From sequence record NC_062582.1: a stretch of DNA of 64,000 bases. One strand, 5' to 3'. The position numbers and the translations under genes were made by a program. Positions 1 to 64,000 of this stretch are shown here, piece after piece. A model generated the notes under the pieces. That model was not told where the DNA came from. It saw nothing but the letters and a program-made list of their open reading frames with translations, and did no database searches. How positions within the stretch are numbered: the stretch's first letter is position 1; every line of letters starts with the position of its first letter.

Positions 1-4
1 TCAA

Positions 5-292
5 ATGAAAGTACCTAGCGCCGTAGTACTGATGAACAAGTTCATCGAGGCTGTAGTTAAACTGGACGATTCCGGTAAACTAAAGCTGACGGTCGGTTCG
101 TCATTGTCTACGTATCTTTACGAGATTAATGGTCCGGACAAGGATGACGGTCACTACGTCTATTGCGATAATATTTATTGCACCGTAGAGTACCGCCACT
201 TCACGAAAGACATTCGCGATGTGTTCACCCTGACCGAAGAGAATCTGAGCGACTGCGCTCAGGAACTCTACATCACTCTGATCGGCGCGTAA
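5..292 (+). CDS. hypothetical protein
   Basis: 95-aa ORF in a co-directional + strand run; no recognised motif. Confidence 0.6.
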   Translation: MKVPSAVVLMNKFIEAVVKLDDSGKLKLTVGSSLSTYLYEINGPDKDDGHYVYCDNIYCTVEYRHFTKDIRDVFTLTEENLSDCAQELYITLIGA

Positions 293-332
293 TCCGCGCC
301 AACATCCCACAAACACCAATAGGAAAGTTTAA

Positions 333-806
333 ATGTTTATGAAATCTGTGATCCTCGCTGTACTGGCTCTGACTTCCGTTTCTGCATTCGCTGTTAAAGA
401 CGTACAGAAACCAGAATACGAAATCCTACCCAATGCTCCTTACGTACCTGTGCACATCACAAAAGACGTATGTAAAGAAGTCGGTAAGTTGGGTGCATGG
501 ATCAGTACCGGCATCACTAACGGTCTGTCTAATGGCATGATCAATAATAACGTTATCAATGAAGCTGTTGATAATCTGGGTAATCAGAATCTTGTGATCG
601 CGGCAGTGTTGGTTGCACCGGAGAGTGTAATCGACGGTATGCGTGAGTACGATCAACAGCAGGATTACAAAGACGCATCACGTCTGTTCCCTAACTACAA
701 CCGTCATAACCTGCACGGTTCGGTAATCCAATTCCGCTGCTCCAAGCGTATTGGTGAAACCATCGAGATCCCAAAGATCACCCGTGTTAAGAAGGTTTCG
801 ATGTAA
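333..806 (+). CDS. putative secreted/periplasmic protein
   Basis: N-terminal signal peptide (MKSVILAVLALTSVSAFA, AFA cleavage); AGGAAAG RBS; two Cys. Confidence 0.7.
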   Translation: MFMKSVILAVLALTSVSAFAVKDVQKPEYEILPNAPYVPVHITKDVCKEVGKLGAWISTGITNGLSNGMINNNVINEAVDNLGNQNLVIAAVLVAPESVIDGMREYDQQQDYKDASRLFPNYNRHNLHGSVIQFRCSKRIGETIEIPKITRVKKVSM

Positions 807-991
807 TGGCAGACATCGAAATGCCATGGGGCGTTGCTATGCGACTATTCAAAAGGCAGATCGTGCAACGTCTACAGAAAGAACACAAGCTCTCTCCCAA
901 GGAAGCAGTCGCTCTTTGGGAGGAGAGTATTAAACAAGAAGACTCCCGTATTCGGGCCATTTTAGAGGACCTAACAAATGCAGATTCCTGA
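806..991 (+). CDS. hypothetical protein
   Basis: 61 aa; TAATG stop/start overlap with upstream gene. Confidence 0.65.
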   Translation: MADIEMPWGVAMRLFKRQIVQRLQKEHKLSPKEAVALWEESIKQEDSRIRAILEDLTNADS

Positions 992-1265
992 TACGCTGGT
1001 ACAGTTTAATGAGTTCATTAAGGAACTCGCCCGTCTGGATGAAATGAACATTTTAGAGTTGATTCCACATGCCCACATTAAAGGCGTGTATGTGGTGGCA
1101 GTTAAAGATACTACCCGTGGTGTACAATTGTGGTTGGACCGTGATGACATGGTACTCGACTACATGACTGTCATGGGCAGTAAACAGGTCAAGGTATCCT
1201 TTGATATCAAAGGTCTTGCAAGCCGTGCATTCCTCTTCCTTCAGAACTATCGACACGAGATCTAA
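978..1265 (+). CDS. hypothetical protein
   Basis: 95 aa; GAGGA RBS; tightly packed. Confidence 0.65.
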   Translation: MQIPDTLVQFNEFIKELARLDEMNILELIPHAHIKGVYVVAVKDTTRGVQLWLDRDDMVLDYMTVMGSKQVKVSFDIKGLASRAFLFLQNYRHEI

Positions 1266-1267
1266 TC

Positions 1268-1729
1268 ATGAAACTTAAACACCGTGAAAAGTTGGTAACC
1301 GGTTTGCTTGATTCGTATGCCATGTCTGTGCGCCAGTGTTACCCAGGCGAGACTAACCGTCAACTGGTTCGACGTCTGGTTAATGTTCTATATAAAGCCA
1401 ACAAAGGTATGTTCCTTGCTCGTGATGACTCGCGTCATTTCATTGCCAGGTTAAAACATGGTGAAGGTTCATTGACAGTACTGACTGTCTTTGATAACAA
1501 CTGTGTCGACCTGAGCCTACCAGTTGAATTCACTGACGAGATGCAGGAAGACATGTTCATGATGCTCTTCGGCGTGCTGACCCTTGCTGTAAGTGTTACA
1601 GTGAGTCAAGGTATCTCGGATATGAACTCCCGTGCTGCTACTGCTATACAGCGTAATAGCGGGAACTTCTGGAACACCCAACAGCAAGGTACCTTTAGCA
1701 GTCCTGCTCAACAATCCTCACCGCTTTAA
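1268..1729 (+). CDS. hypothetical protein
   Basis: 153 aa; hydrophobic segment and Q/S-rich C-terminus. Confidence 0.65.
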   Translation: MKLKHREKLVTGLLDSYAMSVRQCYPGETNRQLVRRLVNVLYKANKGMFLARDDSRHFIARLKHGEGSLTVLTVFDNNCVDLSLPVEFTDEMQEDMFMMLFGVLTLAVSVTVSQGISDMNSRAATAIQRNSGNFWNTQQQGTFSSPAQQSSPL

Positions 1730-1738
1730 GGACTAACC

Positions 1739-2362
1739 ATGAAAGTAGAAATTACACCACAGCATGGCAAGAACCCTGGTATCAATATCAATGGTCCGCA
1801 GATAACGGACATTGTCTGGCAGATCTTCAACTACTCTATTGGTTCTAACCGTTATGAATGTCCTTGGTATAAAGCTCGTCAAGAAGCGGGGGCGTTCTTC
1901 CAGGGAGGTTCGGGAGAGAATACCGGTTGGATTTTCATTGAGCTTGGGCAGCCTGCCCATGGTTTCAAATACCTGAACATGATTAATCGTGCTCTGGCAT
2001 TTGTTGATGATAATGGCGAACCTGTAAAAGTTCGCGCTATTGTAGATACCGATATCAAACGGAAATACATTGCGGGCCTTACCCGTTTCTACGAGTGCTC
2101 GGTTACCTACGAAAAGAACGTAGCGACTTTCACGCCGAATGACTCTGCCATGATTACAGCCATGGTTGAGAAAAACATTGAATGGGGCAATACATTCACT
2201 CCAGCTACCCTGCCTGTGGGACCCAGCGACCTTATATTTGGGTTGTGTGAAGACCTCAAGTGGCATGCTGATGAATACATCTCTGACGAATATAAACGTA
2301 AGCAACTGATCAATGACCTGCGTTCTGTAGCAGATCAACTACAACTCACTCTTACCGCGTAA
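1739..2362 (+). CDS. hypothetical protein
   Basis: 207 aa; AAGGA RBS; ends at terminator. Confidence 0.7.
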   Translation: MKVEITPQHGKNPGININGPQITDIVWQIFNYSIGSNRYECPWYKARQEAGAFFQGGSGENTGWIFIELGQPAHGFKYLNMINRALAFVDDNGEPVKVRAIVDTDIKRKYIAGLTRFYECSVTYEKNVATFTPNDSAMITAMVEKNIEWGNTFTPATLPVGPSDLIFGLCEDLKWHADEYISDEYKRKQLINDLRSVADQLQLTLTA

Positions 2363-2363
2363 C

Positions 2364-2411
2364 GGCATAAGCCCTCTCCTTCGGGAGAGGGCGTTATGTC
2401 TTATTTTTTTT
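2364..2411. terminator. bidirectional intrinsic terminator between convergent operons
   Basis: GCCCTCTCC-TTCG-GGAGAGGGC stem, extended by GGCATAA/TTATGTC, followed by a T-run. Confidence 0.85.
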
Positions 2412-2415
2412 TGTT

Positions 2416-3243
2416 TCAACGTAACCAGTTAGGTTTCCGTGGTGGAGCTTTACGCTCCCAACCAAGAGTCTTAGCCAGTTCAGTAACATCAGCACTATCG
2501 CTCTCTAAGCCAATGTTAGCACGTTTACGCGCTTCATCTTGCAAAGCCCAGAGAACGTCAGGGGTAATAACTCGTTCGGTCTCAGAGAAGCTCTCAAGAG
2601 CTGGAGAGTTATATTTGTTAGCAGTAAAGATACCACCCTCACCAACGAAGTCCCAAGTAGAGATTTCACGGGTATACTTGATACCACGCATCATGTCATC
2701 TTGAGTAATCGACCGTACAGAGAAATAAGTGTTGATCGATGGGTTATCCAAAGAATCCTGAAGGACCTGTTTAAAAGGACCAAAAGGTTTAACTTCAGCT
2801 ACTACCATTTTAACGCGTTCGCCGTTTTCGTTAACACCATCAATAATGGACAGAGAACGAATGTGTGCACATACACGGTTGTCATCAATCTGACGAATAC
2901 GGCCGAGGTACTGTGGATCGCTCATTGGTTGACGAACGACCTTACCACCCAGTAACAAATCTTGGAAAGGTTCAGGGTGTTTGAATTCAGCAAAGAGTAC
3001 GCCTTTCTTTAAACGACGCATCAAAGGAGAATCAGGAGCGAACATCGAAACGCCGCTCGCTTCATCGTAGAACATACCTGCCGAGTTCTTAGTACCGTAA
3101 CTGCCAACGACGATTGTGTAATAGCCGTCAGCAGATGGAGTAAGGATACCTTTCTTGTTGGTACCGGCAAGCATGGTGCAGCCAACAGTAACAACTGATG
3201 GCGGTGTAGGGATCTGTGGATTTGAAGACATGTTGAATCGCAT
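2416..3243 (-). CDS. prohead (head maturation) protease, phiKZ gp175/SPN3US gp245-like
   Basis: Motifs GVLFAEFKHPE (His), RIRQIDDNRVCAHI, EVKPFGP, FSVRS (Ser), TWDFVGEGGI; C-terminal ALE/GLE autocleavage-type sites; synteny; start moved to the ATG at 3243 (AAGGA RBS). Confidence 0.85.
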   Translation of the reverse strand: MRFNMSSNPQIPTPPSVVTVGCTMLAGTNKKGILTPSADGYYTIVVGSYGTKNSAGMFYDEASGVSMFAPDSPLMRRLKKGVLFAEFKHPEPFQDLLLGGKVVRQPMSDPQYLGRIRQIDDNRVCAHIRSLSIIDGVNENGERVKMVVAEVKPFGPFKQVLQDSLDNPSINTYFSVRSITQDDMMRGIKYTREISTWDFVGEGGIFTANKYNSPALESFSETERVITPDVLWALQDEARKRANIGLESDSADVTELAKTLGWERKAPPRKPNWLR

Positions 3244-3256
3244 AGGGAATTCCTTA

Positions 3257-3979
3257 TTAAGTCCTATATAATTCTTCAATCATCTCCACAGATTCAGATT
3301 CGTTCACCAATGCAGAGTTAATACCCTCAGCGAAGAACGCACCGTTAAGCTTAGAAGTTGTATCAGAGGTGTTCCAAATAACCGACCGGAATGGAATGAC
3401 CACTGGCGGGTTAGTTGTAGCAAAACCATAACTTTGTAAAACGTGACGATACAAACGAGTCATGTCTAATGGGTCACGAGTGATCGTTGAGATAATCAGT
3501 TCAATAACAGAACGACTACCCAAGTTAACCCCTGCGTGTTCCACAGCTGTTTCAAACATGTTTGCAATATCAAAGTAGTTCATATACCAAGGGATGTTCC
3601 CTTTAGCTACAAACTCGTCGTACATGTAATACGTCAATGTATCCGTAACAACCAAAGCTGTCGTGTAGATAACTTTATCACCTGGTTCAAAAGAGAACTC
3701 AAAGTAAGGGTTACCATCGACAACAACTCGTTCAGTAGAACTAGGTCGAATACGCATCATTGCAATTGTGTTGTTTACCGCGTAGTAAGATTCTTCCATA
3801 ATGATCGGGAAGAAACCAAATACGAAAATCTCAGAACCAATTACCGCTAATTTCTTAGCAGTGAAACGTTCAGGGACATGAATCTTACACGGTCGGTTAG
3901 TAACGATCGAACCATCTTCTAATTCGACCAAGTGTTCACGTACGCGATCAGCATCACGCACTAAGGCTTTAATATCCAT
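3257..3979 (-). CDS. virion RNA polymerase beta' C-terminal subunit (phiKZ gp176/SPN3US gp244-like)
   Basis: Synteny next to protease; C-terminal IPFRSV..TSDTTSKLNGAFFAEGINSAL resembles beta' C-terminal region; start at ATG 3979 (AAGGA RBS). Confidence 0.7.
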   Translation of the reverse strand: MDIKALVRDADRVREHLVELEDGSIVTNRPCKIHVPERFTAKKLAVIGSEIFVFGFFPIIMEESYYAVNNTIAMMRIRPSSTERVVVDGNPYFEFSFEPGDKVIYTTALVVTDTLTYYMYDEFVAKGNIPWYMNYFDIANMFETAVEHAGVNLGSRSVIELIISTITRDPLDMTRLYRHVLQSYGFATTNPPVVIPFRSVIWNTSDTTSKLNGAFFAEGINSALVNESESVEMIEELYRT

Positions 3980-4331
3980 GCTTAGTCCTTTGAAGTTCAG
4001 CAACAGAAGGAGGGAGTTCTTTAACTACATCATTAACATGTTGTTTAAATTTATTCCCAGTGTAAGCAGCTTTGCGTACACGTTCCTCATGCATCAAAGG
4101 AGAACCTTGTTGAATATCAATCAAACGAGTGCAACGCTCGGTATTGTTCCAAGTAGGGTCAATACCTTCAGCATCACATTCACCTTGAGCGGCAGCGCGA
4201 GCTGCTTCAATCTCATTACCAGCCTTCTTCATGGTGACGTCAATAGACTCACCTCGCCGTTCTTCCAAACGGGCGAGGCGTCGTTTAAGTTCATCAGGAC
4301 CCCATGCTTCTGTAGAGGACTGGTTTACACT
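3969..4331 (-). CDS. 120-codon ORF, probably translated as a -1 frameshift extension of the upstream head gene
   Basis: Frame is open from the slippery heptamer at 4331-4337 to the stop at 3969; protein-like helical sequence; no well-spaced SD/start of its own. Confidence 0.55.
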   Translation of the reverse strand, partial: SVNQSSTEAWGPDELKRRLARLEERRGESIDVTMKKAGNEIEAARAAAQGECDAEGIDPTWNNTERCTRLIDIQQGSPLMHEERVRKAAYTGNKFKQHVNDVVKELPPSVAELQRTKHGY

Positions 4332-6166
4332 AAAGGGGTTTCTTCCTCTTCAGCATTCTCCAGATCCGTCTCAGCAGCATTTTCTTCAGTATCTTCCAAA
4401 GTATCGCTGGTCTCTTCTACATCGCTAGTTTCGGTTTCATCACCGGATTCCAGTTCAGCGTAAGGATCATCTTCTACTTCTTCGGTTTCTGTGGTTTCGG
4501 TCTCATCAGTAAAGTCACTGGTATCTTCGGTCTCGGTTTGTTCTACTTCACCACCGAATTCAGTTTCTTCAACTTCATTGATGTTATCCACAACTTCAAC
4601 ATCGTCTACAACAAGCTCAGGTGCTTCTGGAGCTTCTTCTTCATCAATCTTAACCGCTAGGATACCTTCATCGATATCAACGCCAGTTTCGTCCAGCACG
4701 CCTGTATCAGGTACAGCGTTAGGATCGATAATAGCGGTATAGCTACCAACAGTAATCTGTTTAGCCAAGAAGATAGCAGTCAGGGTAATGATTGCCTGAG
4801 TACTCAATTCACGCAGAGTTGCACCAGGGAAATCTTGACCATATTCGTCAATAGCTTCCAAGAACAGTTTGTAGTTAGAGTCTGGGAAATACACGTCGAC
4901 GATCAAAGTAGCGAATGTCTTGTAAGCATTCTTGAGATCATCACGACCCAACTTACGAAGAGCGGCTTGCATGCGCAGATCAATCTGATCGATTGGGTAA
5001 TCTTTCAGAGCACCATCACGAGCCATAGTCAGGAAGGTAGTGATTACGTCATTACGAGTTTGACGATCAGCATAATCGATTGCAGCTTGTTTGATCAGCG
5101 GATAGATAGTCAACCAACGCTTGATGTACTGTTCACGACCACGTTCAATTTGCTCAAGCATGGTAATGCCTGGATTATCTACAGCGGCACCCAGTACAGC
5201 TTGGATATCACCACCAGCGATCAGCCATGGACCCGATACGTCGTTGTTAACAATAACAACAGCACGACGGGTATCGATTGGATTGGTAGCTTCGTTACGC
5301 AGAATCAACTCACCACGTTCACGTTGGTCAGCACGCAGCATGTAAGCACGACCCAGATAGAAACCAAAGCACTCGTGCATCAGTTCCATCTTAGTGGTCC
5401 AAGTGCCTACGTCAACACCCGGTACGTTAACAGGGTTATGCATGTAGTTACCACACAGGAAATAAGCCAGTGCAATATCGTCTACGTTGAATGGTTGTGC
5501 TTGCAGTGACATGTAAGGCAAGGCATTAATATTAACTTCCCCGTCGGAACCGAAAAGACTTTCCCAAACACGTTCAAGACGTTCGGCACCCAATTGCAAT
5601 GCCCATTCAGTAACTTCTTCTTGTTCCAGGTGTGGGTTGTTAACAGAGATGTCTTCGATGATCTGATCAGCACTAACAGGAGGCAGACGATAAGTAGTGT
5701 AAGCCTGTAGAGGACGAACAGAACTGTAGCTGGTGTTAACATGGTTTACCAAGACAGGACTATCATGGATCGCTGCGTAAATGAATGGTTCAACACGATA
5801 CTCAGGTTGGCTAGTACGTGCTTGCAGGTTAGCAAAGAAGCTATGCATATCTTTGATAGCAGGGATGATAACGTTGTTCGTAGTGAATAGAGTCTTAGAC
5901 AGACCCAGGTGAACGTTCTCGATCAGAGCAGCGCGAGTATCTTGTTCGATAGGAAGTGTTTCAGCGTTTACTTCCTCAAGGTGGTTCTCAACAGACACCG
6001 CCAGTTCATCGGTCAGTTCAACGTCTTGTGGAGCTTCATCAACGTTGTAGCTGTTGGCAAATTGAGCCAGTGGATATTCGTTACTAGCAAACGTCAGTAC
6101 TTTACCATCGCGGGTCAGCATCTGTGCTGCGTCGCGTACAGCGTTAATAGTTTCGGCAATACTCAT
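4325..6166 (-). CDS. virion head protein, phiKZ gp177/SPN3US gp243-like, with acidic C-terminal tail
   Basis: 613 aa; syntenic position between vRNAP genes; about 120-aa D/E/T-rich tail. Confidence 0.65.
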   Translation of the reverse strand: MSIAETINAVRDAAQMLTRDGKVLTFASNEYPLAQFANSYNVDEAPQDVELTDELAVSVENHLEEVNAETLPIEQDTRAALIENVHLGLSKTLFTTNNVIIPAIKDMHSFFANLQARTSQPEYRVEPFIYAAIHDSPVLVNHVNTSYSSVRPLQAYTTYRLPPVSADQIIEDISVNNPHLEQEEVTEWALQLGAERLERVWESLFGSDGEVNINALPYMSLQAQPFNVDDIALAYFLCGNYMHNPVNVPGVDVGTWTTKMELMHECFGFYLGRAYMLRADQRERGELILRNEATNPIDTRRAVVIVNNDVSGPWLIAGGDIQAVLGAAVDNPGITMLEQIERGREQYIKRWLTIYPLIKQAAIDYADRQTRNDVITTFLTMARDGALKDYPIDQIDLRMQAALRKLGRDDLKNAYKTFATLIVDVYFPDSNYKLFLEAIDEYGQDFPGATLRELSTQAIITLTAIFLAKQITVGSYTAIIDPNAVPDTGVLDETGVDIDEGILAVKIDEEEAPEAPELVVDDVEVVDNINEVEETEFGGEVEQTETEDTSDFTDETETTETEEVEDDPYAELESGDETETSDVEETSDTLEDTEENAAETDLENAEEEETPLV

Positions 6167-6178
6167 TTGTTTAGTTCC

Positions 6179-6376
6179 TTACTGGCCCAGGTATTTAAGT
6201 GTCCGACCAATCAAGGCCGCTTGGATATCTTCGATTGTCAGATGCTCACCCTCAAGAGTGATAGCTGCATCGTTGTTGCCCAGGGAGCGAGCAATAGACT
6301 CGCCCCCCAGTTCAGCCACAGCAATAAGAACAGTTGTGTTCTGTGCGTAGACTACGTTACTATTTTGCTTTTCCAT
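6179..6376 (-). CDS. small hypothetical protein (possibly virion-associated)
   Basis: 65 aa; overlaps the RNAP beta stop; fills the gap in the late operon. Confidence 0.6.
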   Translation of the reverse strand: MEKQNSNVVYAQNTTVLIAVAELGGESIARSLGNNDAAITLEGEHLTIEDIQAALIGRTLKYLGQ

Positions 6377-9300
6377 TTACTTTTCCTCGGTAAACACCAG
6401 CCACTCGTTTTGATAGAATAGAGAGCAGCAAGATTGTGGGGGCACTAATTTTGGGTGACATAACCATACGTTCTTCAACAGAGGTGTTACCAAAGATGAG
6501 ATCGATTGGGGTTCCGTCTTCTAATTCATTTCGTCCGGTCATTACTCGGGACACAACAGTTTTCATTTGGTTACCCATAACTGCTTTGTCACCAACACCA
6601 AACGGGATATCGTGGTCAATGTAAATCCGGATTACCAAAGTATCCGGTTCCATGACTTGTCCTTTAATACGGAAGCTAGAATCTACTTCACCAGTGAACA
6701 CAGGACGACCAAGTTCTTTTGCGACTTCTTCACGGATCTTATCTGCCTTCTCAGCGATCTCTCGCAGGTTGTCAGACATGTCTTCCATGTCGCCATGATA
6801 CAAGACATCTACCTTACTAACAGTACCAACCATTTTGGCGGAAGGAGCTGCACGACCCAATAGTTTCAGGGTTTCGATAGACGCTTCATCGAACAAAGTG
6901 TTCTCTGCTGTTTCAGGGTCTTCAATATAACATAGAGTTGAGTCTAGATCTAAATGGTCACCAACTTTAACCAGGTCTCGAACAGTCTGATCAAATCGAA
7001 CAGTGATATTCTTGATTTCTGTAGTTTGTGTATTGAGATCTTTTGCCAACGCAGCTGAGATTGTAGATCCGTCTTCAAGTGTGTCTAAGTTGTCAGAGAA
7101 CATTACCAAAGGTAGGGTACCAGACATCCAGCAAACTTGGTTAGGGGTGTAGCGATCCTCAGAGAAATACTTCCGGTTATATGAGATTGTATCACCCAGT
7201 TTAACTTTGTCGCCTTTCTTCAGAGAGGTTACCAAGTCATGTGGATAGTTCACACCAGCAGCAGTGCCGTGATTGACACCAAGCGGTGCTGACTCATAAG
7301 TGCCATCAGCATACTTAACTGTAATGCCGTGTTTACCGACCTCTACAACTTCACCGTCTTGATCCGCAGAAGTAGCAAAGATACTACTGTTACGCTGTGC
7401 AACGATTTGTTCATAGCCGGTACGGAGTGGGTTAACTCGATAGCCATCAGCATACATACCCTGCTGCTGTTGAATACTAATAAAGTTAACACGTTTTGCG
7501 TCGTCGTTGGTTGACGCTACTGCCAGCAAGCTGGAAGTGGAAAGCATAGTACCTGGACCGTCAGTCTCTTTGTTAAACTTACGGGTAGTACCAAACATCG
7601 AATCAATGTTAGCATCTGGTGACAGGTAAGCAATAACACCTACAGCACCGGAGTCAACGGTAGACTCAGACAGAACACCAACATCGGCCTCACCGTAGAT
7701 ACGTGTACGCGCAACCATCGAAACGGTACCACGACCACCATCACCACGATAAGTCATTGCCTCTTGCTCACGGATGTTAGCAATAGGGTTAGAGTCTTCT
7801 ACTTGTGCAACAGTCGGGTCTTGGGTAATACGGCGCCATACTTCATGTTGATCCAGAACGATCTGCTGATCAGAAGAACCTTCACGAGAGTTAAAGCGAC
7901 GGACAGCGGCAGACAAGGAACTATGAATAGTACCAGCCATACGCTCATAACCACGATAGCGCATGTAAGCGCCATCTACTTCACCTGGACTCCAGTCTGT
8001 TTGTAGGTCTTCGATAGCTTTGTAAACAAGGTCTTCGAAAGTCTCAGGGAGTTTCAATTCTTGAAGAATCTTCAAGGTGATAGGGTCAACCCATGTGGCG
8101 AACAACGAATCGACAATCCGGAGATAACGGGCTGATAAACCAACCGACTCCAGAATACGATAGTAAACGTCTTTACTGTCAAAGTCATGACGAGTAAATG
8201 TACGAAGTGATTGGTGATAACGTTTCAGGCCACCTAGTACCAATTGTGCTTTGTAGTTAGAACGAGGGAATACCAGAATCTGATCAGCGAATGCCAAAGT
8301 AAATTCATCTGGACTAACAACGATCTTAGTACCACGTTGATGAGCGATGTATTCAACTCCCAACGAATCGATCAAAGCACCGAGACCTTTGTGGTAAGCC
8401 AGCACCAAACCAACTGGAAGTTCTTTGTTAGATACCGAAATGTTGATAGCTTCGATAGGAGCCTTAGAAAGGTTCAGACCAAGCAGTTCTACAATCGTGC
8501 CCATTGGTTCCAGTTCACGAGTGGCAGATTCTAACAGATAGAAAGTACCAGCATCATCTACCAGAATTGGTTCGCCTTCACGAACACCAGTCATCACATA
8601 ACCGGGCTTTTCATAATCTTCAACACTCAGACTAAACTTAGTTTGGAAATAATCCTTACGTTTGCTGTAGTCAAAATAGAAGTGGTTCTTACCGTTATCA
8701 AAACCAGCAAAGGTTTTACCCAACGAAGTATAAACACGGGGCAAATGATAAGCCGATTGATCCAGTTCACTGAATTTAGGGTTAGTTACAGTATCGTTCG
8801 TTGCATCTGTAGCACGACTTGTAATCTGACGTGACAACCATAGATCATAGTCGTTGTCAGCGCGCTCAGAGCGCATTACAAACGTTTTGTTAATGTAACT
8901 AGTCAGAGCTACCTTTAACGGACTAACCTTGCGATACGGGATGTCAGTGCGTTGTTGACGTTGACGAGAAATAACGCCGTTAGCTTTAAAGCGACCATCT
9001 TTGTCAATAACCGGAATACGGAAATGGAGTTGAGATGCACGACCACGAATAGGTTTAACAGTAACGTTAAAACTCAGTGTGTGGTTGTTAATGTCTTCGT
9101 CTTCACGAACCTTAACATCAATAACAGAAACACCACCTGCTTGAATACCGATAATCGATTGCAGAATAAACTTAGGCAACAGGACTTTGTTAAACTTCCG
9201 CATCATTGCTTGGTGCTTAGAAGAAAGCATCGATTTGTCAATGATAGTCGAAGTGTCTTTATAACTAGTCTTTGGTACTTCCAAGTCTTCCGGATGAATC

Positions 9301-10769
9301 TCCATGGCTTCTTTAATAGTCAGACCACTACCGAATGGATCGGGCATGGTGTGATAGCGCATGGCGTCATCGACGGTCTGTTCAAAGGTACGGTCAGAGA
9401 TAATACCTGCATTAAACAACTCGTGTGCTTTACCGGCTACGGTATCGGCATACTGGTCACCTACAGAGAACTTCTCTACAACTCGTTTAGCAACTTTACT
9501 TTCAGCGATTTTAAGCGCCTTAGTTTCATCTACCAAACCTGCGTTGTCTTTCTCGATGATCAGAGTAGTTTCATCCAGATCCGATTCGGGAGGAGGCTGA
9601 TACGTTACTTCCATCAAGTCCAGGTCAAAGGTACGAACAATCCGTGAGGGAGGTTTAGCCTGACCACTATCTTCTTCTGTAGTGTCACTAAGAATCTCTT
9701 CCTTCTGATTGGCTTTAACGTCATCTACTTCTTCAGGATCGATTTCACCGGCAGGAGTTGTGATGTCGTCATTGTCTTCTGGTTGCTCCAGTTCAATGGT
9801 AGACATGTCGACTTCTGTTTCGATAAGAGTATCGTTACCATGAGCGAATTCAGTCAGAGTAGTAAACAGTGAAATCAGTTTACGTTGCATCGAGTCAGGG
9901 GTAAAGAAAGCTTCCATACCAAACTCGTCAATATAAGTACCGACGTCTGCACCTTCACCAAAAGCTTCCAGAGAAGGTTTCTCTTCTTCAACTTCGTTGT
10001 CTGGTTGTTGACGCCATTCCTCAAGCTTACCCAAGTTCATGACAAAGAAATTACCTTGTACACGAATCAGGAAGTTAATCTTGTCATAAGAAGCTTTAGG
10101 GATTTTACTGAGGTAACTGGTTTCACGTTCACTACCAAAGAAGCGGTAAAGGTCAAACACGTTAAGAGCAGCAAAGCTACGGAAGTTCTCTAAAAGATCC
10201 TGAGTTGTATTTCGGGTCAGTTGTTTAAACTGAGACATCGTTGGCATGTATTCAGGAACATGCAATTCAATGAACTGGTTCCAATCCGGAAAACGTTTGC
10301 AGGATTCAGCAACACCTTCCCAGAAAGTATCAGTAATGTTCAACCAACGATAGTAGTTAGCTTTATAAGAACTTGTATACTTGTAAAGGGGATTCAACAT
10401 GCTGTAGTTAAAGATAGCTACGTTAGCAATGTTGAGTTTTACAGCGGCATCTTTACGAAGTGGTTTGAAGAAGCGGTGGTTACGACGGAAATCATTTTCC
10501 AGTGTCTGTGGCAAAACACTGGTGCGTCGTGGGTTACCGACTAGCGAATCCAGTTCGACTTTTTGCTCGATGAAAACTTTCCCTTTAAGCTTGGCGAATA
10601 CCGGGTCCGCTTGTGACGGTCCCAGTACTGCTGTATTGTCTTCCAGAAAATGGTAGACGGTCTCTAAAGGAAGATCGAGTTTCTTGATGGCATGGAGTCT
10701 CGGCTGCTGCAATTCGGACGACTGTTTGAGTCCGAAATTCTTAAGAAACAATGGGATCTTTAAACGCAT
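6360..10769 (-). CDS. virion RNA polymerase beta subunit, N-terminal part (phiKZ gp178/SPN3US gp241-like)
   Basis: 1469 aa; beta motifs (RVNFISIQQQQG, PLRTGYE, EDGSTIS, GDKAVMGNQMKTVVS, DGTPIDLIF); acidic N-terminal linker typical of vRNAP. Confidence 0.9.
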   Translation of the reverse strand: MRLKIPLFLKNFGLKQSSELQQPRLHAIKKLDLPLETVYHFLEDNTAVLGPSQADPVFAKLKGKVFIEQKVELDSLVGNPRRTSVLPQTLENDFRRNHRFFKPLRKDAAVKLNIANVAIFNYSMLNPLYKYTSSYKANYYRWLNITDTFWEGVAESCKRFPDWNQFIELHVPEYMPTMSQFKQLTRNTTQDLLENFRSFAALNVFDLYRFFGSERETSYLSKIPKASYDKINFLIRVQGNFFVMNLGKLEEWRQQPDNEVEEEKPSLEAFGEGADVGTYIDEFGMEAFFTPDSMQRKLISLFTTLTEFAHGNDTLIETEVDMSTIELEQPEDNDDITTPAGEIDPEEVDDVKANQKEEILSDTTEEDSGQAKPPSRIVRTFDLDLMEVTYQPPPESDLDETTLIIEKDNAGLVDETKALKIAESKVAKRVVEKFSVGDQYADTVAGKAHELFNAGIISDRTFEQTVDDAMRYHTMPDPFGSGLTIKEAMEIHPEDLEVPKTSYKDTSTIIDKSMLSSKHQAMMRKFNKVLLPKFILQSIIGIQAGGVSVIDVKVREDEDINNHTLSFNVTVKPIRGRASQLHFRIPVIDKDGRFKANGVISRQRQQRTDIPYRKVSPLKVALTSYINKTFVMRSERADNDYDLWLSRQITSRATDATNDTVTNPKFSELDQSAYHLPRVYTSLGKTFAGFDNGKNHFYFDYSKRKDYFQTKFSLSVEDYEKPGYVMTGVREGEPILVDDAGTFYLLESATRELEPMGTIVELLGLNLSKAPIEAINISVSNKELPVGLVLAYHKGLGALIDSLGVEYIAHQRGTKIVVSPDEFTLAFADQILVFPRSNYKAQLVLGGLKRYHQSLRTFTRHDFDSKDVYYRILESVGLSARYLRIVDSLFATWVDPITLKILQELKLPETFEDLVYKAIEDLQTDWSPGEVDGAYMRYRGYERMAGTIHSSLSAAVRRFNSREGSSDQQIVLDQHEVWRRITQDPTVAQVEDSNPIANIREQEAMTYRGDGGRGTVSMVARTRIYGEADVGVLSESTVDSGAVGVIAYLSPDANIDSMFGTTRKFNKETDGPGTMLSTSSLLAVASTNDDAKRVNFISIQQQQGMYADGYRVNPLRTGYEQIVAQRNSSIFATSADQDGEVVEVGKHGITVKYADGTYESAPLGVNHGTAAGVNYPHDLVTSLKKGDKVKLGDTISYNRKYFSEDRYTPNQVCWMSGTLPLVMFSDNLDTLEDGSTISAALAKDLNTQTTEIKNITVRFDQTVRDLVKVGDHLDLDSTLCYIEDPETAENTLFDEASIETLKLLGRAAPSAKMVGTVSKVDVLYHGDMEDMSDNLREIAEKADKIREEVAKELGRPVFTGEVDSSFRIKGQVMEPDTLVIRIYIDHDIPFGVGDKAVMGNQMKTVVSRVMTGRNELEDGTPIDLIFGNTSVEERMVMSPKISAPTILLLSILSKRVAGVYRGKVNGKAK

Positions 10770-10772
10770 TTT

Positions 10773-12425
10773 TTACGCCCTTGGTCGAGGTTCTCCGGTC
10801 ATGAACCGAAGAGTTAAATTGAGTGTGTGAATGTTCAAGCTAAATTCTTCACCACCACCAGCTTTCAAATAAGCAAGTCGTGATCCAAAGAACTTATTAG
10901 CTTCAGCAATAGCTTCTTTAGAATAAGCTGCTACAAAGGAAGCGGTGTCGCCGTCGAAGTCAGCGCCCAGTGCTGAAAGGGTTGAAGGTGGTAATGATAG
11001 CGAGTCGTGCCATTGTGCCACGTAGTCTTTACCGATGATTGGATATTCCAAAGCAACTGGCAAAGATTCATCACGTTCCCAAAGATGGTTCAGTTGATAA
11101 CGCAGCTCACCAATAACGGTAGTCTTCAGATACATGCGGCAAGGAATAGAACTGTTATAGTTCTCGATCGGATAACGTGTTACGATACCGACGTTAGTGT
11201 TCCACATAGATAGGCCGGACAGGTAAATCAACTCGGCATAAGAAATAGGTCGAACAAATTTTGGATTCAGATTGTCCGGGAGTTCCTCAATATCTCGGAA
11301 GACTTTGAAGTTCTCGTCATTGTCCAAATAGACCAAGCCGATGTAATGACCTTCGATCTCAATAGGACGACCACGCTGTTCAACTACCCGAAGATCGTTG
11401 ATAACCTTTTCCAAACCATCTGGGGTACCCCACTTATCAATGATAGCTGTAGGGACATCTACCCATACGCGCTTGAGAGTCTTCTTGTCCAGCAATTGAA
11501 CACGGTTGGTGTTCGAGTCAAAGATCTCAGCGATGATAGAGTTCCGTAAATGGAAGATCGTTTTAGGTTTAACAGCAACAGAACCTTGCAACAGACCAAT
11601 AGCTACGTCTTTAAATCCAGGACGGTTAGGACGATCCAAGTCGGCTGCGTTCGTATCCAGAGAACTGATTACGTTACGAGTACCGTTGAAGACTTTACGC
11701 GAAGCCCAGTTAGCTTGGATGAAACCACCCTTACCCGACAACAGCTTTTCAAAGTGATCATAGATCGCTTGAATGTTATTTTGGATAGCTACTCGCTTAC
11801 GGTCATAAATAGCTTTGTCATCGTTGGGACCAAAGTAATCTGGGATACCGTACGTCTGGTTTAACAGAGCGCGATAGTGTTCGTTTACTTCATCGAGAGT
11901 TACACGACCATAGGCATCGATCTCAACCTCGCGGTAGGCCGCAGGACAGACGACAAAGTTTTCTAGGATACAGTTATTGAGATACTTCGCAATCAGTTGT
12001 AAACGGTTCTTACGGATGCCTGAACCGGTATCTTGGAAGTCTACCTTACGCCAGTTATCAAAGAAAAAGGTATAACCGGTTTTACCATCGAGTTCGTTCG
12101 ATTTAATGAAGTCATTTACAGACTTGTCAAAGATAGCGTAAGCCTTACCAAGGATAATGTCTTCATAGAAAGCTTTGAGTTTCAGAATGTTCCGGTATAC
12201 AACTGGATGAATTACGGGCAAGCCTAATTTAATGTAACCGAACCGACCTTCTCGTTCAGCAGAACCGATACGACCGAAGGTCTCTACAGAAAACAAACCA
12301 TTCTCATGGAAGTTGCCACCAAGACCTTCAAAGATCTCGTGGCTGGTAACCTGTCCCAGCATTTTAAGTTGCTGGTTGGTAGGAATCAATAAACTAATAT
12401 TGAAGGGAACTAACGCTTTTTTCAT
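10773..12425 (-). CDS. virion RNA polymerase beta' middle subunit (phiKZ gp180/SPN3US gp240-like)
   Basis: Catalytic ADFDGD motif; FHENGLFSVETFG; TRNVIS; TRYPI. Confidence 0.92.
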   Translation of the reverse strand: MKKALVPFNISLLIPTNQQLKMLGQVTSHEIFEGLGGNFHENGLFSVETFGRIGSAEREGRFGYIKLGLPVIHPVVYRNILKLKAFYEDIILGKAYAIFDKSVNDFIKSNELDGKTGYTFFFDNWRKVDFQDTGSGIRKNRLQLIAKYLNNCILENFVVCPAAYREVEIDAYGRVTLDEVNEHYRALLNQTYGIPDYFGPNDDKAIYDRKRVAIQNNIQAIYDHFEKLLSGKGGFIQANWASRKVFNGTRNVISSLDTNAADLDRPNRPGFKDVAIGLLQGSVAVKPKTIFHLRNSIIAEIFDSNTNRVQLLDKKTLKRVWVDVPTAIIDKWGTPDGLEKVINDLRVVEQRGRPIEIEGHYIGLVYLDNDENFKVFRDIEELPDNLNPKFVRPISYAELIYLSGLSMWNTNVGIVTRYPIENYNSSIPCRMYLKTTVIGELRYQLNHLWERDESLPVALEYPIIGKDYVAQWHDSLSLPPSTLSALGADFDGDTASFVAAYSKEAIAEANKFFGSRLAYLKAGGGEEFSLNIHTLNLTLRFMTGEPRPRA

Positions 12426-12491
12426 TGGGTTATCCTCGTGGGAGTGTTTGCATGTTAACGATATGATTATTTAACATCAATGGAGCTAGAA

Positions 12492-15400
12492 ATGGCTAAT
12501 AAAAAAGTAGATCTACCTAAGGCTCCCGGTACGGATTCCCGTGGGAACATCGCGCTGCCTGGCGGACCTAGGGTATTAGACCTTAGCGACTATGATGACC
12601 TGTTTGGAGATATCACGTCAGACTCAAAGAAGTCTGGTTGGGAACAATTCAAAGAGGGCTTCACGGCTTCACTGTCTAATCGACTAGATACAAAAGATAC
12701 TATTCGGAACTTCTTGCGTTCAGCTGCACCGGAAGGAATTAGTTCTGCCTTTGGTGCTTATGACGACTTTAAACAATCAGTTGGTAATATCAAGGATACC
12801 CTTGAAAGAACTAACGCTGCGGATCTGGAATACATTTCCCGTAGAGCACAGGATTATTTACCTCAGTTAAAAGATTACATGTCCGATGATTTCTTTAATG
12901 AAATTAATGAGGGACTGGAAGCAAGAATTGAGGATTACAAATACACTGTTGATGCAACACGCAATCAAACAGCTATTCGCGCAAAAGCAAAAGACGAACA
13001 GGAAGACCGTACGATTCAGTTGGCTCTGGATAACATTGCACTGAGTGCTAAGTTAGACCATAACCGTTCTGAACAGGCCGCTAATCGCCGTGATAAAGTT
13101 CATCGTGCTGAACGTGGTTTACGAGATGTTGTTGATACTAAACGTTTCAACTTCCTTGCTCGAACCATGGGTATGATGGCTGATAACACAGCTAACATTA
13201 AGAACTACCAGGAACAGTTTGATGCTGGCGTTAAACGTAAAGGTCTGGAATTACAATTCCGTACATTTATGGGTATCAAGGATCTCGTACGTTTGGCTGA
13301 GACTTCTCTCCAAGTACAAATCCAAGCCGCAGAACAATTAGTTCGTAATACAGGTACACCTGATCATCAGAAAGGCGCACTTGCAGATAACCGTAAGTTC
13401 CAACGTCAAGGTATGTCTGGGACGGGTAATAGGTTATTGCAGGGTGCCGGTCGTGGTCTACAACAATACCTGGGTGGTTTTGGTGGTAATGTAGAAGACC
13501 GTGTATCACAAGGTCTTGGTAGTCGTTTATCGGAAATTGTACAAGCTGCACGCATGACCGAAAATGGCCCTAGTATGTGGGATCAGAAATACAATATCCT
13601 TGGTAGTCTAGCTGGTGAACTATTTGGTGATGGTATTCAAAATCACCTTGTTCCAATGGCAGGTCGTGAGTTAAGACCTACAGCTACTAAGCTGGTTAAC
13701 AAATACGGTGGTGGTAAGCATAACCAACTTGGTTATCTCTTAGACAACATTCCTGCTTTTGCTCAAGAGTTTGTAAACAACCAACAAAACCAATATGGTG
13801 CACGGGGTGTGTTACGTGACCTGATCGCTCCATATATTCCGACCTTTGGTTTGCAAGATCGTCTTAAAGATGGTACCTATCAAACAATTGATCAGCAAGC
13901 GAGCTTTAACCAAATGACTCAGCGAAGCATCGTTGAAGTTATCCCTAGTTTGCTTTCCACCGCTGTTCAAGAATTACGTATGATTCGTACTGGTCGTGAT
14001 GATGTATCTCGTGAAGTATTTGACATCACTACTGGTAAAATGACCATCGAGAAAACAGCTAATGACAATTTGCTGAAACGTATTATTCCCGATAACGCTA
14101 TTCGTGCTGCTTCGTCTACAATCAACGATGCCTTGAACACATTTGATCCAGACGGTCAACTGTCCCCTACTGCTCGTAAAGCTTTGGCTGAACGTATGTT
14201 GCGTGAGTCTTCACATAACAAACGGTTTGATCCGGAACAATACTTGAAGTCAGGTGGTTATGCCGATGGGATGCGTGGTGAAACCGCCGATGAACTCGGT
14301 CGTTTCTTCCGTGGTAAATTTGAATTTGACTCGAAAGGGAAAATGAAAGATACCGCTGGTAACCATCAATTACGACAGGACTGGTCTCAAGCCTTCTTGG
14401 ATATCCGTTCTATTAGTCGTGACCCTTACAAAGAGATTGAGCGTCTTATTGCATCGGGTCGTACTGAACCATTACGGATGATGGGTATCATTACAACTGA
14501 AGGCAACCAAGACCGTATTAATTACGAACGTATTTGGGAAATCTTAAGGTCTGGTGTAACTGGTAATAATCCATATGCCCCTGGTGGTAGTGGATTTGAT
14601 CCTAATAAAGATGACATGTCTGGTACATACGGACATAAAGACTTTATGGGTCCAGCTTACGAAGGTGAAGCAAAACGTTTTACTAACAACATGTTACGCA
14701 AGACTCGTGATCGCTTTACTCCAGTTGAGAAATCTGCACGTGATGCAGCTGCTCGACGTATTCGTGAACTGCGTGCTAAATATGGTAATAACGCACACAA
14801 AATCGCCGAGATGATGGAGCAGTTCCAAGCTGATCCAAAAGGTAGTATGGCGGCAGGTTATGGGAAAGCTACTGATTTCACTGCTCAACTCATGGGTGGT
14901 CAATTCGGTGTAGGTAATATGAAAGCCAAGGTTGAATCAGCTTATGATAAAGCTATGGCTAGTATGACTCCAGAAGCTAAAGGCTCTTTTGTTCCAGCAG
15001 GTATGGATAAACTAACTGACCTTTATTCTAAGTTCAACCCAAGCGAACCTTTGATCAAGGCAATTGATTTTATACAAGGTAAACTTGTCGACTTAAAGAC
15101 CAAAGTCATCATTACTAAACCTAGTGATATCACTGGTACTGTTATTAACCTCGACGGCATGACGGTTGCTTCTGCTCGTGAAGTTGCTGCTGGTCTATTT
15201 AATGGATTGGGTGACAAAATTGTTAGTATTGCTTCTGCAATTGGTGATGCTGCATCTAATGCTATCGCTAGATACCAAGGGCTCCATGCATCGGCACCAG
15301 ACGCAATGTCTGACCCGAGCAACCCAGATGCGCCACAAGACCTGAGTTTATCTCCTGGTGAAGATGTTGTTATCACTGCACGTGGTATTGAGAATGGGGA

Positions 15401-18400
15401 ATACTTTAACCGTTCAACGGGTAAGCTTGTTACTTCGATGGAGGACTTGGATGGTGACATCGTAGACCGTGATGGTAATGTGGTTGTTACGGCACAAGAA
15501 GTTCGTGAAGGATTATACAGCTACAAAACTGGTAAACGTTGGAAACTATCTAAGGGTGCTGCTAAAGTACTCAAGTCACTCGGTTCGTTAAGTCGTTTCT
15601 CTGGCATGACCGCAACACAACTAGGTTTCCATGCTATCAAGTTTATGGGTAAAGCTGCAATCGGTATTGGTTCGAAAGCTTTTAACTTCTTTGTAGAAAA
15701 CCAGAACGCTTACTTACCTGATTCTCCTGATCCGGTATTCACCCGTCGTCAACTTAAGGCAGGTGACTATTTCGATGAGAAAGGTAAGGTCATTGAAGAC
15801 TTCGTAGATGTTTACGGTTTGATCTACGGTAAAGACGGTGAACCTGTAATCGCCCAGGATCAGTATAAGAACCTGATGAACTACGATGGTACTAAACACC
15901 AACTCGCTAAGAACAAGACCTTTATTGGTCGTACCTTAATGCGGGGTCTTCGTGGTATTCGTTCTGCCTATACTGCCGCTTCCATGCGTTACTGGAAATG
16001 GCTTGGTCGTAAGACTGTATCGGTTGGCGGTGCTTTAGGTCGTAAGACTCTTGGTGGTTTTGCTAAGGTCGGCGGTAACCTTTTCAATAAGGTATTTGAG
16101 AAAGCCGATCCAGAAGCTATGGCTAACCCTACCAACATGATTCTTGCACAGATCCTGCAACAGCTTCAAGCTAATGCTCCTGAACCAGAAGAACGTGCAG
16201 GTAGTTGGAAAGACAAAGCTAAGAAGAAAGCAATGGAACTTGGCGGTAACGTCAAAGAGAAATTGGGTATGAACCGCGACAAAACTTTGCTCGGTGGTTT
16301 GATGTCTACTCTTGGCGGTCTGTTCGGTAAGAAGAAAGGGAAGGACAAAGATGACGAGGATGATGACGATGGTTTCGGTTTAGATGATGCGGCAGATATG
16401 GCTGACATCGGTGATTCCATTGACAATGCACGTGAACGGCGCCGTCGTAAGAAACTACGTGGTAAAGGTAAACCTGGTCGCTTGAGTCGTATTGCCTCTA
16501 AAGGATGGAATGCTCTCAAAGGTTCTCGTCTAGCGGGTCTGGCTGGTACTGGTCTAGCTGCTGGTGCAAGTACTCTTGCTGGTACAGCTGCTGCCGGTTC
16601 GCTTGTTAATGGTGCCATTGCTGTAGGTTCTACCATTGCTACAGGCGTTGCTACTTTGTTGTCGGCTCCTGCTTGGTTGTTAGTGGGTGGTGCTGCCTTA
16701 ATTGGTGGTGGTGCTTACTTGGGTTACCGTGCTTACAAAGCATCAGGCGACTTTAAATATCTGCGTATGATGCAATACGGTATCACTTCAACTGGTGAGA
16801 AATTATCGGTACTGAAGATGGAAGCTGCGTTGGAGAAATATACGGATAAGAGTTCTGATACCCCAACCATGAATATCAACTCTGATATTGCTAAGGAAAT
16901 TCTTGGTGCTATGGATATTGATATTAAGGATGTTCCACGCGTCATGGCATTCAGTCGTTGGATGGACATGCGTTTTAAACCTGTATACCTCTCGTATTGC
17001 AAATCGCTTGGGGCATTGGGTCTGAAGAATGTAGCGTTGAATGACATTGACGATAAAGTACCAGATGAACAAAAGGCTGACCTCTTGGCTGGCGTTAAGT
17101 TCTCTTACGAAGGTGAAACTCCCTACAACTACTTGGACAACCCGTTTGATCCAGATAGCAAATTGGATAACACTATTCCGGAGATCAAAGAACAGTTTGA
17201 TAAACTGACTGAGAAATTCGCCGGTGCCAAAGCTAAGGCCGATAAGGCTAAAGGCGAAGCAGGTACTGAAGCTGATAAAGCTAAGACTGATGCCACAACT
17301 GTAGCAGCAGGCACTGCCGCAGCGACAGCCACTGTAACAGCTGCTGACATCGTTCAAGACCAAAAGGATAACGCTGCACCACCAGGACCACAAAGTGCTT
17401 CAGACGTGGTTAAAGGAGCTGCTAAGGTAGCTGCCTTAAGTGGGATCGCTTCTGGTGCGGTACCAGCAGAGAAAGTAGGTAAAGAACTGACTTCATTGCA
17501 ATCTATTCGGATGCGTGCTTACGGCTTGCAGACTTTGGGTATTGCGGATGTTGAATCCTTGCTTACACTTGAGTACGTGTATTCTCGTGACCTTTCTGTA
17601 TCGGATGGTACTATCGATTACACAGGTGACTTCCAAGTCTTCTTACGAGAAGCTGGTACCTATCTGGGTATGTCTACTGCTGTTGGTTCGGATAGTCGTA
17701 ACAAACTGTCTAACTGGCTGGCTTCGCGTTTTGCTCCTGCATTCCGTGCTTACTGGAACGCCGTACTGAGTAAGTCTCCAACTGCTCAATTGAGTTCGGT
17801 TGAATCCCAACTTAAGATCAACGAAAAGATTATCGCAGCTAACGCGATCATGGGTGCTTCTAACTCCATGGGCGATTCTATTTGGGATGTTGATTCTATC
17901 TTCGAAGTAACTGGTAAACTGTCAGACCTTCGGGCATTGGCAGAAGCAGATCTTAAATACCTGAAGGATGTAGGTGATAAAGATATTGCTGGTACTCCAA
18001 CACAGAAAGCCTCTGACCAGGTAGCGGGTAAGAATAACGCTTCTATGGGTGGTAGCTTTGTTGATAGTGTTGTAGACAGCGCGAAGAATGCTTGGGACAC
18101 TACTAAGTCAACAGTCGGTGATGCTTACAACAAGGTTGCTGGTTGGTTTGGTGGTGGGGAAACTAAAGACGGAAATCTTTCGTTCCCTGAAGGCGGTTAT
18201 AAGAACACATCGGGTACACAAGTTGCAAGTACCGGTGTTACGTTTGGTTCGTTAGCTAAAGGTAATGGCGGCAAGTGGGAAGATGTTCCAATGCCTACTG
18301 CCAACGGTACTGCTAAGGGTGCTGCACCTACATTTAAAGCTGCGGCTGCGATGGTAGGTATCCCAGTAGAACTGATGTTCATTATCGCGGGTATTGAGTC

Positions 18401-19472
18401 GGGCTACAAATACGACATCTCTGCTCAGCCGTCTGTCAACAAGAAGACTGGTGAACGTTCTAAACAATCAAGTGCTTATGGCTGGTTCCAATTCCTGAAC
18501 GCAACATGGGATGAAGTCTACAGTAAAGTAATTAGTCAATTCGGTGCTCCTGCCGATGACGCTGCACGTTCGATGCGGAAAGACCCACGACTCCAAGCTC
18601 TGGCTGGTGCGTTGTTTATTAAGGGTAACTACGATCGACTGAGTAAAGCTCTGGGACGTCCTATCTCTGATACGGATATCTACATTGCTCACTTCTTAGG
18701 TGCAGGCGGTGCAATTCAGTTCCTCAAAGCTGATCCAAATGCACTGGGTTACCAAGTGATGAAAGATGCTTGGAGTTCTAACCTTACCATCTTCTTCGTA
18801 GGTGGTGACAAGTCGAAACCTCGGACGGTTGCGCAGATCTACAAGTTGTTCGACGATAAGATTGCTAAGTATCGTCAAGGTGCTGGTACCCCTTCTGATG
18901 TTCCTCAAACTGTCGGTGCGGAAGTATCGCCAGAGAAGGCAGCAGAAGAACAAGCGCAAGCTGCTCAGGCTACACAAGCCCCTCCTGAAGAAGATCCAAC
19001 TAAGAACAAAGATGATTCGTCATCTGGTTCTAGTGGCCCAAGTTCTCCAGGGCAAGCTATCGCAGGTACTGCTCCAGGTGCACCAGGCATGTCTCCTTCT
19101 ACTACTAATGGATTGCCTTCGGGTGGTGCTGGTAGCATTGGTCAAGACTCTGGTGGTAGTTCGATTGATGCACAGCGTCAAGCTAGTGAAGAAGCCGCAC
19201 TACAGGCACAACAACGTCGTGATCAAGAGTTACGTAAAACTAAACAAACCGATAATGAAATCGATAAGATTAGAGTGCGTCAACTCGATGCGATCTTGGA
19301 GATTCGTGATTTGATAAAAGAAATGGCAGGTCAAGGCGGTATCAATCGTCCATCTGCTAATGATTCAAGAATGGGGGTTTCTACAGGTACCAACGGTACC
19401 AGCAATAGTATGACCACACCTATTCAGAATCGCTCCGCTCAATATCGCGAGAGTCCATTAACACTGAAATAA
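12492..19472 (+). CDS. tail tape-measure/lytic transglycosylase protein (phiKZ gp181/SPN3US gp239-like)
   Basis: About 2326 aa; SLT motifs IAGIES, SSAYGWFQFLNATW, YIAHFLGAGG near 18370-18720; internal DG-containing repeats; synteny; start at 12492 (GGAG RBS). Confidence 0.88.
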   Translation: MANKKVDLPKAPGTDSRGNIALPGGPRVLDLSDYDDLFGDITSDSKKSGWEQFKEGFTASLSNRLDTKDTIRNFLRSAAPEGISSAFGAYDDFKQSVGNIKDTLERTNAADLEYISRRAQDYLPQLKDYMSDDFFNEINEGLEARIEDYKYTVDATRNQTAIRAKAKDEQEDRTIQLALDNIALSAKLDHNRSEQAANRRDKVHRAERGLRDVVDTKRFNFLARTMGMMADNTANIKNYQEQFDAGVKRKGLELQFRTFMGIKDLVRLAETSLQVQIQAAEQLVRNTGTPDHQKGALADNRKFQRQGMSGTGNRLLQGAGRGLQQYLGGFGGNVEDRVSQGLGSRLSEIVQAARMTENGPSMWDQKYNILGSLAGELFGDGIQNHLVPMAGRELRPTATKLVNKYGGGKHNQLGYLLDNIPAFAQEFVNNQQNQYGARGVLRDLIAPYIPTFGLQDRLKDGTYQTIDQQASFNQMTQRSIVEVIPSLLSTAVQELRMIRTGRDDVSREVFDITTGKMTIEKTANDNLLKRIIPDNAIRAASSTINDALNTFDPDGQLSPTARKALAERMLRESSHNKRFDPEQYLKSGGYADGMRGETADELGRFFRGKFEFDSKGKMKDTAGNHQLRQDWSQAFLDIRSISRDPYKEIERLIASGRTEPLRMMGIITTEGNQDRINYERIWEILRSGVTGNNPYAPGGSGFDPNKDDMSGTYGHKDFMGPAYEGEAKRFTNNMLRKTRDRFTPVEKSARDAAARRIRELRAKYGNNAHKIAEMMEQFQADPKGSMAAGYGKATDFTAQLMGGQFGVGNMKAKVESAYDKAMASMTPEAKGSFVPAGMDKLTDLYSKFNPSEPLIKAIDFIQGKLVDLKTKVIITKPSDITGTVINLDGMTVASAREVAAGLFNGLGDKIVSIASAIGDAASNAIARYQGLHASAPDAMSDPSNPDAPQDLSLSPGEDVVITARGIENGEYFNRSTGKLVTSMEDLDGDIVDRDGNVVVTAQEVREGLYSYKTGKRWKLSKGAAKVLKSLGSLSRFSGMTATQLGFHAIKFMGKAAIGIGSKAFNFFVENQNAYLPDSPDPVFTRRQLKAGDYFDEKGKVIEDFVDVYGLIYGKDGEPVIAQDQYKNLMNYDGTKHQLAKNKTFIGRTLMRGLRGIRSAYTAASMRYWKWLGRKTVSVGGALGRKTLGGFAKVGGNLFNKVFEKADPEAMANPTNMILAQILQQLQANAPEPEERAGSWKDKAKKKAMELGGNVKEKLGMNRDKTLLGGLMSTLGGLFGKKKGKDKDDEDDDDGFGLDDAADMADIGDSIDNARERRRRKKLRGKGKPGRLSRIASKGWNALKGSRLAGLAGTGLAAGASTLAGTAAAGSLVNGAIAVGSTIATGVATLLSAPAWLLVGGAALIGGGAYLGYRAYKASGDFKYLRMMQYGITSTGEKLSVLKMEAALEKYTDKSSDTPTMNINSDIAKEILGAMDIDIKDVPRVMAFSRWMDMRFKPVYLSYCKSLGALGLKNVALNDIDDKVPDEQKADLLAGVKFSYEGETPYNYLDNPFDPDSKLDNTIPEIKEQFDKLTEKFAGAKAKADKAKGEAGTEADKAKTDATTVAAGTAAATATVTAADIVQDQKDNAAPPGPQSASDVVKGAAKVAALSGIASGAVPAEKVGKELTSLQSIRMRAYGLQTLGIADVESLLTLEYVYSRDLSVSDGTIDYTGDFQVFLREAGTYLGMSTAVGSDSRNKLSNWLASRFAPAFRAYWNAVLSKSPTAQLSSVESQLKINEKIIAANAIMGASNSMGDSIWDVDSIFEVTGKLSDLRALAEADLKYLKDVGDKDIAGTPTQKASDQVAGKNNASMGGSFVDSVVDSAKNAWDTTKSTVGDAYNKVAGWFGGGETKDGNLSFPEGGYKNTSGTQVASTGVTFGSLAKGNGGKWEDVPMPTANGTAKGAAPTFKAAAAMVGIPVELMFIIAGIESGYKYDISAQPSVNKKTGERSKQSSAYGWFQFLNATWDEVYSKVISQFGAPADDAARSMRKDPRLQALAGALFIKGNYDRLSKALGRPISDTDIYIAHFLGAGGAIQFLKADPNALGYQVMKDAWSSNLTIFFVGGDKSKPRTVAQIYKLFDDKIAKYRQGAGTPSDVPQTVGAEVSPEKAAEEQAQAAQATQAPPEEDPTKNKDDSSSGSSGPSSPGQAIAGTAPGAPGMSPSTTNGLPSGGAGSIGQDSGGSSIDAQRQASEEAALQAQQRRDQELRKTKQTDNEIDKIRVRQLDAILEIRDLIKEMAGQGGINRPSANDSRMGVSTGTNGTSNSMTTPIQNRSAQYRESPLTLK

Positions 19473-19474
19473 CA

Positions 19475-19507
19475 TAGTGGTCATCCCTTCGGGGATGACT
19501 ATTATTT
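19475..19507 (+). terminator. intrinsic terminator-like hairpin
   Basis: GTCATCCC-TTCG-GGGATGAC followed by TATTATTT. Confidence 0.7.
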
Positions 19508-19525
19508 CGACTTGAGGTTTTTCTC

Positions 19526-21505
19526 ATGGTAATCGACACTAAACCAATTTGGTTGCGTCAAGCTTTCTTAGTTCCTGTCTCATTCAATCCAAAGTCATAC
19601 GGCTCTGCAACACGTCGTCGTTATGCTAACTCGGCTGCATTCAAATTTACTAACACGAGTCTTGGTGGTAGCTTTGCTATCAATATGTTACCACAGTACA
19701 CACGTTACGCTGACATCCGTCAACCGGGTAGAGGACGTAGTTATGAAGATCGATTCCAAGGTATGGGTCGATATTATTCAGAAGCACACGATGACACCAA
19801 ACAAGAAATCCACATGGCCTTTGGCGTGCCCCGCTTTAGTAGCTGGTCTGGATTCTTTACTAACTTCTTTGACCGCTATGCAGCATCTCTGGCTAACACC
19901 GGTAGTGGTAGCGATCTATGGTACAACTTGGGTAACACGGCTGGTCTATTGGTAACCTTACCATTGCAACCTTTTATCCTTGGACTTACAGGTACTGCAC
20001 GTATCTTAAGCTTTCTACAAAAGACACAACCTTCTAAATGGTTCTACTTTAAACCAACCATGCATAACTACTGGTCAGCAGTTAACACACTGGCTAACGA
20101 ATTTGCAATCGGTTTGGGGATTACTCCTTGGATGTGGGAAGACTCACAGAAACCTTTGGAAGATCCGGGTAACACAGTGGGTCCAAAAGAACTTGCTAAC
20201 ATGCACCGTATTTTCCCATCGTTCTTTAGGTCTGATGGTGGTGTGGACGTAATGGCTCTGGCTGGCGCTGCGCAGCGTCGTTCAGATGCTTCGGCAAAAT
20301 CCTTTAAGGCAATGTCCGAGAAAGCACGAACCATTGAACAACTGGCCGATGGTATTGACGCTTCTTTGAAAGAACTGGTAACCGATCCTAAACCGGGTAC
20401 AGATGCACGTACTTATTTCTTGGATTACATTAAAGTACAACAAGATAAAGTTACCGACCCGTCGGGTGTAATTGACTCTGCAAGCTTTAGTCAGTGGTCG
20501 GAACTCACAGGCATCTCTGACTTTGTAAACTCTGCACAACACGACGGTATGCAATTTGTAACCTTCCGTGCCGAGTACGCTGGCGAAGTATCTGAAAGCT
20601 TTAGTAGCCAAACAGGTGATGTGGGCGTAGCTTCTACACTTAATACAAAAGTAACTGAAGGACGATCCGCTTCGTTTAACTTCATGGGTGGTAACGTTAC
20701 TGAAGGCGTGGGCGCGGCTAAGGATGCTCTGAAGAGCGTGTTGGCTGGTGCTTTGGATTCTGTTAACTTGTCAGGTCTGGCTACACTGGCTGGTGCTGCA
20801 TTTGTAGATGTACCGGAATACTGGCAATCGTCCATGGCTTCTCTGCCAACGGCACAATACACATTCACACTGAAACCAACTTACGGTAATGTGATTTCTC
20901 GTTTCATGGAGATGTATATTCCACTGGCTATGTTGTTGCCTGCTGGTCTTCCATTGTCCGCTGGTCGTTCTGCGTATACCTCGCCGTTTATTTGTCAGAT
21001 CTTCCATAAAGGTCGAGTACAAAGACAGTTGGGTATTGTTGACTCCATTAACATCCGTCGCGGTACAGGTAACGTAGGTTGGGATGCTGAAGGTAACATG
21101 CTGGGATGTGAAGTTACTATCTCGGTTAAAGACCTTTCTAAGATCATGCACATTCCTATTAAAGGTGGTTTTGCTTCTCCTTCCTGGATTGGTACTGCCG
21201 GTCGTGCTGTTGCTGCACAGATTGGACAATCAAGTATGGGTGATGCTGGTATCGGTATTGCTTCCGCTATTACTAACGGCGCAGTATGGGATGAACAATC
21301 TCTGTTCAACGATTACGTTGCTACATTGTGTTCTCAAAGCTGGGCTGACTTGTATTACGCTGGTAAACGTTTGAACCTGAACCTTACTCGGGTAGCACAA
21401 GATTTCAAGAACTGGAAGTCACCTTCTAACTTCTTGAGCTGGGTATTGGATGGTACGATTCCACGTATTGCATCCGCAGTTGTACAAACAACTGACCGCT
21501 TCTAA
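19526..21505 (+). CDS. tail/baseplate structural protein (phiKZ gp182/SPN3US gp238-like)
   Basis: 659 aa immediately after the gp181-like gene; [26 protein letters not shown] motif. Confidence 0.7.
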
Positions 21506-21588
21506 TAAAACAAATACTCGGTTGGGAGATTATTTAGAGACACTACCGTCTTAACTAACCCCAATCGAAATTGTAAAAGGAAAATCCC

Positions 21589-21906
21589 ATGTCTATTATC
21601 CAAAAACTTGCTCTGCGTCTGCTGTCCCCTGAATCCCGTCGTGCTATCGTTGATGAAACTGTATACACCGATAAAGAAGCAATTGCTATTGCTATCCACG
21701 GTATCCTGTCATCGTATTCGAAGGTCGGCCCACGTACTGCTACTCAAGTCATCAGCACTTTGGTGCGCCATTCGGATGTTGTAGGTCAACTGAATACCAT
21801 GGCCGCTGATAAGAAAGCCCGTATCGCTATCACCGAACAATACGGTGAAATCAGTAAGACCGATCTGGCTGCACTGATCGCTCTGGGTCGTGCTTACAAC
21901 GCCTAA
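21589..21906 (+). CDS. hypothetical protein
   Basis: 105 aa; AAGGA RBS; strong phage codon usage. Confidence 0.7.
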   Translation: MSIIQKLALRLLSPESRRAIVDETVYTDKEAIAIAIHGILSSYSKVGPRTATQVISTLVRHSDVVGQLNTMAADKKARIAITEQYGEISKTDLAALIALGRAYNA

Positions 21907-21940
21907 TCATATTGCCTTCCTTCGGGAAGGCTTTATGCCG
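21904..21940 (+). repeat. 37-bp intergenic repeat, copy 1 (copy 2 at 61578-61614)
   Basis: TAATCATAtTGCCTTCCTTCGGGAAGGCTTTATGCCG; 36/37 identity by eye. Confidence 0.85.
21907..21940 (+). terminator. terminator of the hairpin-TTTATGCCG family
   Basis: GCCTTCC-TTCG-GGAAGGC followed by TTTATGCCG. Confidence 0.8.
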
Positions 21941-21970
21941 TCAATAGATTTTTTTCTAAATCTATATTAC
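21941..21970 (+). promoter_or_regulatory. putative early (vRNAP) promoter
   Basis: TCAATAGATTTTTTTCTAAATCTATATTAC; TATATTAC core matches the phiKZ early promoter consensus; motif recurs 5 times. Confidence 0.75.
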
Positions 21971-22008
21971 GTAGGTAGACTTAATCTATTATACAAAAGG
22001 TATTAACC

Positions 22009-22374
22009 ATGAATACTAAAGTATCTGATCTGATTTTTGAAAAACTAGAGAGTAGTCTTCTTAATTGGTGGGACTCACTGTTCCCTGGCGAACCAGAACC
22101 TACCTACAGTTCTGCTATGGAGAAATCCATTTACAACATGTGTAAGGAGTTTGCATACAAGGACAGTAGGAAGTTTATCTTTGAAGGTTTGCATAAAGCT
22201 TTTAAAGAAACAATCGAAGCTAACAAACGTACACCTGCGCGTATCCACCGTGAACTACGTCGGGTTATTTATCGTGACGTAGCTAAGATTGAAAATACCG
22301 AAGTACGCGATAATGTGATACTACAATATTCCCTGATCTACAACCTAAACCAAACTGAAGGAAATACCAAATGA
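22009..22374 (+). CDS. hypothetical protein
   Basis: 121 aa; first gene after the promoter. Confidence 0.7.
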   Translation: MNTKVSDLIFEKLESSLLNWWDSLFPGEPEPTYSSAMEKSIYNMCKEFAYKDSRKFIFEGLHKAFKETIEANKRTPARIHRELRRVIYRDVAKIENTEVRDNVILQYSLIYNLNQTEGNTK

Positions 22375-22883
22375 AAAATCTCATCATGCGTTTGATTGTA
22401 AAACTGTTCGGTCTGCAATACGTTAACTACTTCGTTAAGTTTGAACAAACTGATGAAGAGCGTACCAAAGAAGCAATGGATTACTTGATCAGCGAAGGTT
22501 CACATTTCCGTGTACTGCCTGAGAACTACGAAGCGTTCTATAAAGAACTCATTACGGGTTCTAAAGAAGATAAGGTATGGCGTTCGGTATTGTTCCGTAA
22601 AGCTCTTGATACCGTCTCTAAAGAAGAGTCGTATCAACTCGCTGCACACATTCTGTTGGCACCTTACGCACAAGGTACCAGCGATTGGCCAGAACAGATC
22701 TTCTTTAAAGCTAACCAGCTGGCAGCTAATAAGTTGGTTGTTCCAGTTCCGATGCTGGGTTACGTAAAGATCCTGACCGAGGCATTGATTGAAGTATGTC
22801 CAGCACTTCCTATCGACGTGGCACGTGCCGTAGCGTTCAGTGTTTACCACACTAACAAATTCTTTAAAGGGGTTAAATCTTGA
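22371..22883 (+). CDS. hypothetical protein
   Basis: 170 aa; ATGA overlap. Confidence 0.7.
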   Translation: MKNLIMRLIVKLFGLQYVNYFVKFEQTDEERTKEAMDYLISEGSHFRVLPENYEAFYKELITGSKEDKVWRSVLFRKALDTVSKEESYQLAAHILLAPYAQGTSDWPEQIFFKANQLAANKLVVPVPMLGYVKILTEALIEVCPALPIDVARAVAFSVYHTNKFFKGVKS

Positions 22884-23332
22884 AACGATTCGTACTTTGG
22901 TTCATCACTAAGTACTTGAGCAGTTCGGATATCGTAGACGCTCTGTTGGATCGATGGCCTGCTAAAGACCAAGCTAATTTCTACCTGCGGGGTCTTTTCA
23001 TTAAGTACCGAAACTCTCCTGCTGATGTACGTGAAGTTATTCTACGGGCTTTAAACGATTACAATTTTCATGATACCCCATTGAAGCCAATTCATTATGA
23101 GGTAATGATTAAACGTATATTGACTACTGCCCAACCTTTTACATCTCCTAGTACTTTAGTGAACGCTTTGGTATGGGACGCACAAATTGGGCGTAATGCT
23201 AATCTCAACTATATCAAATACAACGCGTACTTGACTAATGTTGTGAGAAAAACCCTGGGTGTTCTTTCGACCACCGACGTACAATTGATTGTAGCCCTCC
23301 TGAAAAAGCGAGTAGAAAATGAATGCGAGTGA
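22880..23332 (+). CDS. hypothetical protein
   Basis: 150 aa; TTGA overlap; AAGGGG RBS. Confidence 0.65.
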   Translation: MKRFVLWFITKYLSSSDIVDALLDRWPAKDQANFYLRGLFIKYRNSPADVREVILRALNDYNFHDTPLKPIHYEVMIKRILTTAQPFTSPSTLVNALVWDAQIGRNANLNYIKYNAYLTNVVRKTLGVLSTTDVQLIVALLKKRVENECE

Positions 23333-23930
23333 AGTAGCCCTGAACTGGGCAAAGGGTCTTGAAGAACATCAAGACGGTGTAGCACAGCACGTAGATGCAA
23401 AAGAAGTTAAAGCCCACATTGATATCGATGATGTAGATAAGAACGATATCAGCGATGTTGAAGATACCGAAACCAAGAACATCAAAGATGGTGGTGACGA
23501 CGTTAAAGTAGCAGCTGGTGATAAAGACATCTCGGTTGAAGACTTTGATACAACTACCAGCTCTGCCAATGGCGGCGGTAAAGAGATCGATGCACTGGCT
23601 ATTGATGAAGCTACTGGTCTACCACGTCGTTACGTTATCAGCGGGTTTAATGCTGCTAACAACTCGGCACTGGAAGAAGGTGATAATGCAACCCAACTGG
23701 CAATCGTATTGCAGAACGGTACTATCCCTGAAGCGGGTTTGAATGGTGTCACGGCTGAAGACCTGTTGAAAGTATGTCGCGAGATCTTTACCTGTTATCA
23801 GGAATCGAAGTTTGCTTGCGAAGAAAACGCTGAAGCCTTGGAACACATTAATGGTGCTCTGGCTGCTCAAGCTAAACGTATGGAACGTCGTGCTAAAGAG
23901 GGTACCGAAGGTACTCACGAAGGCAACTGA
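23319..23930 (+). CDS. tad1: Tad1-like anti-defence sponge protein with acidic N-terminal extension
   Basis: C-terminal about 115 aa (RRYVISG..IVLQNG..NGVTAEDLL..YQESKFACEENAEALEH..KRMERRAKEGTEGT) matches the Tad1 pattern (HEYVIKS..IKFQKG..HGVIDSDLL..FQAGPFSSRENACALTH..RRVEDRIERNVLGT) as recalled from memory. Confidence 0.75.
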   Translation: MNASEVALNWAKGLEEHQDGVAQHVDAKEVKAHIDIDDVDKNDISDVEDTETKNIKDGGDDVKVAAGDKDISVEDFDTTTSSANGGGKEIDALAIDEATGLPRRYVISGFNAANNSALEEGDNATQLAIVLQNGTIPEAGLNGVTAEDLLKVCREIFTCYQESKFACEENAEALEHINGALAAQAKRMERRAKEGTEGTHEGN

Positions 23931-23963
23931 CATAAGCCCCCTCCTGCGGGAGGGGATTTATTT
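23931..23963 (+). terminator. intrinsic terminator
   Basis: CCCCTCC-TGCG-GGAGGGG followed by ATTTATTT. Confidence 0.7.
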
Positions 23964-23977
23964 CGCGAGGGTTAATC

Positions 23978-24331
23978 ATGACAAACACAACGGAAGAATA
24001 TAGCTTCCCAGTGCCAGACTTCTTTGAGTCCTTTGAAGAACTTACAATCTCCAAGATCCTAAAACGGTTGAACAACTTTGATACCAGTTTCCTGCAAGTT
24101 GATCAGATTACTGGCGCAGAGCAGATTACTGTAAAGCATATGTACGCAATTACAGATAATGCAATTGTTGGTCGCAAGGTTATCTTTAGTATGCCTGGCC
24201 GTATGGAAACTCCAGCTCAAGAAGAACTTAAAAAGATGGCAGTTGCTGCCGGTTGGAATTGGCTTACCATCACCGAGCATTCGTTTGGGTTCAATAGTTA
24301 CACCAAGTTCTATCTGAGTCGAAAGTTTTAA
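23978..24331 (+). CDS. hypothetical protein
   Basis: 117 aa; GAGG RBS. Confidence 0.7.
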   Translation: MTNTTEEYSFPVPDFFESFEELTISKILKRLNNFDTSFLQVDQITGAEQITVKHMYAITDNAIVGRKVIFSMPGRMETPAQEELKKMAVAAGWNWLTITEHSFGFNSYTKFYLSRKF

Positions 24332-24361
24332 TCAATAGATTTTATTTGAAATCTATATTAC
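24332..24361 (+). promoter_or_regulatory. putative early promoter
   Basis: TCAATAGATTTTATTTGAAATCTATATTAC. Confidence 0.75.
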
Positions 24362-24376
24362 TAAGGTGTAATTAAA

Positions 24377-24655
24377 ATGTACGATAAGGTTTCAATCCTG
24401 AAACAAGTCAATGTAACTGCATCTAATTCAACCTCCCCTATTGGAGAAGCTCCTGATCTTAAAGGAATCTCAGTAGGTGAGTTAATTGCTGCCGCGCGAG
24501 CACGTAGTAATAACACCGCTGTCGCACAGTTAGTTGACTGGGCAAGTAAGTTCCCACCATCAAAACGCCGTTCTTTGTATCGTCGTGCTACTGCACCAAT
24601 CCGTCGTCAATGGCATCGGATTAAAGCGACCTACAACTATTGGAAAAACTACTAA
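24377..24655 (+). CDS. hypothetical protein
   Basis: 92 aa; basic C-terminus. Confidence 0.65.
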   Translation: MYDKVSILKQVNVTASNSTSPIGEAPDLKGISVGELIAAARARSNNTAVAQLVDWASKFPPSKRRSLYRRATAPIRRQWHRIKATYNYWKNY

Positions 24656-24663
24656 GGTGAATT

Positions 24664-25611
24664 ATGCCTACTAAACATCAAGTTGACTATTCTAAATTTG
24701 ACGGGTTATCGACTGAAACTCTCGAAGAGTTGTGTAAAAACGCACAGCGTACATTGGCTAAACGGCATAGAGAAGTTAAGCTGTCCCGTGCTATAGAACC
24801 ATTCGATAGTACTAAGCAACGCTACAGTGAACTGGTTGAGCGATTCGGAGAACCAGAGAAAGTTGCCGCATCTGTTGAGCAAGGAAGTATCCTCGAACAC
24901 ACCCTAATTAAGAAAACTGAAGAGAGCCCAAAAGAAATGGTACATCATGTACGTCCTTCCCCGTTGACATCTCCTGCCACCGGCCCAATTCCGATTATTC
25001 CGGTATTGACACATGGCACAGAAGAATTTTTCGTTGATAAAGGTGACATCAGCTACGTAAAACATAGTCGTGGTGTAAGTTATCAGACTGGTCCACTGGT
25101 TGTAGGTAAAGCTATTAATCTTTACGGGCTGTCTCAAGCTAATGACTTTATTGCCGCCGGTGACCTTGACATAGCTAGTACTGTTTCACCCGACGCATCA
25201 CTGTCCGCAATTTACATTAACGTTCGCGGTAGTGTACTGCGTTATGACATTAGTGGTTGGGACGAAACTGCCGGTGTTGCAATGGTGGCTGGTAGCGAAC
25301 GTGGTCTGAACTTCTTGTTCCGTACCGATCGATTCATCATTGGTGAAAGTTCCCGCGATGTTTACGGCGTAGCTCCAGACTGGGTTCGCCAACTGCACCT
25401 CGCCGATCTCGCCATTAGTCTTCGTGTCAATTTCTCAGGTTCTCTGCAAACAACCAGAGGCACTGTTGAGTTTGGTACTGGAAAAGTCGAAGTCTTGACC
25501 GTAGATGTTTTCAATACGAGTACAAGTGAAAAACTAAAGTCAGTAGTAGGTTCTCTGTTCGATGATATCAGTATCGTTGGCTATGAACTTGATGCTACTT
25601 TCACTAACTAA
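24664..25611 (+). CDS. protein containing a major-capsid-protein-like internal domain
   Basis: From about aa 110: IIPV..FFVD..TGPLVVGKAINLYGLSQ..LSAIYINV..GYELDATFTN resembles the central segment of phiKZ gp120-type capsid proteins. Confidence 0.6.
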   Translation: MPTKHQVDYSKFDGLSTETLEELCKNAQRTLAKRHREVKLSRAIEPFDSTKQRYSELVERFGEPEKVAASVEQGSILEHTLIKKTEESPKEMVHHVRPSPLTSPATGPIPIIPVLTHGTEEFFVDKGDISYVKHSRGVSYQTGPLVVGKAINLYGLSQANDFIAAGDLDIASTVSPDASLSAIYINVRGSVLRYDISGWDETAGVAMVAGSERGLNFLFRTDRFIIGESSRDVYGVAPDWVRQLHLADLAISLRVNFSGSLQTTRGTVEFGTGKVEVLTVDVFNTSTSEKLKSVVGSLFDDISIVGYELDATFTN

Positions 25612-25645
25612 TAAACCCCACTCATTTAAATAGGAATATAACACC

Positions 25646-26056
25646 ATGGCTAAAGATCTCAAATCTATCGATTTCGCAACTACCCACAACCTGCGTGAAT
25701 TCACCCAGCTGAACGAAGCGAACAGCTTTGACATTCCAGCAGACCTGTATGCAGACGTAGTTCTGAAACAGTGTGATATCACTCCAGAGCAACTGAAAAA
25801 GAAAGAACGTCTTGATGGCGAGTTCCTTTCTGCAATGGTTCTGGTTGGTGGTGAAGCAGCTGCCGAACGTATGAAAGAAAACAAAGATCTGTCCGAGATC
25901 GGTTTGACTTTCCCAATGGGTTCCGCTGTAACTGCTGATGTTGTATTCGGTCGTGGTGCACGTACTGTGGTACATGTTAATCACAAGACTGCAACCGCTG
26001 AAATGAAGCGTGTACTGTCTCACGTCGATGGCCTGTTCGACGACATTAGTTCGTAA
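25646..26056 (+). CDS. conserved jumbo-phage hypothetical protein
   Basis: 136 aa; strongly biased (high-expression) codons; AGGA RBS. Confidence 0.7.
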   Translation: MAKDLKSIDFATTHNLREFTQLNEANSFDIPADLYADVVLKQCDITPEQLKKKERLDGEFLSAMVLVGGEAAAERMKENKDLSEIGLTFPMGSAVTADVVFGRGARTVVHVNHKTATAEMKRVLSHVDGLFDDISS

Positions 26057-26065
26057 GGGGGTTGA

Positions 26066-26428
26066 ATGGGTCTCGACGTTAGTTTCTACAGCGCCCCGAA
26101 AGAAGATGTCGCTAAGGTAGTGTCGGATGACGCTACCATTGACTACTGGGATATCCATCACGCATGCAGTGATGTTTATTACGCACGTAAGCCCTGGCAA
26201 GTTCAAAGTACATTAGATGAAATGTTTGGTGGTCATTGTCACCAAACAACTTACTACGTACTTTCCAAACTGAATGCCTACCATCTGCTGCATCGTATCG
26301 AATCGGAAAATTGGACCGGCTACTGGTATAACGCCGGGCGCCGTCAAGAGTTCATTAAAGGTTTCCGTGAAGCTTTGAACAACTTTGATTTCGATAAAAA
26401 CGAACTTCTCTATTGCTGGGTATCTTAA
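26066..26428 (+). CDS. hypothetical protein (MGLD...YxRK phage family)
   Basis: 120 aa; MGLDV N-terminus and YARKPWQV motif. Confidence 0.65.
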   Translation: MGLDVSFYSAPKEDVAKVVSDDATIDYWDIHHACSDVYYARKPWQVQSTLDEMFGGHCHQTTYYVLSKLNAYHLLHRIESENWTGYWYNAGRRQEFIKGFREALNNFDFDKNELLYCWVS

Positions 26429-26778
26429 TGACAGAAATTAGTCAAGTAGAAGATCAACGAGATATTCGTAAAGAATTTGTTGACGAAATCACCGCGATCT
26501 CAAAAGAACGCCGAGACATTACACTGTACAATCATTTTCGTCAATTCGATGATAAGGAACCTAAACGTAACACTGCTGCCGAGGCCCTGTATATGGCTGG
26601 TGTAAGTGATGCCATTAGTTCTATCATTAGTATTACGGATGATCGTGAATTGAATGGAGCTAAATGGCGACTAACTACAAAAGAAGGTGATGTCGTACCG
26701 TTCTGTAATCCAAAAGATACCAGTTATCTTGAAACACCCGGATTAATCGCTTTGTTCCATGAGTCGATTAGTTCGTAA
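26428..26778 (+). CDS. hypothetical protein
   Basis: TAATG overlap; start moved to MTEISQ. Confidence 0.65.
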   Translation: MTEISQVEDQRDIRKEFVDEITAISKERRDITLYNHFRQFDDKEPKRNTAAEALYMAGVSDAISSIISITDDRELNGAKWRLTTKEGDVVPFCNPKDTSYLETPGLIALFHESISS

Positions 26779-26801
26779 TAAAATACGTAGTTAGGTAATT
26801 G

Positions 26802-26832
26802 TGTAGGAGTTCCGCAAGGGCTCCTACATTCT
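26802..26832 (+). terminator. intrinsic terminator-like hairpin
   Basis: TGTAGGAG.TCC-GCAA-GGG.CTCCTACA. Confidence 0.65.
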
Positions 26833-26866
26833 TACTAAAAAATTTGTTTAATTCAAAAGGTAAAAC

Positions 26867-27967
26867 ATGTCTGTAACCGATCGTAATTTCATCGTATTCG
26901 AAGGTCCGGATTTCTCCGGTAAATCTACACTGCATAAAGCTGTAGTTGCTCGTCTCCAGTCAGAAGGTATTGAACCAGTTACTCTGCGTGAACCCGGTGG
27001 TACTGAGCTGGGTGAACGTCTTCGTAAAGTCATTCTGTCTGACTATAATGAAACCGTACACCCTGAGACAGATATCTTGCTGCACACCGCTTATCGCGTA
27101 CAGAACGTTCGTGAGATCATTGCTCCTGCATTGAAAGCTGGTAAGTGGGTTGTTACAGATCGCTTCATGTATTCTACTTGGTGTTTGAATGTACAGGCAC
27201 ATCTGGACACCCATCCGCACTTGCCTAATCTGTTCATGTCGTTGATGCCAGTTGTTACTGGTGGTCAAATCCCTGAACCAGTTGTATTCCTGGTTGACAC
27301 TCCAAAAGAAGTTCGTCTTGAACGTGCTCGCCAACGTGCCCTTGAAGAAGGCGGTTTGGATCGCATGGAGAAACTACCGGCTGATGTACAGAACCGTATT
27401 GATGCATCGTACGAACAACTGAGTGGTGCGCCATCTACTATCGTGTTGAATGGTAGCCTGCCTCTCGAAGAACAAGTTGACTTTGTAATTAATGCAATGG
27501 CCGAACACCGTCAGCGCATTCAAGACATGGCTGATGATGAAGCCAAACGCAAAGAAGAACTATTGGCCGTAACTGAAGGACGTAAGAAACATGACGAAAT
27601 CGCAGAAGAGCAAATCCCTGCCGAGCCACCTAGTGACATTAACCCGGTCGAAGCTGAGTTCGATCTCGAAGTATCCTTGGTCCGCTACGCTGAAGAAAAC
27701 ATCGTTGACGCTTTGTTCGATGAAGTCCCAACTGCCGACCTTGAACGAGTTAAAGCGCATTATAAAGAAGTAGCTATCGACATCGTTCGCGATATCTTCC
27801 ATCACACTGGTGGTGACAAAACTATCTTTATGGGTAGTCGTGTAGGTCAACTGAACCAGAAGATTCACTCGCTACTTCACTTTGGTCATAAACTCATTGT
27901 TCGTAATGAAATGCTAGCAGCCAAGAAAGCTGCCGGGGTTGGTGCTGATGAAAGTCTGTCAAGCTGA
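26867..27967 (+). CDS. tmk: thymidylate kinase with C-terminal extension
   Basis: FEGPDFSGKST P-loop, REPGGT, TDRF, RLERARQR lid, DRME; about 150 extra C-terminal residues. Confidence 0.9.
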   Translation: MSVTDRNFIVFEGPDFSGKSTLHKAVVARLQSEGIEPVTLREPGGTELGERLRKVILSDYNETVHPETDILLHTAYRVQNVREIIAPALKAGKWVVTDRFMYSTWCLNVQAHLDTHPHLPNLFMSLMPVVTGGQIPEPVVFLVDTPKEVRLERARQRALEEGGLDRMEKLPADVQNRIDASYEQLSGAPSTIVLNGSLPLEEQVDFVINAMAEHRQRIQDMADDEAKRKEELLAVTEGRKKHDEIAEEQIPAEPPSDINPVEAEFDLEVSLVRYAEENIVDALFDEVPTADLERVKAHYKEVAIDIVRDIFHHTGGDKTIFMGSRVGQLNQKIHSLLHFGHKLIVRNEMLAAKKAAGVGADESLSS

Positions 27968-28142
27968 TCTCTGGAAATATCAAGGTTGTGAGTTTAGTGC
28001 TCAAATCGGCGAATCAAAAGTTCGAGTCATTCTTAAGTCAGTTAATAAAAAGAATGTGAACATTTCAAACTACCATCACCCGGCATACGTCTTCCAAATG
28101 AAAATGAAATCTTTTCTGGATGAATTTAAACTGGTGGTCTAA
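27948..28142 (+). CDS. hypothetical protein
   Basis: About 64 aa; fills the gap before the terminator. Confidence 0.5.
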   Translation: MKVCQADLWKYQGCEFSAQIGESKVRVILKSVNKKNVNISNYHHPAYVFQMKMKSFLDEFKLVV

Positions 28143-28144
28143 AA

Positions 28145-28171
28145 GGTCCCTCCTTCGGGAGGGGCTTTATT
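28145..28171 (+). terminator. intrinsic terminator
   Basis: CCCTCC-TTCG-GGAGGG followed by GCTTTATT. Confidence 0.75.
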
Positions 28172-28178
28172 ACGTGGA

Positions 28179-28868
28179 GTGAAAATGAGTAAGATCAATC
28201 TACAGGAACTGCGCTTTAAACTTAAAGACAGTGAGTACTACACAAGTACCAAATGGATCGAGATTAGTGGGGTACGTTGTTTTGTACATCCTAAGTCTCC
28301 AGGTGGTTGGCGACGTGTTATGAAGCTGAAGGATTCTGAAGGTGGTGGACCTGAATGGATTATCTACTATGCACATGATGAGATGTTGTTTGATTACAAG
28401 TCTGCTCTTGTAAGTGCTCAGTCTTATTTCAAAGCCGGTAAGGTTAAGAATGTGGATCTCGAACCAGATGTCATTTATGTCGATCCCAGCAACACACTGG
28501 AATTTGAAGTTAGTACAAGTAAATGGTCTGCTGTTAGAGATGTCGTATCGAAACAACAAGCATTCGCTGTACCGAAGCTACAGACGCTTGAAACAGTAAT
28601 GTCACAAAGGGCTAAGGATATTTATAAGAAAGCCTTAGAAGACATTACAGCTACCTTGCTGGATACAAATGCTTGGACCTATGACTTAAAACGGTTGACC
28701 TCAACAAAGATGTATGCTGCCGCACAAGTTGATCTTACAGATATCTCCGAACCAGAAGGTTATCTGGTGTTGAAAGCAATCAAGTCTTTCTTTGAACCAA
28801 GTGCTGATCAAATCACTTACAAACTGGCTGGTACCAAAGGTACTCTTCTCTTTATCATCGAGGTTTAA
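28179..28868 (+). CDS. hypothetical protein
   Basis: 229 aa; start GTG 28179 or ATG 28185. Confidence 0.7.
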   Translation: MKMSKINLQELRFKLKDSEYYTSTKWIEISGVRCFVHPKSPGGWRRVMKLKDSEGGGPEWIIYYAHDEMLFDYKSALVSAQSYFKAGKVKNVDLEPDVIYVDPSNTLEFEVSTSKWSAVRDVVSKQQAFAVPKLQTLETVMSQRAKDIYKKALEDITATLLDTNAWTYDLKRLTSTKMYAAAQVDLTDISEPEGYLVLKAIKSFFEPSADQITYKLAGTKGTLLFIIEV

Positions 28869-28869
28869 A

Positions 28870-29556
28870 ATGTCTAACGGTACTAACAACAAGTCTATCA
28901 AAACTCGTGTAAATGTTATCCTTGCACGTCTGCGCGATAATGCGAAACCAGGAGCAAAACGGATCTACCGTAATTACCTGGAACAGACAACTGATCTTAC
29001 CTTGACACAACACACTCCTGACCGTTTCTCCATCATTATGTTTGATTGGGTAAACGATACTGGTTTTAAAGTGATGTTGATCAACAATAAGATCGAATGG
29101 ATTAGTATTCGTGATACCACTGGTTTGGAAATCACTGGAGATAATTGTGTAGGTCGTACGACGTGGTTCTTTGACATTATTGACAAGCTACAAGAAGCTG
29201 CAACACCTCGTGGTCAATTGCGTGAAGCATTGGAGAATGTACGTGAACACCTTCGCCTAAATTCTAAAGGTACATCTGATCGTGTGACCAAGACCGTATA
29301 CTTGGATGCAGGTCAACGTGATATGTATCGTGCGTGGGTTACTAAAGGTGGCGACATCCTAGTTCTTTCCTTTGGTTGCAAACGGGAAGTGTATTTAAGT
29401 TTGACCAAGAAAGAATTCAGTGTAAGTTATGAACTGGAACAACCGGGTGGAGGTTATCTGGAATACGATGACAAACAAGCTTGTGTAAAGTCCATCAAAC
29501 TGTTGAAGGATTTGTTCCCTCGTGCCTTTCAGGAAAAAGGTATCCGGGTAGCCTAA
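28870..29556 (+). CDS. hypothetical protein
   Basis: GAGGT RBS before ATG 28870. Confidence 0.7.
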   Translation: MSNGTNNKSIKTRVNVILARLRDNAKPGAKRIYRNYLEQTTDLTLTQHTPDRFSIIMFDWVNDTGFKVMLINNKIEWISIRDTTGLEITGDNCVGRTTWFFDIIDKLQEAATPRGQLREALENVREHLRLNSKGTSDRVTKTVYLDAGQRDMYRAWVTKGGDILVLSFGCKREVYLSLTKKEFSVSYELEQPGGGYLEYDDKQACVKSIKLLKDLFPRAFQEKGIRVA

Positions 29557-29606
29557 TGTAATAGGGACACTAACGTCCTATTTTAATTTTAGAGGAAAAG
29601 TAAAAC

Positions 29607-29879
29607 ATGTCGCAATCCGACAAACGTCTTAAGAATACCATCCCTGCTGCTAGCTTGGATCTTGATAACAAGAATTATGAAGGTCGTATCTTCTGTATGG
29701 TTCGTAACAATGAACTGACTGTAGTTCGACTGGTTAAAGTTAAGCGTCGAGATGTATACCTTGAATATGTTAAAGGTGATCGTAAAGACGGTTTTACTCG
29801 GACTAAGCAAGAGTTCCGTAAGTTTTACCATCTGTGTCGTAACCGTACGACCGATGAAGAATTGGAAACCCTAGCGTAA
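29607..29879 (+). CDS. hypothetical basic protein
   Basis: 90 aa; GAGGA RBS. Confidence 0.7.
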   Translation: MSQSDKRLKNTIPAASLDLDNKNYEGRIFCMVRNNELTVVRLVKVKRRDVYLEYVKGDRKDGFTRTKQEFRKFYHLCRNRTTDEELETLA

Positions 29880-29899
29880 CCCTTCGGGGTTACGTTTAT
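29875..29899 (+). terminator. intrinsic terminator
   Basis: CGTAACCC-TTCG-GGGTTACG followed by TTTAT. Confidence 0.7.
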
Positions 29900-29914
29900 A
29901 CCGTCGAGGTTGAA

Positions 29915-30154
29915 ATGGCATACGAATTTAAGAAAGATGAAAGTCTTGAGAAAGAACATCGCGTTAAAGTATTTGCCATTAGCAAAGACTACGTAACTCT
30001 TGAATCATGTTTTCCTCTTGGTTGTAGTTGGTGTCAATGGCTTGAAGATAGTGGCTGGACCATTTACACGCCACCATTAGAAGCGGCAAATCCTTACAGA
30101 GATTGGAAGCGCTATTACATTACAAACATTAAAAGGAAACCTACAAATGCATAA
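29915..30154 (+). CDS. hypothetical protein (paralogue of next gene)
   Basis: 79 aa; SKDYVTLES..SWCQWLEDSGW. Confidence 0.7.
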   Translation: MAYEFKKDESLEKEHRVKVFAISKDYVTLESCFPLGCSWCQWLEDSGWTIYTPPLEAANPYRDWKRYYITNIKRKPTNA

Positions 30155-30377
30155 CTTTGTAAAGCATGAATACCTAGATGGCGATGGCGGTGTTATTGTA
30201 ACTGAGGTAACTAAAGATTTTATTACGGTAAATTCATTTCACTATTTATCCGCAAGTTGGTTACAGTGGTTGCTGGATAATGAATGGGAATTCCTTAATA
30301 CATGGTGTGGTACTTCAGGACCAAAGCTTGAGCCGCGTATGACCGTATACACTAACTTTCAAAGGAAAGTACAATGA
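30147..30377 (+). CDS. hypothetical protein (paralogue of previous gene)
   Basis: 76 aa; TKDFITVNS..SWLQWLLDNEW. Confidence 0.7.
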   Translation: MHNFVKHEYLDGDGGVIVTEVTKDFITVNSFHYLSASWLQWLLDNEWEFLNTWCGTSGPKLEPRMTVYTNFQRKVQ

Positions 30378-30793
30378 TCCTTAAAAAGAAGCAACAAGTT
30401 ATTGAACTCGAAGAGATCTTGGAAAAACTAACAGCCCGTATCGATTCTCTACCAGTTACCCCAGGTGACCCGGTAGCAATGCAATACATTAATAACGGTG
30501 TGTTGTTTCACTGTAAAGAAAACCATCGCTATGTACGCTGTGTAGTTAATCCTGATTATGATGGTATCAGTCTCGAACTCGGTTTGAATCAAGCTAAAGA
30601 TGATCTTAAAGTAGTTATGTCCATTTTGAATAACTCGCAAACATCTGAAGCAGCGGACCAGATATACATTTGGTTTAATGTAAATTCAGGTTACTTGTTC
30701 TCCGTTGCTAAAACCAGCTATGCCCCAGCACACAACATCAATCGTAACAGTGATGGCATCTACCGCACTGCATTTAAGGTGGATAAACAATGA
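30374..30793 (+). CDS. hypothetical protein
   Basis: 139 aa; ATGA overlap. Confidence 0.7.
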   Translation: MILKKKQQVIELEEILEKLTARIDSLPVTPGDPVAMQYINNGVLFHCKENHRYVRCVVNPDYDGISLELGLNQAKDDLKVVMSILNNSQTSEAADQIYIWFNVNSGYLFSVAKTSYAPAHNINRNSDGIYRTAFKVDKQ

Positions 30794-31026
30794 CTCAATA
30801 TTATCATCAAGCTTTGAGTACCAGTCAGCGCCTTGGTCGTGGTGAAGTAACAGTAATCACTGGTAGGTTTGCAACCGTTGAAGTAACTGAACCATTAAAT
30901 GCCGCCCACTTACAAGCAATGCATGAATGGGGTTATCGCCAAATGTTTCCACCTGTACTGGGTAAGGAAAATGGTTCTAACTCAAATGACGTACTCATTT
31001 ACAACTTTGAAAAAATTGGAGATTAA
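30790..31026 (+). CDS. hypothetical protein
   Basis: 78 aa; ATGA overlap. Confidence 0.65.
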   Translation: MTQYYHQALSTSQRLGRGEVTVITGRFATVEVTEPLNAAHLQAMHEWGYRQMFPPVLGKENGSNSNDVLIYNFEKIGD

Positions 31027-31028
31027 CT

Positions 31029-31373
31029 ATGAACATCTGCCTTCGTAAAGATACCTATACACAGATCGTTGATTTGATTTCCGCTCAAATGGGTTTGGTA
31101 ATTAATGAAGACGACCCTCATGACGTCTGGGTAAGTTATATCCAAGACGGTCTAGAAGTAAAGCGTTGGGGTAAAATTAAATGGGTTGACGTTCATCCAG
31201 TACAGGCCACCTGTGGCGAAACAATCGTTTGTACCTACGCAGGTTGGAACGGGTTTACACGTTATGAAGGGCACCGTTATTTCAAACGCACCGAACTTGT
31301 AGAGATGTGCGAACATATCTACGCTTTCATTCAGTCTGAAGAAGTTGGTTTACCGGAAGGAGCTACTCGATGA
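31029..31373 (+). CDS. hypothetical protein
   Basis: 114 aa; GGAG RBS. Confidence 0.7.
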   Translation: MNICLRKDTYTQIVDLISAQMGLVINEDDPHDVWVSYIQDGLEVKRWGKIKWVDVHPVQATCGETIVCTYAGWNGFTRYEGHRYFKRTELVEMCEHIYAFIQSEEVGLPEGATR

Positions 31374-32032
31374 AATACGCAATGATCTTTTTGATGTTCC
31401 TTGCTATGTCTGTTGGTGCTGTAGAACCACAACGCTGGGTTGGTGTACCACTGTTCTATTCTAAGTTTGTACCTAAGTCCACAGACTGCACTTTGATCGA
31501 AGGAGCACAACAAGGTTTCTGTGGTTTCTCTAATGAATCCGATGTCGGTGTGTTCGGCCTGACTACGATTGAAGAACAACCTTCTATTGAACGGATTGAA
31601 TCCCGTCTGTTCATGGAGGTTGTATGTACAGCAGGTAAGTGTACTTCTCCCTATGGTGAACCAGCTGGAGAGATTGCAGATACCCGTACGTCATACTGGA
31701 CTGTTCCTGTAGGTTGGTATCTAACAACAGTTGACGGTAAAGTAAAAGCATTCAAAGCGGGTAACGGTCCTAAGGCCAAAGAGTACCCAATTCGTAATGT
31801 AAAGATTTTACCACAATACGACAAACCTGATGGCTACTATATTCCAGAAGAACAAGAACGTTTGGTATTTCGGGTGTTCTGTAATGACGGTAATGAATGT
31901 AGCTACATGGGTAAAGTAATTAATTACGCCCAGTTGAATAAGTATGTACCTAAACGTTTGAGTCATATTTGTGATACGCGGTTTTGTTATGACGACAAGC
32001 AAAATGTAATCGGTTTGAATCCGCGAGGTTAA
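31370..32032 (+). CDS. secreted Cys-rich protein
   Basis: Signal peptide (MKYAMIFLMFLAMSVGA); 8 Cys in four close pairs. Confidence 0.7.
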   Translation: MKYAMIFLMFLAMSVGAVEPQRWVGVPLFYSKFVPKSTDCTLIEGAQQGFCGFSNESDVGVFGLTTIEEQPSIERIESRLFMEVVCTAGKCTSPYGEPAGEIADTRTSYWTVPVGWYLTTVDGKVKAFKAGNGPKAKEYPIRNVKILPQYDKPDGYYIPEEQERLVFRVFCNDGNECSYMGKVINYAQLNKYVPKRLSHICDTRFCYDDKQNVIGLNPRG

Positions 32033-32033
32033 T

Positions 32034-32414
32034 ATGTTCTATCGTCTAAAACGTTGGTGGTATCTACGGTCCATGCCTATCGATGAACTTAAGAGTCTCA
32101 ACGAAATTGTTGTAAAGAGCGGTCGTCGTGTTTCATATGACCTGGTACATGCTGTTCAAGTAATGAAGTCGTTGAATACGCTTCTGACTCATTATCTCCC
32201 AAAAGATACAAGCGGTTATGAACCGGACATCATTGAGTTTGAAGAACGTTCACACCACTGGTTATCCATCTTTAGTCTGGGCGATGGCGGTAAGAACTAC
32301 CGAACTAAACTCGGTTCTCATATCAGCGAACTCGAAAGAGAAGTAAAGCGTTTAGAAAAGATCTGTGAAGACCACAACATCAAACATCAAGACCCTAACA
32401 AAATCCCATTCTAG
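32034..32414 (+). CDS. hypothetical protein
   Basis: 126 aa; C-terminal coiled coil. Confidence 0.7.
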   Translation: MFYRLKRWWYLRSMPIDELKSLNEIVVKSGRRVSYDLVHAVQVMKSLNTLLTHYLPKDTSGYEPDIIEFEERSHHWLSIFSLGDGGKNYRTKLGSHISELEREVKRLEKICEDHNIKHQDPNKIPF

Positions 32415-32423
32415 AGAATACCC

Positions 32424-32774
32424 ATGGAAATCGTATTGTACGCAATTATGTTCTTCCTTCTGATGGCTGGTCATTACCTCGGTGACTATGCTTTACAAAA
32501 TGACTTCATAGCAAACGCTAAGAATCATAAAACAGAACTCGGTAAGTTGTTCTGGAAACACGTTCTACCTGCTCACGGTATGATCCATGCGTTACCAGTA
32601 TTCTTGATTACTCAATCTTTGGTACTGGCTCTGTTTGAATTTGTTGCGCACTGCGTAATCGACTACCTCAAGTGTGACGGTAAGTTGACCTTTAACCAGG
32701 ATCAGTGGTTACATTACGGTTGTAAAGTTCTCTACGTTGTATTGTTGGCTACGGGTGTTCCTTACCTGATCTAA
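32424..32774 (+). CDS. DUF3307-like membrane protein
   Basis: Hydrophobic; GHYLGDYALQ, HGMIH, HCVIDYLK, DQWLH motifs. Confidence 0.75.
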   Translation: MEIVLYAIMFFLLMAGHYLGDYALQNDFIANAKNHKTELGKLFWKHVLPAHGMIHALPVFLITQSLVLALFEFVAHCVIDYLKCDGKLTFNQDQWLHYGCKVLYVVLLATGVPYLI

Positions 32775-32780
32775 GCGTAA

Positions 32781-32828
32781 TAAAGCCCCTACCTTCGGGT
32801 AGGGGTTTATGCCGTTTTCTTTTTTTGT
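32781..32828 (+). terminator. terminator of the hairpin-TTTATGCCG family
   Basis: CCCCTACC-TTCG-GGTAGGGG-TTTATGCCG plus T-run. Confidence 0.85.
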
Positions 32829-32883
32829 TTGAATCCAGTGTAATGGTTTGTAGTTTATAAGAAAATACCCAATGGAGGTACGT

Positions 32884-33369
32884 ATGGTTATCACATACGC
32901 ATCTGTAGATAAAATTGATTCTCAAGTTAGAATCGGTCTACCAATTGGACATTATGGAAAGGGTGATGATCTGTCAGTCTTGCCTGATATGTTAGGTGAT
33001 TGGAATATAAGAACGATTACGGAAGATCGTAATCCTGGAACTGGGTATATCGTTGCAGTGCCCTCAAATATGAGAACACGTTTAATCTATAAAGAAGGTC
33101 GTATTAATTGGCTAATCGCTCTAGGGTTTAGTTATGCGCAAGCAGAACTTTATTACAGGGCTTCTAACAGAGTCAAAAAGAAATGGGACCTTCGGGTAGC
33201 CATGTTTGTTCTAAATAATTTTACGACTGACCCTTTCATTATAGATGGAATTCTGACGCACGAGAATCCAAAGTTTGCTTGCGTTGAGAATAGAATACAC
33301 GTTAAACTATCTCAACAAAAGATTGTTTCCGGATGCCAAATCCTAGTTAACATGCGCGGTTTAAAATAG
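32884..33369 (+). CDS. hypothetical protein
   Basis: GGAGGT RBS before ATG 32884. Confidence 0.65.
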   Translation: MVITYASVDKIDSQVRIGLPIGHYGKGDDLSVLPDMLGDWNIRTITEDRNPGTGYIVAVPSNMRTRLIYKEGRINWLIALGFSYAQAELYYRASNRVKKKWDLRVAMFVLNNFTTDPFIIDGILTHENPKFACVENRIHVKLSQQKIVSGCQILVNMRGLK

Positions 33370-33393
33370 GGGGCCTTCGGGTCCCCACTTTAT
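33369..33393 (+). terminator. intrinsic terminator-like hairpin
   Basis: GGGGGCC-TTCG-GGTCCCC followed by ACTTTATT. Confidence 0.6.
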
Positions 33394-33434
33394 TACGTTA
33401 TATCTTATGAATTATTATCTTTAGGAATATACCA

Positions 33435-33863
33435 ATGGCTAACTTTTTTGTGGACGCTGAGTTTGATGTCCCGACCGATACCCTTATCTCTCTGGCTATT
33501 GTCAGTGAGGATGGACAAAGGACCTTCTATGAAGTTTTAGATTATAGTAACATTCAGGATGACTGGGTTAAGGCCAACGTAATTCCTATATTAGAGAAAG
33601 CTCCAATCAGTTGGGAGGAATTCCAAGACAAGCTAGAGAAGTTTGTAATGCAGTTTCCGGGGATGAATATTATTGTTAACCATCCCAATGACGTACTGTA
33701 CTTCTGTAAAGCACTGATGGGTGATAAAGGTAAATGGATTAAAGTCCAACCTCTCACTTTCGATATCGATGACAAATTAAGTGGTAAGGGTTCAACCTTA
33801 TTGCACAACGCATTACATGACGCCATTGCAACCAAGAAAGATTGGTTTAAGCATTATGGCTAA
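33435..33863 (+). CDS. DEDDh 3'-5' exo(ribo)nuclease (Rv2179c-like)
   Basis: FVDAEF (ExoI), LISLAIV, HNALHDA (ExoIII). Confidence 0.8.
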   Translation: MANFFVDAEFDVPTDTLISLAIVSEDGQRTFYEVLDYSNIQDDWVKANVIPILEKAPISWEEFQDKLEKFVMQFPGMNIIVNHPNDVLYFCKALMGDKGKWIKVQPLTFDIDDKLSGKGSTLLHNALHDAIATKKDWFKHYG

Positions 33864-33887
33864 ACTATCTTTTATTGAGTAAACGAA

Positions 33888-34541
33888 ATGTCAGTATACC
33901 AACAACTTACATCTGATCCAGATCGTAAATGTAGATCAGAAGTATTATTACGCCTTCTGTTATCTACCAGTTATCCACAAGCTGCTTTAACTGACCTTAC
34001 CTTCTTATTAGCCAAACATGGAGAGATCGTAGATGAGAACATTCTAGAGAATCTTGCAGAGACCATGCAGGAAGTAGAACGCTCATTTACCATGTTTGAC
34101 TTTGTATGCAGTATCGAACTAAAACGCTCGGGTAAAGATATTACAATCATTATCAAGTGTTTAGACATTGATCCAACTGCGCGCAGTATTACTTACACTG
34201 CCGAAAATATTGAAGTAATGGCAACAGCTTCTTTGATCCTGGATTCCGAAGGTAAAGTTCTGTTAGACCATGAGGCCATCGCTAGGAAGCTCCTGGATAT
34301 CTTCTATAAGTCTCAAGTTAGTTTCCGCAATCGTAGTCAGTCTATACAGAAAACACGCTGGAAACATCGTACCAAGGCTTCACAACAGAATCCTTCTATT
34401 GATACCAATATCGATTATGAAGCAGCTTTGCAATGTCTTGTTAAATCTCTGAAGAAGAAGAACTTTAACATCGTATTGACCCAAGCTAATATTCTCCTGC
34501 AAGATCAACGTGCACGCTTATTTAGTGCATCACGTCGTTGA
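33888..34541 (+). CDS. hypothetical protein
   Basis: 217 aa ending at the convergent terminator. Confidence 0.7.
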   Translation: MSVYQQLTSDPDRKCRSEVLLRLLLSTSYPQAALTDLTFLLAKHGEIVDENILENLAETMQEVERSFTMFDFVCSIELKRSGKDITIIIKCLDIDPTARSITYTAENIEVMATASLILDSEGKVLLDHEAIARKLLDIFYKSQVSFRNRSQSIQKTRWKHRTKASQQNPSIDTNIDYEAALQCLVKSLKKKNFNIVLTQANILLQDQRARLFSASRR

Positions 34542-34544
34542 CAA

Positions 34545-34580
34545 CATAAGCGCCTCTCCCGAAGGAGAGGCTTTATGCCG
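34545..34580. terminator. bidirectional terminator, hairpin-TTTATGCCG family
   Basis: CATAAG..GCCTCTCC-CGAA-GGAGAGGC-TTTATGCCG between convergent genes. Confidence 0.8.
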
Positions 34581-36482
34581 TTAGGCTACTTTAGTGGTAT
34601 TAGCACTATTGATTACCCACTTTTGTTTTGACACTGGGTCAACTACATTTCGACCTAAACCAAACAATACGTTTGCTTTCTGTGTATGCAATCTCCAATC
34701 CAGGCAGAGTTCACAGAAGTAATAGACCTCGTTTGTAGATGCAATGATAGCAGCTGCTCCTGTAGGAGATGCAGGCTTAGTTGTTGCCCAAGTCTCTGGG
34801 TCAGGAGATACATGCAAATTGCATTGTGCTAATGGAAGGTTTTCAATTAACGGTGCACGTGCTCGACGCATTTGTTCAAACCAATTAAAGTTTGTATTCA
34901 ATGCTTGTGCACTAGGTGACATGTAACCAAAATTACCTGTTCTTACGATGTCATCAAAAGCAACTTTACTGGTAACATCTTTGTACATCGCATTGTCTTT
35001 TAATTCACCTAAGAACGTACCGACAGAACCAGACTTCTGAAACAGTACATCGCGTCCTTGTAGAACAACCTTAGTCTTCATATAGAATTCAAAAGGCTGT
35101 GTGATATTAAAACCAACCTCGTCATCAACCGCTACAGGTATAGAGCTACCAGAGAAGGGATAGTAAGTCACATTGTTTTTACTAGCTACAAAATAACCTT
35201 GAATTACATTGTTACGTAGGATTTCACCACGCAACGTTTCATCTGGTGTTACAGTATTCTTAAAGGTGTAATCAAACACAGATTTATAAGTAATATCGAT
35301 AGTACCGATATCTTGTCTAATACTGTTCTGCAAAACGTAACTCGAAGGATCAATAATGATAAACCGCATTGGCTTAGTTATGATATCTCCTGATTCCAGC
35401 TGGACTAGAGCGTTAACGTAATAAGTACCAGCAGTCGTCATAGGTACAACTAGGTCTTGGTCAACTGGTACGAGTTCATTGGTAAATAGTTCTGGATAGG
35501 TAATCGATTCAGAACCACCTGCCATGATGTACTCGCTGTCGGCTAGGTTATCCAACAGAGGATGGTTAGCAGGGGGACCAGGTAAACCTAAGTCTCTGCG
35601 GATATCACCTACAAGCACTGGTTGGCGATTAACATTACCAGAAAAGTAACATCCATAAGGAGCAGCTACTTTGTTAGCACCTACTAGGAAACCACTACCA
35701 CGAGCAGCAGCATCGGCGACACTTGTATAGTTACCATTCCGACTATCGTCTGTAATGATAATTAAACCATTACCTGTCAATCGAAGTGTAGCTAGATTAT
35801 TAACCAGTTCATCTGAAATGCGTGTAGATGGGACCGGTTCAACATGGGTACTGATATATACAACGAGTGCGTATGTATCTAGTTCTTCGTAACTTATATT
35901 GAGCTTACCTACAACACCAGTCATGTCTTTAACGGTTAGATCCCAACCGCCCGCCAGAGCAATTGCACTGAAGGCATCTCGGAAACCGTAAGTTTCGTTA
36001 AATGTAAGTTGGCCGGGTTTAGGGTTGTAATGTGATCCATCGACATTGTAATCTTCTGTTGGGTATGTATCCCCTAGCAGAAGTACTTTCTTATTACCGT
36101 TAGCCACTTTACGTTTATTAGCACAAAAGTTAAAAGCATTGTACATATATTTACTAGCAGGCGTTAAGCCTGCGAATGTACTAGGTAAAGTGGCTGGCCA
36201 GCTTCCAGTCGCTACACTAAGTTCGTAGTTATAAAACTTAGGAAAACCACCGTCATAAACTACGTTACCACGACCATCTTGAGTAACCGAAATAAATGGT
36301 CTATCAACAATAGCCGAACCAGGTGGGATAGTACCTTTGTCATACGCCAATACTTCTGATAGTACTGGCGCTTTATCTGTACGTGTAACAATAGCTTTAC
36401 GGGAACCAGGTGGAAACTTAACTGTCAATGTTTGCCCAGTCGGATATTGACCGGGCACTAGGGATGAAATGATCTCAGCCAT
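34581..36482 (-). CDS. putative virion structural (tail fibre/baseplate-associated) protein
   Basis: 633 aa; P/G/T-rich; GRGNVVYDGGFPKFYN motif seen in phage tail-associated proteins; co-oriented with the virion helicase. Confidence 0.5.
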   Translation of the reverse strand: MAEIISSLVPGQYPTGQTLTVKFPPGSRKAIVTRTDKAPVLSEVLAYDKGTIPPGSAIVDRPFISVTQDGRGNVVYDGGFPKFYNYELSVATGSWPATLPSTFAGLTPASKYMYNAFNFCANKRKVANGNKKVLLLGDTYPTEDYNVDGSHYNPKPGQLTFNETYGFRDAFSAIALAGGWDLTVKDMTGVVGKLNISYEELDTYALVVYISTHVEPVPSTRISDELVNNLATLRLTGNGLIIITDDSRNGNYTSVADAAARGSGFLVGANKVAAPYGCYFSGNVNRQPVLVGDIRRDLGLPGPPANHPLLDNLADSEYIMAGGSESITYPELFTNELVPVDQDLVVPMTTAGTYYVNALVQLESGDIITKPMRFIIIDPSSYVLQNSIRQDIGTIDITYKSVFDYTFKNTVTPDETLRGEILRNNVIQGYFVASKNNVTYYPFSGSSIPVAVDDEVGFNITQPFEFYMKTKVVLQGRDVLFQKSGSVGTFLGELKDNAMYKDVTSKVAFDDIVRTGNFGYMSPSAQALNTNFNWFEQMRRARAPLIENLPLAQCNLHVSPDPETWATTKPASPTGAAAIIASTNEVYYFCELCLDWRLHTQKANVLFGLGRNVVDPVSKQKWVINSANTTKVA

Positions 36483-36491
36483 GATTCATCC

Positions 36492-36854
36492 TCACTTCTT
36501 AACTGGTTTTGTAATCCGTGCGTAATAAGTAACTACCGCATTAAAGTTGTTGAGGATAGTAACTTTACCATCGGCAGCAATTTGATAGGTTAGCACAGCT
36601 TGCGCATCTACTACAGGTGGATTAGTTGTAACAGCTGGATCTTTCATACGCAGTTCAATGCCTAACGAATAGACATAATAGTCAGCTGGTACGAAGTCAA
36701 GGATAGTTGGTGCATCAATTACAGTCGAACCATTAGCATCAACAGTCCCTTCAATAAAGTCAAATGCACTGGCACCGCCAAGACTGATAGCCACTCTGAT
36801 CTTCTCAAAGTATGCGTCCATCTCTGATACCATTTTATCTCTTTCAGTATTCAT
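36492..36854 (-). CDS. putative small virion protein
   Basis: 120 aa; beta-rich; GAGG RBS; same operon as the previous gene. Confidence 0.55.
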   Translation of the reverse strand: MNTERDKMVSEMDAYFEKIRVAISLGGASAFDFIEGTVDANGSTVIDAPTILDFVPADYYVYSLGIELRMKDPAVTTNPPVVDAQAVLTYQIAADGKVTILNNFNAVVTYYARITKPVKK

Positions 36855-36885
36855 GAATTACCTCGGGGTTAAATTATTCATAAGG

Positions 36886-39009
36886 TTAGCGAAGCCAAGC
36901 AGGTGTGGCGGTTTTCGGTAACTCAAATTGTTCCTTCTCAATACTGATATCAGCAAGACCGTACATAGCGGTAAGGGAATTGTAAAGCCATTTGTTTTCG
37001 TCGTAGTTCAATGCAGCTGGATCAATAGACTCCATTGCGTCGCCCATTTCATAAGGTGCCTTAATGCCCATGATGGCTTCTACCTGAGCTTGGGACCATG
37101 CCAGGATATCTGCTGAACGTGTAGAGATGTTTGGAACATCACCAGTATCCAGAGTACATTGATAAACATACGTCTGTGAATCTTGGCCCATACGGAAGAT
37201 ACGGGAGATTGCCTGTTCTAGAATGTACCCACGGAAAGGGGAGTTAATCAGAACCATCGTATCGGCCATGGTGAGACGCACAGCGGTCGATAGAGAAGCA
37301 TAGGTAGCAATGAGTGGATTAAGTTTATCATCCTCGTCAAAACGCTTCACAGTACCTGCAAGTTCATTACTGTTCTTACCGTAAACTGTTAAAGGTCTTA
37401 ACCTAAGTTTGGTACATACTTTCTCTGCCTCTTCTACACATTCTACAAACGTAGTGAATGCAATAGTTTTCTTCTCGGTATCTTCTGTGATACCTACCCA
37501 GTCAATATAGGGAACCATAGCAACGTGAGCTTCAATACGCATACCACCAACAACACGACCCAATACCTCGCCTTGGATTTTAAGTCTTACGTATTTGATA
37601 ACAGACTTAACGTCTCGGAAACGTTCGATCATTTGTCGAGGGAGCAGTTTCTCAAAGGTATTCTTTTCGTAAGCGTTAGCCGCCTTCATCTCATTACCAA
37701 GATACCTAGGGTCAGGAGTCTTAGCGATCATGTGTACCAGATGGAGATACTCATCAAATTGAAGTTTCTCTTCTTTGGTTCGAATAGCAGCGCGCGCTGT
37801 CATTACACATTGGTCCCAGAACTTCTGGTCTGATGGTAGACGTTCACGATAATACTTTTCACGTTCTTTAATGAAGGCGATCATTACCTTCTTAATTTCA
37901 GGTAATGTAAAACGTTCGCCATTAGGAATCTTTATTGGGTAAGGACGCATGATAGGTGGTTGTAGATCAAGTTCTTTCTTCTCGATCAAGAATGACACCA
38001 AACCCATACGTTGTTTGATAATGTCTAAACCTTTAGAGGCTTCACGTCCAAACATCTTTCTGAAGCGGGCCTCAACGTCCAAGGTGAACAATGGATCTAC
38101 AGTTCGTAACAGTGTGATGATTTCAGCACCAAGTGCCTTCACGGGCGTACCAGAGGCTTGTATGTTGTTACGTGATCCAAGGGTGTTACAAATACCCAAA
38201 TACATTGTAGAACGTGCAGAGTTAGGGTCGTTAAAGTTATGCGACTCATCCAAAATGGTAACAACTTCTTTCCCCTGCCAGTTCTTCACATTACGAATCA
38301 TGTCCGCAACTTTATCCATTTGGTCATAATGACAAATTACCCAACGTTGTCCTTCATAAGGACCGCCATCCAGAGAGTTCCAGATTGTCTGCGGTTCTTT
38401 AAACATCTCATTGATAGAATCTACCCAGACTGTGTCGACTGCAATCTTAGGACAGAACACAAAGATCAAGTCAGCTCCGACCATTTCAGCAATAGCCGAA
38501 GTCATGTATGTTTTACCAGTACCCGGAGCAGCTGCAATCAAGTCACCATTCAAACCGTACTGATCTAGACGGTAGGTATAGTTCTCGAAGTATTCCATCT
38601 GGTAAGGCTTAGGACTGAAGGTTAGATTCTTCAGCTTGCTAAAATCTAAGCGTCCTTTAACTGTAGCTGGATCGACAGGTAATGTATTCTTGAGCCAAGT
38701 ATTTTGCATCATGGCTTCACGGATACTATTGATCGCTTTAATAGATGTATAGCGATTTCGATAATACTTAATGTTCTCCAGCATGTACATGACGTCTGGA
38801 GCAAAGAATTTATCAAATGAAAATGATCCACCTGAAACTGTATCGAAAAGGTTTTGCGTAATCTTAGTGGTTTTCCAAAACTTGTTCATGTCTCTGACAA
38901 TGTCATGTGCACGAATACCAGAGACTACAATCTTCTTTGGTGTTTGTTTTACATCTACATCGCCGAAGACGCTACGGAGGGAATCAAACATCTCCATTGA
39001 GTGGACCAT
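36886..39009 (-). CDS. superfamily 2 (SNF2/DEAD-like) helicase, phiKZ gp203-like
   Basis: APGTGKT (motif I), LDESH (II), ASGTP (III), QAISRIFRMGQ (VI); N-terminal SME protease-type site. Confidence 0.85.
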   Translation of the reverse strand: MVHSMEMFDSLRSVFGDVDVKQTPKKIVVSGIRAHDIVRDMNKFWKTTKITQNLFDTVSGGSFSFDKFFAPDVMYMLENIKYYRNRYTSIKAINSIREAMMQNTWLKNTLPVDPATVKGRLDFSKLKNLTFSPKPYQMEYFENYTYRLDQYGLNGDLIAAAPGTGKTYMTSAIAEMVGADLIFVFCPKIAVDTVWVDSINEMFKEPQTIWNSLDGGPYEGQRWVICHYDQMDKVADMIRNVKNWQGKEVVTILDESHNFNDPNSARSTMYLGICNTLGSRNNIQASGTPVKALGAEIITLLRTVDPLFTLDVEARFRKMFGREASKGLDIIKQRMGLVSFLIEKKELDLQPPIMRPYPIKIPNGERFTLPEIKKVMIAFIKEREKYYRERLPSDQKFWDQCVMTARAAIRTKEEKLQFDEYLHLVHMIAKTPDPRYLGNEMKAANAYEKNTFEKLLPRQMIERFRDVKSVIKYVRLKIQGEVLGRVVGGMRIEAHVAMVPYIDWVGITEDTEKKTIAFTTFVECVEEAEKVCTKLRLRPLTVYGKNSNELAGTVKRFDEDDKLNPLIATYASLSTAVRLTMADTMVLINSPFRGYILEQAISRIFRMGQDSQTYVYQCTLDTGDVPNISTRSADILAWSQAQVEAIMGIKAPYEMGDAMESIDPAALNYDENKWLYNSLTAMYGLADISIEKEQFELPKTATPAWLR

Positions 39010-39053
39010 TGAATTATTCCTTAAGGAGGAGTTAGTAAAGATACATAAAATGA

Positions 39054-39494
39054 GTGGTTAAGTCCTTAGTACCATTAGAAGCATTTATAAGCCTATATTA
39101 CATACGTGAACCATCGACGTTAGTGGAGGGTTTTATGGACAGCGATAATGTATTAATGACGATACGCAGAACCAACGTAAGTTGGATTCTAAAATACCTG
39201 TTGGCTATTACTTCAGGTGCCAGTCACGTTACCATAGAGGAGAAGCCAGAATGCACTAAGTACTATTGTTTAGCTACTGATCGTACAGTTATACTACATA
39301 CCGAAAAGGATCATCACCTAATACACTTCATGAAAGGTACGCAAGATTTCCATACGGAATACTTTTCACTGAGTGTAGATTTCAATTGTGTCGTGACAGT
39401 TCCAGCGGAATTGATAATTAAATATCTTTGCGCTGGTATTGATAAACGCCGTACAATTGAATGGTTGAAGATCTTAAAGGAACTCAAAGAATAG
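39054..39494 (+). CDS. hypothetical protein
   Basis: 146 aa; GTG start; AT-rich. Confidence 0.55.
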   Translation: MVKSLVPLEAFISLYYIREPSTLVEGFMDSDNVLMTIRRTNVSWILKYLLAITSGASHVTIEEKPECTKYYCLATDRTVILHTEKDHHLIHFMKGTQDFHTEYFSLSVDFNCVVTVPAELIIKYLCAGIDKRRTIEWLKILKELKE

Positions 39495-39504
39495 AGGTAA
39501 CATT

Positions 39505-39630
39505 ATGTTTTCTAGAAATGAGCTAATCGGTTATACTTTACTGTCAGCAACGCTGATAACAGTTGGCGTGACAATGGTTGTAAAAGGAGTACAGCTTGGT
39601 ATAAAAACTGCAAGGAATAGTCAACCGTAA
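39505..39630 (+). CDS. 41-aa single-pass membrane peptide
   Basis: Read by eye: MFSRNELIGYTLLSATLITVGVTMVVKGVQLGIKTARNSQP; GAGGT RBS; terminator follows. Confidence 0.65.
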   Translation: MFSRNELIGYTLLSATLITVGVTMVVKGVQLGIKTARNSQP

Positions 39631-39636
39631 TATTTT

Positions 39637-39676
39637 GGGCTACCTTCGGGTAGCCCATCTTTTCTTTATTTTTTTG
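39637..39676 (+). terminator. intrinsic terminator
   Basis: GGGCTACC-TTCG-GGTAGCCC plus long T-rich tail. Confidence 0.85.
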
Positions 39677-39709
39677 TTTAAATAAATAACTTACTCAAAG
39701 TGTAATGAT

Positions 39710-39830
39710 ATAGACAACGGCAGAACGCGCAAACGGCGCTGCTTACGAGGAGGTGATCCATAACTCAGTCGTACTCCATATAGCGAACTGTCGGGAAGAC
39801 AGCGGTGAGTACAAAGGGTGCCTTGTCTAT
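39710..39830 (+). ncRNA. candidate structured non-coding RNA with a 16S-3'-end-complementary segment
   Basis: ORF-free, GC-rich interval between two terminators; closing stem ATAGACAA(C)GGCA/TGCCTTGTCTAT; inner GTACTC/GAGTAC and CTGTC/GACAG stems; AGGAGGTGATCCA at 39748-39760. Confidence 0.6.
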
Positions 39831-39863
39831 TGATCTGGCCTATCTAATCGGATCGGTATACTT

Positions 39864-39891
39864 GCCCAGCCTCAGGCTGGGCTTTATGCCG
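39864..39891 (+). terminator. terminator of the hairpin-TTTATGCCG family
   Basis: GCCCAGCC-TCA-GGCTGGGC-TTTATGCCG. Confidence 0.75.
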
Positions 39892-39924
39892 TCAATAGAT
39901 TTTTTTCTAAATCTATATTACGTA
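39880..39924 (+). repeat. 45-bp exact repeat of 21929-21973 (terminator tail plus promoter)
   Basis: GGCTTTATGCCGTCAATAGATTTTTTTCTAAATCTATATTACGTA at both sites. Confidence 0.85.
39892..39921 (+). promoter_or_regulatory. putative early promoter
   Basis: TCAATAGATTTTTTTCTAAATCTATATTAC, identical to the copy at 21941. Confidence 0.75.
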
Positions 39925-39949
39925 CTTGTTAACTAAGAGAACTATACCC

Positions 39950-40156
39950 ATGCAAGGTAAAGGTAAAGAGTATAGTGAGAAAAGAGGTTGGTTTGTTAAA
40001 CATGTTGTTAATAAACAACGTAAGGAAAACAGTATTCCACGTGAGGTCTTCCGTCCACCTGACGAAGACAATGGTGATAATGGGTTCATAGACGACTATC
40101 AACGTGACGGTATTCCTGACCCTGATGCTAATTATAACGGACGACAAGTTTATTAA
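39950..40156 (+). CDS. hypothetical protein
   Basis: First gene after the promoter; start moved to MQGKGK. Confidence 0.6.
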   Translation: MQGKGKEYSEKRGWFVKHVVNKQRKENSIPREVFRPPDEDNGDNGFIDDYQRDGIPDPDANYNGRQVY

Positions 40157-40172
40157 TAGGTGGGACACGTAA

Positions 40173-40418
40173 ATGCATATTTTAGGTAATACGCGTAATA
40201 AAGAATTACATAATCGACCCTATAGAGGACAACCTGTGGAATGGCGCGAAGAGAATGCGTTAAATGCATTAGCTGCTTTGGAGCCATATCTACTACATGT
40301 TGCACGGGTTGACAAACATGTGGAGTATAGTAAGAACCCCGAACAACATACGTATCCTAGGGACGCAGCGTGCAGTAGAAATGATGATATCGGTCAACCT
40401 GTACGAATTACTTATTAA
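40173..40418 (+). CDS. hypothetical protein
   Basis: 81 aa. Confidence 0.6.
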   Translation: MHILGNTRNKELHNRPYRGQPVEWREENALNALAALEPYLLHVARVDKHVEYSKNPEQHTYPRDAACSRNDDIGQPVRITY

Positions 40419-40433
40419 TCAAGAGGTTTTAAA

Positions 40434-40976
40434 ATGGATCTGAATATTATCCGTATAAGCATTCCAATTAATGGTAAACCACTAACTAACGAAAGCTCCA
40501 TTAATTATCGTTACGTAGGTAGACATGATATTGTTGATGTAATGAAAGACGCGCAGTTGTATGCCGATAGTGATGCTCGAGATGTAATACGCGAGTTGTC
40601 ACAGCGAATGGGTTTGCTTAATGCTAGTTTCGAAATTATTAAACTTTCTACGGTTAGTACCACTGTTTCGAAATCTGAGCTACATACTCGATGGTCTGAG
40701 TTCACCGAGGGTGATCTAGAGGAACTTAAATCTTTCCTTAATGGTAACTACCCAGTTGACACGTGGCGTGCCGCTAGTAGTGGTTTGCTTACGGGTGAGC
40801 ACATGTATTACGTTAGTCTTACTAACAAGAATAAACTTAAGCTAATTGTATCTGTTCCAGGTTACTTTGGAACAAGTATAGATTTAGATTGTAATGAATA
40901 TGGTTTTAGTGCATTAACAGTTGACGTTATGGGTTATGGTCTTAGTCTTTATACAGTGTTTACTTTTACTGAATAG
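40434..40976 (+). CDS. hypothetical protein
   Basis: 180 aa; GAGGT RBS. Confidence 0.7.
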   Translation: MDLNIIRISIPINGKPLTNESSINYRYVGRHDIVDVMKDAQLYADSDARDVIRELSQRMGLLNASFEIIKLSTVSTTVSKSELHTRWSEFTEGDLEELKSFLNGNYPVDTWRAASSGLLTGEHMYYVSLTNKNKLKLIVSVPGYFGTSIDLDCNEYGFSALTVDVMGYGLSLYTVFTFTE

Positions 40977-41085
40977 TTATCTAATATAGGTGACTAGACT
41001 AAGAGCAACTGAGGAAGGCTCTTTATGCTTTTAGTCATTAGTATGGAGTATGTAATACGACTTCATTGCTTTTATAGGAGAACCT

Positions 41086-41334
41086 ATGCTTACTTATTAC
41101 GATCGAAACTTTGAAGCTGTATTTGTAGCTACCCCTAGTGAAGCGCGTGTTGAGAATGCTGCTGCAAATAGAGCATTAAGTGAAGAACGACATGAGATGG
41201 CATTACGTCGAGATTGGTGCAATACTTTTTCACGTGAAGAACATTCGCCATTTGGACCTAAACTAGGCGTGGTACCAAATTCTATTGATCGCACTACTAT
41301 TTGTGATGTGGATAAATATCACATTCAGAGGTAG
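41086..41334 (+). CDS. small protein, ARVEN-motif family member 1
   Basis: 82 aa; EARVEN at aa 19-24; AGGAG RBS. Confidence 0.7.
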   Translation: MLTYYDRNFEAVFVATPSEARVENAAANRALSEERHEMALRRDWCNTFSREEHSPFGPKLGVVPNSIDRTTICDVDKYHIQR

Positions 41335-41336
41335 AT

Positions 41337-41591
41337 ATGCGATTCTATTTTACTAAAAGAGGCGACACTAGATTCTTACCCAGTAAGTTTGAAGCTAGAT
41401 CAGAAAATGCTTCATCGGAACGATCAGAGTTTGAAGAGTATTTTCATCTTAATCGTGGACATGAAGACGAGATATGTACTTATCGTCGTGATGGTGATTC
41501 AGCAATGAGTATTTATCGAGAAGGTAATCCCATAAGTGCAGAACGGAATTTAGAGCGATCCACACTTCAAACTAACATGGCACGTAGATAA
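41337..41591 (+). CDS. small protein, ARVEN-motif family member 2
   Basis: 84 aa; EARSEN at aa 19-24; GAGGT RBS. Confidence 0.7.
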   Translation: MRFYFTKRGDTRFLPSKFEARSENASSERSEFEEYFHLNRGHEDEICTYRRDGDSAMSIYREGNPISAERNLERSTLQTNMARR

Positions 41592-41609
41592 AGGTGTAAT
41601 GTGTACACA

Positions 41610-41879
41610 ATGACCAACCACCACTACAAACTTGAAATGGTTATTACCACAGCTGATGAAGCTAGAGTAGAAAACAACCAAGGCGAGTTTGCAGAAGAAA
41701 TTGAATCAGAAATTTTATTTGATCGCCGCTGTAATGAGACCATTACAGATATGATCGATGCGGATGGTGGTTGGACTGAAGGTAAAGATGAGTTTATCAT
41801 GTCCTTTAAGGATATGGTACCCACCCATACTGACCCAATGCACCATTTCACACAACGGTATTATAGGCGACCACAATGA
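41610..41879 (+). CDS. small protein, ARVEN-motif family member 3
   Basis: EARVEN near aa 17-22; ATG at 41610. Confidence 0.7.
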   Translation: MTNHHYKLEMVITTADEARVENNQGEFAEEIESEILFDRRCNETITDMIDADGGWTEGKDEFIMSFKDMVPTHTDPMHHFTQRYYRRPQ

Positions 41880-42133
41880 CTATCATGGCTCTGATAGAGA
41901 AACAACGGAAAGACCGTTTCCAATTCCAATTACAGGCATGCTCTTATCGAGTGGAGAACCCAATTTCAAATTGGAACATAGAGAAAATGATAATGGTGCA
42001 GAATCGAGAAGATGATGAAATTGATTCTGAACTGGAATACGGTACGTTATATGGTCGAACTTCTGAAGTTAATTCAGAGCATATCAACAATCATGGCCGC
42101 AGAGTAAAGTTTCTGCATCGTGAACTTACTTAA
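41876..42133 (+). CDS. small protein, ARVEN-motif family member 4
   Basis: 85 aa; MTIMALIEKQRKD..SYRVEN..DSELEYG. Confidence 0.7.
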   Translation: MTIMALIEKQRKDRFQFQLQACSYRVENPISNWNIEKMIMVQNREDDEIDSELEYGTLYGRTSEVNSEHINNHGRRVKFLHRELT

Positions 42134-42154
42134 TTCGATAATGGGAAAAGCCAA

Positions 42155-42421
42155 ATGTCTATTATGGCTTTGTTAGAAAAACAGATAAAAGATCCAACAC
42201 GCGTCAATATTTTTTCATTCAGTGCACGTAACGAGTCGATGTTTCAGATCGATAGTGTTACGCATATGGAAGAACTGCTTAAACGGCGCTGTCGAACAAA
42301 AGATCTCTATGACTCTGAAATCCATTATGGCCTTAGCCAAGGTCGTCTGGCTGAACGAGAAAAAGATGGTACGATTAATCGTGGTATCCACCCAACAACA
42401 ATAGCTCGTAAACAAATTTAA
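42155..42421 (+). CDS. small protein, ARVEN-motif family member 5
   Basis: 88 aa; MSIMALLEKQIKD..SARNES..DSEIHYG. Confidence 0.7.
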   Translation: MSIMALLEKQIKDPTRVNIFSFSARNESMFQIDSVTHMEELLKRRCRTKDLYDSEIHYGLSQGRLAEREKDGTINRGIHPTTIARKQI

Positions 42422-42433
42422 AAGGAAATACAA

Positions 42434-43861
42434 ATGACTGAACAAACTAAAGTTTTTGATGTTACCCCTGTTGATGTAGTTATCGCCCCTCCACAACCAC
42501 CGGTACGTGTCGTTAAACCACTAGAAGAACTAAGTACCTGTTCTTGGATGCTGGAAAAAGACCGTAAGCTTGCTCGCGTTGTAGTAATCGATGACGTTGT
42601 CGAACACAAGAACGCCGATAAATTGGAACTCTGTATTGTTGGTGGCTGGCAATGTGTATCGGCTAAAGGTAACTTTAAGAAAGGTGATCGTGCGGTATAC
42701 TGCGAAATCGATTCCCTGCTACCTACCGATTATGCCGACTTCAATTTCCTCGAAAACCGTAACTCGGATAACCGTCAAATTAAAGGTAAACGTTACCACC
42801 GTTTGCTCACCGCAAAACTACGTAAAGAACTTTCCCAAGGTCTTCTGATCCCAGTCCCTGCAAAATTCAAAGATGCTCCGGTTGACACCAACCTGACTCT
42901 GGAACTGGGTATTCTGAAATATGAAGGTAAGCCAACTCCTGAACAGCGTGAGCGTGATTCCCGTCCTAAGACGGCATACGTTCGTTTGGCTAGCTGGTTC
43001 CTTAAAGGTCTGAGTGGCGCACTGTTGCCATGGCCTCGTCAGCTGATTAAGTCTGACCAAGATCGTGTACAGAACAAGTCTACTGCATTTGAAACAGCTA
43101 AAGCAGCAGGTACTAAGTTTGAGGTTACCTATAAGCTTGATGGTAGCTCGATGACTTCTTTCTTGATCAACGATGAAGGTACATTGCGTAGCGGTGTCTG
43201 CTCGCGTAACTACGAGCTTCAACTGGGTGGTAAGGAATACAGCTTCTGGGATAAACTCCGTCTGTACATCGGCACCACTATGATGCGTAACCGTCGTTTC
43301 TTCGAGACCTGGAAATGGAACAAAGTTGAATGGGTTAATACATCTGCCGGTGTATCTGATAATTTTACCGAAGCCTATACCAAACTGAAGATTGCTGACA
43401 AACTCTGGAAGTATTATCAGGATACTGGTGTAGCTATTACGGTGCAAGGTGAATTGATTGGTCCAACCATTCAACAAAACTTTGAAGGTGTGGAAGATAA
43501 CCAATACTACATCTACACTGTCTACAAAGATGGTTACAAAGAAGTATTGCCTGCTGAAGCACGTGAAATCGTTAAAGCGTTGGGTCTGAAGTATATCCCA
43601 CTGATTGATGAGGAATGGGTAATTCCAGAAGACTGGACTGTTCAAGACATTCTGAAAATGGCTGAAGGGCAGCGTGCATTTAACCAGAGCAAACAAACTT
43701 TCCGTGAAGGTCTGGTGTTTAAAGGTACAGATGAAGTCATTAGCTGGAAAGCTATCAGCAACTCTTACCTGCTCTGGAAAACGAAACAGGAAGAAAAAGA
43801 AGCCAAGGAAGCAGAAGCTGCCGCCATTACTGAAGGCGAAGGTGCCGGTATTCCGGTATGA
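42434..43861 (+). CDS. RNA ligase, DRB0094-like family (N-terminal tRNA-binding OB fold plus ligase)
   Basis: HKNADKLEL..VGGWQCV..KGDRAVYCEIDSLLP; motif I TYKLDGSS; QGELIG; REGLVFK; WKAISNSYLL. Confidence 0.88.
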   Translation: MTEQTKVFDVTPVDVVIAPPQPPVRVVKPLEELSTCSWMLEKDRKLARVVVIDDVVEHKNADKLELCIVGGWQCVSAKGNFKKGDRAVYCEIDSLLPTDYADFNFLENRNSDNRQIKGKRYHRLLTAKLRKELSQGLLIPVPAKFKDAPVDTNLTLELGILKYEGKPTPEQRERDSRPKTAYVRLASWFLKGLSGALLPWPRQLIKSDQDRVQNKSTAFETAKAAGTKFEVTYKLDGSSMTSFLINDEGTLRSGVCSRNYELQLGGKEYSFWDKLRLYIGTTMMRNRRFFETWKWNKVEWVNTSAGVSDNFTEAYTKLKIADKLWKYYQDTGVAITVQGELIGPTIQQNFEGVEDNQYYIYTVYKDGYKEVLPAEAREIVKALGLKYIPLIDEEWVIPEDWTVQDILKMAEGQRAFNQSKQTFREGLVFKGTDEVISWKAISNSYLLWKTKQEEKEAKEAEAAAITEGEGAGIPV

Positions 43862-43869
43862 AATAACCA

Positions 43870-43898
43870 CAATAGAAAAAGTTCTAAATCTATATAAC
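43870..43898 (+). promoter_or_regulatory. putative early promoter (variant)
   Basis: CAATAGAAAAAGTTCTAAATCTATATAAC. Confidence 0.6.
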
Positions 43899-43944
43899 TA
43901 ATCCGATATAGAAACAAACCATTCAATTAAATAAGGTAATTACA

Positions 43945-45147
43945 ATGCTCGTACTTCGTAACGCTATCGCTCGTGCACTCGGTCGCCCAGTTGTAACTTC
44001 GTATCAGGCTGCTCACTTCCTGCGCCTTCAGGCAAAAGCTAACAAACTGAAAAACCATCGCGTTAGTCGTGGTCTTGCTAAAGATATTGCCAAGTGGAAC
44101 GGTCAGCTGGCTCTGCTGCGCGGCGACAACATTTACGACGTAGCTCGTCTGTATTTCTCGTCGATGGCACAGCACTCCCTGCAAACTGAACTGCGCGTTG
44201 AAATTGAACACGGCGAGACCCAAGAAGAGTCGGCTAACAAAGTAACCAAAACGGTTGAAGAGAAAATCTTGAACCCGATTGGCCTGCGTATGGTCCGTAC
44301 TGTAATGGGTCGTATCATCTGCTCCAACACCACTATCGTTGGCGCATTTGTAAACCCAGGTAGTTCTGCAACTCGTGCAACTTACGATGTATTGGGTTAC
44401 CCTGAGTTCTGCACTTGGTTTGAATCCCGTTTCAAAGAAGAACTGGTTGGTGAACCGACCCCTACTCTGAAACGTCTGCGTCTTGATGGTCAAGGTAACA
44501 TTACCTCGGGTATTGAAACCATTCCAAAGGTTGCGGCTATTCCGGATATCATGAAGTTCTATCCGTACCTGGATAAATCTCCTGAAGAAATGATTACCGA
44601 CTTCATGGCTTCTAACTCCAACGTACTGTTGTTGATCGGTCCTCCGGGTACTGGTAAGTCGAACTACATTCTGCAAATGATTCGCCACCTGGGCTTCGGT
44701 GACAAGATTCACCTGGCTGACCGTGACGACGTTCTGACTCACCCGCAGTTCCCTGATGCTGTTCGTGACATGCCATCTGGCTCGGTAATGATTACTGAAG
44801 ACAGTGATAAGATGGTTATGAAACGTACTGAAGGTAACCAGACAATGTCCGCATTGTTGAACGCTACCGCCGGTATCGTACAGCGTGATTCCAAACTCAT
44901 CATCTCTACTAACCTGCCTTCTACTCGTGTAGTCGATGAAGCTCTGATCCGTCCGGGTCGTTGCTTCAAGATCATGGAGTTCGCAACCCTGACTTCTGAT
45001 CAGGCTAACGATCTGCGTGTAAGTATGGGTAAACCGGAAGTAATCTTCGGTAGCGATCAAGTGACTCTTGCTGAAGCACTGAACGCTGAAGAACAAGTTG
45101 GTGAAGCTCCACGTAAACAAGCATTTGGTTTCAGCCAAGCTGCTTAA
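43945..45147 (+). CDS. AAA+ ATPase
   Basis: GPPGTGKS Walker A, ITEDSD Walker B, ISTN sensor, DEALIRPGRCF arginine finger. Confidence 0.88.
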   Translation: MLVLRNAIARALGRPVVTSYQAAHFLRLQAKANKLKNHRVSRGLAKDIAKWNGQLALLRGDNIYDVARLYFSSMAQHSLQTELRVEIEHGETQEESANKVTKTVEEKILNPIGLRMVRTVMGRIICSNTTIVGAFVNPGSSATRATYDVLGYPEFCTWFESRFKEELVGEPTPTLKRLRLDGQGNITSGIETIPKVAAIPDIMKFYPYLDKSPEEMITDFMASNSNVLLLIGPPGTGKSNYILQMIRHLGFGDKIHLADRDDVLTHPQFPDAVRDMPSGSVMITEDSDKMVMKRTEGNQTMSALLNATAGIVQRDSKLIISTNLPSTRVVDEALIRPGRCFKIMEFATLTSDQANDLRVSMGKPEVIFGSDQVTLAEALNAEEQVGEAPRKQAFGFSQAA

Positions 45148-45161
45148 CTAGACGGTATAAT

Positions 45162-45202
45162 CGGAGAGCTTCGGCTCTCCGGTTGTATTCTTATTTTTTT
45201 TT
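45162..45202 (+). terminator. intrinsic terminator
   Basis: CGGAGAGC-TTCG-GCTCTCCG plus T-run. Confidence 0.85.
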
Positions 45203-45215
45203 GTTGGAGCCGTAT

Positions 45216-45506
45216 ATGAAACCATTAGAGAACGTAAGGGATAACTATGGTAAATGTGGATTACCTGCTATCCATTCGCGTTTACCAGATGGACCGAATA
45301 TAGAATATGATGATGGTAAAGCCTATTACCAGGATAGAGTATATCGCGTAGAGCGCGAAGGCCATGAACAATGGCAGGAAGGTATCTTTCCTGATAAAAT
45401 GGATTGGGGCACAATAATGTTTAAGAACTATGCCTACCATTTTCGTAGAGAAGATTGCTACCGTCCTTATGAAAATATAACCCCTGAGAAACGTAATGGA
45501 CAATAA
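45216..45506 (+). CDS. hypothetical protein
   Basis: GGAG RBS before ATG 45216. Confidence 0.65.
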   Translation: MKPLENVRDNYGKCGLPAIHSRLPDGPNIEYDDGKAYYQDRVYRVEREGHEQWQEGIFPDKMDWGTIMFKNYAYHFRREDCYRPYENITPEKRNGQ

Positions 45507-45672
45507 AGATAAACATCGAGCGTGTCGCCCTAACGAGGAAAGATTTACTTTAGTTTATCCTGGAGGCTGGAAAACTGTAGATCGTTCTATTTCCCGTTAT
45601 GACAATGAAACTAATCGTCAGGAACGTCCAATCCAAACCAAAGATTTCCGCGAGAAACGTCACGGGCAATAA
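45496..45672 (+). CDS. 58-aa basic hypothetical protein
   Basis: Read by eye: MDNKDKHRACRPNEERFTLVYPGG..REKRHGQ; overlaps the upstream stop. Confidence 0.55.
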   Translation: MDNKDKHRACRPNEERFTLVYPGGWKTVDRSISRYDNETNRQERPIQTKDFREKRHGQ

Positions 45673-45715
45673 TTACCTATAAGAACATGGTATATACTTA
45701 AATAGGAATATACCA

Positions 45716-45955
45716 ATGAAACCAAATCGCAAAATCATTAATATGGATTACCGAGGACAGACAGCTCAAACAAAAGGAATGTTTGCAGAAAAACACTGGC
45801 CACGCAATGACGAAACAATTAGTCACGAATTACATAGATCCGACACACGGGTTAGTTACCAGCGTGCACAGCGCAACCTTGATGCACCTGTAAGAGAACA
45901 CGACCAACACGATATGAATGTTCGAAGTATGACTATGGGCAGGCGTTGTATGTAG
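45716..45955 (+). CDS. hypothetical protein
   Basis: 79 aa; AGGAATATACCAATG RBS also used at 33435. Confidence 0.65.
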   Translation: MKPNRKIINMDYRGQTAQTKGMFAEKHWPRNDETISHELHRSDTRVSYQRAQRNLDAPVREHDQHDMNVRSMTMGRRCM

Positions 45956-45986
45956 TCAATACATTTTATTTGAAATCTATATAATG
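45956..45986 (+). promoter_or_regulatory. putative early promoter (variant)
   Basis: TCAATACATTTTATTTGAAATCTATATAATG. Confidence 0.65.
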
Positions 45987-46038
45987 TCTTTGCACCTTAC
46001 TAACCTTATGTAAACAACAATCTTATTAAGGAGCCACC

Positions 46039-46407
46039 ATGGCTATCCCAACACCAGATTCTCTTATTGCTTCTGTAGACCAACCGCTGTTGGATAAAGA
46101 TGCATTCATCGCTAACCTGTCTGCTGTGATGGGTGATGCAGAAGCTACTAAAAATAACTACCGTGGTGCGGGTTTGTTCTCGTTCTATGTAGAAGGTCGT
46201 GTAGCGCAGACTACAACCATCCCGATCATTGCTGAATTGAAAAAAGCAGGTTGGCAAGTACATCAGTTTATGGGTGTCACCGGTTACATGCCTCCATCGT
46301 GGGTCCATGACTTTAATAATGCTGATTATGACACACCAGATGTAAAAGGAACTTCTCAGTTCCAATGGACACATGTACAACTCAGTAAGGTCCCAGTCGC
46401 AGTATAA
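46039..46407 (+). CDS. hypothetical protein
   Basis: 122 aa; AAGGAG RBS. Confidence 0.75.
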   Translation: MAIPTPDSLIASVDQPLLDKDAFIANLSAVMGDAEATKNNYRGAGLFSFYVEGRVAQTTTIPIIAELKKAGWQVHQFMGVTGYMPPSWVHDFNNADYDTPDVKGTSQFQWTHVQLSKVPVAV

Positions 46408-46413
46408 TTAATG

Positions 46414-46440
46414 ACCTCACCTTTGGGTGGGGTTTTATTT
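46414..46440 (+). terminator. intrinsic terminator
   Basis: ACCTCACC-TTTG-GGTGGGGT plus TTTATTT. Confidence 0.7.
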
Positions 46441-46457
46441 CGTTAAGGAGTTACACC

Positions 46458-46799
46458 ATGACCATTAAAGTACATACCCCACGTTCAGTAGCTCGTGATA
46501 TCGGTATCATTAACATGCTTCGCAACAATAGTAATACTAAAGGTGTTTACGCAACAGTCGACGGTGAAGACTATGCACAATACGTTCGTCTGTATGAAGA
46601 ATGGAATAAACATTGTGATAACCCTGTAGCGATGGAAGAGAACTGTATTGGTGAAAACAAGTACGAACTGGAATTCTCTTTCTGGCCTACTGGTAACGCC
46701 ATTGAACTGCTGCGTTTATATCTGAAAGAAACTGCTCAGTGGAAATTGGTAGTTACCGATAAAGCTAATGGTAATCTTAAAATCATCATCGAGGGTTAA
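46458..46799 (+). CDS. hypothetical protein
   Basis: 113 aa; AAGGAG RBS. Confidence 0.7.
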   Translation: MTIKVHTPRSVARDIGIINMLRNNSNTKGVYATVDGEDYAQYVRLYEEWNKHCDNPVAMEENCIGENKYELEFSFWPTGNAIELLRLYLKETAQWKLVVTDKANGNLKIIIEG

Positions 46800-46801
46800 T
46801 C

Positions 46802-47281
46802 ATGCCGTATCCAGGTGTAGGACATGCAGTAAAAAATAAAGTTAAGAATACTGAACTGTGGGAAGCCACGGGTGTTGAAAAACTTTATCTACTGAAGCGT
46901 TGCGCCATGGTGGGTGAAGAGCGTGCCCGGCTGTACATGAACAACGCTTGGATTGAGAATGACGCTGACGGCTTTACCGGATGGCGCTGGGTTAAATACA
47001 ATCGTCAACTCCGACTAGTGAGTGCTGCTAATCGTTATAAAGATATCATCTGCGCTGCGCCTCGACATAGTTGCCCTATCATGACAATGACACAGGCTAT
47101 GTACGGTGGTCTAGATATTCTCCACGAGTATGCTGGCGATGACCACGAACAAGGGTTTATCGATCAATACGGTACGTTCTACAATCGAGTAGAAGCTTTA
47201 GCAATGGCTAATGCCAATGGACAACTACTCTATCCGGACCATGCTCCTGGCAGCGATCTCTTCTCCGAAGGATTGTATTAA
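46802..47281 (+). CDS. conserved phage protein (CAAxRH...QGFIDQ.G.F...LFSE family)
   Basis: IICAAPRH, EQGFIDQYGTFYNRVEA, DLFSEGLY motifs. Confidence 0.7.
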   Translation: MPYPGVGHAVKNKVKNTELWEATGVEKLYLLKRCAMVGEERARLYMNNAWIENDADGFTGWRWVKYNRQLRLVSAANRYKDIICAAPRHSCPIMTMTQAMYGGLDILHEYAGDDHEQGFIDQYGTFYNRVEALAMANANGQLLYPDHAPGSDLFSEGLY

Positions 47282-47541
47282 TGTTTAAAAGATTACGATA
47301 CCTCTTGGGACACATTACAACAGGTTATAGGTATTGGCGTACCCTAGCTGAGATCAATAAGTTCGAAGAAGATATTGACCGTACACCATTCCTTATGATC
47401 AATGGCTATACTGTTTTGAGTTTAGTTGATAAACATAAATATCACATGGAAGCAACAGAACTTACGACTAAGTATAGAAAACTTATCAACAAGCGTACTG
47501 CAATTCACGAAGAACGAATTGACCTAATTAATAAATTGTAA
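47281..47541 (+). CDS. hypothetical protein
   Basis: 86 aa; TAATG overlap. Confidence 0.65.
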   Translation: MFKRLRYLLGHITTGYRYWRTLAEINKFEEDIDRTPFLMINGYTVLSLVDKHKYHMEATELTTKYRKLINKRTAIHEERIDLINKL

Positions 47542-47552
47542 GGAATACGAAC

Positions 47553-47984
47553 ATGGCTAAGAAACAAAAGCGGCTTTACAAACTCTCTTTCGATGGTGCT
47601 GTATCGGAAGAATATGAAACCAAGGTTCAGTCTACTGGACCAGGTACGGGTGCTGCTAGTTTCTTTTTCTCGGGAGCTAAGTCACCTGCTATTTTGATCC
47701 ATACTGAAATTGACTGGATGGTTCAGTTGGAACAAACCGGTAAGCTGGAATTTGTCATTGACCGCACTCATGAAGAACGTCGATTCCTGGTTATCCACAA
47801 CGCGGATCGAACAGTCTCGTATCAGATCGAACTCGAAGCTTACTACGTTATTAAAGGTACTGAAGACAAGTTCTTCTTTGAGCTTGAGGAACTGCCATCC
47901 GGTGGTTGGAAAATGACACACTCTCTTGGGCTATTGCCTGAAGGATTGACACAAGCACGCGCATTTATCCTGGAGGCTATCTAA
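47553..47984 (+). CDS. hypothetical protein
   Basis: 143 aa; AAGGA RBS. Confidence 0.7.
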   Translation: MAKKQKRLYKLSFDGAVSEEYETKVQSTGPGTGAASFFFSGAKSPAILIHTEIDWMVQLEQTGKLEFVIDRTHEERRFLVIHNADRTVSYQIELEAYYVIKGTEDKFFFELEELPSGGWKMTHSLGLLPEGLTQARAFILEAI

Positions 47985-48370
47985 TGGAAAATACAGTATT
48001 GAGTGACCGCGGTTTCTTGGGCGGTAAATTTACTGATAACTACGGTAAACCTTGTTCCATCCAAGAATCGTCTGCATGCAGTAGTAATGGCGATGAAGGC
48101 TGGTATATCTGGTTGGGTCTTGACGAAGTTGAAATCCATAAAGATTTAAGGTCTGGTCCTGGTACCCGTGTTTATCTTGATAATAGTCATGACATCTTCT
48201 CGCGTATGCATTTATCTCAAAAGAAGGTAGGTGAGTTGTTACCACACCTAATGTATTTTGCTGCAACCGGTAGTCTCCCAAACGCAGAGCAGTACGCGAA
48301 GTTTGATGAACACCTTACAGCAAATGTACAACCAATTATCAATGGGTTCTTTGACGAAATCAACACATAA
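47984..48370 (+). CDS. conserved phage protein (RGF...CSIQ.SS...IWLG...RMHL family)
   Basis: DRGFLGGKFTDNYGKPCSIQESS, IWLG, RMHLSQKKVGELLPHL..FAATGSL. Confidence 0.7.
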   Translation: MENTVLSDRGFLGGKFTDNYGKPCSIQESSACSSNGDEGWYIWLGLDEVEIHKDLRSGPGTRVYLDNSHDIFSRMHLSQKKVGELLPHLMYFAATGSLPNAEQYAKFDEHLTANVQPIINGFFDEINT

Positions 48371-48379
48371 GAGATCGCT

Positions 48380-48826
48380 ATGGAAAAGCTACTGCGCTAT
48401 GCAACTAATGTTCAACTAGAGACTTACAAGTCCCCTGGTAAGTTTTACGATGCGATGTACTTGCATGAAGAAAGTTATCATGGCGAACAGTTCCTGCCCA
48501 TGCATATTTCAGATGAGTTTAAAGTAGCGTGCGAATCCAAAGATACGTCAGTCTATAAACTCGTTCTTGAAGTAGTATCGAAACATGGTCGCCCGTCTTA
48601 CCATTCGGGTTGGAGCTTTACGCCAAAACTTACTGACTTCTGGATTGGGTTCCTAGGTACTTCATTTGAAGAAGTACACACAGCTGCCCTGAAGTACTGT
48701 GTGGACAATACCGACCATAGTCTCGAACCAACAGTGCACGTACGTGGTAGCTTTAGTCCTACTATTCAACCACTGGTACTTCGTAATAAAACTTACCCAC
48801 ATTACCTGGATGATAAAAATGTTTGA
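48380..48826 (+). CDS. hypothetical protein
   Basis: 148 aa. Confidence 0.7.
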   Translation: MEKLLRYATNVQLETYKSPGKFYDAMYLHEESYHGEQFLPMHISDEFKVACESKDTSVYKLVLEVVSKHGRPSYHSGWSFTPKLTDFWIGFLGTSFEEVHTAALKYCVDNTDHSLEPTVHVRGSFSPTIQPLVLRNKTYPHYLDDKNV

Positions 48827-49238
48827 ATATCACGCTCGTGTACAAGAGATCAACGATCTATTATTGCAATGCAGTTATCTGTACGGCAATCCTACAATAT
48901 TCGCTAAACTGAAATCAGGTACGGTAGATATTGATAACCACACTGTGTTACTCGGTAATAAAAAATATCGTCGTTATCTGTTTGAATACGGTTGTAAGTT
49001 GTATGTCACCATTCAAACGAACGCAGCTGACTTTGGTCGTAATAACCCTTTATTCCAGTCTTCTGTTATTTCGATCTTGGTAAGGCATGAAGGGGAAATG
49101 GTAAATCCATTCCTACCAGCGGATCGACATGTAACCGCCGCAATTCATGATAAAGTGGTTAGTGCACTTGACTTTCTAATTACTAAACTAAAGGAAGAAA
49201 TTAATGAGCCGTTGGGTAGCAATCGTCGGGAGTCGTAA
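48819..49238 (+). CDS. hypothetical protein
   Basis: Start moved to MFEYHAR at 48819. Confidence 0.65.
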   Translation: MFEYHARVQEINDLLLQCSYLYGNPTIFAKLKSGTVDIDNHTVLLGNKKYRRYLFEYGCKLYVTIQTNAADFGRNNPLFQSSVISILVRHEGEMVNPFLPADRHVTAAIHDKVVSALDFLITKLKEEINEPLGSNRRES

Positions 49239-49845
49239 TACACCCGAACCAATTTTAGAATTAATGATCAGACTTGGTCGTACCTACACCGATATGGGTA
49301 TTGGTGATAGTTCTGGCGATGCTTTTGATTCTGACCGTGCTGGATGGTACGGAGCTAAACAATCAAAAGAGTTTGATATTACTGGGTGTCGGATCTTCCT
49401 AAATAAAGGTTTCCGTAATGGACAATCCATTTCGAACTTTCCTGGGTTTATTGACACTCGTTACAACTGTCCTAAAAAGGACATGGCTGAAGCTATGGCC
49501 TTAAAAGCTCGTGGAACGTTCGCTGGGTTGAATGCATGGGGTATTGAGCTACATACCCGTAATGTGTATCAGATCTTTGGATTGAACTTAGACGAGCCTG
49601 TAGAAGCATGTATCTTCTATGCTGAACCAAAACGCAACGACACTGTTAGCGGTGGAACCAACACAGCTTACCAGCTTGCTAAAGAAGGTAAGATTCCGGT
49701 CATTAAGAATCTGTACCTAGAAGAAGACCGTGAATGGGCAAAGCAGTTCTTGGCAGAAAATGAACGTGACTATCCTTATGTCGAAATCAACTGGTATGAG
49801 ATCCACAAGCCTGATGATCCGCGACTCCAAGACTTTGAGGAATAA
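49204..49845 (+). CDS. SLOG/DprA(Smf)-like protein
   Basis: VAIVGSR, SGDAFDSDRAG, RNVYQIFG, SGGTNTAYQLA are SLOG-fold motifs. Confidence 0.75.
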   Translation: MSRWVAIVGSRNTPEPILELMIRLGRTYTDMGIGDSSGDAFDSDRAGWYGAKQSKEFDITGCRIFLNKGFRNGQSISNFPGFIDTRYNCPKKDMAEAMALKARGTFAGLNAWGIELHTRNVYQIFGLNLDEPVEACIFYAEPKRNDTVSGGTNTAYQLAKEGKIPVIKNLYLEEDREWAKQFLAENERDYPYVEINWYEIHKPDDPRLQDFEE

Positions 49846-49848
49846 AGA

Positions 49849-50502
49849 ATGCCATACATTCTAGGCGTAGGAGAAATCCACATTATCGATGATACTAGCA
49901 AAGAGTATCAGTATAAACATATCAGTAATGATAGGTTCTTTGTTATTTATAAGAGCGATTCAAGCAGTGATGATTTCCTTAATAAGGTTATTAAAGATAT
50001 CATTGACAATGATGATAAGCCTTCAACTAAAGCTTCAAATCTGCAAAAGCTTTCGCATATACCGGGTACAGTCATTAATGCGATCTATGTTGATTATGTC
50101 GACCGACGCCGGCCAGATGAAGAACCAGGTGTCACATGGGTATGGAATAGACATTTCGACTGGGTTCATCATGAGTACACTGAAGGTAAACTGAAACAAG
50201 AAGAACTCTCTTCTTACGTTAATAGCCATTTTGGTAAAGTGTATAACGTGAGTAAAGTGCTTGCTGATTACATGGAGTTACACAGTACAACGCTCTGGGT
50301 TTACGACAATGTAAATCATACACACGCACCCAAGACAGAAAGTCTAATCGAAACACAACGGACCGTTATTAAAGCTCAAAATGATCTTGGCTTACTGCCT
50401 GGTAAAATTACAATATACCCAATGCCACGTATTGCTACCGAGGTTATCAATACCCCGTATGGTACCAACCCAGGTGACTATCAAGAAGGTTTTAAATTTT
50501 AA
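49849..50502 (+). CDS. hypothetical protein
   Basis: 217 aa; GAGGA RBS. Confidence 0.7.
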   Translation: MPYILGVGEIHIIDDTSKEYQYKHISNDRFFVIYKSDSSSDDFLNKVIKDIIDNDDKPSTKASNLQKLSHIPGTVINAIYVDYVDRRRPDEEPGVTWVWNRHFDWVHHEYTEGKLKQEELSSYVNSHFGKVYNVSKVLADYMELHSTTLWVYDNVNHTHAPKTESLIETQRTVIKAQNDLGLLPGKITIYPMPRIATEVINTPYGTNPGDYQEGFKF

Positions 50503-50550
50503 CAAATACCGAGTCGGCTAATGCTCTGTATTTATAACGGAGCATTCAAG

Positions 50551-50997
50551 ATGACTTGGGAAACAACAGCTAATGGTAAAACGTGGACTCACCGACAAGA
50601 AGGGTTTCAATCGCTTGACGAAAAGAAAACCCAACGTAAGGGTAAAGTAGCTACACGTTCTATGGAAGTCAAGAAAGGTGTCTACATTCTAGATCATCGT
50701 CCTACAGGTCTATTCATTGTGGGTAGTTCTGATGATGTGAGTCGTGAAGTAGATAACCACTTGGCTATCCTCCAGGCTGGACAACATAAATGTAAAAAGC
50801 TCCAAAGACAGTACGCTGGAGAACCAATCCTCCTGGTGACTGAACTTGAAGCTAATTCTGAAAAGGCAATTCGAAAAGTTATTAAGGAAATCAAAGAAAC
50901 CAATACAACAGACTACTGTTTGTTAGCTGAGGTAAAACACAATGACTATTTCCCGAGTGGTAAAACGAAGCCTGCTAAACCAGTGGGTAGAAAGTAA
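50551..50997 (+). CDS. GIY-YIG-like protein (degenerate)
   Basis: KGVYILDH..LFIVGSS..SREVDNH..HKCKKLQRQY pattern. Confidence 0.55.
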   Translation: MTWETTANGKTWTHRQEGFQSLDEKKTQRKGKVATRSMEVKKGVYILDHRPTGLFIVGSSDDVSREVDNHLAILQAGQHKCKKLQRQYAGEPILLVTELEANSEKAIRKVIKEIKETNTTDYCLLAEVKHNDYFPSGKTKPAKPVGRK

Positions 50998-51340
50998 AGC
51001 TGCAAAGACCTACACTAATAAAGAAACCGTCGATGCGATCATGCATGCGGTATATCTGCATTCTGTGGAGTTGTCCTACGAAACCCAAACTCCTGAATAT
51101 GTATTCGTACGTATTGAACAGACAGTCAAAGATAAACTACGTGATATGCCTTGGGCAGTATCCGGTGGTTCTTTGACCAATGCTTCGCCGAAGACACAGA
51201 TTGGGTTGATGCGCTATAACTCTCTAAAGTCAATGCCACATATCAAAGAACGTGACGTGGTGTATCATGACCCGACTGTTACAATCGATGATAACGGTAA
51301 CTATATCACTCTGACAATCAATACTTCCTGCGAGGCTTAA
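50942..51340 (+). CDS. hypothetical protein
   Basis: 132 aa; start uncertain. Confidence 0.6.
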   Translation: MTISRVVKRSLLNQWVESKAAKTYTNKETVDAIMHAVYLHSVELSYETQTPEYVFVRIEQTVKDKLRDMPWAVSGGSLTNASPKTQIGLMRYNSLKSMPHIKERDVVYHDPTVTIDDNGNYITLTINTSCEA

Positions 51341-51341
51341 A

Positions 51342-51656
51342 ATGGGTTCTATTGTTATTTCCGGTATTTATGTTGCCCGCCTGAAACGACTGAAAGGTGG
51401 TAAGGTTATTAACCGTTCAGTTCGTCGTATTAAACATCGCGGGGTAGTGCAGAATGATCTTGGTAGCACTAACTGGTCCACCTGGGTGGATAACAGTAAA
51501 GTCTATGCTCGACTGGGTGGCGATCTTGACGTTACTACAGGTGAGTTTAAAATCAATCCAGATAAGACTAATCTCTTTGAATTGAAAACACCATATCTGC
51601 GGAAGGGTTTCAAAACAATCATTGGTATTGACATCACAGCGGTGTACTCTCATTGA
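51342..51656 (+). CDS. hypothetical basic protein
   Basis: 104 aa; GAGG RBS. Confidence 0.65.
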   Translation: MGSIVISGIYVARLKRLKGGKVINRSVRRIKHRGVVQNDLGSTNWSTWVDNSKVYARLGGDLDVTTGEFKINPDKTNLFELKTPYLRKGFKTIIGIDITAVYSH

Positions 51657-51811
51657 AAACTGGTAACTCTAAACTGTTCCGTAAGTTGGCTATCAATCGT
51701 CGATCGAATCGTATTGACTCCACGGCTAAATCCAATGTTGAAAAAGACTGCACGATTAAACCCGTCGCTAACTATTGGAAAGCCACTACTATTAAAGGTG
51801 ATTTGAAATGA
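51653..51811 (+). CDS. 52-aa basic hypothetical protein
   Basis: Read by eye; TTG start overlaps the upstream stop and TGA overlaps the downstream ATG, exactly filling the gap. Confidence 0.45.
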   Translation: MKTGNSKLFRKLAINRRSNRIDSTAKSNVEKDCTIKPVANYWKATTIKGDLK

Positions 51812-52179
51812 CCACAGACCTGGGTTTTCCAGAAGATCAACCACGCGAAGAATATATTCAGAATGGTGGGAGCGCATTACTGTACGATTGGCGCAAACTT
51901 AGTTTTGCCGAACATCTTTTAGAAATAAAGAAAGACATGGTCGCTAATCTAGAACCGGAACAAAAGAGTTTTAGTCTTAAAGAAGTTGATGAACTACTGA
52001 ATAGAGCTTTTATTAATGTTCAACATCTTATTCAAGGAGATGGACCGCATCTCGGTAAGTTTCAACTAAAACGGTATATCGGTGAACTTAAAGATGATGG
52101 GAATAAATCCTTTCTTTTGACCCGTGAACGTTATGAACATGTCGACCCAGAAGAATACTACGCTCTGATAAATAACTAA
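51808..52179 (+). CDS. hypothetical protein
   Basis: 123 aa. Confidence 0.65.
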   Translation: MTTDLGFPEDQPREEYIQNGGSALLYDWRKLSFAEHLLEIKKDMVANLEPEQKSFSLKEVDELLNRAFINVQHLIQGDGPHLGKFQLKRYIGELKDDGNKSFLLTRERYEHVDPEEYYALINN

Positions 52180-52191
52180 AAGGCTACCACA

Positions 52192-52530
52192 ATGACTATT
52201 TCTGCATACACTCAACTGGTACAAGATACATTAAAGCCTTTGGTAAGTACCGCTTACAACCTGAATTATAAAAACGTATCCCATCCCCCAGAACGGGTTT
52301 GGTGTCAAGATGGCAATACAGGTATCACTATTTATCCGAACGGTTTAGATTATACTAAGGATGGTCTAACGAAAGCAGTTAAGTGGGAACTGATTAACGA
52401 CACTGTGGCAAATGTGACCTTCCCGTATGAGGATAGTCTTTTTGAACTAATCAATTTCCTTAAAGTGTATTTGTTTGGTGCGACCTTTCTAAATATAGCC
52501 AAAAAGAAACTAGAGGTACAGAATGATTGA
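52192..52530 (+). CDS. hypothetical protein
   Basis: 112 aa. Confidence 0.65.
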   Translation: MTISAYTQLVQDTLKPLVSTAYNLNYKNVSHPPERVWCQDGNTGITIYPNGLDYTKDGLTKAVKWELINDTVANVTFPYEDSLFELINFLKVYLFGATFLNIAKKKLEVQND

Positions 52531-52984
52531 TACTACAAAACCGTGGTTTCCTCAGGACTACACACTTGAAGAAGTTCTTGCCATTTGTAAGAAACAAGCA
52601 TTCGAGTCTGATGAAAACTATAAAGATCGTCTAGCTATTGTAGAACGAGATTATAACGATCGTGCGCGAGGGGTTGCAGGTATCTTTGATGACCTCCGTC
52701 GTAATGTCGTTAAACAGATCGACCTACTCAATAAAGAAGGTCCACTTGACCTAGCCAAGGTACAGCGTGATGTAGATTGTATTGTAGCTAACGCTCTTTA
52801 CAAACTGGAAGGCGGTTCTATTCAAGATACTAAGTTCGTGGTGATGGAATACGCTGTACCTGTATTCAATCGTGATGCTCCGCCAAATTATGAATGTCAT
52901 ACTACCCTTAAAGAAGAAACGCGTCATGCTTCTGCGTTAGGTGGCACCATCATGGAAAAGTATTGGGACATGGTAAACACTTAA
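52523..52984 (+). CDS. hypothetical protein
   Basis: 153 aa; GAGGT RBS. Confidence 0.7.
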   Translation: MIDTTKPWFPQDYTLEEVLAICKKQAFESDENYKDRLAIVERDYNDRARGVAGIFDDLRRNVVKQIDLLNKEGPLDLAKVQRDVDCIVANALYKLEGGSIQDTKFVVMEYAVPVFNRDAPPNYECHTTLKEETRHASALGGTIMEKYWDMVNT

Positions 52985-53032
52985 TACTGACAAGCCTTAT
53001 AATGTACCAATAATCAAATCAGGTAAATCCAA

Positions 53033-53659
53033 ATGTCAGTAATGTCAGATAGAACCCTAAGGGAGTTTCACTGTGGAGATGATCCGATCTTTGTACCGTA
53101 TGTTGAGAACTCGATTAAGTATAACGAAGAAGGTCGACGCATTACATCTTACGGCACAAGTTCCTACGGCTATGACCTCCGAGCAGCAGGGGAGTTTAAA
53201 CTTTTCTGTCCTCCTAAACCTAGAAAATGGTACCAACGTATCATCGATCGAATTAGTGGACGTGCATGTGATCAAACAATTGACTGGCACGACATCACTG
53301 AGGATATGTTTGAGAGCTACGTCGGAGATTCCATTGTCGTCCCTCCAGGAGGTTTCCTGCTCGCTCGCTCCCTCGAAAGAGTAAAGATCCCTCGTGGTTG
53401 GTTAGCTTTGTGTATTGGCAAGTCCACAGTAGCTCGTGCGGGCTGGCAGTGTCTGTGTACGCCAATCGAACCCGAGTGGGAAGGTTACATTACCTACGAG
53501 TTCCAGAACACAACCAATCGACCAAACAAGTTCTTTGCTAACGAAGGCGTATTGCAATTGGTTCTCTTTAAGGGTGACCAAGAATGTGAGGTCTCCTATG
53601 GTGACCGTGATGGTAAATATAACAACCAACCACCACAGATTGTTCTCCCACGTGTATGA
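53033..53659 (+). CDS. dcd: dCTP deaminase
   Basis: SYGTSSYGYDLR, CIGKSTVARAG, PIEPEWEGYITYEF, YANEG-like FANEGVLQL, GKYNNQ. Confidence 0.92.
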   Translation: MSVMSDRTLREFHCGDDPIFVPYVENSIKYNEEGRRITSYGTSSYGYDLRAAGEFKLFCPPKPRKWYQRIIDRISGRACDQTIDWHDITEDMFESYVGDSIVVPPGGFLLARSLERVKIPRGWLALCIGKSTVARAGWQCLCTPIEPEWEGYITYEFQNTTNRPNKFFANEGVLQLVLFKGDQECEVSYGDRDGKYNNQPPQIVLPRV

Positions 53660-53665
53660 CTAATT

Positions 53666-53691
53666 GGTAGCTCGTAAGGGCTACCTTTTAT
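53666..53691 (+). terminator. intrinsic terminator
   Basis: GGTAGCTC-GTAA-GGGCTACC plus TTTTT. Confidence 0.8.
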
Positions 53692-53717
53692 AACGTATTT
53701 TTTTGATAGGTGGTTAA

Positions 53718-54317
53718 ATGCATTACATTCAATTTAGAAAAGGTATTCCAGTAGAAGTCCATAAGTTTGAAAACCTTAGCGATTATGAAAGTAATTTCTA
53801 TATATGGACACCGCCTGAAGCAAGTTATCATTACGAGTACTTAAATGGTAAACGCGGTGAATTTATTTATGCCTTCTTATTCCAACTTACCGATCAAGAA
53901 AAACAAGATCGAATTATTAAGGGCGGTCGTTGGCCTGAACGTTTGGATGCGGCAATCATCACACTAGAACTTATCTTTGAAAAGGAGCGTCGTGAGTACG
54001 GCGGTATCATCCGTAGGGCGTTTAAAACACGCGCACCATTTTACATGGTAACTAATGAAGGTGTCTTCGATGAACGTGCTGTGTCTGGTGGCTATACGTG
54101 TAAATACGATATTACCTTAGGTGATCATAAATCGGTTATCGCTTCGACATACGTTGATGCGATTGCTGAGAAACGCACGGGAACTCATTTGGAAAACACT
54201 GCCTACGCACTGGGTACAAATGTACTAGGTGATTACATGTATGTTAAAACACCAAAATGGTACAGCAAAGCGGTTGAACTCTACGGGATAAAGAATAATG
54301 AGAGTACAGACTTGTAA
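53718..54317 (+). CDS. hypothetical protein
   Basis: 199 aa; AGGTGG RBS. Confidence 0.7.
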   Translation: MHYIQFRKGIPVEVHKFENLSDYESNFYIWTPPEASYHYEYLNGKRGEFIYAFLFQLTDQEKQDRIIKGGRWPERLDAAIITLELIFEKERREYGGIIRRAFKTRAPFYMVTNEGVFDERAVSGGYTCKYDITLGDHKSVIASTYVDAIAEKRTGTHLENTAYALGTNVLGDYMYVKTPKWYSKAVELYGIKNNESTDL

Positions 54318-55296
54318 TCTGGGTGTAAAAGGGCGTTATGCAGAGATCCAAGATGAACTTCATCGTGCTCAGGTAATGTACCATGTGTTTAAAGAACCTA
54401 TTATTTCAGACATGCGTTATGACGCATTGGTTCGAGAATCCGTACAGTTGTTGAAAGAACACCCTGATGTAAAAGAAGGTAAACTGTTGGCTCGTCCAAT
54501 AGGAGACCAAATCTTATCACAGGGTAAGATTGTTCGTCATGACTTTCCTATGTTACAACTCAATCGTAAACATGAATTAGCTGGATTGATTTCCTGGTTG
54601 AAGATTCTACCACCTGACGCAACGGTAGATATTCAAGTACGTCATACCGGTGTTGAAGTTGATCTGATTTATATTGACGGTAAACTCCATCGTGCCATTA
54701 CCGCAGGTGATGGCTTGTTAGGTAATGACGTTACCATTAACATGTATTGTGTTGGTCAGGCTCAGAGTTCTATTTCCTTGGAAGGACGAACAGTAATTCG
54801 TGGCGTAGTGACAACTAAGACGATGGTGGTTAATAAAGGTGGCGAAGTAGTAGGGTTATCAGGTATTGACCTAAAGCAGCACGTACTGACACAACTGCAC
54901 AAAGTTCTCCCCGACGACCGCTATACAGATCTTATCTTCATCGCCCATTCGATTTATAACCCAACAGAGCAACACGCAAATTGGGAAGGTTGGGACCTGG
55001 TCTTACGTTACAATGGTTTCATGGTACCAAAATGTTACGGACGTGGTTTTAAAGCTGGCATCTATGAACCTGGTCATTGGGAGGAAATCTTAGATAAGAT
55101 TCAAAACCGTATCAGTACAAACAGTTCGTACATTTCTGCCTTTAAAGGACTGGTGTTTAAAGTCCAAGAAATGGAACACCGTTATGACTTAGGATATACA
55201 TCACGGTTCCCTGAGTGGGCCATTGCATACATACCACCAAAAGGATTCACGAATGACCCACAAGAAACGACATCAGGAACTGTGTGCGCAGATTAA
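54298..55296 (+). CDS. catalytically degenerate NAD-dependent DNA ligase adenylation-domain paralogue
   Basis: Ia domain (MYH..KEPIISDMRYDAL), AIT.GDG..GNDVT, KGLVFKV, SRFPEWAIAY; motif I KxDG is replaced by RHTG; no OB/Zn/HhH/BRCT domains. Confidence 0.75.
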   Translation: MRVQTCNLGVKGRYAEIQDELHRAQVMYHVFKEPIISDMRYDALVRESVQLLKEHPDVKEGKLLARPIGDQILSQGKIVRHDFPMLQLNRKHELAGLISWLKILPPDATVDIQVRHTGVEVDLIYIDGKLHRAITAGDGLLGNDVTINMYCVGQAQSSISLEGRTVIRGVVTTKTMVVNKGGEVVGLSGIDLKQHVLTQLHKVLPDDRYTDLIFIAHSIYNPTEQHANWEGWDLVLRYNGFMVPKCYGRGFKAGIYEPGHWEEILDKIQNRISTNSSYISAFKGLVFKVQEMEHRYDLGYTSRFPEWAIAYIPPKGFTNDPQETTSGTVCAD

Positions 55297-57289
55297 TGAC
55301 CTGAACAAAGCGTATTACGTTAATAATGAAAGTAAGGTACCGGATGCAGTTTTCGATCAAATGTTCCAAGAACTTAAAGCGATTGAAAAAGATCATCCGG
55401 ATCTTGTCACGCCCGTATCGCCGACACAACGAGTTGGCTTTATGGCAGCACGTCATTTTACTAAAGTTACTCATCCTTTTCCAATGCTTAGTCTGGGGAA
55501 TACTTTCTCAGCCAGCGAACTAATTGAATGGATCAGTACCATTCCTTTACAACAACCAGTTGGTCCAGGTCGTGAAGATATCCTGGGCGAACTCAAACTT
55601 GATGGAGCTTCTCTTGAACTTATATACGAAGGCGGTTTACTTACTAAAGCAGTTACCCGCGGCGATGGAAATATCGGTGAAGATGTTACTCTTAACGCTT
55701 TGGGTATTGACGGCGTTGTGCGCGATCTTAGGGATCGTCCTGAGTTTGTCATTGTTGTACGTGGTGAAGTGGTTGTCAAGGGAAAAGTTTTCGATCGAGT
55801 CAACGCTGACTTGGTCGCATCTGGGAAAGAGCCTTATGTCAACCAACGTAATTACGCTTCCGGTGCGCTACGCCAGAAAGATCCTGAAATTACAAAAGCG
55901 CGAGAGCTGACGTTCATTTCTTATTCGGTAGATTTCATGCTGCCTGAAGATGATGAACAACACCTTCCCTCAATTGAGAAAGCTAGGTGGTGGTCACATG
56001 ATCGCGGGTTCTATAACTCGCCATGTCAGGGACAACATGTTGATGCACCGATCGAAAAATGGGAAGAGTTCCTAAAATCCCAAGAGAAGATCCGTGCTGA
56101 AGGGTTATGGGAATATGACATCGATGGTTTGGTATTCAAAGTAAACTGCCGTCGTGCACGATTGGCTATGGGTTTCAATAGCCGTGAACCTAAATGGGCA
56201 ACCGCTTATAAGTTCCCAGCTTCGGAAGGTATGTCTGTATTAGAAGACATCACAATCCAAGTAGGGCGTACAGGTCAGTTAACTCCTGTAGCTGAGGTTC
56301 GTCCAGTGTTTATCCATGGTACTACTATCTCCCGTGTAACTTTGCACAACATCGATGAGATTGAACGCCTGGGTGTTGGTATCGGTTCTGATATCATCAT
56401 TAAACGTGCTGGTGATGTGATCCCTAAGATCGTGTCTACCATTGGTGAGATGCCGATCGAGAAGCGGTATAAATTCCCCACTGCATGTCCGTGCTGTAAT
56501 AGCAAGACATACACTGAGGTCGGTGCTTTAGGTAGTCGTACGATCTTCTGTTCTAACCAAGACTGTCCTGATCAGGTTAAGATGCACTTGGCTCACTGTG
56601 CAGGTCGTGGAGTTTACAATATCCTCGGTTTGGGCATAGAAACTATTGTAAATCTATATAACCTCTGTGGCTTCAAATCTAAGCGTGATCACATTCGTCT
56701 ACTGACTCTGTCAAAGGCTGACTTGCTCACTAGTGGGCTTTCGGAACACCAAGCAGATAAGTTACTGGGTGTAATTGAAAAGGCCCGTAAGATCCCTCTG
56801 GAGCGCCTGATCAGTAGTTTCGGTATCTCTGGTGTATCGGAAGGTACTTCGGAAAACCTAGCTGCCATCTTCGGCACGTTTGAGTCACTACTCCACGCAA
56901 CTTATGAAGAGTTGTTTGAAGTAGATAAGGTGGGTAAGGTAACAGCGAATAGTATCTTGGAATTCTTTGACACTTATAAAGACGAAGGTTTCTACGATCA
57001 GTACATTCAACAACTGGAGATCACTAACCCGCCTCCACGCAATTCGTTGTTGAAAGGTAAGTCAGTTATGATTACCGGTAGTATGTTTGGTGATATGACA
57101 CGCAAAGGTATCACAGCTTACTACAAGACCCTGTCGGCTTCTGTGACGAGTTCTGTAACCTCGAACACACATATGGCACTGTTTGGTACTAAGTACACCG
57201 GGCACAAGTTACAGACAGCCAAAGAACTAAAGATCCCTTACAAGATCTTTGATGAGACTGGCGTAATTGAAGACACCGTTAATATCTAA
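55253..57289 (+). CDS. ligA: NAD-dependent DNA ligase
   Basis: HPFPMLSL, ELKLDG, TRGDG, RGEV, NQRNYASG, DGLVFK, PKWATAYKF, Cys4 zinc finger, HhH repeats, BRCT-like C-terminus; start at 55253 (AAGGA RBS). Confidence 0.93.
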   Translation: MTHKKRHQELCAQINDLNKAYYVNNESKVPDAVFDQMFQELKAIEKDHPDLVTPVSPTQRVGFMAARHFTKVTHPFPMLSLGNTFSASELIEWISTIPLQQPVGPGREDILGELKLDGASLELIYEGGLLTKAVTRGDGNIGEDVTLNALGIDGVVRDLRDRPEFVIVVRGEVVVKGKVFDRVNADLVASGKEPYVNQRNYASGALRQKDPEITKARELTFISYSVDFMLPEDDEQHLPSIEKARWWSHDRGFYNSPCQGQHVDAPIEKWEEFLKSQEKIRAEGLWEYDIDGLVFKVNCRRARLAMGFNSREPKWATAYKFPASEGMSVLEDITIQVGRTGQLTPVAEVRPVFIHGTTISRVTLHNIDEIERLGVGIGSDIIIKRAGDVIPKIVSTIGEMPIEKRYKFPTACPCCNSKTYTEVGALGSRTIFCSNQDCPDQVKMHLAHCAGRGVYNILGLGIETIVNLYNLCGFKSKRDHIRLLTLSKADLLTSGLSEHQADKLLGVIEKARKIPLERLISSFGISGVSEGTSENLAAIFGTFESLLHATYEELFEVDKVGKVTANSILEFFDTYKDEGFYDQYIQQLEITNPPPRNSLLKGKSVMITGSMFGDMTRKGITAYYKTLSASVTSSVTSNTHMALFGTKYTGHKLQTAKELKIPYKIFDETGVIEDTVNI

Positions 57290-57301
57290 GAGGACGACGT
57301 A

Positions 57302-58549
57302 ATGTTTAAATGGCTATGTGACAAACTTGGTAATAATCCTGAACCGGCTGTAAATAAAGGTGGGGTAAAAGATACCGAAGTTATTACGGAACGCACTGAA
57401 CGATTGAGTGATCTAATTAATCTGGAGAGTGCTTTAGTTTTCTATTCTGATCGTGATCCAAATAATATCGTCACTCTCACAATACCAGGAACGACTTATC
57501 TCTCCCAGATAGATAAACCTGAAGTAACGTATTACTTCAATGTTTCTAAAGATGGCGATGTTGTACAACTATTCCCACAAAGCTTCAACGACTATAACGG
57601 TGTTGCATTCTTGCGTGCGGAGCCGTTAAATGCAACTTCGTTCTTTAATAACCAATTAGAACCAGTTTATAATAAGCTACTTGGAAAAGAAATAGAAGCC
57701 AGCAGTATTCAGTTTAAAGTATTGGTGCATGGTGTCGATATTCCAAAGGTATCGGAAGCTGAAGCAACTCGCGTAATCAGGAAACAGAAACCCGGAACGT
57801 ATAGTCATCTGTGGGACGGTAATTATCTACGTGTCTTGAACGACGATACCCTTTATATGACAGATAAAGGAAACAACATCGTTAAAGTAGTTACCGCATT
57901 ACAATTGGACTTAGTGCGGTATGTAACTAAACGTCCTGCGATTGATCCAACTACCATCCCTAAATTTGTAGTCCACGACTATGATCTAGTTGATCGTAAA
58001 TTGATTCCTGGTACCGACTATCGTCGTTGGGTAGTTATCACCGAACTAGAAGGTGAGGACAGTAATTGGGTTGTTCGTGTTGTTCCTAAAGATATTGGTC
58101 GTGGTTGCGTACGCTATTTCAAACTGGACTTTGTATTTGATCAGATTGATCTGGGTGGTGTTGCATTCGACTCGTTGAAGATGATTCACGAAGCAACGAT
58201 TAAGATTGCGGAAGCATGCCGTCGGGATATCATGGTACATGGTCAAGCATACCGTGTGCATACCGATAGCTGTTTCATGATTGACGACGCAGACCTAAAC
58301 GGTTTCCTGAACATCGATAACATTAACGTTATTGTCAATAACAATACCCTGACTTATCGCGGTTATCTGCTGCAACAAAACAAGCATGCGGCATTTAAAG
58401 ATAGCAATCCATACCTGACACCGTATAGTCCGTACATCCGGGTGGGTGATCAGACTATCGGTTTTAATAAGAAGGGAGCACTAGTGAACTTCTACTCGCA
58501 TGAATGCCAAGGGGATAGATTACCTGATGACAAACAACCGTATTACTAA
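57302..58549 (+). CDS. hypothetical protein
   Basis: 415 aa; GAGGA RBS. Confidence 0.75.
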   Translation: MFKWLCDKLGNNPEPAVNKGGVKDTEVITERTERLSDLINLESALVFYSDRDPNNIVTLTIPGTTYLSQIDKPEVTYYFNVSKDGDVVQLFPQSFNDYNGVAFLRAEPLNATSFFNNQLEPVYNKLLGKEIEASSIQFKVLVHGVDIPKVSEAEATRVIRKQKPGTYSHLWDGNYLRVLNDDTLYMTDKGNNIVKVVTALQLDLVRYVTKRPAIDPTTIPKFVVHDYDLVDRKLIPGTDYRRWVVITELEGEDSNWVVRVVPKDIGRGCVRYFKLDFVFDQIDLGGVAFDSLKMIHEATIKIAEACRRDIMVHGQAYRVHTDSCFMIDDADLNGFLNIDNINVIVNNNTLTYRGYLLQQNKHAAFKDSNPYLTPYSPYIRVGDQTIGFNKKGALVNFYSHECQGDRLPDDKQPYY

Positions 58550-58757
58550 GAAGCTAAAGACCTTAGATGATGAACTCTGGGCGTTCCATTATTGGATGGC
58601 TGACCTACGTGGTTATTTGCTGGAAGCGGATCATGAGAACATCGATCTACGGATTATCTTTCGTCAGTTTAAACGGCGATTGAAACGTGAACGGATCAAG
58701 ATCGCTACTGTAACCCGGATGCATTATTACGTCAAGGTTGCGCTTGGCCGTGATTGA
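58527..58757 (+). CDS. hypothetical protein
   Basis: Start moved to MTNNRIT. Confidence 0.6.
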   Translation: MTNNRITKKLKTLDDELWAFHYWMADLRGYLLEADHENIDLRIIFRQFKRRLKRERIKIATVTRMHYYVKVALGRD

Positions 58758-58791
58758 GAACAATCCTGTGTATTTACACAGGAGCTGAAAC

Positions 58792-59184
58792 ATGTTTCCA
58801 ATCCAAGTCGAGGAAGCTGTGGTTCGTTACGGGCCACGGCAAGGTTCCTACTACAACAAAGAATACGATCTGAATAAATACGGGGTTAAGCGTTACCCGT
58901 ATACAGACGTAGATATTCTAGAAATCATTAGTACCGAAAAAATCCCTAAAAGGTTAAGGTTCCATAAAGTTCGTGATTACGTTAACCAAACAATGTTAAC
59001 GTTCTACATTTACGATGTGGATACGAACCTGTTGATTGTGACTATGAACGTAGTCCTAAATAAACAACGCCTGTGGTTTGAGACGCCAGACATTACTGAG
59101 ACGTTTCCTAACATGGATGTTAAGATCGCTGTCATCCAAGACCCTAACAAAAAATCATATCGATGGGATGGAGAATACTGGTGA
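58792..59184 (+). CDS. hypothetical protein
   Basis: 130 aa; AGGAG RBS. Confidence 0.7.
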   Translation: MFPIQVEEAVVRYGPRQGSYYNKEYDLNKYGVKRYPYTDVDILEIISTEKIPKRLRFHKVRDYVNQTMLTFYIYDVDTNLLIVTMNVVLNKQRLWFETPDITETFPNMDVKIAVIQDPNKKSYRWDGEYW

Positions 59185-59612
59185 ACCAAACTGCACTCAA
59201 GATTATCATTCCTTTATACAACGGTACTAAAGGACAGATTGATAAAAACTTTTTCTCTTCTGATGGAACTTACGACAAACGTAAGGTTTATTGGATAACA
59301 CCGTTACAGGTTTATGGACCAGGTGGTAACTCCTTATACAAGACTAAGATTGTACCTACCCGCGCTAAGTACGAAGGTAAGTTCACTCTGAAGGTCTGGG
59401 ATAAATACCTGCAAGCTAAACCGTTATTGATTGCCGAGATAAACTTTGACGTAGATGCAAACACATATGAAGTTATGGTTACTGAACGTTATATGTGTCT
59501 TCGCATGTCTGCACAGTTTAACTTAATGCGTGCTGCTAATGGACCCCATTACACACAAGCCTTTAGAAACCAGACGCCGTATGGCCAGTGGGAGTTTGAA
59601 AACAACATATGA
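59163..59612 (+). CDS. hypothetical protein
   Basis: 149 aa; start may be GTG 59181. Confidence 0.65.
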   Translation: MGWRILVNQTALKIIIPLYNGTKGQIDKNFFSSDGTYDKRKVYWITPLQVYGPGGNSLYKTKIVPTRAKYEGKFTLKVWDKYLQAKPLLIAEINFDVDANTYEVMVTERYMCLRMSAQFNLMRAANGPHYTQAFRNQTPYGQWEFENNI

Positions 59613-59893
59613 GTATTAGAGCCTCGCTTAAGAGACTTAGCAAGTATGCAAAGAAGCGTCGTTACGCTGCATTGATCACTAACTTGGCCATTAACGGTCT
59701 ACCTATTAAGGGTAAACGCATGTCTGAAAAACAAAAGAAAGGTGAGAAAATCACCGAGCTTCAAGAGATGGTAGATAATCAAGCTATTCAACTAGCGGAT
59801 GCTGCCAAGCTCCTGGGTACTTTGAAACGTGATGTCGAAGAACTTAAGAAAACAGTAGCAGACCTGAAACAAGTTTGTAGCTTGGGTCAATAA
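59609..59893 (+). CDS. hypothetical coiled-coil protein
   Basis: 94 aa; heptad-like C-terminal half. Confidence 0.65.
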   Translation: MSIRASLKRLSKYAKKRRYAALITNLAINGLPIKGKRMSEKQKKGEKITELQEMVDNQAIQLADAAKLLGTLKRDVEELKKTVADLKQVCSLGQ

Positions 59894-59897
59894 TTCT

Positions 59898-59925
59898 AGG
59901 GTGATCCGAAAGGGTCACCTTTATA
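59898..59925 (+). terminator. intrinsic terminator
   Basis: GGTGATCC-GAAA-GGGTCACC plus TTTAT. Confidence 0.75.
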
Positions 59926-59946
59926 ACCTAAAAGAGGAAAAGTAAA

Positions 59947-60792
59947 ATGGCTATCGCAATTATCCACAGTGACGCCCTCCAGACTTTTATCAAAGGGATT
60001 GGTTTCCCTTACGACCATCGCATGAACCTGGATAAAGGTGGTGTTGGTTTTGACGCGTTTGATAAGTTCATCCGTGCAAATGTACAGTGGGTTCCTGAAC
60101 TGAGTTTCGATAAAGAAAAACATGTCAAGGTTTGGGGTTCCGCTCGGGTGACTGGTCCTGTGCCACAACCAGAAGACTTCTACAGTCGCTCTGTGTTCAC
60201 TGGTACCGAAGAGATCAACCAATTCAAGCCTTGGGCACAACAAGATGCTCATGAAGGTAATAGCCCTGCTCATGCAAACTTCATTGGTGCTACCTTTGCA
60301 CTGTCTACGAAATACATTGCTGACTTTAAAGAGACAGCTGATGGTAAGGTAGATGTATCTGAATACATTCGTGTACTGGTTTCCGAGGTGGCATCTGAAT
60401 CCTATCTGGGTTATGGTATCCTGGTACCTGTAGAGAAACTCTGGGATATCCATTACAAGACCGACGGTAAAGATCGCTTCTGGGTCGAACGCTCAGAACA
60501 CGGTGTCGATAACATCGAGCATTTCTATGTTCGTGAAGTTACCAACCAAGGTGAGATCAATAACAACTTCAAACAAGACGAAGAAGGTGTATGGTCTGTT
60601 AAGGTTAAGGAGGGCGTACGGGTCACCGATAAAGAAGTACCTACAGCAGTTGACCTGACTGGCTTTAGTGACACTAGTGATACTTACACGTCTATCTCGA
60701 TTACAGATGAAGAAACAAAGGCAGCCTTACTACAAGTGGAAGTAAAATCTAGGTCTCTTGTTAATGAGATTAAATGTAATCTCGGCCTATAA
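59947..60792 (+). CDS. hypothetical protein, possibly a degenerate Nudix-fold
   Basis: 281 aa; GAGGA RBS; weak resemblance only. Confidence 0.6.
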   Translation: MAIAIIHSDALQTFIKGIGFPYDHRMNLDKGGVGFDAFDKFIRANVQWVPELSFDKEKHVKVWGSARVTGPVPQPEDFYSRSVFTGTEEINQFKPWAQQDAHEGNSPAHANFIGATFALSTKYIADFKETADGKVDVSEYIRVLVSEVASESYLGYGILVPVEKLWDIHYKTDGKDRFWVERSEHGVDNIEHFYVREVTNQGEINNNFKQDEEGVWSVKVKEGVRVTDKEVPTAVDLTGFSDTSDTYTSISITDEETKAALLQVEVKSRSLVNEIKCNLGL

Positions 60793-60841
60793 CTTGTACC
60801 TACGGTGCATTATATTCTGACTTAAGCAACCAAGGTACAAC

Positions 60842-61213
60842 GTGATGCTAAATCTAACACACGTACTACGCTCTCTGTTACTCATTATCCTTTTCGCATT
60901 ACCAATGAGTACACAAGCGAGTGTCGGGGTTAAAGTCGATGAACTCTACTGTGATGGTCTTAGTCTTATGGCTAAGGCTACCAGTGAAGCTAATCAACGA
61001 AAAGAACCAGAAGCCGCATGGCGGAAGAATCTTGAAACCCTGAGAGGATACGGTGTGAAGGACAAAGATAACGTTCTTTACTACATTCTCCCCCAAGCTG
61101 TAACCCAAGTGAAACGTATCTATCAATCGAAGCAAGCTCCGAAAGATGTTTACATCGCCGAATACAATCGATGCATGAAAGAACAATACGGCCAAGTGGT
61201 GGCTGTTAACTGA
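60842..61213 (+). CDS. putative secreted/periplasmic protein
   Basis: Signal peptide ending TQA; two Cys at the ends of a helical domain. Confidence 0.7.
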   Translation: MMLNLTHVLRSLLLIILFALPMSTQASVGVKVDELYCDGLSLMAKATSEANQRKEPEAAWRKNLETLRGYGVKDKDNVLYYILPQAVTQVKRIYQSKQAPKDVYIAEYNRCMKEQYGQVVAVN

Positions 61214-61226
61214 CCGAGTAATTGAT

Positions 61227-61580
61227 ATGGACCGACTGTTAGAGTTACAAGCTAATACGACAGTAATTAGAAATGAATCCGATCGAATGGATTCTATTAT
61301 CAAACTGAGTAAAGCCTTAAGTGTCGAGATTGATGCTAAGATTAATCTGGATGACAAGGAAGCAGTTGGTAAACTAATTGATGCTGCGTCGAACTGGGAA
61401 CTCACTGTATTAGTCGGTACCCAAATCAATCACATCATCGAGTGTGAACCTAAATTCTGTAAGGATCTTCCAAAGGATCTGAAACATTATAAGGATCACT
61501 TTAAGGTTTACCAAGTTAAGCACTTTCAGAACTTCCGTGATGGGATTCGCGTCCCTACAAAAGAACAGATGTTTCTGTAA
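61227..61580 (+). CDS. hypothetical protein
   Basis: 117 aa ending at a terminator. Confidence 0.65.
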   Translation: MDRLLELQANTTVIRNESDRMDSIIKLSKALSVEIDAKINLDDKEAVGKLIDAASNWELTVLVGTQINHIIECEPKFCKDLPKDLKHYKDHFKVYQVKHFQNFRDGIRVPTKEQMFL

Positions 61581-61614
61581 TCATACTGCCTTCCTTCGGG
61601 AAGGCTTTATGCCG
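61581..61614 (+). terminator. terminator of the hairpin-TTTATGCCG family
   Basis: GCCTTCC-TTCG-GGAAGGC-TTTATGCCG. Confidence 0.8.
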
Positions 61615-61663
61615 CTTTAATTTACTCACCTGAAAATAAGTATGTAACCAACAAGGAATTAAA

Positions 61664-62038
61664 ATGGAACTTATAATCGATCTAACCGGTAAAGCAAAAG
61701 GTTATAAAGAAGCATTCACGGAACTTGTGACTTCTCCATTTGCTGCTGAAGGTAACCTGCGTTGTGAATTAGGTCCTATCCCTTATACAGGGTTGACTAA
61801 AGGGCAACTTAAAGCACGTTGTACGTATATTGACCATAAGCGTGTCTGTGCTAAGTTCACTAAGTTTGATATTGATGGCGATATCGTAAAGGTTGAAGTT
61901 ACTCCATCCGGACCACTGAAAGCGCACCTTGAACAATTACTTACACAGGGTATTGAATTCGAACCTGTAGCGCGTGCCGCGTTCAACCGTGATATGGAAA
62001 TCATCCATATGTTTAATATTGACCTCAACCCAGTCTAA
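61664..62038 (+). CDS. inactive mini-paralogue of the prohead protease (1)
   Basis: RCTYIDHKRVCAKF..VEVTPSGPLKAHL aligns with protease RIRQIDDNRVCAHI..AEVKPFGPFKQVL; catalytic His and Ser absent. Confidence 0.65.
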   Translation: MELIIDLTGKAKGYKEAFTELVTSPFAAEGNLRCELGPIPYTGLTKGQLKARCTYIDHKRVCAKFTKFDIDGDIVKVEVTPSGPLKAHLEQLLTQGIEFEPVARAAFNRDMEIIHMFNIDLNPV

Positions 62039-62046
62039 GGAGAACA

Positions 62047-62436
62047 ATGATGCAAATCGTAGTTAACTTACTTATAAAACCTGAAGGCTATCGTGAATCA
62101 CTTCGCGAATATATCGCATCCGAAGCATACAAGAAAAGTCCTTTTTTAGAATGGGAAAATCCAAAAATACCATCGGGTGTTGTAGCGGAAGAAGTCTTTA
62201 ATCGTATCTTTCAGATAGACGCCAATAGAATCTGCGCAAAGATTATTCACATTGAAATCGAAGATCTTGTTGCACGGTTTATAATTACACCACATGGACC
62301 ATTGGCAAGTTTGATCGATCCCTTCAAGAAATATGCAGTTGCTACACGCATGTTAAAAGACGGTGCTATAGTTAAACAAATCCCTGGTTTTGATCTCATC
62401 CCAGTAGAAAACCATATCGAACATGTAGGAGAATAA
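62047..62436 (+). CDS. inactive mini-paralogue of the prohead protease (2)
   Basis: LEWENPK..RIFQIDANRICAKI..ITPHGPL..VATRM; His replaced by Asn and Ser by Ala relative to the protease. Confidence 0.65.
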   Translation: MMQIVVNLLIKPEGYRESLREYIASEAYKKSPFLEWENPKIPSGVVAEEVFNRIFQIDANRICAKIIHIEIEDLVARFIITPHGPLASLIDPFKKYAVATRMLKDGAIVKQIPGFDLIPVENHIEHVGE

Positions 62437-62438
62437 CC

Positions 62439-63320
62439 ATGCTTTTTATCAATATCCTTAACCGCACTCCAACAGGAATTACGCACACTGGTTTCGACCT
62501 GGTACCTAGCACGACTTTTAAAGGTGGCGAACAAAACGTAAAGCTGTTTGATTATCAGGCAATCGCTATTGAGTCGGCAGATAAGATAACAATCAAAGCT
62601 CATCTTACTAATGCTAATACCGTAATGGACCTGCTGTTGTTGGTTGATGCCATTCGTCGTATTAATCCTTCTGTACGTATCGGTGCCTTTATTCCATACA
62701 TGCCATATGCACGACAGGATCGTGTCTGCAATCCAGGTGAGGCTCTCTCAATTGCGGTTATGGCAAAAGTAATCAACAGCCTTAACTTTGACCGTGTCTT
62801 TCTGTTGGACCCCCACAGCGACTCCACTGTTGGTCTGATCGAACGTTCCATAGTTGAATCTCCAGTACAGTTCATTAGACGTAGTGATACTTTCGTTGGT
62901 ATGGATTTCTCTGAAGTTTATCTGGTTGCACCAGATGCCGGTGCACAGAAGCGAGTGAAAGCTCTGGCTACTGAACTTGGTGCAGCTGGTTACATCACAG
63001 CTACCAAAGAGCGTGATCTTGAAACTATGGAAATCACAGGTACTAAATTCGACGGCAATGTAACTGGTAAGAAACTACTGGTTGTTGACGACATCTGTGA
63101 TGGTGGCCGTACATTTGTTGCGTTGGCCAAAGCTCTACGGGAACAAGAACCAGAGGAACTCCATCTCTGGGTTACTCACGGTATCTTCAGCTATGGTACT
63201 AAAGTAGTAACGGTTCATTACGACAGTGTTGCAACAACTAACTCGTTCCAACCAACTGCTGAAGGGCAGGTTGATCAGAACGGTGAACGCGATTACAAAA
63301 TGACTTGGGTACAACTCTAA
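62439..63320 (+). CDS. prs: ribose-phosphate pyrophosphokinase family protein (possibly Adps of the NARP1 pathway)
   Basis: FKGGEQNV, PYMPYARQDR, LDPHS, VAPDAGA, VVDDICDGGRTF. Confidence 0.88.
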   Translation: MLFINILNRTPTGITHTGFDLVPSTTFKGGEQNVKLFDYQAIAIESADKITIKAHLTNANTVMDLLLLVDAIRRINPSVRIGAFIPYMPYARQDRVCNPGEALSIAVMAKVINSLNFDRVFLLDPHSDSTVGLIERSIVESPVQFIRRSDTFVGMDFSEVYLVAPDAGAQKRVKALATELGAAGYITATKERDLETMEITGTKFDGNVTGKKLLVVDDICDGGRTFVALAKALREQEPEELHLWVTHGIFSYGTKVVTVHYDSVATTNSFQPTAEGQVDQNGERDYKMTWVQL

Positions 63321-63553
63321 TGAGTCCAGAACAAACAATACAATCTGCTTTCGGTGTTGTTTTAGTAATCACGGTATTCTGTTTGGTACAGCAGATCCGG
63401 ATGGGTAAGAAAAAGAAACAACATTACGATGATTTACCAGCATGGCACAGTTGTCATAACTGGCAGCTGTTCTATCACATGGTGGGTATCCCATTTGCTG
63501 TGGCTACAGGCGTGCTGTTGGCTAAAGCTCAATCCATTTGGTTCGGTGCTTAA
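63320..63553 (+). CDS. small two-TM membrane protein
   Basis: Two hydrophobic segments; TAATG overlap. Confidence 0.65.
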   Translation: MSPEQTIQSAFGVVLVITVFCLVQQIRMGKKKKQHYDDLPAWHSCHNWQLFYHMVGIPFAVATGVLLAKAQSIWFGA

Positions 63554-64000
63554 ATGACAATACTCCATTTGTTGTGCGCTGTATTACTTGTATCCGTAAC
63601 CCTAATGATTCTAAATATCAAAGGGTACATTAAACATAATCCGTTTGCTTGGGAACCTGGTCGTCAGGGTACAGGCTATGAAAAACTAGAACTGTTCAAT
63701 CGGTGGAAGTATTTCGGCAAACGCAAATGGGATTTGTATCTGCTTCGCTATCGAGTGGGCGCAGGCATTCCTGAACACCGTGATCCTTTACCGGGTCACG
63801 AACATTACCGACTGAATATCTATTTGTGGAATGCAGATCGTGGAGGTGTTCCTGATCACGCGTTTACAATTATCCACAATCGGTTCTTTACTTTGTTTCG
63901 CCCCGACCAAGCGCCACACAGCGTAAGTACTGTAACTAAAGGTACTCGTTATGTATTGAGCTTCGGTTATTCTAAACTCCTTAAGGAAGATTTTCAATGA
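63554..64000 (+). CDS. 2OG-Fe(II) oxygenase family protein with N-terminal TM helix
   Basis: IPEHRD (HxD), PHSV (distal His), TRYVLS (2OG-binding RxS). Confidence 0.75.
   Translation: MTILHLLCAVLLVSVTLMILNIKGYIKHNPFAWEPGRQGTGYEKLELFNRWKYFGKRKWDLYLLRYRVGAGIPEHRDPLPGHEHYRLNIYLWNADRGGVPDHAFTIIHNRFFTLFRPDQAPHSVSTVTKGTRYVLSFGYSKLLKEDFQ

Follow-up and report, generated by a model that had tools for sequence, protein, structure and literature searches.

Comparative sequence evidence for a probable programmed -1 frameshift at the end of the gp177-like head protein gene of Pseudomonas phage Phabio and related jumbo phages

Sequence comparison across diverged relatives makes it very likely that a programmed -1 frameshift at the 3' end of gp261, the gp177-like head protein gene of Pseudomonas phage Phabio, adds approximately 120 residues to a minority of its product; neither protein nor ribosome-profiling data are available. 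The site was proposed in an earlier note on the 64,000-nt stretch of NC_062582.1 analysed here (the window), which suggested that the gene yields forms of 613 and about 732 aa, and the comparison supports this proposal. If correct, phiKZ-like phages (Chimalliviridae) would thereby gain their first described recoding site, present in at least 18 lineages. No report of it was found in the searched literature on frameshifting in jumbo phages or Chimalliviridae, a search which did not cover two proteome papers (PMC2871425; PMC3323674).

The zero-frame product of gp261 (4325..6166, minus strand) is a head protein of 613 aa which matches phrog_3841 in a PHROG search (E 8.6e-146) and shares 41.6% identity with PHIKZ177. 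Its translation ends in an acidic tail and carries an S-V-E motif at residues 58-60. By both sequence and synteny it belongs to the family of phiKZ gp177, 201phi2-1 gp271 and SPN3US gp243, and all loci share a gene order with the vRNAP beta gene on one side of the gp177-like gene and the gp176-like and protease genes on the other. In Phabio these neighbors are the vRNAP beta-subunit gene (6360-10769), upstream of gp261; gp259 (3257..3979, minus strand), a phiKZ gp176-like virion structural protein (phrog_2926, E 1.3e-98); and gp258 (2416..3243, minus strand), the prohead maturation protease of the Peptidase_S80 type (PF20034, E 1.2e-95). No convincing terminator was found in the gp261-gp259 interval of Phabio. 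A terminator-like hairpin is seen at the corresponding position in phiKZ and PS119XW.

On the minus strand the final codons of gp261 read ACC CCT TTA GTG TAA. They contain the in-frame X_XXY_YYZ heptamer C_CCT_TTA (4331-4337), the proposed shift site, one codon before the zero-frame TAA (4325..4327), and the heptamer satisfies the rule that both tRNAs re-pair at a canonical -1 programmed ribosomal frameshift site. A TGA (4350..4352, minus strand) blocks the -1 frame four codons ahead of the CCC codon of the slip site, after which the frame stays open as an extension ORF (3969..4337, minus strand) of 122 codons and a stop, the TAA at 3969-3971. Annotated gp260 comprises only the last 87 of these codons, beginning at the ATG at 4230-4232. 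Most of the geometry given in the earlier note therefore held: the heptamer and its distance from the stop, the opening of the -1 frame four codons upstream (with 122 codons counted rather than 120), a GAGGTGA 16 nt ahead of the first ATG, and a GAGGA a few nucleotides 5' of the heptamer. Its statement that the ORF fills the gap to the vRNAP gene failed, as the ORF ends 11 nt inside the start of gp259 and the vRNAP gene lies on the other side of gp261.

Within the window by itself, a heptamer near a stop could still have arisen by chance. The long open frames, 19,141 codons in total, contain 34 in-frame heptamers, and in four of these cases the heptamer ends no more than 12 nt from a stop. The gp261 site is the only one followed by a long -1 ORF, of 122 codons versus 9-40 for the others. 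What raises this site above chance is its conservation in relatives. In 18 of 18 diverged lineages, whose gp177-like proteins are 36-82% identical, an in-frame slippery heptamer lies zero or one codon before a TAA and is followed by a -1 ORF. The sequence is C_CCT_TTG in nine lineages and C_CCT_TTA in seven, the first six bases being invariant across these 16, and is replaced by C_CCA_AAG in one lineage (L026) and by G_GGA_AAG in Psa21; all four heptamers figure among those that measurements in E. coli found to be shift-prone and under-represented (PMC4066793). Lineages with different heptamer types end in different zero-frame residues, which indicates that the constraint acts on the nucleotides. 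The stop follows after one codon in 17 of the 18 lineages and directly in L026, the closest relative of Phabio (72%), whose heptamer is of another type. In this lineage the heptamer is bordered by a -1-frame TGA and followed immediately by the TAA, leaving the two frames an overlap of only 10 nt, and the shift is therefore pinned to the heptamer. The heptamer was kept wherever the ORF was kept, and loss of the heptamer from a genome that retains the ORF, named in the earlier note as a refutation, was not seen. Both are absent from phiKZ, PS119XW, HPP-Temi, Noxifer, RVTF4 and D6, as established for the heptamer by direct reading of codons, and the extension is hence dispensable for the family. 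In-frame fusions of the extension to a gp177-like protein were absent from all 27 representative clusters of its family, and a metagenome scan returned only two loci. With a heptamer, a selected -1 ORF and conservation in diverged relatives, the site satisfies three of the criteria for a canonical -1 site.

The selection on the -1 frame is shown by sequence comparison and extends upstream of every possible start codon. Before the annotated ATG, the -1 frame contains no stop in any of 17 lineages, while the other frames contain 0-5, and the indel in this region is 9 nt long. Across the three codon positions the variability is 0.275, 0.205 and 0.455, and pN/pS ahead of any start codon is 0.50 in the -1 frame as opposed to 1.31 and 1.69 in the other two. 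In Phabio the first in-frame starts are a TTG at codon 24 and the ATG at codon 36. Three lineages (L019, L020 and L031) have their first canonical start only at codons 83, 62 and 70, respectively, and so carry 61-82 conserved -1-frame codons without any start.

These observations bear on the main rival reading, in which gp260 is an independent small gene initiated at the ATG at 4232 or the TTG at 4268, and the conservation further upstream reflects an RNA element together with the C-terminus of gp261. In its favor, the five annotated records examined all call either a separate small CDS or none, the methionine at -1-frame residue 36 hardly varies, and a short distance 5' of its codon there is a conserved hairpin. 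Against it, no Shine-Dalgarno (SD) sequence is found at working distance, the GAGGTGA being 16 nt off and encoding conserved residues; the open frame and coding signature precede every start codon, three lineages lack a start altogether for the stretch given above, three different slippery heptamers occupy the same place, and the start position differs between gene callers. An independent gp260 is consequently considered unlikely. Some internal initiation can nevertheless not be ruled out, given the near-invariant Met-36 and the TTG that 12 lineages carry at codon 21 or 24.

Other forms of recoding appear very unlikely. These comprise reinitiation at a non-canonical codon by the stop, a slip of the P-site tRNA only on C_CCU, and transcriptional slippage. 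The proximity of the stop to the site in all lineages would fit such events; a P-site-only slip while the Leu codon waits would yield the same frame, and UUA is among the less-used Leu codons (11% in the long ORFs of the phage). However, no -1-frame ATG, GTG or TTG lies near the stop, the sites contain no long homopolymer but only runs of at most four identical bases, and all three site types allow complete re-pairing at both codons, a condition that a slip in the P site alone does not impose. An assembly error or a decaying gene, finally, has nothing in its favor beyond the split itself and is all but excluded: 18 assemblies made independently, of isolates as well as metagenomes, share the same frame relation, which rules out the sequencing indel raised as a possible refutation in the earlier note, and the downstream ORF is under purifying selection.

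The frameshift reading can be spelled out as follows. Most ribosomes would terminate at the TAA and release the 613-aa head protein, while a minority would slip back by one base on C_CCT_TTA, the peptidyl-tRNA-Pro in the P site re-pairing from CCU to CCC and the Leu-tRNA in the A site from UUA to UUU. After the shift, some 120 codons of the -1 frame would be translated, giving the long form of approximately 732 aa. Upstream, the SD-like GAGGA (4344..4348, minus strand), 6 nt 5' of the heptamer, may help shifting. An SD-like pentamer lies 6-12 nt upstream of the heptamer in 12 of the 18 lineages and, in bins of 15 nt, 13 such pentamers fall into the nearest bin as opposed to 1-6 further upstream. 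The element is thus enriched at this spacing but not universal.

Downstream, no conserved stimulatory structure 5-9 nt from the site was detected by RNAalifold across 17 sequences, and this criterion, common but not obligatory for a canonical -1 site, is not met. When the 45 nt that follow the site were folded lineage by lineage, energies lay between 0 and -9.5 kcal/mol and z-scores averaged -0.14, and a search of Rfam gave nothing above threshold, only two chance-level matches far below the gathering scores. In the absence of a conserved 3' stimulator, shift efficiency is likely low, no more than a few per cent. In E. coli, shifting on U_UUA and U_UUG in the A site is weak, reaching 1.8-3.6 times background. 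A conserved RNA hairpin does lie inside the extension ORF (4250..4280, minus strand), with 88.5% of cells paired as opposed to 44-59% in slid controls and one pair covarying at third codon positions (CG 9, UA 5, GC 3). It starts 51 nt past the heptamer end, too far for a classical stimulator, and its role is unknown.

The AF2 model of the Phabio extension is all-helical (pLDDT 76.5), in line with the helical domain expected in the earlier note. The extension matched no Pfam or PHROG family, and its model resembled nothing in the PDB and, in BFVD, only itself and gp270 of 201phi2-1; a sequence search of the PDB with the extension of one relative (L019) likewise gave no match. As to its fate, we infer that the gp177-like body would carry the extension into the prohead, where gp258 would cut at an S-x-E motif five residues past the junction and possibly also at G-N-E further on. 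The freed helical module may then stay in the head at low copy or be cleared after a role in assembly. The first candidate motif is S-T-E at -1-frame residues 8-10 (4308..4316, minus strand); its S (residue 8) and E (residue 10) are present in 17 of 17 lineages of the Phabio extension family. The second putative motif, G-N-E at residues 40-42 (4212..4220, minus strand), coincides with a module border in relatives. The motif type was taken from PMC5694885, according to which the gp177/gp271 homologues are themselves protease substrates, cleaved at SVE-60 and AVE-61, and the SPN3US homologue is required for loading internal head proteins. S/A/G-x-E motifs are frequent by chance, and cleavage after Glu is inferred only. 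The record of 201phi2-1 carries mass-spectrometry notes on gp271, gp269 and gp268 but not on gp270, which suggests that the extension, if present in virions at all, is rare or removed.

In seven multi-module relatives, S/A/G-x-E directly precedes the core module, and it also follows the core where further modules are attached. One such insert, found in relatives only and absent from Phabio, is predicted to have a ParB/sulfiredoxin-like fold. Foldseek aligned the AF2 model of P0026 with Noc, ParB, sulfiredoxin and SbnI (E 1e-4 to 1e-3) over 80-90 residues at 3-4 A, and no Pfam match was obtained for this module; the match is one of fold and does not imply catalysis. Some relatives carry weak GNAT modules, and no enzyme is recognizable in the Phabio extension. 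One possible reading of these arrangements, for a clade of nucleus-forming jumbo phages, is frameshift-coupled cargo loading, in which a gp177-like carrier would bring interchangeable modules (helical core, ParB/sulfiredoxin-like, GNAT-like and others) into the prohead at fixed low copy, to be separated by the protease at the S/A/G-x-E borders. Taken as one joint claim, this reading is tentative and less likely than not. That the modules reach the host together with the DNA is a further possibility. The site, if it works as proposed, would add a new low-copy head or assembly component on a protein tied to internal head protein loading, and the variable modules of relatives offer a testable route through which these phages could package additional proteins in small quantity into the capsid.

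Capsid extensions by -1 frameshifting near the stop are known from gene 10A/10B of T7 and T3, Lactobacillus phage A2 and the Listeria phages A118 and A500 (PMC5009743). The Phabio layout shares with them a head gene, a shift site in the last codons, and, beside a major short form, a minor long one that carries an additional C-terminal domain. It differs in that gp261 is a gp177-like internal or assembly head protein and not the major capsid protein, and in that the extension is not an Ig-like decoration and is bordered by protease motifs; searches revealed no sequence similarity. With gpG/gpGT of lambda it shares a frameshift conserved by position across phages, and the G_GGA_AAG used by Psa21 is named as highly shift-prone (PMC5009743). 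The lambda proteins, however, belong to the tail module, are absent from virions and are not homologous to gp261, which lies in the head module. A tail assembly chaperone of the lambda G/GT type was considered and rejected, the site lying beside the prohead protease and no PHROG or Pfam chaperone match being found. The signal resembles that of dnaX in having an SD-like pentamer shortly before the heptamer (in the 12 lineages above), but lacks a conserved 3' stem-loop at the usual spacing and leads to a longer rather than a shorter product. If the inferred fate is right, an analogy may also be drawn with structural/enzyme fusions of the retrovirus type, where a minor product co-assembles and the particle protease frees its modules; the systems are unrelated, and for Phabio both cleavage and packaging are inferred only.

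The frameshift layout is unannotated in the five records examined. Recognizing it would correct the gene annotation in Phabio, 201phi2-1, Viktualia and Psa21 and add a missing gene in PhiPA3. The Arg/Leu/Glu-rich segment at the N-terminus of the extension was also considered as a general head-targeting signal, an idea rejected on the grounds that only four clusters carry the segment. In a short-query tblastn search, it matched only Phabio and 201phi2-1. The same type of segment also heads one phiKZ_IP protein family (L012/L013).

The window matches NC_062582 and MF042360 at 100%, identifying it as Pseudomonas phage Phabio (record coordinate minus 186000 gives the window coordinate). The minus strand encodes the vRNAP beta subunit gp263 (6360-10769), the 65-aa ORF gp262 (6179-6376), gp261 (4325-6166; phrog_3841, the family of phiKZ gp177 and 201phi2-1 gp271), gp260 (3969-4232; 87 aa as annotated), the gp176-like virion protein gp259 (3257-3979) and the Peptidase_S80 prohead protease gp258 (2416-3243). 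The PHIKZ177.1-like gp262 shares 17 nt with the end of the vRNAP beta gene, and a gp262-like ORF occupies the same position in all examined loci but one, that of PhiPA3, where no such CDS is annotated.

An earlier note had proposed a programmed -1 frameshift that extends gp261, and all but one of its observations held. The gene ends in the codons ACC CCT TTA GTG TAA, which contain an in-frame C_CCT_TTA heptamer (4331-4337); the -1 frame opens four codons upstream, where a TGA is found, and continues as a long ORF of 122 codons to 3969; a GAGGA element lies 6 nt 5' of the heptamer, and no usable SD precedes the first ATG. The sole error was the claim that this ORF fills the gap to the vRNAP gene: it runs into gp259 instead, the vRNAP gene being located on the opposite side of gp261. 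By itself, the heptamer is unremarkable within the single Phabio genome: the window contains 34 in-frame heptamers in 19,141 codons of long open frames, four of them no more than 12 nt from a stop. Among such near-stop heptamers, only that of gp261 precedes a long -1 ORF. Two other long open frames (42818-43897, minus strand; 32854-33369, plus strand) carry G_GGA_AAG and T_TTA_AAA in frame at most 12 nt from their stops; the -1 ORFs behind these span merely 9 and 16 codons, and both sites are likely due to chance.

With the -1 ORF as query, tblastn yielded matches in 201phi2-1 and Viktualia that begin exactly at the stop of the gp177-like gene, 92 nt before the annotated small CDS. PhiPA3 (NC_028999) shows the same layout within an unannotated 313-nt stretch between gp208 and gp207, where the end of a homologous -1 ORF of 109 codons (5276-5605 of the locus) overlaps gp207 in an ATGA. 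In total, 18 distinct lineages were collected once viral contigs, metagenomes and a 5.8-billion-protein set had been searched with profiles and contigs looked up; their gp177-like proteins share 36-82% identity (median 61%). In all 18, an in-frame slippery heptamer is followed by zero or one codon, a TAA and a -1 ORF; in Psa21, the annotated gp241 is the tail of this ORF. The heptamer is C_CCT_TTG in nine lineages, C_CCT_TTA in seven, G_GGA_AAG in Psa21 and C_CCA_AAG in L026, a locus that is the nearest relative of Phabio (72%) and nonetheless differs in its heptamer. There, a TGA directly 5' of the heptamer closes the -1 frame and a TAA directly 3' closes the zero frame, so that the two frames overlap by only 10 nt. 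The zero-frame C-terminal residues vary with the heptamer type, and it is therefore the slipperiness that is kept, not the peptide. All four heptamers are listed as shift-prone without stimulators and as under-represented in E. coli genes (Sharma et al., PMC4066793).

Both heptamer and extension are absent from phiKZ, PS119XW, HPP-Temi, Noxifer, RVTF4 and D6, which makes the feature clade-specific. Its distribution is also patchy, since it occurs in Psa21 but not in the related phages D6 and RVTF4. In the extension-less phiKZ and PS119XW, a GC-rich terminator-like hairpin lies 3' of the gp177-like gene (about 5105-5135 and about 5207-5232 of the respective loci). Ribosomal slippage is annotated in none of the five annotated records with this layout that were examined, and no report of the site was found in the full-text literature searched; mechanistically, it belongs to the same group as known frameshift-extended phage virion proteins.

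Sequence comparison makes it very likely that the stretch between the gp261 stop and the annotated gp260 start is translated. From the gp261 stop to Met-36, the -1 frame is free of stops in 17/17 lineages (up to five in the other frames), and the single indel measures 9 nt. Mean pairwise differences at codon positions 1, 2 and 3 of this stretch are 0.275, 0.205 and 0.455, and the summed pN/pS of the -1 frame is 0.50, compared with 1.31 and 1.69 for the remaining two. In most lineages the first ATG, GTG or TTG occurs no earlier than codon 21-24, and three loci of relatives (L019, L020 and L031) have none before codons 83, 62 and 70, respectively; gene callers disagree on the start sites assigned to the extension ORFs. 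HMMER searches against 1.84 billion representatives recovered 27 extension-family clusters, and no in-frame fusion to a gp177-like protein occurs among them; the out-of-frame arrangement is therefore maintained.

No conserved structure was found 5-9 nt after the slip site in the lineages aligned and folded, and an Rfam search found nothing. An SD-like pentamer lies 6-12 nt 5' of the heptamer in 12/18 lineages, at about three times the density found further up the acidic tail; however, Glu/Asp codons give rise to such pentamers, and the lineages cannot be counted as independent. A hairpin inside the extension ORF (4250-4280, minus strand) is paired in 88.5% of cells across 17 lineages and shows one covariation at a third codon position (CG 9, UA 5, GC 3), although this count is biased because the structure was taken from Phabio's own fold. 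Beginning 51 nt past the heptamer end (42 nt in the short subfamily), it is too distant for a classical stimulator, and no role can be assigned to it. By inference from E. coli data, the bare heptamer would shift at a fraction of a per cent to a few per cent in Pseudomonas.

The extension family is modular, with a core, an optional insert and alternative C-terminal modules. The helical core was modeled by AF2 with a pLDDT of 76.5, and no structural match to this model was found. Longer -1 ORFs of 230-411 codons carry extra modules (L019, 1997-3121; L020, 1928-3163; L015, 2498-3190); their insert matches phrog_17560 and is predicted to adopt a ParB/sulfiredoxin-like fold. One of several alternative C-terminal modules is weakly GNAT-like (in L020, E 3e-4, short of the Pfam cut-off). 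In Viktualia, the module attached by the proposed frameshift in Psa21 (4096-4377 of the Psa21 locus) stands alone as a downstream gene (3336-3659 of the Viktualia locus), which has an ATGA overlap with the extension ORF; in L019 it is fused and makes up the C-terminal end of the ORF. Modules have been shuffled between separate and fused states.

A paper that provides cleavage data for homologues (PMC5694885) describes such prohead proteases as cutting after Glu in S-x-E-type motifs; it also reports that gp243, the homologue in SPN3US, cannot be dispensed with and is required to load the abundant internal head proteins. Residues 58-60 of Phabio gp261 read S-V-E. In the -1 frame, 17/17 lineages have S at residue 8 and E at residue 10, and S/A/G-x-E occurs directly before the core module in seven multi-module ORFs, as well as after it where further modules are attached. 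This pattern of motifs and modules suggests that the long form may be a carrier-plus-cargo product trimmed by the prohead protease, with cleavage itself being inferred. The 201phi2-1 record holds mass-spectrometry notes on gp271, gp269 and gp268 and none on gp270, which argues against abundant packaging of the extension; it may therefore be rare or cleared after cleavage.

In two further loci of relatives (L012 and L013, 3007-4170), a 387-aa phiKZ_IP (PF12699) internal head protein with its own ATG carries at its N-terminus the same Arg/Leu/Glu-rich segment as residues 17-36 of the extension's -1 frame, a segment present in only four protein clusters.

Follow-up and report, generated by a model that had tools for sequence, protein, structure and literature searches.

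The internal proteins of phage T4, IPI among them, are anti-defence or early-acting proteins that carry an N-terminal targeting sequence or propeptide, are loaded into the prohead, are shortened there by the head protease, which cuts after Glu, and are ejected with the DNA. The inner-body and ejected proteins of phiKZ (gp93 and others) share this general strategy of prohead loading, trimming and ejection, which is the one proposed here for gp271 of Pseudomonas phage Phabio, a phiKZ-like jumbo phage with a genome of 309 kb. The cargo, however, is unrelated to that of T4: IPI blocks a restriction enzyme directly, whereas gp271 would deliver a small-molecule sponge. In phiKZ, it was demonstrated that the vertex-binding complex includes gp184 as a minor capsid protein and that gp175 cleaves it (PMC11297242), and gp184 is present as chain I in the capsid structure 8Y6V. 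Western blots of the FLAG-tagged protein in cells with blocked translation validated its injection (PMC10449902), and transposon sequencing indicated that orf184 is non-essential. The name gp184/Tad1 is already in use (bioRxiv 2025.11.23.690004; PMC11724313; PMC13282480). Thus, the principle is already published for phiKZ gp184, and Phabio gp271 is a new example of it, not a new idea.

The other systems relevant to this comparison are the characterised Tad1 proteins, including CbTad1 (7UAV/7UAW/8SMD) and CmTad1 (8KBB-D). According to the source paper, CbTad1 and CmTad1 originate from Clostridium prophages and a further Tad1 from Bacillus phage SBSphiJ7, while ColiTad1 is named by organism only. 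These proteins are about 125-130 aa long, have no N-terminal extension, form hexamers and bind cA3/cAAG through R90/T97. Their fold is the same as that modelled for gp271, for which a dimer is predicted. However, gp271 differs from them in having a 74-aa acidic extension, E168/E175 in place of the R90/T97 pair and A182/A183 at the M102/W103 contact. Additionally, by analogy with its orthologues, gp271 would belong to a virion-packaged lineage, unlike the characterised Tad1 proteins.

The window analysed here, a stretch of 64,000 nucleotides from sequence record NC_062582.1, contains an open reading frame at 23319-23930 whose translation is 100% identical to Phabio gp271 (YP_010348240.1). The product is labelled 'hypothetical protein' in the record, and a PHROG 23843 match spans its full length. 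The features of the gene and its surroundings, in window positions, are the following:

21943..21970, plus strand: copy of a promoter-like element, AT-rich and in part palindromic (AATAGATTTTTTTCTAAATCTATATTAC), a short way ahead of the gp268-gp271 operon.
22009..23332, plus strand: gp268, gp269 and gp270, three small genes.
23319..23930, plus strand: gp271 coding sequence, ATG to TGA, 203 codons and a stop; precursor of a Tad1-family sponge, orthologous to phiKZ gp184 and 201phi2-1 gp280.
23319..23363, plus strand: residues 1-15, helix predicted at the N-terminus, with G13-L14-E15 at its end as a predicted site for the head protease.
23364..23540, plus strand: residues 16-74, acidic, predicted disordered and conserved, ending in S72-V73-E74, the second predicted protease site; likely propeptide or targeting region.
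23541..23927, plus strand: residues 75-203, domain with the Tad1 fold (a beta-sheet and a hairpin of two helices), predicted mature 129-aa sponge.
23938..23965, plus strand: hairpin resembling an intrinsic terminator (CCCCTCC-TGCG-GGAGGGG) and its T-rich tail, 8 nt past the gp271 stop.
24664..25611, plus strand: gp274, paralogue of the major capsid protein insertion (I) domain, three genes downstream of gp271.

Since the frames of gp268, gp269 and gp270 abut or overlap one another and gp271, the four genes are presumably co-transcribed; PHROG and Pfam searches with gp268-gp270 returned no match. Phabio, 201phi2-1 and phiKZ share the order gp181 / gp182 / ... / gp184 / ... / thymidylate kinase, in which gp271 takes the place of phiKZ gp184 and 201phi2-1 gp280 as their syntenic orthologue. 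The closest characterised relative is gp280 of 201phi2-1 (199 aa), which is 55% identical over its full length and has the same synteny and, like gp271, an acidic N-terminus that lacks the beta insert. Like gp271, phiKZ gp184 sits between the gp181/gp182 homologues and thymidylate kinase, and its Tad1 domain is 46% identical to that of gp271, including the C-E-E-N and A-for-W substitutions. The two proteins also share homologous N-terminal 40 residues with an [S/G]-L-E site and an [S/G]-x-E just ahead of the domain, and the cognate protease is encoded by both phages. On the other hand, gp271 is 27 aa shorter than phiKZ gp184, and the roughly 45-residue insert that holds the beta-meander in the latter is replaced by an acidic disordered segment. 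Moreover, virion location, cleavage and injection were established by experiments for phiKZ gp184 and are predicted for gp271.

The initial annotation, made from the letters of the window, had claimed that the C-terminal part of this protein follows the Tad1 pattern and had named HMM and Foldseek comparisons as a means of checking it; both comparisons bear the claim out. In phmmer searches against PDB sequences, the best match of gp271 was phiKZ gp184 (8y6v_I, E 8e-32), and Tad1 chains were matched with E values of 4e-7 to 2e-5 (3.9e-7 for CmTad1 8kbb and 1.2e-5 for CbTad1). A profile of 45 sequences reached E 3.4e-13 for Tad1 8kbb and E 2.7e-8 for 7uav. The AlphaFold2 model of gp271 has pLDDT > 85 over most of residues 90-195, with strands at 78-81, 89-95, 102-108 and 126-131 and helices at 146-162 and 168-194. 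When this model was compared with the PDB by Foldseek, the best 20 matches were all CbTad1 or CmTad1 (20/20; probability 1.00, TM by target 0.64-0.78). The Tad1 fold covers residues from about 78 to 203 and, by homology and predicted structure, the C-terminal part of gp271 is a member of the Tad1 family. Pfam hmmscan returned no significant family for whole gp271, for its C-terminal part or for the phiKZ and 201phi2-1 orthologues, and PADLOC found nothing in gp271. As regards PF24729 (Acb2_Tad1_hairpin), PF24729.3 is assigned to all of the clade in a precomputed table, and hmmscan of gp271 gave no match to this family. PF24729.2 had no match in the Phabio genome at E <= 0.001, a result of little weight given that the control genomes were equally silent, and the PF24729 model matches only 1/37 N-extended relatives.

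We regard it as probable that gp271, as the Phabio orthologue of gp184/Tad1, is a 203-aa precursor that is packaged, cleaved and ejected to act as a dimeric sponge for gcADPR and/or cyclic dinucleotides. In the mechanism proposed, an N-terminal stretch of about 74 aa, acidic and conserved, would bring the precursor into the prohead, and a gp175-like head protease would cut it after [S/A/G]-x-E, most probably at GLE15 and SVE74. The freed 129-aa Tad1-fold domain would then travel in the head and be ejected with the DNA. As a dimer in the newly infected cell, it would sequester Thoeris gcADPR and/or CBASS cyclic dinucleotides through the Y160/N170/R187/R191 pocket, both before the first phage genes are expressed and while this takes place. 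The present analysis shows the homology and the fold, the orthology and the synteny, the presence of the protease and the conservation of motifs and pocket, and virion location, cleavage and injection come from the literature on orthologues; the exact cleavage sites, the ligand spectrum, the oligomeric state and a phiKZ-like behaviour of Phabio are what we infer.

Residues 1-74 of gp271 contain 21 D/E in 74 (28%), with a net charge of -13, which makes this N-terminus the second most acidic among the 328 Phabio ORFs. In the AlphaFold2 model, a helix at 3-16 is followed by disorder, with pLDDT < 50 for residues 17-77. The initial annotation had described about 90 D/E-rich residues of low complexity. 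The acidity was verified, for residues 1-74, but the description as low complexity was not, since column conservation within the clade averages 0.65 in the N-terminal region, compared with 0.74 in the Tad1 domain. For residues 16-74 the value is 0.67, and W10 and E15 are nearly invariant among the relatives. Judged by its conservation, the N-terminal region is more than mere low complexity.

The four protease-type motifs pointed out earlier are all present, namely ASE (3-5), GLE (13-15), SVE (72-74) and GKE (87-89), and AKE (27-29) is found as well. Nevertheless, only two of the four are conserved: the GLE15 site, as [S/G]-x-E, and the SVE74 site, as S-x-E, each occur in 44/45 relatives, against 9/45 for ASE5 and 4/45 for GKE89. 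The phiKZ-like representatives carry an [S/G/A]-x-E site ~30 residues ahead of the Tad1 domain, in a place equivalent to that of SVE74. The tripeptide at GLE15 recurs in the maturation site of the capsid protein, GLE|N, which the Phabio major capsid protein keeps as GLE|NYNEK, and the corresponding protease is encoded in the window:

2419..3195 (genome 188419-189195), minus strand: head maturation protease, orthologue of phiKZ gp175 (61% identity), expected to process gp271.

Since only GLE15 and SVE74 are conserved, a mature sponge of 129 aa is predicted, and cuts after E15 and E74 are the most probable ones in view of the motif alignment. Among the remaining triplets, GKE89, conserved as rarely as stated above, was rejected as a cut site, given that a cut there would fall inside the first strands of the fold, and A-x-E119, A-C-E168 and G-T-E197, which sit in well-ordered parts of the domain, were set aside. 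In total, gp271 holds 10 [S/A/G]-x-E triplets, 5 of them within the folded domain. Such triplets are frequent in a Glu-rich protein, a circumstance that weakens the motif argument.

That the sponge might be packaged, matured and ejected with the DNA had been suggested before the orthologues were considered, and it is through them that the suggestion gains support: phiKZ gp184 is found in the capsid, cleaved and injected, as already mentioned, and 201phi2-1 gp280 is annotated in the virion proteome as identified by mass spectrometry. By analogy with these proteins, gp271 is very probably carried in the head, trimmed and injected with the DNA. The initial annotation had also seen in the apparent early operon an argument against packaging. 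Its first half stands, as an early-type motif is located at 21943-21970, with about 11 copies genome-wide, all on the plus strand. Early promoters of phiKZ-like phages were described as having an extended, well-conserved consensus (PMC4666361; PMC11512511), and the sequence of the Phabio element fits this description. Packaging is not refuted by such a motif, however, because the orthologues are virion proteins nonetheless. In 201phi2-1, the gp280 operon is preceded by a AAAAATTAC (middle-type) motif and not by the early-type element of Phabio. A scan for sigma-70-type promoters gave fewer sites than shuffles, which is irrelevant because the phage has its own polymerases.

This promoter is also the starting point of the reading that survives best beside packaging, in which gp271 would be an early-expressed cytoplasmic sponge that remains unpackaged, with its acidic N-terminus serving solubility, as a tether, or in a second inhibitory or DNA-mimic role. 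Such a protein would be in agreement with an early-type motif right in front of the gp268-gp271 operon and a terminator after gp271, with small neighbours (gp268-270) that have no structural match, and with the absence from gp271 of the segment that forms the capsid wedge in phiKZ gp184. Even so, we consider it unlikely. The wedge-free architecture is shared by 201phi2-1 gp280, which was nevertheless detected in the virion, and the two protease-type motifs stand at fixed positions in nearly all relatives. The N-terminal 40 residues, in turn, are homologous to those of phiKZ gp184, a proven head protein. Additionally, early or middle expression is compatible with packaging, several virion genes of phiKZ-like phages being driven by middle promoters (PMC11512511).

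If gp271 is packaged as preferred here, the means of its loading would differ from that of phiKZ gp184. The alignment showed that gp271 is devoid of the 34-residue beta-meander (beta wedge) that serves phiKZ gp184 as its capsid anchor, and nothing of phiKZ gp184 other than this segment, which lies outside the Tad1 domain, is resolved in chain I of 8Y6V. The Foldseek search with the gp271 model did not match 8y6v_I, and the model of a phiKZ-like representative (P0048) matched it over 30 columns, with an rmsd of 1.3 A and 37% identity. A further arrangement involves the I domain, which comprises residues 248-472 of phiKZ gp120; gp274 of Phabio matches positions 145-364 of Pfam PF25620. An I-domain paralogue fused to a Tad1 domain was found in other jumbo phages (an uncultured 252-kb phage and four other clusters), and the fusion protein P0139 matches both gp274 (E 6e-9) and gp271 (E 6e-22). 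The 133-aa gene that follows the I-domain/Tad1 fusion is not a homologue of Phabio gp275.

The residues of the Tad1 domain that concern ligand binding were mapped by alignment to CbTad1, as follows:

Y160 at 23796-23798, N170 at 23826-23828, R187 at 23877-23879 and R191 at 23889-23891, plus strand: pocket residues.
E168 at 23820-23822, together with E175, plus strand: substituted cyclic-trinucleotide site.

The gcADPR/cyclic dinucleotide pocket of CbTad1, formed by F82/N92/R109/R113, corresponds to Y160/N170/R187/R191 of gp271. Across 193 relatives, position 160 is aromatic in nearly all (few have L or H), N170 is invariant and both arginines are nearly invariant; at the level of the alignment, this pocket is intact. 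The cyclic-trinucleotide site, in contrast, is replaced, R90/T97 of CbTad1 (R88/T95 of CmTad1) being E168/E175 in gp271, and the equivalents of position 168 within the clade are E, Q or A, never R. The residues of this site are carried by about 94% of Tad1 homologues and are not the founding feature of Tad1. Furthermore, the hexamer interface residues Q98, E99, M102, W103 and K106 of CmTad1 correspond to N178, G179, A182, A183 and K186 of gp271, and the A182/A183 pair equals the M102A/W103A part of a mutant that collapses CmTad1 to dimers. Two substitutions noticed in the initial annotation, SRENA to CEENA and WMNRR to AQAKR, proved real in an ungapped alignment to CbTad1 (C167-E168-E169-N170-A171 and A183-Q184-A185-K186-R187). 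Their supposed effect on ligand specificity has to be narrowed, since they affect the cyclic-trinucleotide-binding Arg and the hexamer-interface Trp and leave the gcADPR pocket untouched. In Tad1 the pocket is formed by a homodimer. The predicted gp271 homodimer scored 0.91, against 0.00 for the best of 3 controls, a value that may reflect memory of solved Tad1 dimers; the mark for such scores was reached by 21/30 proteins solved as one-chain pairs and by 0/23 solved as single chains.

These replacements suggest that gp271, unlike the characterised Tad1 proteins, is probably without hexamer formation or cyclic-trinucleotide binding. For the jumbo-phage branch as a whole, the replaced trinucleotide and hexamer residues predict a narrower ligand range. 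It was reported that phiKZ requires extra help against cA3-dependent NucC CBASS, either Nlp1 or Acb2 in trans, an observation consistent with the replaced residues. In the literature searched, ligand binding by any jumbo-phage Tad1 was not found, and the Tad1 label rests there on HMM homology.

It is this reliance on homology for the sponge role of the clade that leaves some room for another reading, in which gp271 would be chiefly a structural minor capsid protein whose Tad1-like fold was recruited for assembly or stability and whose sponge function was lost. The membership of phiKZ gp184 in the vertex-binding complex and the loss of a trinucleotide site and hexamer interface that most Tad1 proteins possess would both agree with it. 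However, a purely structural role would not predict that the four pocket residues are kept across the clade and its 150 nearest representative clusters, and the only residues outside the Tad1 domain that are ordered in the phiKZ capsid are those absent from Phabio. As phiKZ orf184 is, in addition, non-essential and its product injected, we judge this structural role to be quite improbable. It is highly improbable that gp271 belongs to the Acb2-type anti-CBASS sponges and not to Tad1, since, although a helical hairpin is common to Acb2 and Tad1 (joint Pfam family PF24729) and both share a C-terminal 'EGTEGT' lid-like motif, the searches against PDB sequences returned no Acb2 chain (phmmer E up to 10; profile E up to 1), all 20 significant Foldseek matches were Tad1, and the N-terminal beta-sheet typical of Tad1 is predicted in gp271.

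Returning to the packaged sponge, a broader and still tentative proposal, which we hold as possible and no more than that, concerns the whole jumbo-phage branch of Tad1. The branch may represent a functional variant of its own, a pre-loaded, protease-released dimeric sponge that kept only the gcADPR/dinucleotide pocket and gave up cyclic-trinucleotide binding and the hexamer. Head loading might have evolved several times through interchangeable N-terminal modules, namely an acidic propeptide in Phabio and 201phi2-1, a beta-meander capsid wedge in phiKZ and an I-domain paralogue in the fusions, and the Phabio gene might be put to use on two occasions, once as packaged cargo and once through expression from an early promoter.

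Thoeris and CBASS signalling acts within minutes of infection, and a ready-made sponge arriving with the DNA closes the gap that precedes phage gene expression. In this respect, Phabio gp271 mainly adds a second genus, and a Pseudomonas host from soil, to the range of the principle known from phiKZ gp184. Beyond re-annotation, it offers a testable map of the precursor, with predicted cuts after E15 and E74. The narrower ligand range, in turn, would explain the partial exposure of phiKZ to cA3/NucC CBASS. Finally, phiKZ, the Phabio/201phi2-1 group and the I-domain fusions have different modules for head loading, and therefore this family is a good system for studying how phages address cargo to the interior of the capsid.

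The jumbo phage Phabio has a genome of 309 kb, infects P. fluorescens SBW25 and is related to phiKZ and 201phi2-1; positions 22000-26000 of the window are 100% identical to its record NC_062582, and window coordinates correspond to genome coordinates minus 186000. In that record, gp271 (YP_010348240.1) is annotated as 'hypothetical protein', and the beginning of its reading frame shares bases with the end of gp270. The features concerned are:

2419-3195, minus strand: orthologue of the head maturation protease gp175, 61% identical to phiKZ gp175
19526-21505, plus strand: gp266, 659 aa, with a PHROG 3181 match and a weak match to a 'virion structural protein' PHROG
21916-21933, plus strand: terminator-like hairpin GCCTTCC-TTCG-GGAAGGC followed by TTTAT, directly after gp267, missed by the automatic scan
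21943-21970, plus strand: element AATAGATTTTTTTCTAAATCTATATTAC, after the gp267 terminator hairpin and upstream of the gp268-gp271 unit
23319 (ATG) to 23930 (TGA), plus strand: gp271 reading frame, 203 aa
23938-23955 plus tail: intrinsic terminator-like hairpin and T-rich tail after the gp271 stop codon
24334-24361 and 39894-39921, plus strand: further copies of the 21943-21970 element, with about 35 nt conserved around it
24664-25611, plus strand: gp274, 315 aa, free-standing paralogue of the capsid-protein I domain (PhiKZ_MCP positions 145-364), three genes downstream of gp271
43871 and 45958, plus strand: weaker copies of the element

The initial annotation described a Tad1-type C-terminus preceded by an acidic N-terminus, which was confirmed by sequence, fold searches and composition. 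Against PDB sequences, the top match of gp271 was its phiKZ orthologue gp184 (8y6v chain I, E 8e-32, residues 86-203), followed by Tad1 chains only (E 4e-7 to 2e-5), while a profile of 45 relatives gave E 2.8e-49 for gp184 and 3.4e-13 for Tad1, with no Acb2 chains among the PDB sequences matched. The AlphaFold2 model, obtained from a 45-sequence alignment, comprises a helix (3-16), a low-confidence stretch (17-77) and then a confident domain with strands at 78-81, 89-95, 102-108 and 126-131 and helices at 146-162 and 168-194. The Tad1 assignment had been made to depend on a structural match, and Foldseek against the PDB returned 20 significant ones, all to the solved proteins CbTad1 or CmTad1 (TM by target 0.64-0.78, probability 1.00). 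The Pfam family Acb2_Tad1_hairpin (PF24729) is listed for the gp271 clade in a precomputed table, and the scans of this analysis gave no significant PF24729 match on gp271, phiKZ gp184 or 201phi2-1 gp280. Since PF24729 detects only 1 of 37 N-extended relatives, the model is weak on this branch. The curated family thus misses most of the jumbo-phage branch, where PDB-sequence and fold searches are unambiguous, and pipelines relying on it will under-call jumbo-phage Tad1.

Residues 1-74 of gp271 carry a net charge of -13 with 28% Asp+Glu, and this N-terminus ranks second in acidity among 328 Phabio ORFs. The most acidic one belongs to a 905-aa ORF outside the window (genome 101314-104031, plus strand), whose first 74 residues are 47% D/E with a net charge of -30; this ORF is a candidate further propeptide-bearing head or inner-body protein.

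Gene order is identical in Phabio, 201phi2-1 and phiKZ, running from the giant tail lysin (phiKZ gp181) through a gp182 homologue, small genes, gp271/gp184/gp280 and further small genes to thymidylate kinase (gp188). The gp182 homologue, gp266, is annotated as hypothetical in Phabio; its 201phi2-1 homologue gp277 was identified by mass spectrometry. The closest named relative of gp271 is 201phi2-1 gp280 (55% identity over full length), likewise annotated as identified by mass spectrometry. In phiKZ, the head protease gp175 cleaves gp184 (PMC11297242); the protein co-fractionates with inner-body proteins, and its injection was validated with FLAG-tagged virions and translation-blocked cells (PMC10449902). 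Additionally, Tad1 is the sole anti-defence gene that AntiDefenseFinder reported in phiKZ (PMC11724313). A 2025 transposon study named the protein gp184/Tad1, found it non-essential and described a capsid-wedged N-terminus and a C-terminus that the head protease releases and that is injected (bioRxiv 2025.11.23.690004), an account restated in a 2026 review (PMC13282480). The earlier proposal of a sponge that undergoes packaging, maturation and ejection is thus correct in kind and is supported for gp271, but it is already in the literature for the phiKZ orthologue.

The maturation site of the phiKZ capsid protein is G-L-E163|N164, and its counterpart in the aligned Phabio capsid protein is I-G-L-E157|N-Y-N-E-K; this conservation indicates that the specificity of the Phabio protease is very probably the same as in phiKZ. 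The four motifs named in the initial annotation (ASE, GLE, SVE and GKE) are all found in gp271; only two of them are conserved. Among 45 members of the Phabio/201phi2-1 clade, the triplet [S/A/G]-x-E is kept in 44 at G13-L14-E15 and in 44 at S72-V73-E74; ASE5 persists in 9 members and GKE89 in 4. In phiKZ gp184 and the phiKZ-like representatives P0046-P0051, [S/G/A]-x-E lies about 30 residues ahead of the invariant Arg of the domain, at the position equivalent to SVE74, the gp184 triplet being G-H-E, preceding H-F-D-E-N-G. A cut after E74 would leave residues 75-203 (129 aa), the canonical Tad1 size, with all strands kept in the model. Therefore, considering the clade-wide conservation of GLE15 and SVE74 and this intact domain, cuts in gp271 are predicted from sequence after E15 and E74. 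A cut after E89 was also considered and rejected, as it would take away part of the sheet of the AlphaFold2 model. Mean column conservation within the clade is 0.65 for the N-terminal part versus 0.74 for the domain, with W10, E15, G20, A22, D26, D38-V39-D40, E51 and D57-G58 nearly invariant, and the first approximately 40 residues align with the gp184 N-terminus. Judged from these alignments, the N-terminal part has not drifted freely.

phiKZ gp184 and the P0046/48/49/50 group carry an insert of about 45 residues, whereas gp271 and 201phi2-1 gp280 do not. In the model of P0048, a phiKZ-type representative 49% identical to gp184, the insert forms a confident three-stranded meander (residues 69-86), and Foldseek matched this model to 8y6v chain I, of which only 34 residues are modelled (30 aligned, rmsd 1.3 A, 37% identity); the chain was not among the PDB matches of the gp271 model. 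Taking together this 37% identity, the beta content described in the capsid paper and the lack of an 8y6v match for the gp271 model, this beta-meander 'wedge' is almost certainly the one part of gp184 that has an ordered structure in the phiKZ capsid; Foldseek gives no aligned range. At the insert position, gp271 has an acidic disordered segment instead; the protein probably serves as cargo and not to brace the capsid.

The reading frames of gp268-gp271 abut or overlap without internal gaps, and the hairpin at 21916-21933 separates this unit from gp267. The element at 21943-21970 recurs in about 11 copies in the Phabio genome, every one on the plus strand; in its approximately 35-nt AT-rich form it reads TCAATAGATTTTTTTCTAAATCTATATTACGTA, contains a 9-bp inverted repeat (the opening 9 bases of the 21943-21970 element recur as their reverse complement in the stretch starting 15 nt on) and usually lies directly after a terminator hairpin ending GGCTTTATGCCG. 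Early promoters of phiKZ and 201phi2-1 consist of an extended, well-conserved AT-rich element, whereas middle and late promoters have short motifs only, AAanTTACc and TATG (PMC4666361; PMC11512511). In Phabio this element is probably the early class of promoter; a search of sequencing runs returned no RNA-seq from Phabio. The apparent early operon, earlier taken to argue against packaging, is hence plausible, but it is not a strong argument, since the orthologues occur in virions, middle promoters drive several virion genes of 201phi2-1 (PMC11512511) and AAAAATTAC lies ahead of the 201phi2-1 operon. One possibility is that gp271 is deployed twice, once as cargo in the head and once through early expression.

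The helical hairpin of gp271 aligns without gaps to CbTad1 and CmTad1. The CbTad1 residues at which mutation abolishes binding of gcADPR and 2',3'-cGAMP, F82/N92 and R109/R113, correspond to Y160, N170, R187 and R191; across 193 relatives, N170 never varies, the two Arg positions hardly do, and nearly all have an aromatic residue at the first position. In contrast, the cyclic-trinucleotide site (R90/T97 in CbTad1, R88/T95 in CmTad1) is replaced by E168 and E175, and the CmTad1 hexamer contacts Q98/E99/M102/W103/K106, whose five-fold alanine mutant is a dimer that no longer binds cA3, by N178/G179/A182/A183/K186. The two substitutions suggested earlier to alter ligand specificity are thus real and fall in the trinucleotide site and hexamer contacts, but the pocket is retained. 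Li et al. reported only 6% of Tad1 homologues as substituted in the trinucleotide site; Arg is rare there in a sample of the 150 closest representative clusters, occurring in 7 of the 89 short ones, placing Phabio in a sizeable sub-branch with an altered site that extends beyond jumbo phages. When two copies of residues 75-203 were co-folded, the score was 0.91 (best of three controls 0.00), a mark reached by 21 of 30 proteins solved as one-chain pairs and 0 of 23 solved as single chains, although it may show likeness only, since solved Tad1 dimers exist. gp271 is predicted to act as a dimer that sequesters gcADPR and/or cyclic dinucleotides and would not bind cA3; the papers searched contained no ligand-binding measurement for a jumbo-phage Tad1. 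Wild-type phiKZ still loses some DNA to cA3-dependent NucC CBASS, and Acb2 provided in trans can rescue its nlp1 mutant; by analogy, this exposure would be independently consistent with a lack of cA3 binding.

An exhaustive search gave 1869 representative clusters at E <= 0.001. Among 192 sequences collected, the domain lies at the very C-terminus in 169 and is preceded by more than 80 residues in 39. Five of the ten longest have an N-terminal Pfam PhiKZ_MCP match at profile positions of about 135-370, which is the insertion (I) domain of the capsid protein (gp120 residues 248-472); these five clusters, with the module N-terminal to Tad1, come from uncultured phages. One of them, P0139 (L006:8001-9455), lies on a 252-kb metagenomic contig, is present on at least 10 contigs and matches Phabio gp274 with its N-terminus (E 6e-9) and gp271 with its C-terminus (E 6e-22). 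gp274 is annotated 'major head protein' and contains the I domain only, the actual capsid gene being at genome 127966-130197; 201phi2-1 gp282 gives a weak match at the equivalent place. The fusion of what are separate proteins in Phabio is a 'Rosetta-stone' hint, and no more than a hint, that sponge and I-domain paralogue share a place of work. Phabio gp271 is a new, unannotated protein of the type known from phiKZ gp184; what distinguishes it is a predicted processing map, a narrowed ligand site, the lack of a capsid wedge and a possible early promoter.

Follow-up and report, generated by a model that had tools for sequence, protein, structure and literature searches.

The window analysed here, a 64 kb stretch of DNA, comes from the 309 kb genome of Phabio (MF042360), a Pseudomonas jumbo phage that infects P. 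fluorescens SBW25, and its position 39500 corresponds to position 225500 of that record. Between PHABIO_298 and PHABIO_299 lies a gap of 319 nt for which MF042360 carries no annotation. An earlier inspection of the letters alone, called here the sequence-only reading, had pointed to a 13-nt complement of the 16S rRNA 3΄ end at 39748–39760. Our analysis bears this out: AGGAGGTGATCCA occurs once in the window, at these positions on the + strand, and the complementarity to 16S grows to 14 nt once a G·U pair at 39747 is counted. The match had also been described as far longer than any ribosome binding site in the window, and this holds, since the runner-up among the exact matches to the 16S-tail complement, over the whole 64 kb and both strands, is 9 nt long, most are of 7–8 nt, and the genes adjoining the element have ordinary Shine-Dalgarno sequences (SDs) of 3–6 nt, with energies of −2 to −10 kcal/mol. 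The region had been said to be ORF-free and to offer no usable start codon; we find no ORF of more than 43 aa overlapping it, and the sole start codon close to the motif is a GTG within the motif itself. Of the two terminators proposed to flank the region, the upstream one was found at 39636–39657, and the downstream hairpin, which a scan for T-runs missed, is followed by a terminator motif of the phiKZ type. The stems given in that reading are all present in Phabio, as the helices named P1, P3 and P3b in the following list of features.

39636–39657: upstream intrinsic terminator, preceding the element region
39680–39713, + strand: promoter-like region, with an A-rich run at 39680–39689, TACT at 39692–39695 and AATGATATAG at 39704–39713
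39714–39888, + strand: predicted non-coding RNA of ~145–175 nt, from the covariance-model match, the lack of a conserved ORF and the phiKZ 3΄ end
39712–39722, + strand: 5΄ strand of P1, AGACAA-C-GGCA, pairing with 39819–39828
39727–39739, + strand: hairpin P2, GCGC AAACG GCGC, with covariation (CG/UA and GC/AU) at paired columns
39747–39760, + strand: left arm, GAGGAGGTGATCCA, complementary to 16S nt 1528–1541 (anti-SD and single-stranded tail)
39771–39812, + strand: P3 domain, with the outer helix formed by GTACTC (39771–39776) and GAGTAC (39807–39812)
39788–39802, + strand: inner hairpin P3b, CTGTC (39788–39792) with GACAG (39798–39802), loop GGGAA
39813–39828, + strand: right arm, consisting of J3/1 and the 3΄ strand of P1, AAAGGGTGCCTTGTCT
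39832–39854, + strand: hairpin P4, loop GCCTATCTAAT, its position kept among relatives
39864–39892, + strand: terminator, with the hairpin GCCCAGCC TCA GGCTGGGC at 39864–39882, then TTTATGCCGT

Our results show that the Phabio region is a copy of a conserved structured non-coding RNA of phiKZ-like Pseudomonas jumbo phages, which is absent from Rfam. This unannotated family has 16 members, located in phiKZ, phiPA3, PA1C-like phages, 201phi2-1, D6, Psa21, Phabio and seven metagenomic jumbo-phage contigs, and every member adjoins the gene of a virion SNF2 helicase, the neighbouring helicases being 50–67% identical in protein sequence to that of Phabio. BLAST with the Phabio region gave weak matches, confined to the 5΄ third of the element, at places in phiKZ, phiPA3 and the PA1C group that carry no annotation, and these copies always adjoin the divergent SNF2 helicase gene. 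With the helicase as an anchor, reading of the adjacent gaps gave further copies in 201phi2-1, in the P. syringae phage D6 and in Psa21, and a pattern of conserved blocks added seven more on viral or metagenomic contigs, four of which measure 310–317 kb. An initial pattern, ATGATATAG..GGTGATCCA, had returned mostly chance matches, and its only real hits were phiPA3, PA7 and Phabio.

A covariance model built from 15 sequences scores all members at 65–126 bits; its match in Phabio spans 39709–39831 (65 bits, E = 2e-13). The model gave no matches in ~650 kb of unrelated loci, and no homologue was found in the 4–8 kb around the helicase gene in OBP, an EL-like phage, Goslar, Ea35-70 and DT01. When the complement of the 16S 3΄ end was compared by BLAST with 50,697 phage records, no further group with a long non-coding antisense match appeared. 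Two loci taken up as a possible second family of the same design (L108 and L144) were rejected, as they are bacterial rRNA operons with a sense repeat resembling the 16S 3΄ end in the spacer. A comparison with Rfam, proposed in the sequence-only reading, was run: no known family matched the Phabio window at gathering thresholds, and permissive scans of the Phabio region and six homologous loci returned terminator-like noise only. ARAGORN found neither a tRNA nor a tmRNA at the element. The same reading had allowed that relatives might lack the motif and the structure; instead, the 16S-complementary stretch and the fold are both kept across the family.

The fold was derived from a structure set by hand, a covariance model and re-alignment of the sequences to that model, which replaced MAFFT and RNAalifold because these had mis-registered the helix strands. 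In the model-based alignment 82% of the cells are paired, versus 72% in shuffles, and both sides change in 10 of the 20 pairs; covariation scores 0.272 in register and no more than 0.088 with partners slid by 1–3 columns. The outer pairs of P1 (A-U, U-A, C-G and G·U), P2 and P3 covary in the family alignment, which is the outcome of the covariation check that had been suggested, and the AAGG/CCUU core of P1 is invariant. The P3 helix appears as GTACTC/GAGTAC, GATAC/GTATC, GGTAC/GTACC or ATGAGC/GCTCAT, and P3b is in most relatives a short covarying stem with a GNRA tetraloop (GGGA, GAGA, GUGA or GCGA). Hairpin P4 is kept with differing sequences in Phabio, phiKZ, PA1C, phiPA3 and 201phi2-1, and is short in the D6/Psa21 group. 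Four of the predicted helices have covariation support, one of them with a GNRA loop. A switch between TACGA and TCGTA, also suggested earlier, is present in Phabio but is not conserved, as the phiKZ, PA1C and 201phi2-1 types lack it; a shorter version of this pairing, ACGA/UCGU, occurs in the Psa21-like group.

Nearly all 16 members are preceded by an A-rich stretch and then TAC(T/G/A), 13–14 nt and TATAG. The phiKZ middle promoter has been described as a TACT centred 22 nt before the start, with an A-rich repeat 5΄ of the TACT (Wicke 2021), and the listed phiKZ middle promoter P116 (AATAAAAATACT...ATATA) resembles the sequence in front of the phiKZ copy of the element (AATAAAAATACG...ATATAG). 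Judged by its sequence, the region upstream of the element is phiKZ middle-promoter-like, of the class ascribed to the non-virion RNA polymerase, and fits the published description. From the published promoter spacing, the RNA is predicted to start at the first base of P1 (~39714–39716 in Phabio, ~212856 in phiKZ), a deduced position and not a mapped one. At the other end, the phiKZ-type terminator motif consists of a hairpin and then YTTATKYYGT (PMC10914365); it is present downstream in all members, and the Phabio hairpin with TTTATGCCGT fits it. A shorter form of the RNA would stop past P4, at ~39858, and a longer one at the terminator. An ONT-cappable-seq study of phiKZ records in its supplement a 3΄ end on the + strand, T095, at 213001, and in the phiKZ copy this position falls 4 nt past hairpin P4. 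The tables of that study hold no start site (none on the + strand near 212856), transcription unit or ncRNA candidate at the element, and manual inspection of Grad-seq data led to the report of only two phage ncRNAs, both of them others. A transcript end within the element is therefore already in the published data, where the RNA itself is undescribed.

In Phabio and phiKZ the element lies upstream of a gene on the same strand. In front of the next gene there is a separate early-promoter-like AAATCTATATTAC in Phabio, phiKZ, D6 and Psa21, and in PA1C this gene is convergent, on the opposite strand. The element is therefore not a 5΄ leader, and the idea of a leader or attenuator was rejected on this gene order. 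Comparison within the family supports the earlier view of a discrete structured non-coding unit that is not a ribosome binding site.

The most conserved part of this RNA family is the stretch complementary to 16S rRNA; elsewhere the sequence has diverged among members past recognition by BLAST. The stretch contains an invariant segment, 5΄-GG(A/G)GGUGAUCCA-3΄, at the P2/P3 junction, with flanks that are partly conserved. Its target, read from Pseudomonas genomes including those of P. fluorescens and P. putida, ends in ...GTCGTAACAAGGTAGCCGTAGGGGAACCTGCGGCTGGATCACCTCCTTA and is followed by the spacer ATCGACG; one 16S tail is common to all known hosts. Counting over the 15 distinct members out of 16, the positions opposite 16S 1528–1541 pair in 15 of 15 and those opposite 1525–1527 in 14, the exception being Phabio. 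Past nt 1523, and past the mature 3΄ end of 16S into the spacer, pairing is at chance level. The contiguous arm, G·U pairs included, measures 14 nt in Phabio and 17–21 nt in the other 15 of the 16 members, and its duplex with 16S has a calculated energy of −25 kcal/mol in Phabio and of −33 to −37 kcal/mol in the others. The proposal that the flank of helix 45 is paired as well is thus right for most members, 14 of 15 reaching into the helix-45 3΄ strand; in Phabio the pairing ends at 1528.

Three arm positions are variable, those opposite U1541, U1537 and G1526. The only substitutions found are A/G opposite U or C/U opposite G, save for the Phabio mismatch opposite G1526; these switches exchange a Watson-Crick pair for G·U, so that pairing is never lost. 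Such a pattern is expected if pairing with the mature 16S tail is under selection. Through its substitutions the conserved segment keeps its complementarity to a single target (15/15), as is demanded of a trans-acting sRNA. In folds of single sequences the motif is partly paired, with partners that differ by member and a mean unpaired probability of 0.34–0.57; its release from the fold costs 5–10 kcal/mol, and it has no conserved internal partner. On the ribosome side, 16S nt 1523–1529 belong to helix 45 in mature subunits, so that ~13 nt of the 16S tail are freely accessible.

Taken together, the data make it probable that phiKZ-like Pseudomonas phages produce an RNA which docks to the ribosomes of the host. 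The best explanation of the whole, to which we assign a probability of about 0.55, is an independently transcribed structured ncRNA that pairs with the 16S tail and occupies the anti-SD without being translated. We propose that a middle-type phage promoter drives the RNA and a phage-type terminator ends it, and that the transcript would fold into the closing helix P1, the hairpin P2, a variable P3 domain with its GNRA-capped hairpin, and the 3΄ hairpin P4. The invariant segment between P2 and P3 would then base-pair with the last 14–21 nt of the host 16S rRNA, and this pairing would cover the anti-SD tail and, in most members, also the start of the helix-45 3΄ strand. Since neither a start codon nor an ORF follows the motif, the RNA would occupy the anti-SD of the 30S subunit untranslated. 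Once docked, it may interfere by competition with initiation at SDs, or may tag or take up host ribosomes in some other way, while infection is in its middle phase. Of the mechanisms considered, pairing with the 16S tail has the best support, and we infer that it takes place in vivo; a decoy, a protection of the subunit or an assembly block would be among its conceivable consequences. Ribosomes are far more numerous than most sRNAs. A global sponge would harm the phage too, because nearby phage genes rely on ordinary SDs, and a global decoy is also disfavoured by the finding that overproduction of the cellular RNA rreB, the one analogue that has been studied, had no effect on growth (PMC5711450). 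A more far-reaching version, which we put forward tentatively, is that of a dedicated ribosome-targeting antisense RNA that arose by reverse capture of a host 16S 3΄ end, binds the anti-SD tail and perhaps the whole 3΄ minor domain, and re-programmes, protects or parks small subunits.

This version draws on a second resemblance, in the right arm. In relatives this arm reads CUACGG(U)(A/G)CCUUG(U) and resembles the complement of 16S ~1500–1514, in some members to ~1487 (the complement of 16S 1487–1514 is CUACGGCUACCUUGUUACGACUUCA). The likeness became visible through true 16S genes, in reverse complement, among the metagenome matches. Local alignment against shuffles gave p values of 0.002–0.05 in 8 of the 16 members, which are not independent tests. 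They amount to 0.002–0.007 in the PA1C group (p = 0.002 for CTACGG-TGCCTTG--ACGACT against CTACGGCTACCTTGTTACGACT), 0.004 in the member L099 (CTACGG-TACCTTGT), 0.02 in D6 and 0.03–0.05 in phiKZ and phiPA3, and are not significant in Phabio, 201phi2-1 and others. A duplex-energy test of the right arm was not significant, shuffled sequences scoring equally; as the target is G-rich, this test is uninformative, and the local-alignment test was used instead. The distal pieces that are kept in register differ by lineage, for example ACTTCA in L100, L102 and L104. The whole pattern resembles a decayed antisense copy of ~55 nt of 16S in which the tip of helix 45 has been replaced by the P3 domain, a likeness that is suggestive only, and the right arm could be a relic of this origin or a second contact.

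As a second contact, the right arm would turn the element into a two-armed antisense RNA acting on nascent, immature, cleaved or degrading 16S, with its arms at ~1523–1542 and ~1487–1514 and with helix 45 opened. The right arm, made of J3/1 and the P1 3΄ strand, would pair after strand exchange with P1, and the outcome could be a block of late 30S assembly or of 3΄-end processing, the shielding of the 3΄ end from exonucleases or ribotoxins, or the holding of broken ends. We regard this as unlikely, even though the right arm matches the 16S complement in register and in the correct antisense order in PA1C, L099 and D6, the lineages differ in the distal pieces they keep, 14 of 15 left arms enter the helix-45 3΄ strand, and the AAGG/CCUU core of P1 is invariant instead of covarying. 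The alignments lack significance in Phabio, 201phi2-1 and several more of these non-independent members, as does the energy-based duplex test, and the free RNA keeps the right arm locked in P1. Since the complementarity goes no further than the mature 3΄ end and leaves out the spacer, precursor rRNA is disfavoured as the target, and what a lytic phage would gain from a block of ribosome assembly is not evident.

Could the invariant segment have another partner? It may be a protein site or an SD mimic, recognized by a host or phage protein such as bS21, S1 or a phage ribosome-associated factor, or it may pair with another RNA, so that the 16S match would be a by-product. Absolute invariance, here of a 12-mer, is typical for protein recognition, the SD/anti-SD duplex mimic of OLE RNA binds bS21 (PMC12054373), and the GNRA hairpin, like the invariance of the P1 core, points to a ribonucleoprotein or a defined tertiary fold. 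Against this stand the substitutions in the core and the flanks, which are exactly those that keep G·U or Watson-Crick pairing with 16S, and the sharp end of the complementarity at the 16S terminus, and we judge such an explanation improbable. Two of its concrete forms were tried and rejected. A duplex mimic of the OLE P6 type would need a CCUCC-like partner, but no such internal strand is conserved and the partners of the motif differ in each member. A sponge for RsmA/CsrA would need GGA motifs, which are not conserved: arms of the phiKZ type read GGGGG without GGA, and the P3b loop has GGA only in some members. The A-to-G change in the arm loses the GGA for RsmA and keeps the pairing with 16S, which argues against a site of this type.

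It is also quite improbable that the 16S match is a mere relic of an antisense-captured host 16S 3΄ end, retained in a structured RNA that serves a purpose unconnected with the ribosome. Capture of pieces of rRNA operons by phages does occur: the genome of the T4-like Aeromonas phage AP1 contains a 16S 3΄ end and, after it, tRNA-Ile and tRNA-Ala. In the element, the two antisense arms are collinear and do resemble a diverged ~55-nt copy of 16S with the helix-45 tip replaced. A relic should decay evenly, however, whereas here 14 positions pair in all members while other parts of the RNA have diverged, and the changes observed preserve pairing. Essentially excluded, finally, is a very strong ribosome binding site for a tiny or non-canonical ORF, as in the rre RNAs, or a cis-acting leader or attenuator: the 17-nt SD of rreB does precede a 14-codon ORF, at least 16 nt of complementarity are reached by 15 of the 16 phage members, and a same-strand gene follows in Phabio and phiKZ, but the only start codon common to the members is the GTG that overlaps the motif core at a spacing of −1 and opens unconserved frames of 4–44 codons, the triplet at the rreB start position is GUC, GCC or AUA, no conserved small ORF was found across the family, and a terminator and a separate early-type promoter precede the next gene, which in PA1C is on the other strand.

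The preferred reading, that of an untranslated RNA paired with the 16S tail, bears on how these phages deal with translation. In nucleus-forming jumbo phages transcription is sealed off from the ribosomes, and, to our knowledge, only proteins of these phages are so far known to contact the host ribosome, for example phiKZ gp014. If the RNA is abundant and occupies the anti-SD, it would represent a new layer of host takeover and a natural counterpart of the synthetic anti-SD oligomers. Direct testing is feasible, because phiKZ in PAO1, the model studied best, has a member of the family, and gradients, proximity ligation, antisense knock-down and phage genome editing are established for it. The family is moreover a new catalogue entry, a structured RNA in which helices covary and one hairpin bears a GNRA loop, and may exemplify a phage gene derived from host rRNA.

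The statement in the sequence-only reading that no phage system of this kind had been described agrees with the literature searched, in which we found no description of the element RNA, nor of any phage RNA aimed at the anti-SD. The RNA is not among the phiKZ ncRNA candidate lists that we examined; it may have been overlooked, since a 16S-complementary RNA could be lost in rRNA depletion. The sRNAs reported for phiKZ and 201phi2-1, which are the 3΄UTR of PHIKZ298, the 5΄UTR of p40 and sRNA005 upstream of the gp182/gp277 tail gene, are likewise short structured intergenic transcripts of the same phages with the same types of promoter and terminator, but they come from other loci, have other sequences, and no rRNA complementarity has been reported for them.

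Among the systems that make use of the same site, the ordinary and extended SDs of mRNAs share with the phage RNA the 16S partner and the GGAGG core. The SDs of the neighbouring genes have 3–6 nt and −2 to −10 kcal/mol, whereas the phage element has 14–21 nt and −25 to −37 kcal/mol and no start codon after it. P6 of OLE RNA is similar in that a structured ncRNA reuses the SD/anti-SD logic to link with the translation apparatus (PMC12054373); OLE carries both strands, as an internal SD:anti-SD mimic, and binds free bS21, in contrast to the phage RNA, which has the SD-like strand only. The two-armed alternative alone recalls the U3 snoRNA and further RNAs pairing with pre-rRNA, by its two separate antisense segments that could keep an rRNA helix open. 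U3 belongs to eukaryotes, is bound by proteins and is essential for assembly, whereas the phage RNA has no box motifs and its complementarity ends at the mature 3΄ end.

The nearest kind is that of RNAs with extended 16S complementarity, and as an RNA family the element is unrecorded. In the α-proteobacteria, rreB has 17 nt of 16S complementarity, co-sediments mainly with 30S and has a 14-codon ORF after its SD (Hahn et al. 2016, PMC5711450). Similarly to the phage RNA, rreB and rreR are of ~165 nt and have extended complementarity to the 16S 3΄ end (16–17 nt continuous in the rre RNAs), in a region that is predicted to be partly folded and to open on binding (PMC5711450). They are cellular RNAs in which a conserved ORF of 14–18 codons begins where the complementary region stops; the phage-encoded RNA lacks a conserved ORF, has a larger and different conserved fold and possibly a second antisense arm, and is homologous to them only at the target match. 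If the ribosome targeting is true, the RNA would be without precedent in phages, and if the antisense reading is true it would be the first natural trans-acting RNA, from phage or bacterium, whose conserved target is the mRNA-capture sequence of the ribosome.

Four further features were noted around the predicted structured RNA of Phabio:
39010-39055, minus strand: helicase 5' region, reading ..CATTTTATG..AACTCCTCCTTAAGGAATAATTCAATG
39505-39630, plus strand: PHABIO_298, a 41-aa ORF with the hydrophobic core LLSATLITVGVTMVV
39636-39657: canonical terminator, directly 3' of PHABIO_298
39909-39921, plus strand: early-promoter-like motif AAATCTATATTAC, directly 5' of PHABIO_299

The product of PHABIO_298 may be a small membrane peptide, and the ORF is absent from the corresponding position in phiKZ. 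In phage HPP-Temi (PP968062), HSP1_CDS0188 and HSP1_CDS0189 (322-417 and 515-604 of locus L096), each some 30 aa long, have been annotated antisense to the RNA and overlapping it; these ORFs are probably annotation artefacts. Phage pPa_SNUABM_DT01 carries near its helicase gene a 500-nt ORF-free, G+C-rich gap (1881-2393 of locus L094) with several strong hairpins, which bears no relation to the RNA family.

Sequences resembling the 16S 3' end, or its complement, were also found at other loci. One is a 20/21-nt match to the 16S complement, GGTGATCCAGCCGCAGGTTCC, in LUZ19-like phages (for example NC_010326, 23906-23926); it falls within the scaffolding protein gene, is common to many near-identical genomes of phiKMV-like Pseudomonas phages and, with E = 5, probably reflects chance. 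Two metagenome loci, L144 (7629-7725; 201-kb contig) and L108 (819-911; 69-kb contig), are bacterial rRNA operons. Some 270 nt beyond the point where Rfam ends the 16S gene, their spacer holds another sense-strand sequence that resembles a 16S 3' end (CAAGGTAGCCGTAG..insert..CTGGATCACCTCC), which may represent either a duplication of the 3' end or an intervening sequence. In the T4-like Aeromonas phage AP1 (254 kb; L279 2765-3027, equivalent to MT713136 233818-234080), a match to 25 of 27 nt of a 16S 3' end is followed on the same strand by tRNA-Ile and tRNA-Ala, a segment captured from the spacer of a host rRNA operon.

The SNF2 helicase match of the phiPA3/PA1C group is in two pieces over about 3.15 kb, as against 2.1 kb (phiPA3, NC_028999 216444-219605; PA1C, 1-1438 of locus L003; also BRkr and HHBS36_1). 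Its annotation is either 'DarB-like' or a pair of CDSs. The gene appears to be split by roughly 1 kb of inserted DNA, which may be an intron or a homing element.

Within the Phabio helicase 5' region, CCTCCTTA adjoins the helicase SD and reproduces the final 8 nt of 16S exactly, an 8-mer of a kind expected about twice by chance in the window; it is missing from D6, and phiKZ and PA1C have CCCCTTAAGGA at the corresponding position. The conserved AAGATTAGC block upstream of the RNA is explained by the phiKZ late promoter P107 (TSS 212808, ..GCTAATCTTATG). On the other side, the AAATCTATATTAC motif also lies 3' of the RNA in phiKZ, D6, Psa21 and several metagenomic members, and it agrees with the listed phiKZ early promoters (..GATCTATATTAC..), so that the small genes 3' of the motif are probably early genes.

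Follow-up and report, generated by a model that had tools for sequence, protein, structure and literature searches.

The locus examined here raises the question of what two short, adjacent open reading frames resembling the prohead protease are, whether their products can still cut, and what use a giant phage may make of them. The window, by which we mean the whole stretch of 64,000 nucleotides that was analysed, corresponds to positions 186001-250000 on the plus strand of the genome of Pseudomonas phage Phabio, a phiKZ-like giant phage of 309,157 bp with P. fluorescens SBW25 as host, and positions 60800-63400 of the window were 100% identical to the Phabio sequence (MF042360 / NC_062582). An earlier note on this DNA had described two tandem, catalytically dead mini-copies of the prohead protease, each about 125 aa long, and both open reading frames are present as described: gp341, mini-protease copy A (61664..62038, plus strand), encodes 124 aa comprising a gp21/S80 protease-fold core, and gp342, copy B (62047..62436, plus strand), encodes 129 aa, or 128 aa from the RefSeq start at 62050, the second ATG. 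The RefSeq product name for gp342 is 'head maturation protease'. The Shine-Dalgarno sequence of gp342, AAGGAGA (62037..62043, plus strand), overlaps the stop codon of gp341, an arrangement indicating that the two genes are tightly coupled; the Shine-Dalgarno sites of both genes are strong, and both frames are intact. The parent paralogue, a full-length S80 prohead protease (Pfam PF20034, E value 1.3e-95), lies on the minus strand at 2416..3279, and its residue numbers used below (H101, S187 and D210 for the catalytic triad) run from the TTG at 3279.

We found that each mini-protease matched the Phabio protease in BLASTP comparisons with an E value of 2e-5, and that gp341 and gp342 matched each other with an E value of 3e-13. 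The phrog_7478 profile ('head maturation protease', 147 positions) covered nearly the whole of both proteins, with E values of 7.7e-12 for gp341 and 1.5e-31 for gp342, and hhalign of a 12-member mini-protein alignment against six S80 proteases gave a probability of 98.4%, an E value of 5e-15 and 106 aligned columns, placing the homology to the protease core on profile-profile evidence. Both proteins missed the gathering score of PF20034 (13.4 and 14.0 bits vs 23.4), and a sequence-profile search of the PDB with the mini proteins returned no match. The motif pairs from which the resemblance had originally been noticed were all recovered by MAFFT and hhalign; specifically, EFKHPE of the protease corresponds to EWENPK and ELGPIP in the two mini-proteases, RIRQIDDNRVCAHI to RIFQIDANRICAKI and RCTYIDHKRVCAKF, KPFGP to TPHGP and TPSGP, and FSVRS to VATRM and PVARA. 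Three parts of the S80 enzyme are missing from the mini-proteases, namely the first N-terminal strand region, an internal stretch of some 30 residues and a C-terminal tail of about 75 residues; the alignment stops a few residues past the strand that carries the triad Asp, so that protease residues from about 216 to 287 have no counterpart. As judged from these alignments, the similarity between the mini-proteases and the protease is far beyond chance.

AlphaFold2 models, built with a 21-row family alignment, had pLDDT values of 92.6 for gp341 and 88.7 for gp342. In a structural search of all-against-representatives type, the best solved match was the T4 gp21 protease (5JBL) both for gp341 (Z 10.6, rmsd 2.5, 111 residues) and for gp342 (Z 9.6, rmsd 2.5, 107 residues), with the entries after 5JBL at Z 5.2-5.5, and Foldseek returned 5JBL at a probability of 0.98. 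The next matches of gp342 were herpesvirus proteases (VZV, Z 5.2; HCMV, Z 4.2), and those of gp341 were MCE-domain proteins (Z 5.0-5.5), with the VZV and HCMV proteases at Z 4.9 and 3.5. The structural homology on which the earlier reading depended is thus found in both predicted models, each of which places the T4 enzyme first. Since almost all of the ordered gp21 core is matched by the mini-protease models, the proteins would be small complete domains and not fragments. We also observed in the BFVD a number of proteins of 116-148 aa from outside the phiKZ group whose predicted fold resembles that of gp21, encoded by Klebsiella phage Miami, Yersinia phage fHe-Yen9-04 and Aeromonas phages AS-szw and 65.2, at TM-scores of only 0.44-0.55; going by such models, mini protease-fold proteins may be more widely spread than the S80 family. 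T4 gp68, a 141-aa prohead core protein encoded beside gene 21, was considered as a possible known analogue and rejected, having no similarity to gp21 or to the mini-proteases.

The catalytic triad of SPN3US gp245 consists of H77, S153 and D178 (PMC5694885), and these residues fall in invariant alignment columns that correspond to H101, S187 and D210 of the Phabio protease. In gp342 the His is replaced by Asn and the Ser by Ala, and gp341 has a one-residue deletion before the conserved Pro in place of His (a gap, or Pro) and Val in place of Ser; both keep the Asp. The mapped states, N/A/D and gap(Pro)/V/D, bear out the statement that the catalytic His and Ser are substituted in both proteins. 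Across about 34 family members, the His column holds N, C, E, A, T, Y, R or a gap and the Ser column A, V, K, G, D, M or N, and since so many residues are found at both positions, the family as a whole is not selected for catalysis. His, Ser and Asp occur together only in 201phi2-1 gp210 among the members seen. At the D210 column, Asp is replaced only in Psa21 gp310 among the approximately 34 members, and E98, P102, R127, C137 and R189 (protease numbering) are invariant among the aligned members. The flanks of the active site are retained in the mini-proteases as E-x-x-[His]-P, R, C, P-x-G-P, [Ser]-x-R and the triad Asp. With base and nucleophile both gone, gp341 and gp342 are, on this mapping, inactive as serine proteases. 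The description of the pair as dead tandem copies of the prohead protease in miniature is thus supported alike by the profile comparisons, the predicted structures and the mapping of the triad, and we regard their identity as protease copies, together with their inactivity, as nearly certain.

Truncated paralogues of this kind are not new, having been reported in 2017 by Ali et al. (Front Microbiol) as 'cryptic proteases', with SPN3US gp117, proteins of Erwinia phages, 201phi2-1 gp206 (145 aa) and PhiPA3 gp143 (136 aa) as examples (PMC5694885). By profile membership, gp341 and gp342 are members of this already described truncated-paralogue family of phiKZ-like giant phages (phrog_7478), which includes SPN3US gp117, 201phi2-1 gp206 and gp210, and PhiPA3 gp142 and gp143; a literature search for a later paper giving the family a function found none. 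Six-frame genome scans with phrog_7478 revealed no mini copy in phiKZ, one in SPN3US, two each in 201phi2-1 (gp206 and gp210), Viktualia and PhiPA3 (gp142 and gp143, in tandem), and three in Phabio. In phiKZ, the true protease was the sole match to the family profile at E values up to 10, and a full-length S80 protease was present in every scanned genome that carries the mini family. In addition, tblastn located relatives in SPN3US-like Salmonella phages, Erwinia phages, Serratia phage PCH45 and PA1C-like Pseudomonas phages. The third Phabio copy lies outside the window at genome positions 136072-136482 (L003 1501-1911, plus strand) and encodes a gp206-type protein of 137 aa with Cys/Ser/Asp in the triad columns; an early-promoter-like site at genome position 136468 overlaps its 3' end. 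In a maximum-likelihood tree, gp341, gp342, 201phi2-1 gp210 and the Viktualia 30-kb copy formed one branch (support 88/80), separate from a gp206-type branch that holds the third Phabio copy, with the deeper nodes unresolved. Identity between paralogues was 25-33%, and the family is accessory and fast-evolving.

Several further observations concern individual members. The gp210 gene of 201phi2-1 (L020 1504-1878) follows a GNAT acetyltransferase gene so closely that its start falls right at the stop codon of that gene, and the gp210 product, with His, Ser and Asp intact, may be an active mini-protease of 125 aa. In PhiPA3, gp142 (L026 1321-1827) and gp143 (L022 1402-1809) form a tandem pair of which the upstream member is very diverged, matching phrog_7478 with an E value of 3.3e-4; only gp143 was named in 2017. 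The flag that marks proteins detected in virions by mass spectrometry is absent on 201phi2-1 gp206 and gp210 and present on their neighbours, and SPN3US gp117 is not among the virion supplementary tables of Ali et al.

Orthologues of the Phabio pair were found on two metagenome contigs, one of which (L027) keeps the tandem pair, at 72% and 78% identity to Phabio, while the other (L028) has only the gp342 orthologue, at 59% identity. A search for related loci in IMG/VR gave no match with the gp341 or gp342 protein, nor with the family alignment, which offered no conserved stretch. The dN/dS ratio was 0.22 for gp341 (against the L027 orthologue) and 0.21 for gp342 (against the L027 and L028 orthologues), compared with 0.06 for the adjoining PRPS-like gene. 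These ratios indicate that purifying selection acts on gp341 and gp342, which are real protein-coding genes and not decaying pseudogenes.

The mini-protease genes lie within a plus-strand run of about 27 kb, extending from gp297 to beyond gp351 and made up mostly of small hypothetical genes, together with genes for an RNA ligase, a dCTP deaminase, two DNA ligases, a PRPS-like protein, a NAMPT-like protein and thymidylate synthase; the protease and portal genes are 58 kb away on the opposite strand. Between gp340 and gp341 we located a terminator-type hairpin (61588..61615, plus strand) with a 7-bp GC stem and a TTCG loop, followed by CTTTATGCCG. GC-rich hairpins, often with a TTCG loop and then CTTTATGCCGT, are found at about 35 other places in the genome, and no other set of 9- to 12-mers recurs as often in Phabio. 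Because this most repeated motif often directly precedes an early promoter, it most likely ends transcription units, and the recurrent hairpin is probably a phage terminator signal. The next strong plus-strand hairpin sits past gp348, so that, with hairpins at both edges, gp341 to gp348 may be taken as one unit, comprising the two mini-proteases, the PRPS-like gene, a glycine-zipper protein, other small ORFs and a NAMPT-family gene. Specifically, gp343 (62439..63320, plus strand; PF13793, PF00156 and PF14572) starts 2 nt past the gp342 stop with its Shine-Dalgarno sequence inside the 3' end of gp342, and gp347 (PF04095) is separated from gp343 by three small ORFs, the two genes lying in the region from 62439 to 64000 and onward to genome position 252376 (L001 5393-9330). 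Another ORF of the unit, at 63554-64000, has a weak match to a 2OG-Fe(II) oxygenase (PF13640, E 0.0036, below the cut-off).

A phage gene pair annotated as Prs and Nampt is the signature of NARP1 (Adps plus Namat), which reconstitutes NAD+ against NAD+-depleting defence (bioRxiv 10.1101/2024.02.11.579819), and gp343 is, from its domains and neighbours, a candidate Adps of a NARP1-type pathway; it belongs to the context of the pair and is not a protease paralogue. The 2-nt junction between gp342 and the PRPS-like gene is the same in the orthologues on L027 and L028. In addition, Viktualia has a gp210-type copy close to PRPS-like and NAMPT-like genes, and in Psa21 such a copy is close to a NAMPT-like gene; in 201phi2-1, gp210 comes after an acetyltransferase gene. 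Other paralogues, such as the third Phabio copy and 201phi2-1 gp206, have different neighbourhoods.

As to how the pair is transcribed, the Phabio early promoter has the consensus TCAATAGA, 13 nt, TCTATATTAC, and a position weight matrix built from 17 TATATTAC sites detected 28 early-promoter sites in the genome, all 28 on the plus strand, with those inside the window at 21941, 24332, 39072, 39892, 43869, 45956 and 56633. No match to this matrix precedes gp341, the nearest being a weak site 5 kb upstream inside a ligase gene, and the pair would consequently be read through from upstream, or else be served by a middle or late promoter of a kind that is unrecognisable from sequence (PMC7598289). 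The core of the phiKZ late promoter is TATG (PMC7598289), and two TATG motifs are present in the 83-nt spacer before gp341, although a motif of this length is too short to mean much. Scans for sigma-70-type promoters performed no better than on shuffled sequences.

What, then, might the proteins do? Prohead proteases have been described as activating CBASS CD-NTases by cutting their activation loop (preprint PMC12991175), so that the statement that prohead protease activity can trigger some CBASS systems has a basis in the literature. The roles put forward in the earlier note, namely decoys or dominant-negative shields of protease-sensing defences, or inhibitors of premature head maturation, may be regarded as hypothetical functions that the present data neither support directly nor contradict. 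The C-terminal region of the S80 protease is removed by autoproteolysis and was inferred by Ali et al. to target the enzyme into the prohead (PMC5694885). The mini-proteases would neither cut nor be built into heads; they may instead be cytoplasmic, non-catalytic binding proteins, that is, pseudoproteases, and would form the first two genes of an accessory, non-structural unit together with the PRPS-like and NAMPT-like (NARP1-type) genes. Given the NARP1-type genes in this unit, host interaction or counter-defence would be the most likely role. The mini-proteases would then occupy something that is otherwise recognised by the prohead protease, candidate targets being the protease-recognition loops of host sensors or other segments of the A/S/G-x-E type.

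Conservation of the flanks of the catalytic positions is what would be expected if the old substrate-binding region were still in use, although the cause may be purely structural, and the non-structural, plus-strand accessory context appears to fit a role in host interaction better than one in head assembly. The NARP1-type neighbourhood is weak as evidence, giant phages mixing accessory genes of all kinds, and the lack of the family in phiKZ is a point against a host-directed binder. A complex prediction that paired gp342 with residues 30-235 of the protease, its core, had a score of 0.00; it gave no answer and counts neither way. Overall, we rank a host-directed or counter-defence binder first, followed by a regulator of the phage's own protease, a transient assembly factor, a residual or alternative enzyme and, last, junk. 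As the best explanation of the data as a whole, we consider that these proteins are non-catalytic accessory pseudoproteases directed at the host, a reading that has about an even chance of being correct; the binding role with a host-directed purpose, taken as a claim by itself, is tentative and somewhat unlikely. A specific form, in which gp210-type mini-proteases act as dead 'substrate traps' on the activation loops of CBASS CD-NTases and make up a combined counter-defence operon with the NARP1-type PRPS-like and NAMPT-like genes, is improbable; if it were true, a phage would have recycled its head protease into an immune shield.

The alternative that survives best places the target inside the phage itself, with the mini-proteases holding the full-length S80 protease or its zymogen inactive or monomeric in the cytoplasm until it is inside the prohead. 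Head proteins would thereby be spared premature cutting, as, incidentally, would host sensors. In favour of such regulation are the frequent pairing of pseudoenzymes with their active paralogues, the fold common to the mini-proteases and the protease, and the restriction of the family to genomes that also have an S80 protease. However, the mini genes lie outside the head module and probably belong to another transcription unit and class, phiKZ and its close relatives do without the family, and the mini-proteases are without the C-terminal region. We consider this explanation unlikely.

A second possibility is that the mini-proteases are transient head-assembly factors, either scaffold- or core-like or chaperones of the propeptide-bearing head and ejection proteins. 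Such factors would attach to head proteins around their cleavage sites and depart no later than maturation. There is a precedent in T4, where the prohead core includes the protease zymogen as a structural component (PMC5694885), and a scaffold would be expected to be absent from mature virions. Against this, the mini genes are located among non-structural genes, their copy number varies and the family is absent in phiKZ, the C-terminal targeting tail is missing, and the candidate T4 analogue gp68 is unlike both gp21 and the mini family. On balance, we think an assembly role has little chance of being right.

The proteins could also still be enzymes that work through other residues, the invariant Cys of the RVCA motif being one candidate, or that catalyse a different reaction on the old scaffold. 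That Cys (C137 of the protease) is invariant in all mini-proteases and proteases, as is the Arg two residues past the Ser position, and 201phi2-1 gp210, which keeps His, Ser and Asp, could itself be active. The serine proteases, however, conserve this Cys just as strictly without using it as nucleophile; the equivalent of H139, beside the Cys, is K in both Phabio copies and variable across the family, and a search of the family alignments for a second conserved polar residue found none that stands out. Residual or altered catalysis is accordingly very improbable. Finally, that the pair are functionless remains of a duplication on the way to loss, as the missing catalytic residues, the high divergence (25-33% identity between paralogues) and the dispensability of the family in phiKZ might suggest, is scarcely credible in view of dN/dS ratios of about 0.21 in both copies, intact frames with strong Shine-Dalgarno sites, confidently folded models and the persistence of the family in giant phages of Pseudomonas, Salmonella, Erwinia and Serratia.

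It is rare for a virus to carry pseudoenzyme copies of its maturation protease. What is new for Phabio is the presence of a tandem pair plus a third copy in the published family, the location of the pair in a non-structural block far from the head genes, the structural support, the family-wide triad states, the evidence that the copies are under selection and their link, at the operon level, to NARP1-type genes. With CBASS sensors that are switched on by prohead-protease cleavage, the mini family becomes a concrete candidate for a counter-measure; if the mini-proteases did no more than help assembly or regulate the protease, the result would amount to a routine refinement of annotation.

In comparison with known systems, the mini-proteases are predicted to share the fold of T4 gp21 (Peptidase S77, 5JBL) and of the herpesvirus assemblins, but sequence identity to T4 gp21 is 12% and its catalytic dyad is absent in the mini-proteases. 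With the S80 / PF20034 proteases (phiKZ gp175, SPN3US gp245 and the Phabio enzyme at 2416-3279) they have in common a core of about 106 columns that includes E, P, R, C, R and the triad Asp, but their genes lie outside the head gene cluster and their products are without the catalytic His or Ser. The closest known counterparts are the published cryptic proteases, which are of the same size class (124-161 aa), are likewise missing the C-terminal part and likewise occur beside a full-length S80 protease in the same genome. SPN3US gp117, however, keeps Ser and Asp, whereas the Phabio pair have lost both His and Ser; and the published family corresponds to the gp206 branch and was described without a link to PRPS-like and NAMPT-like genes, whereas the pair in Phabio, a phage with three copies, belongs to the gp210-type branch.
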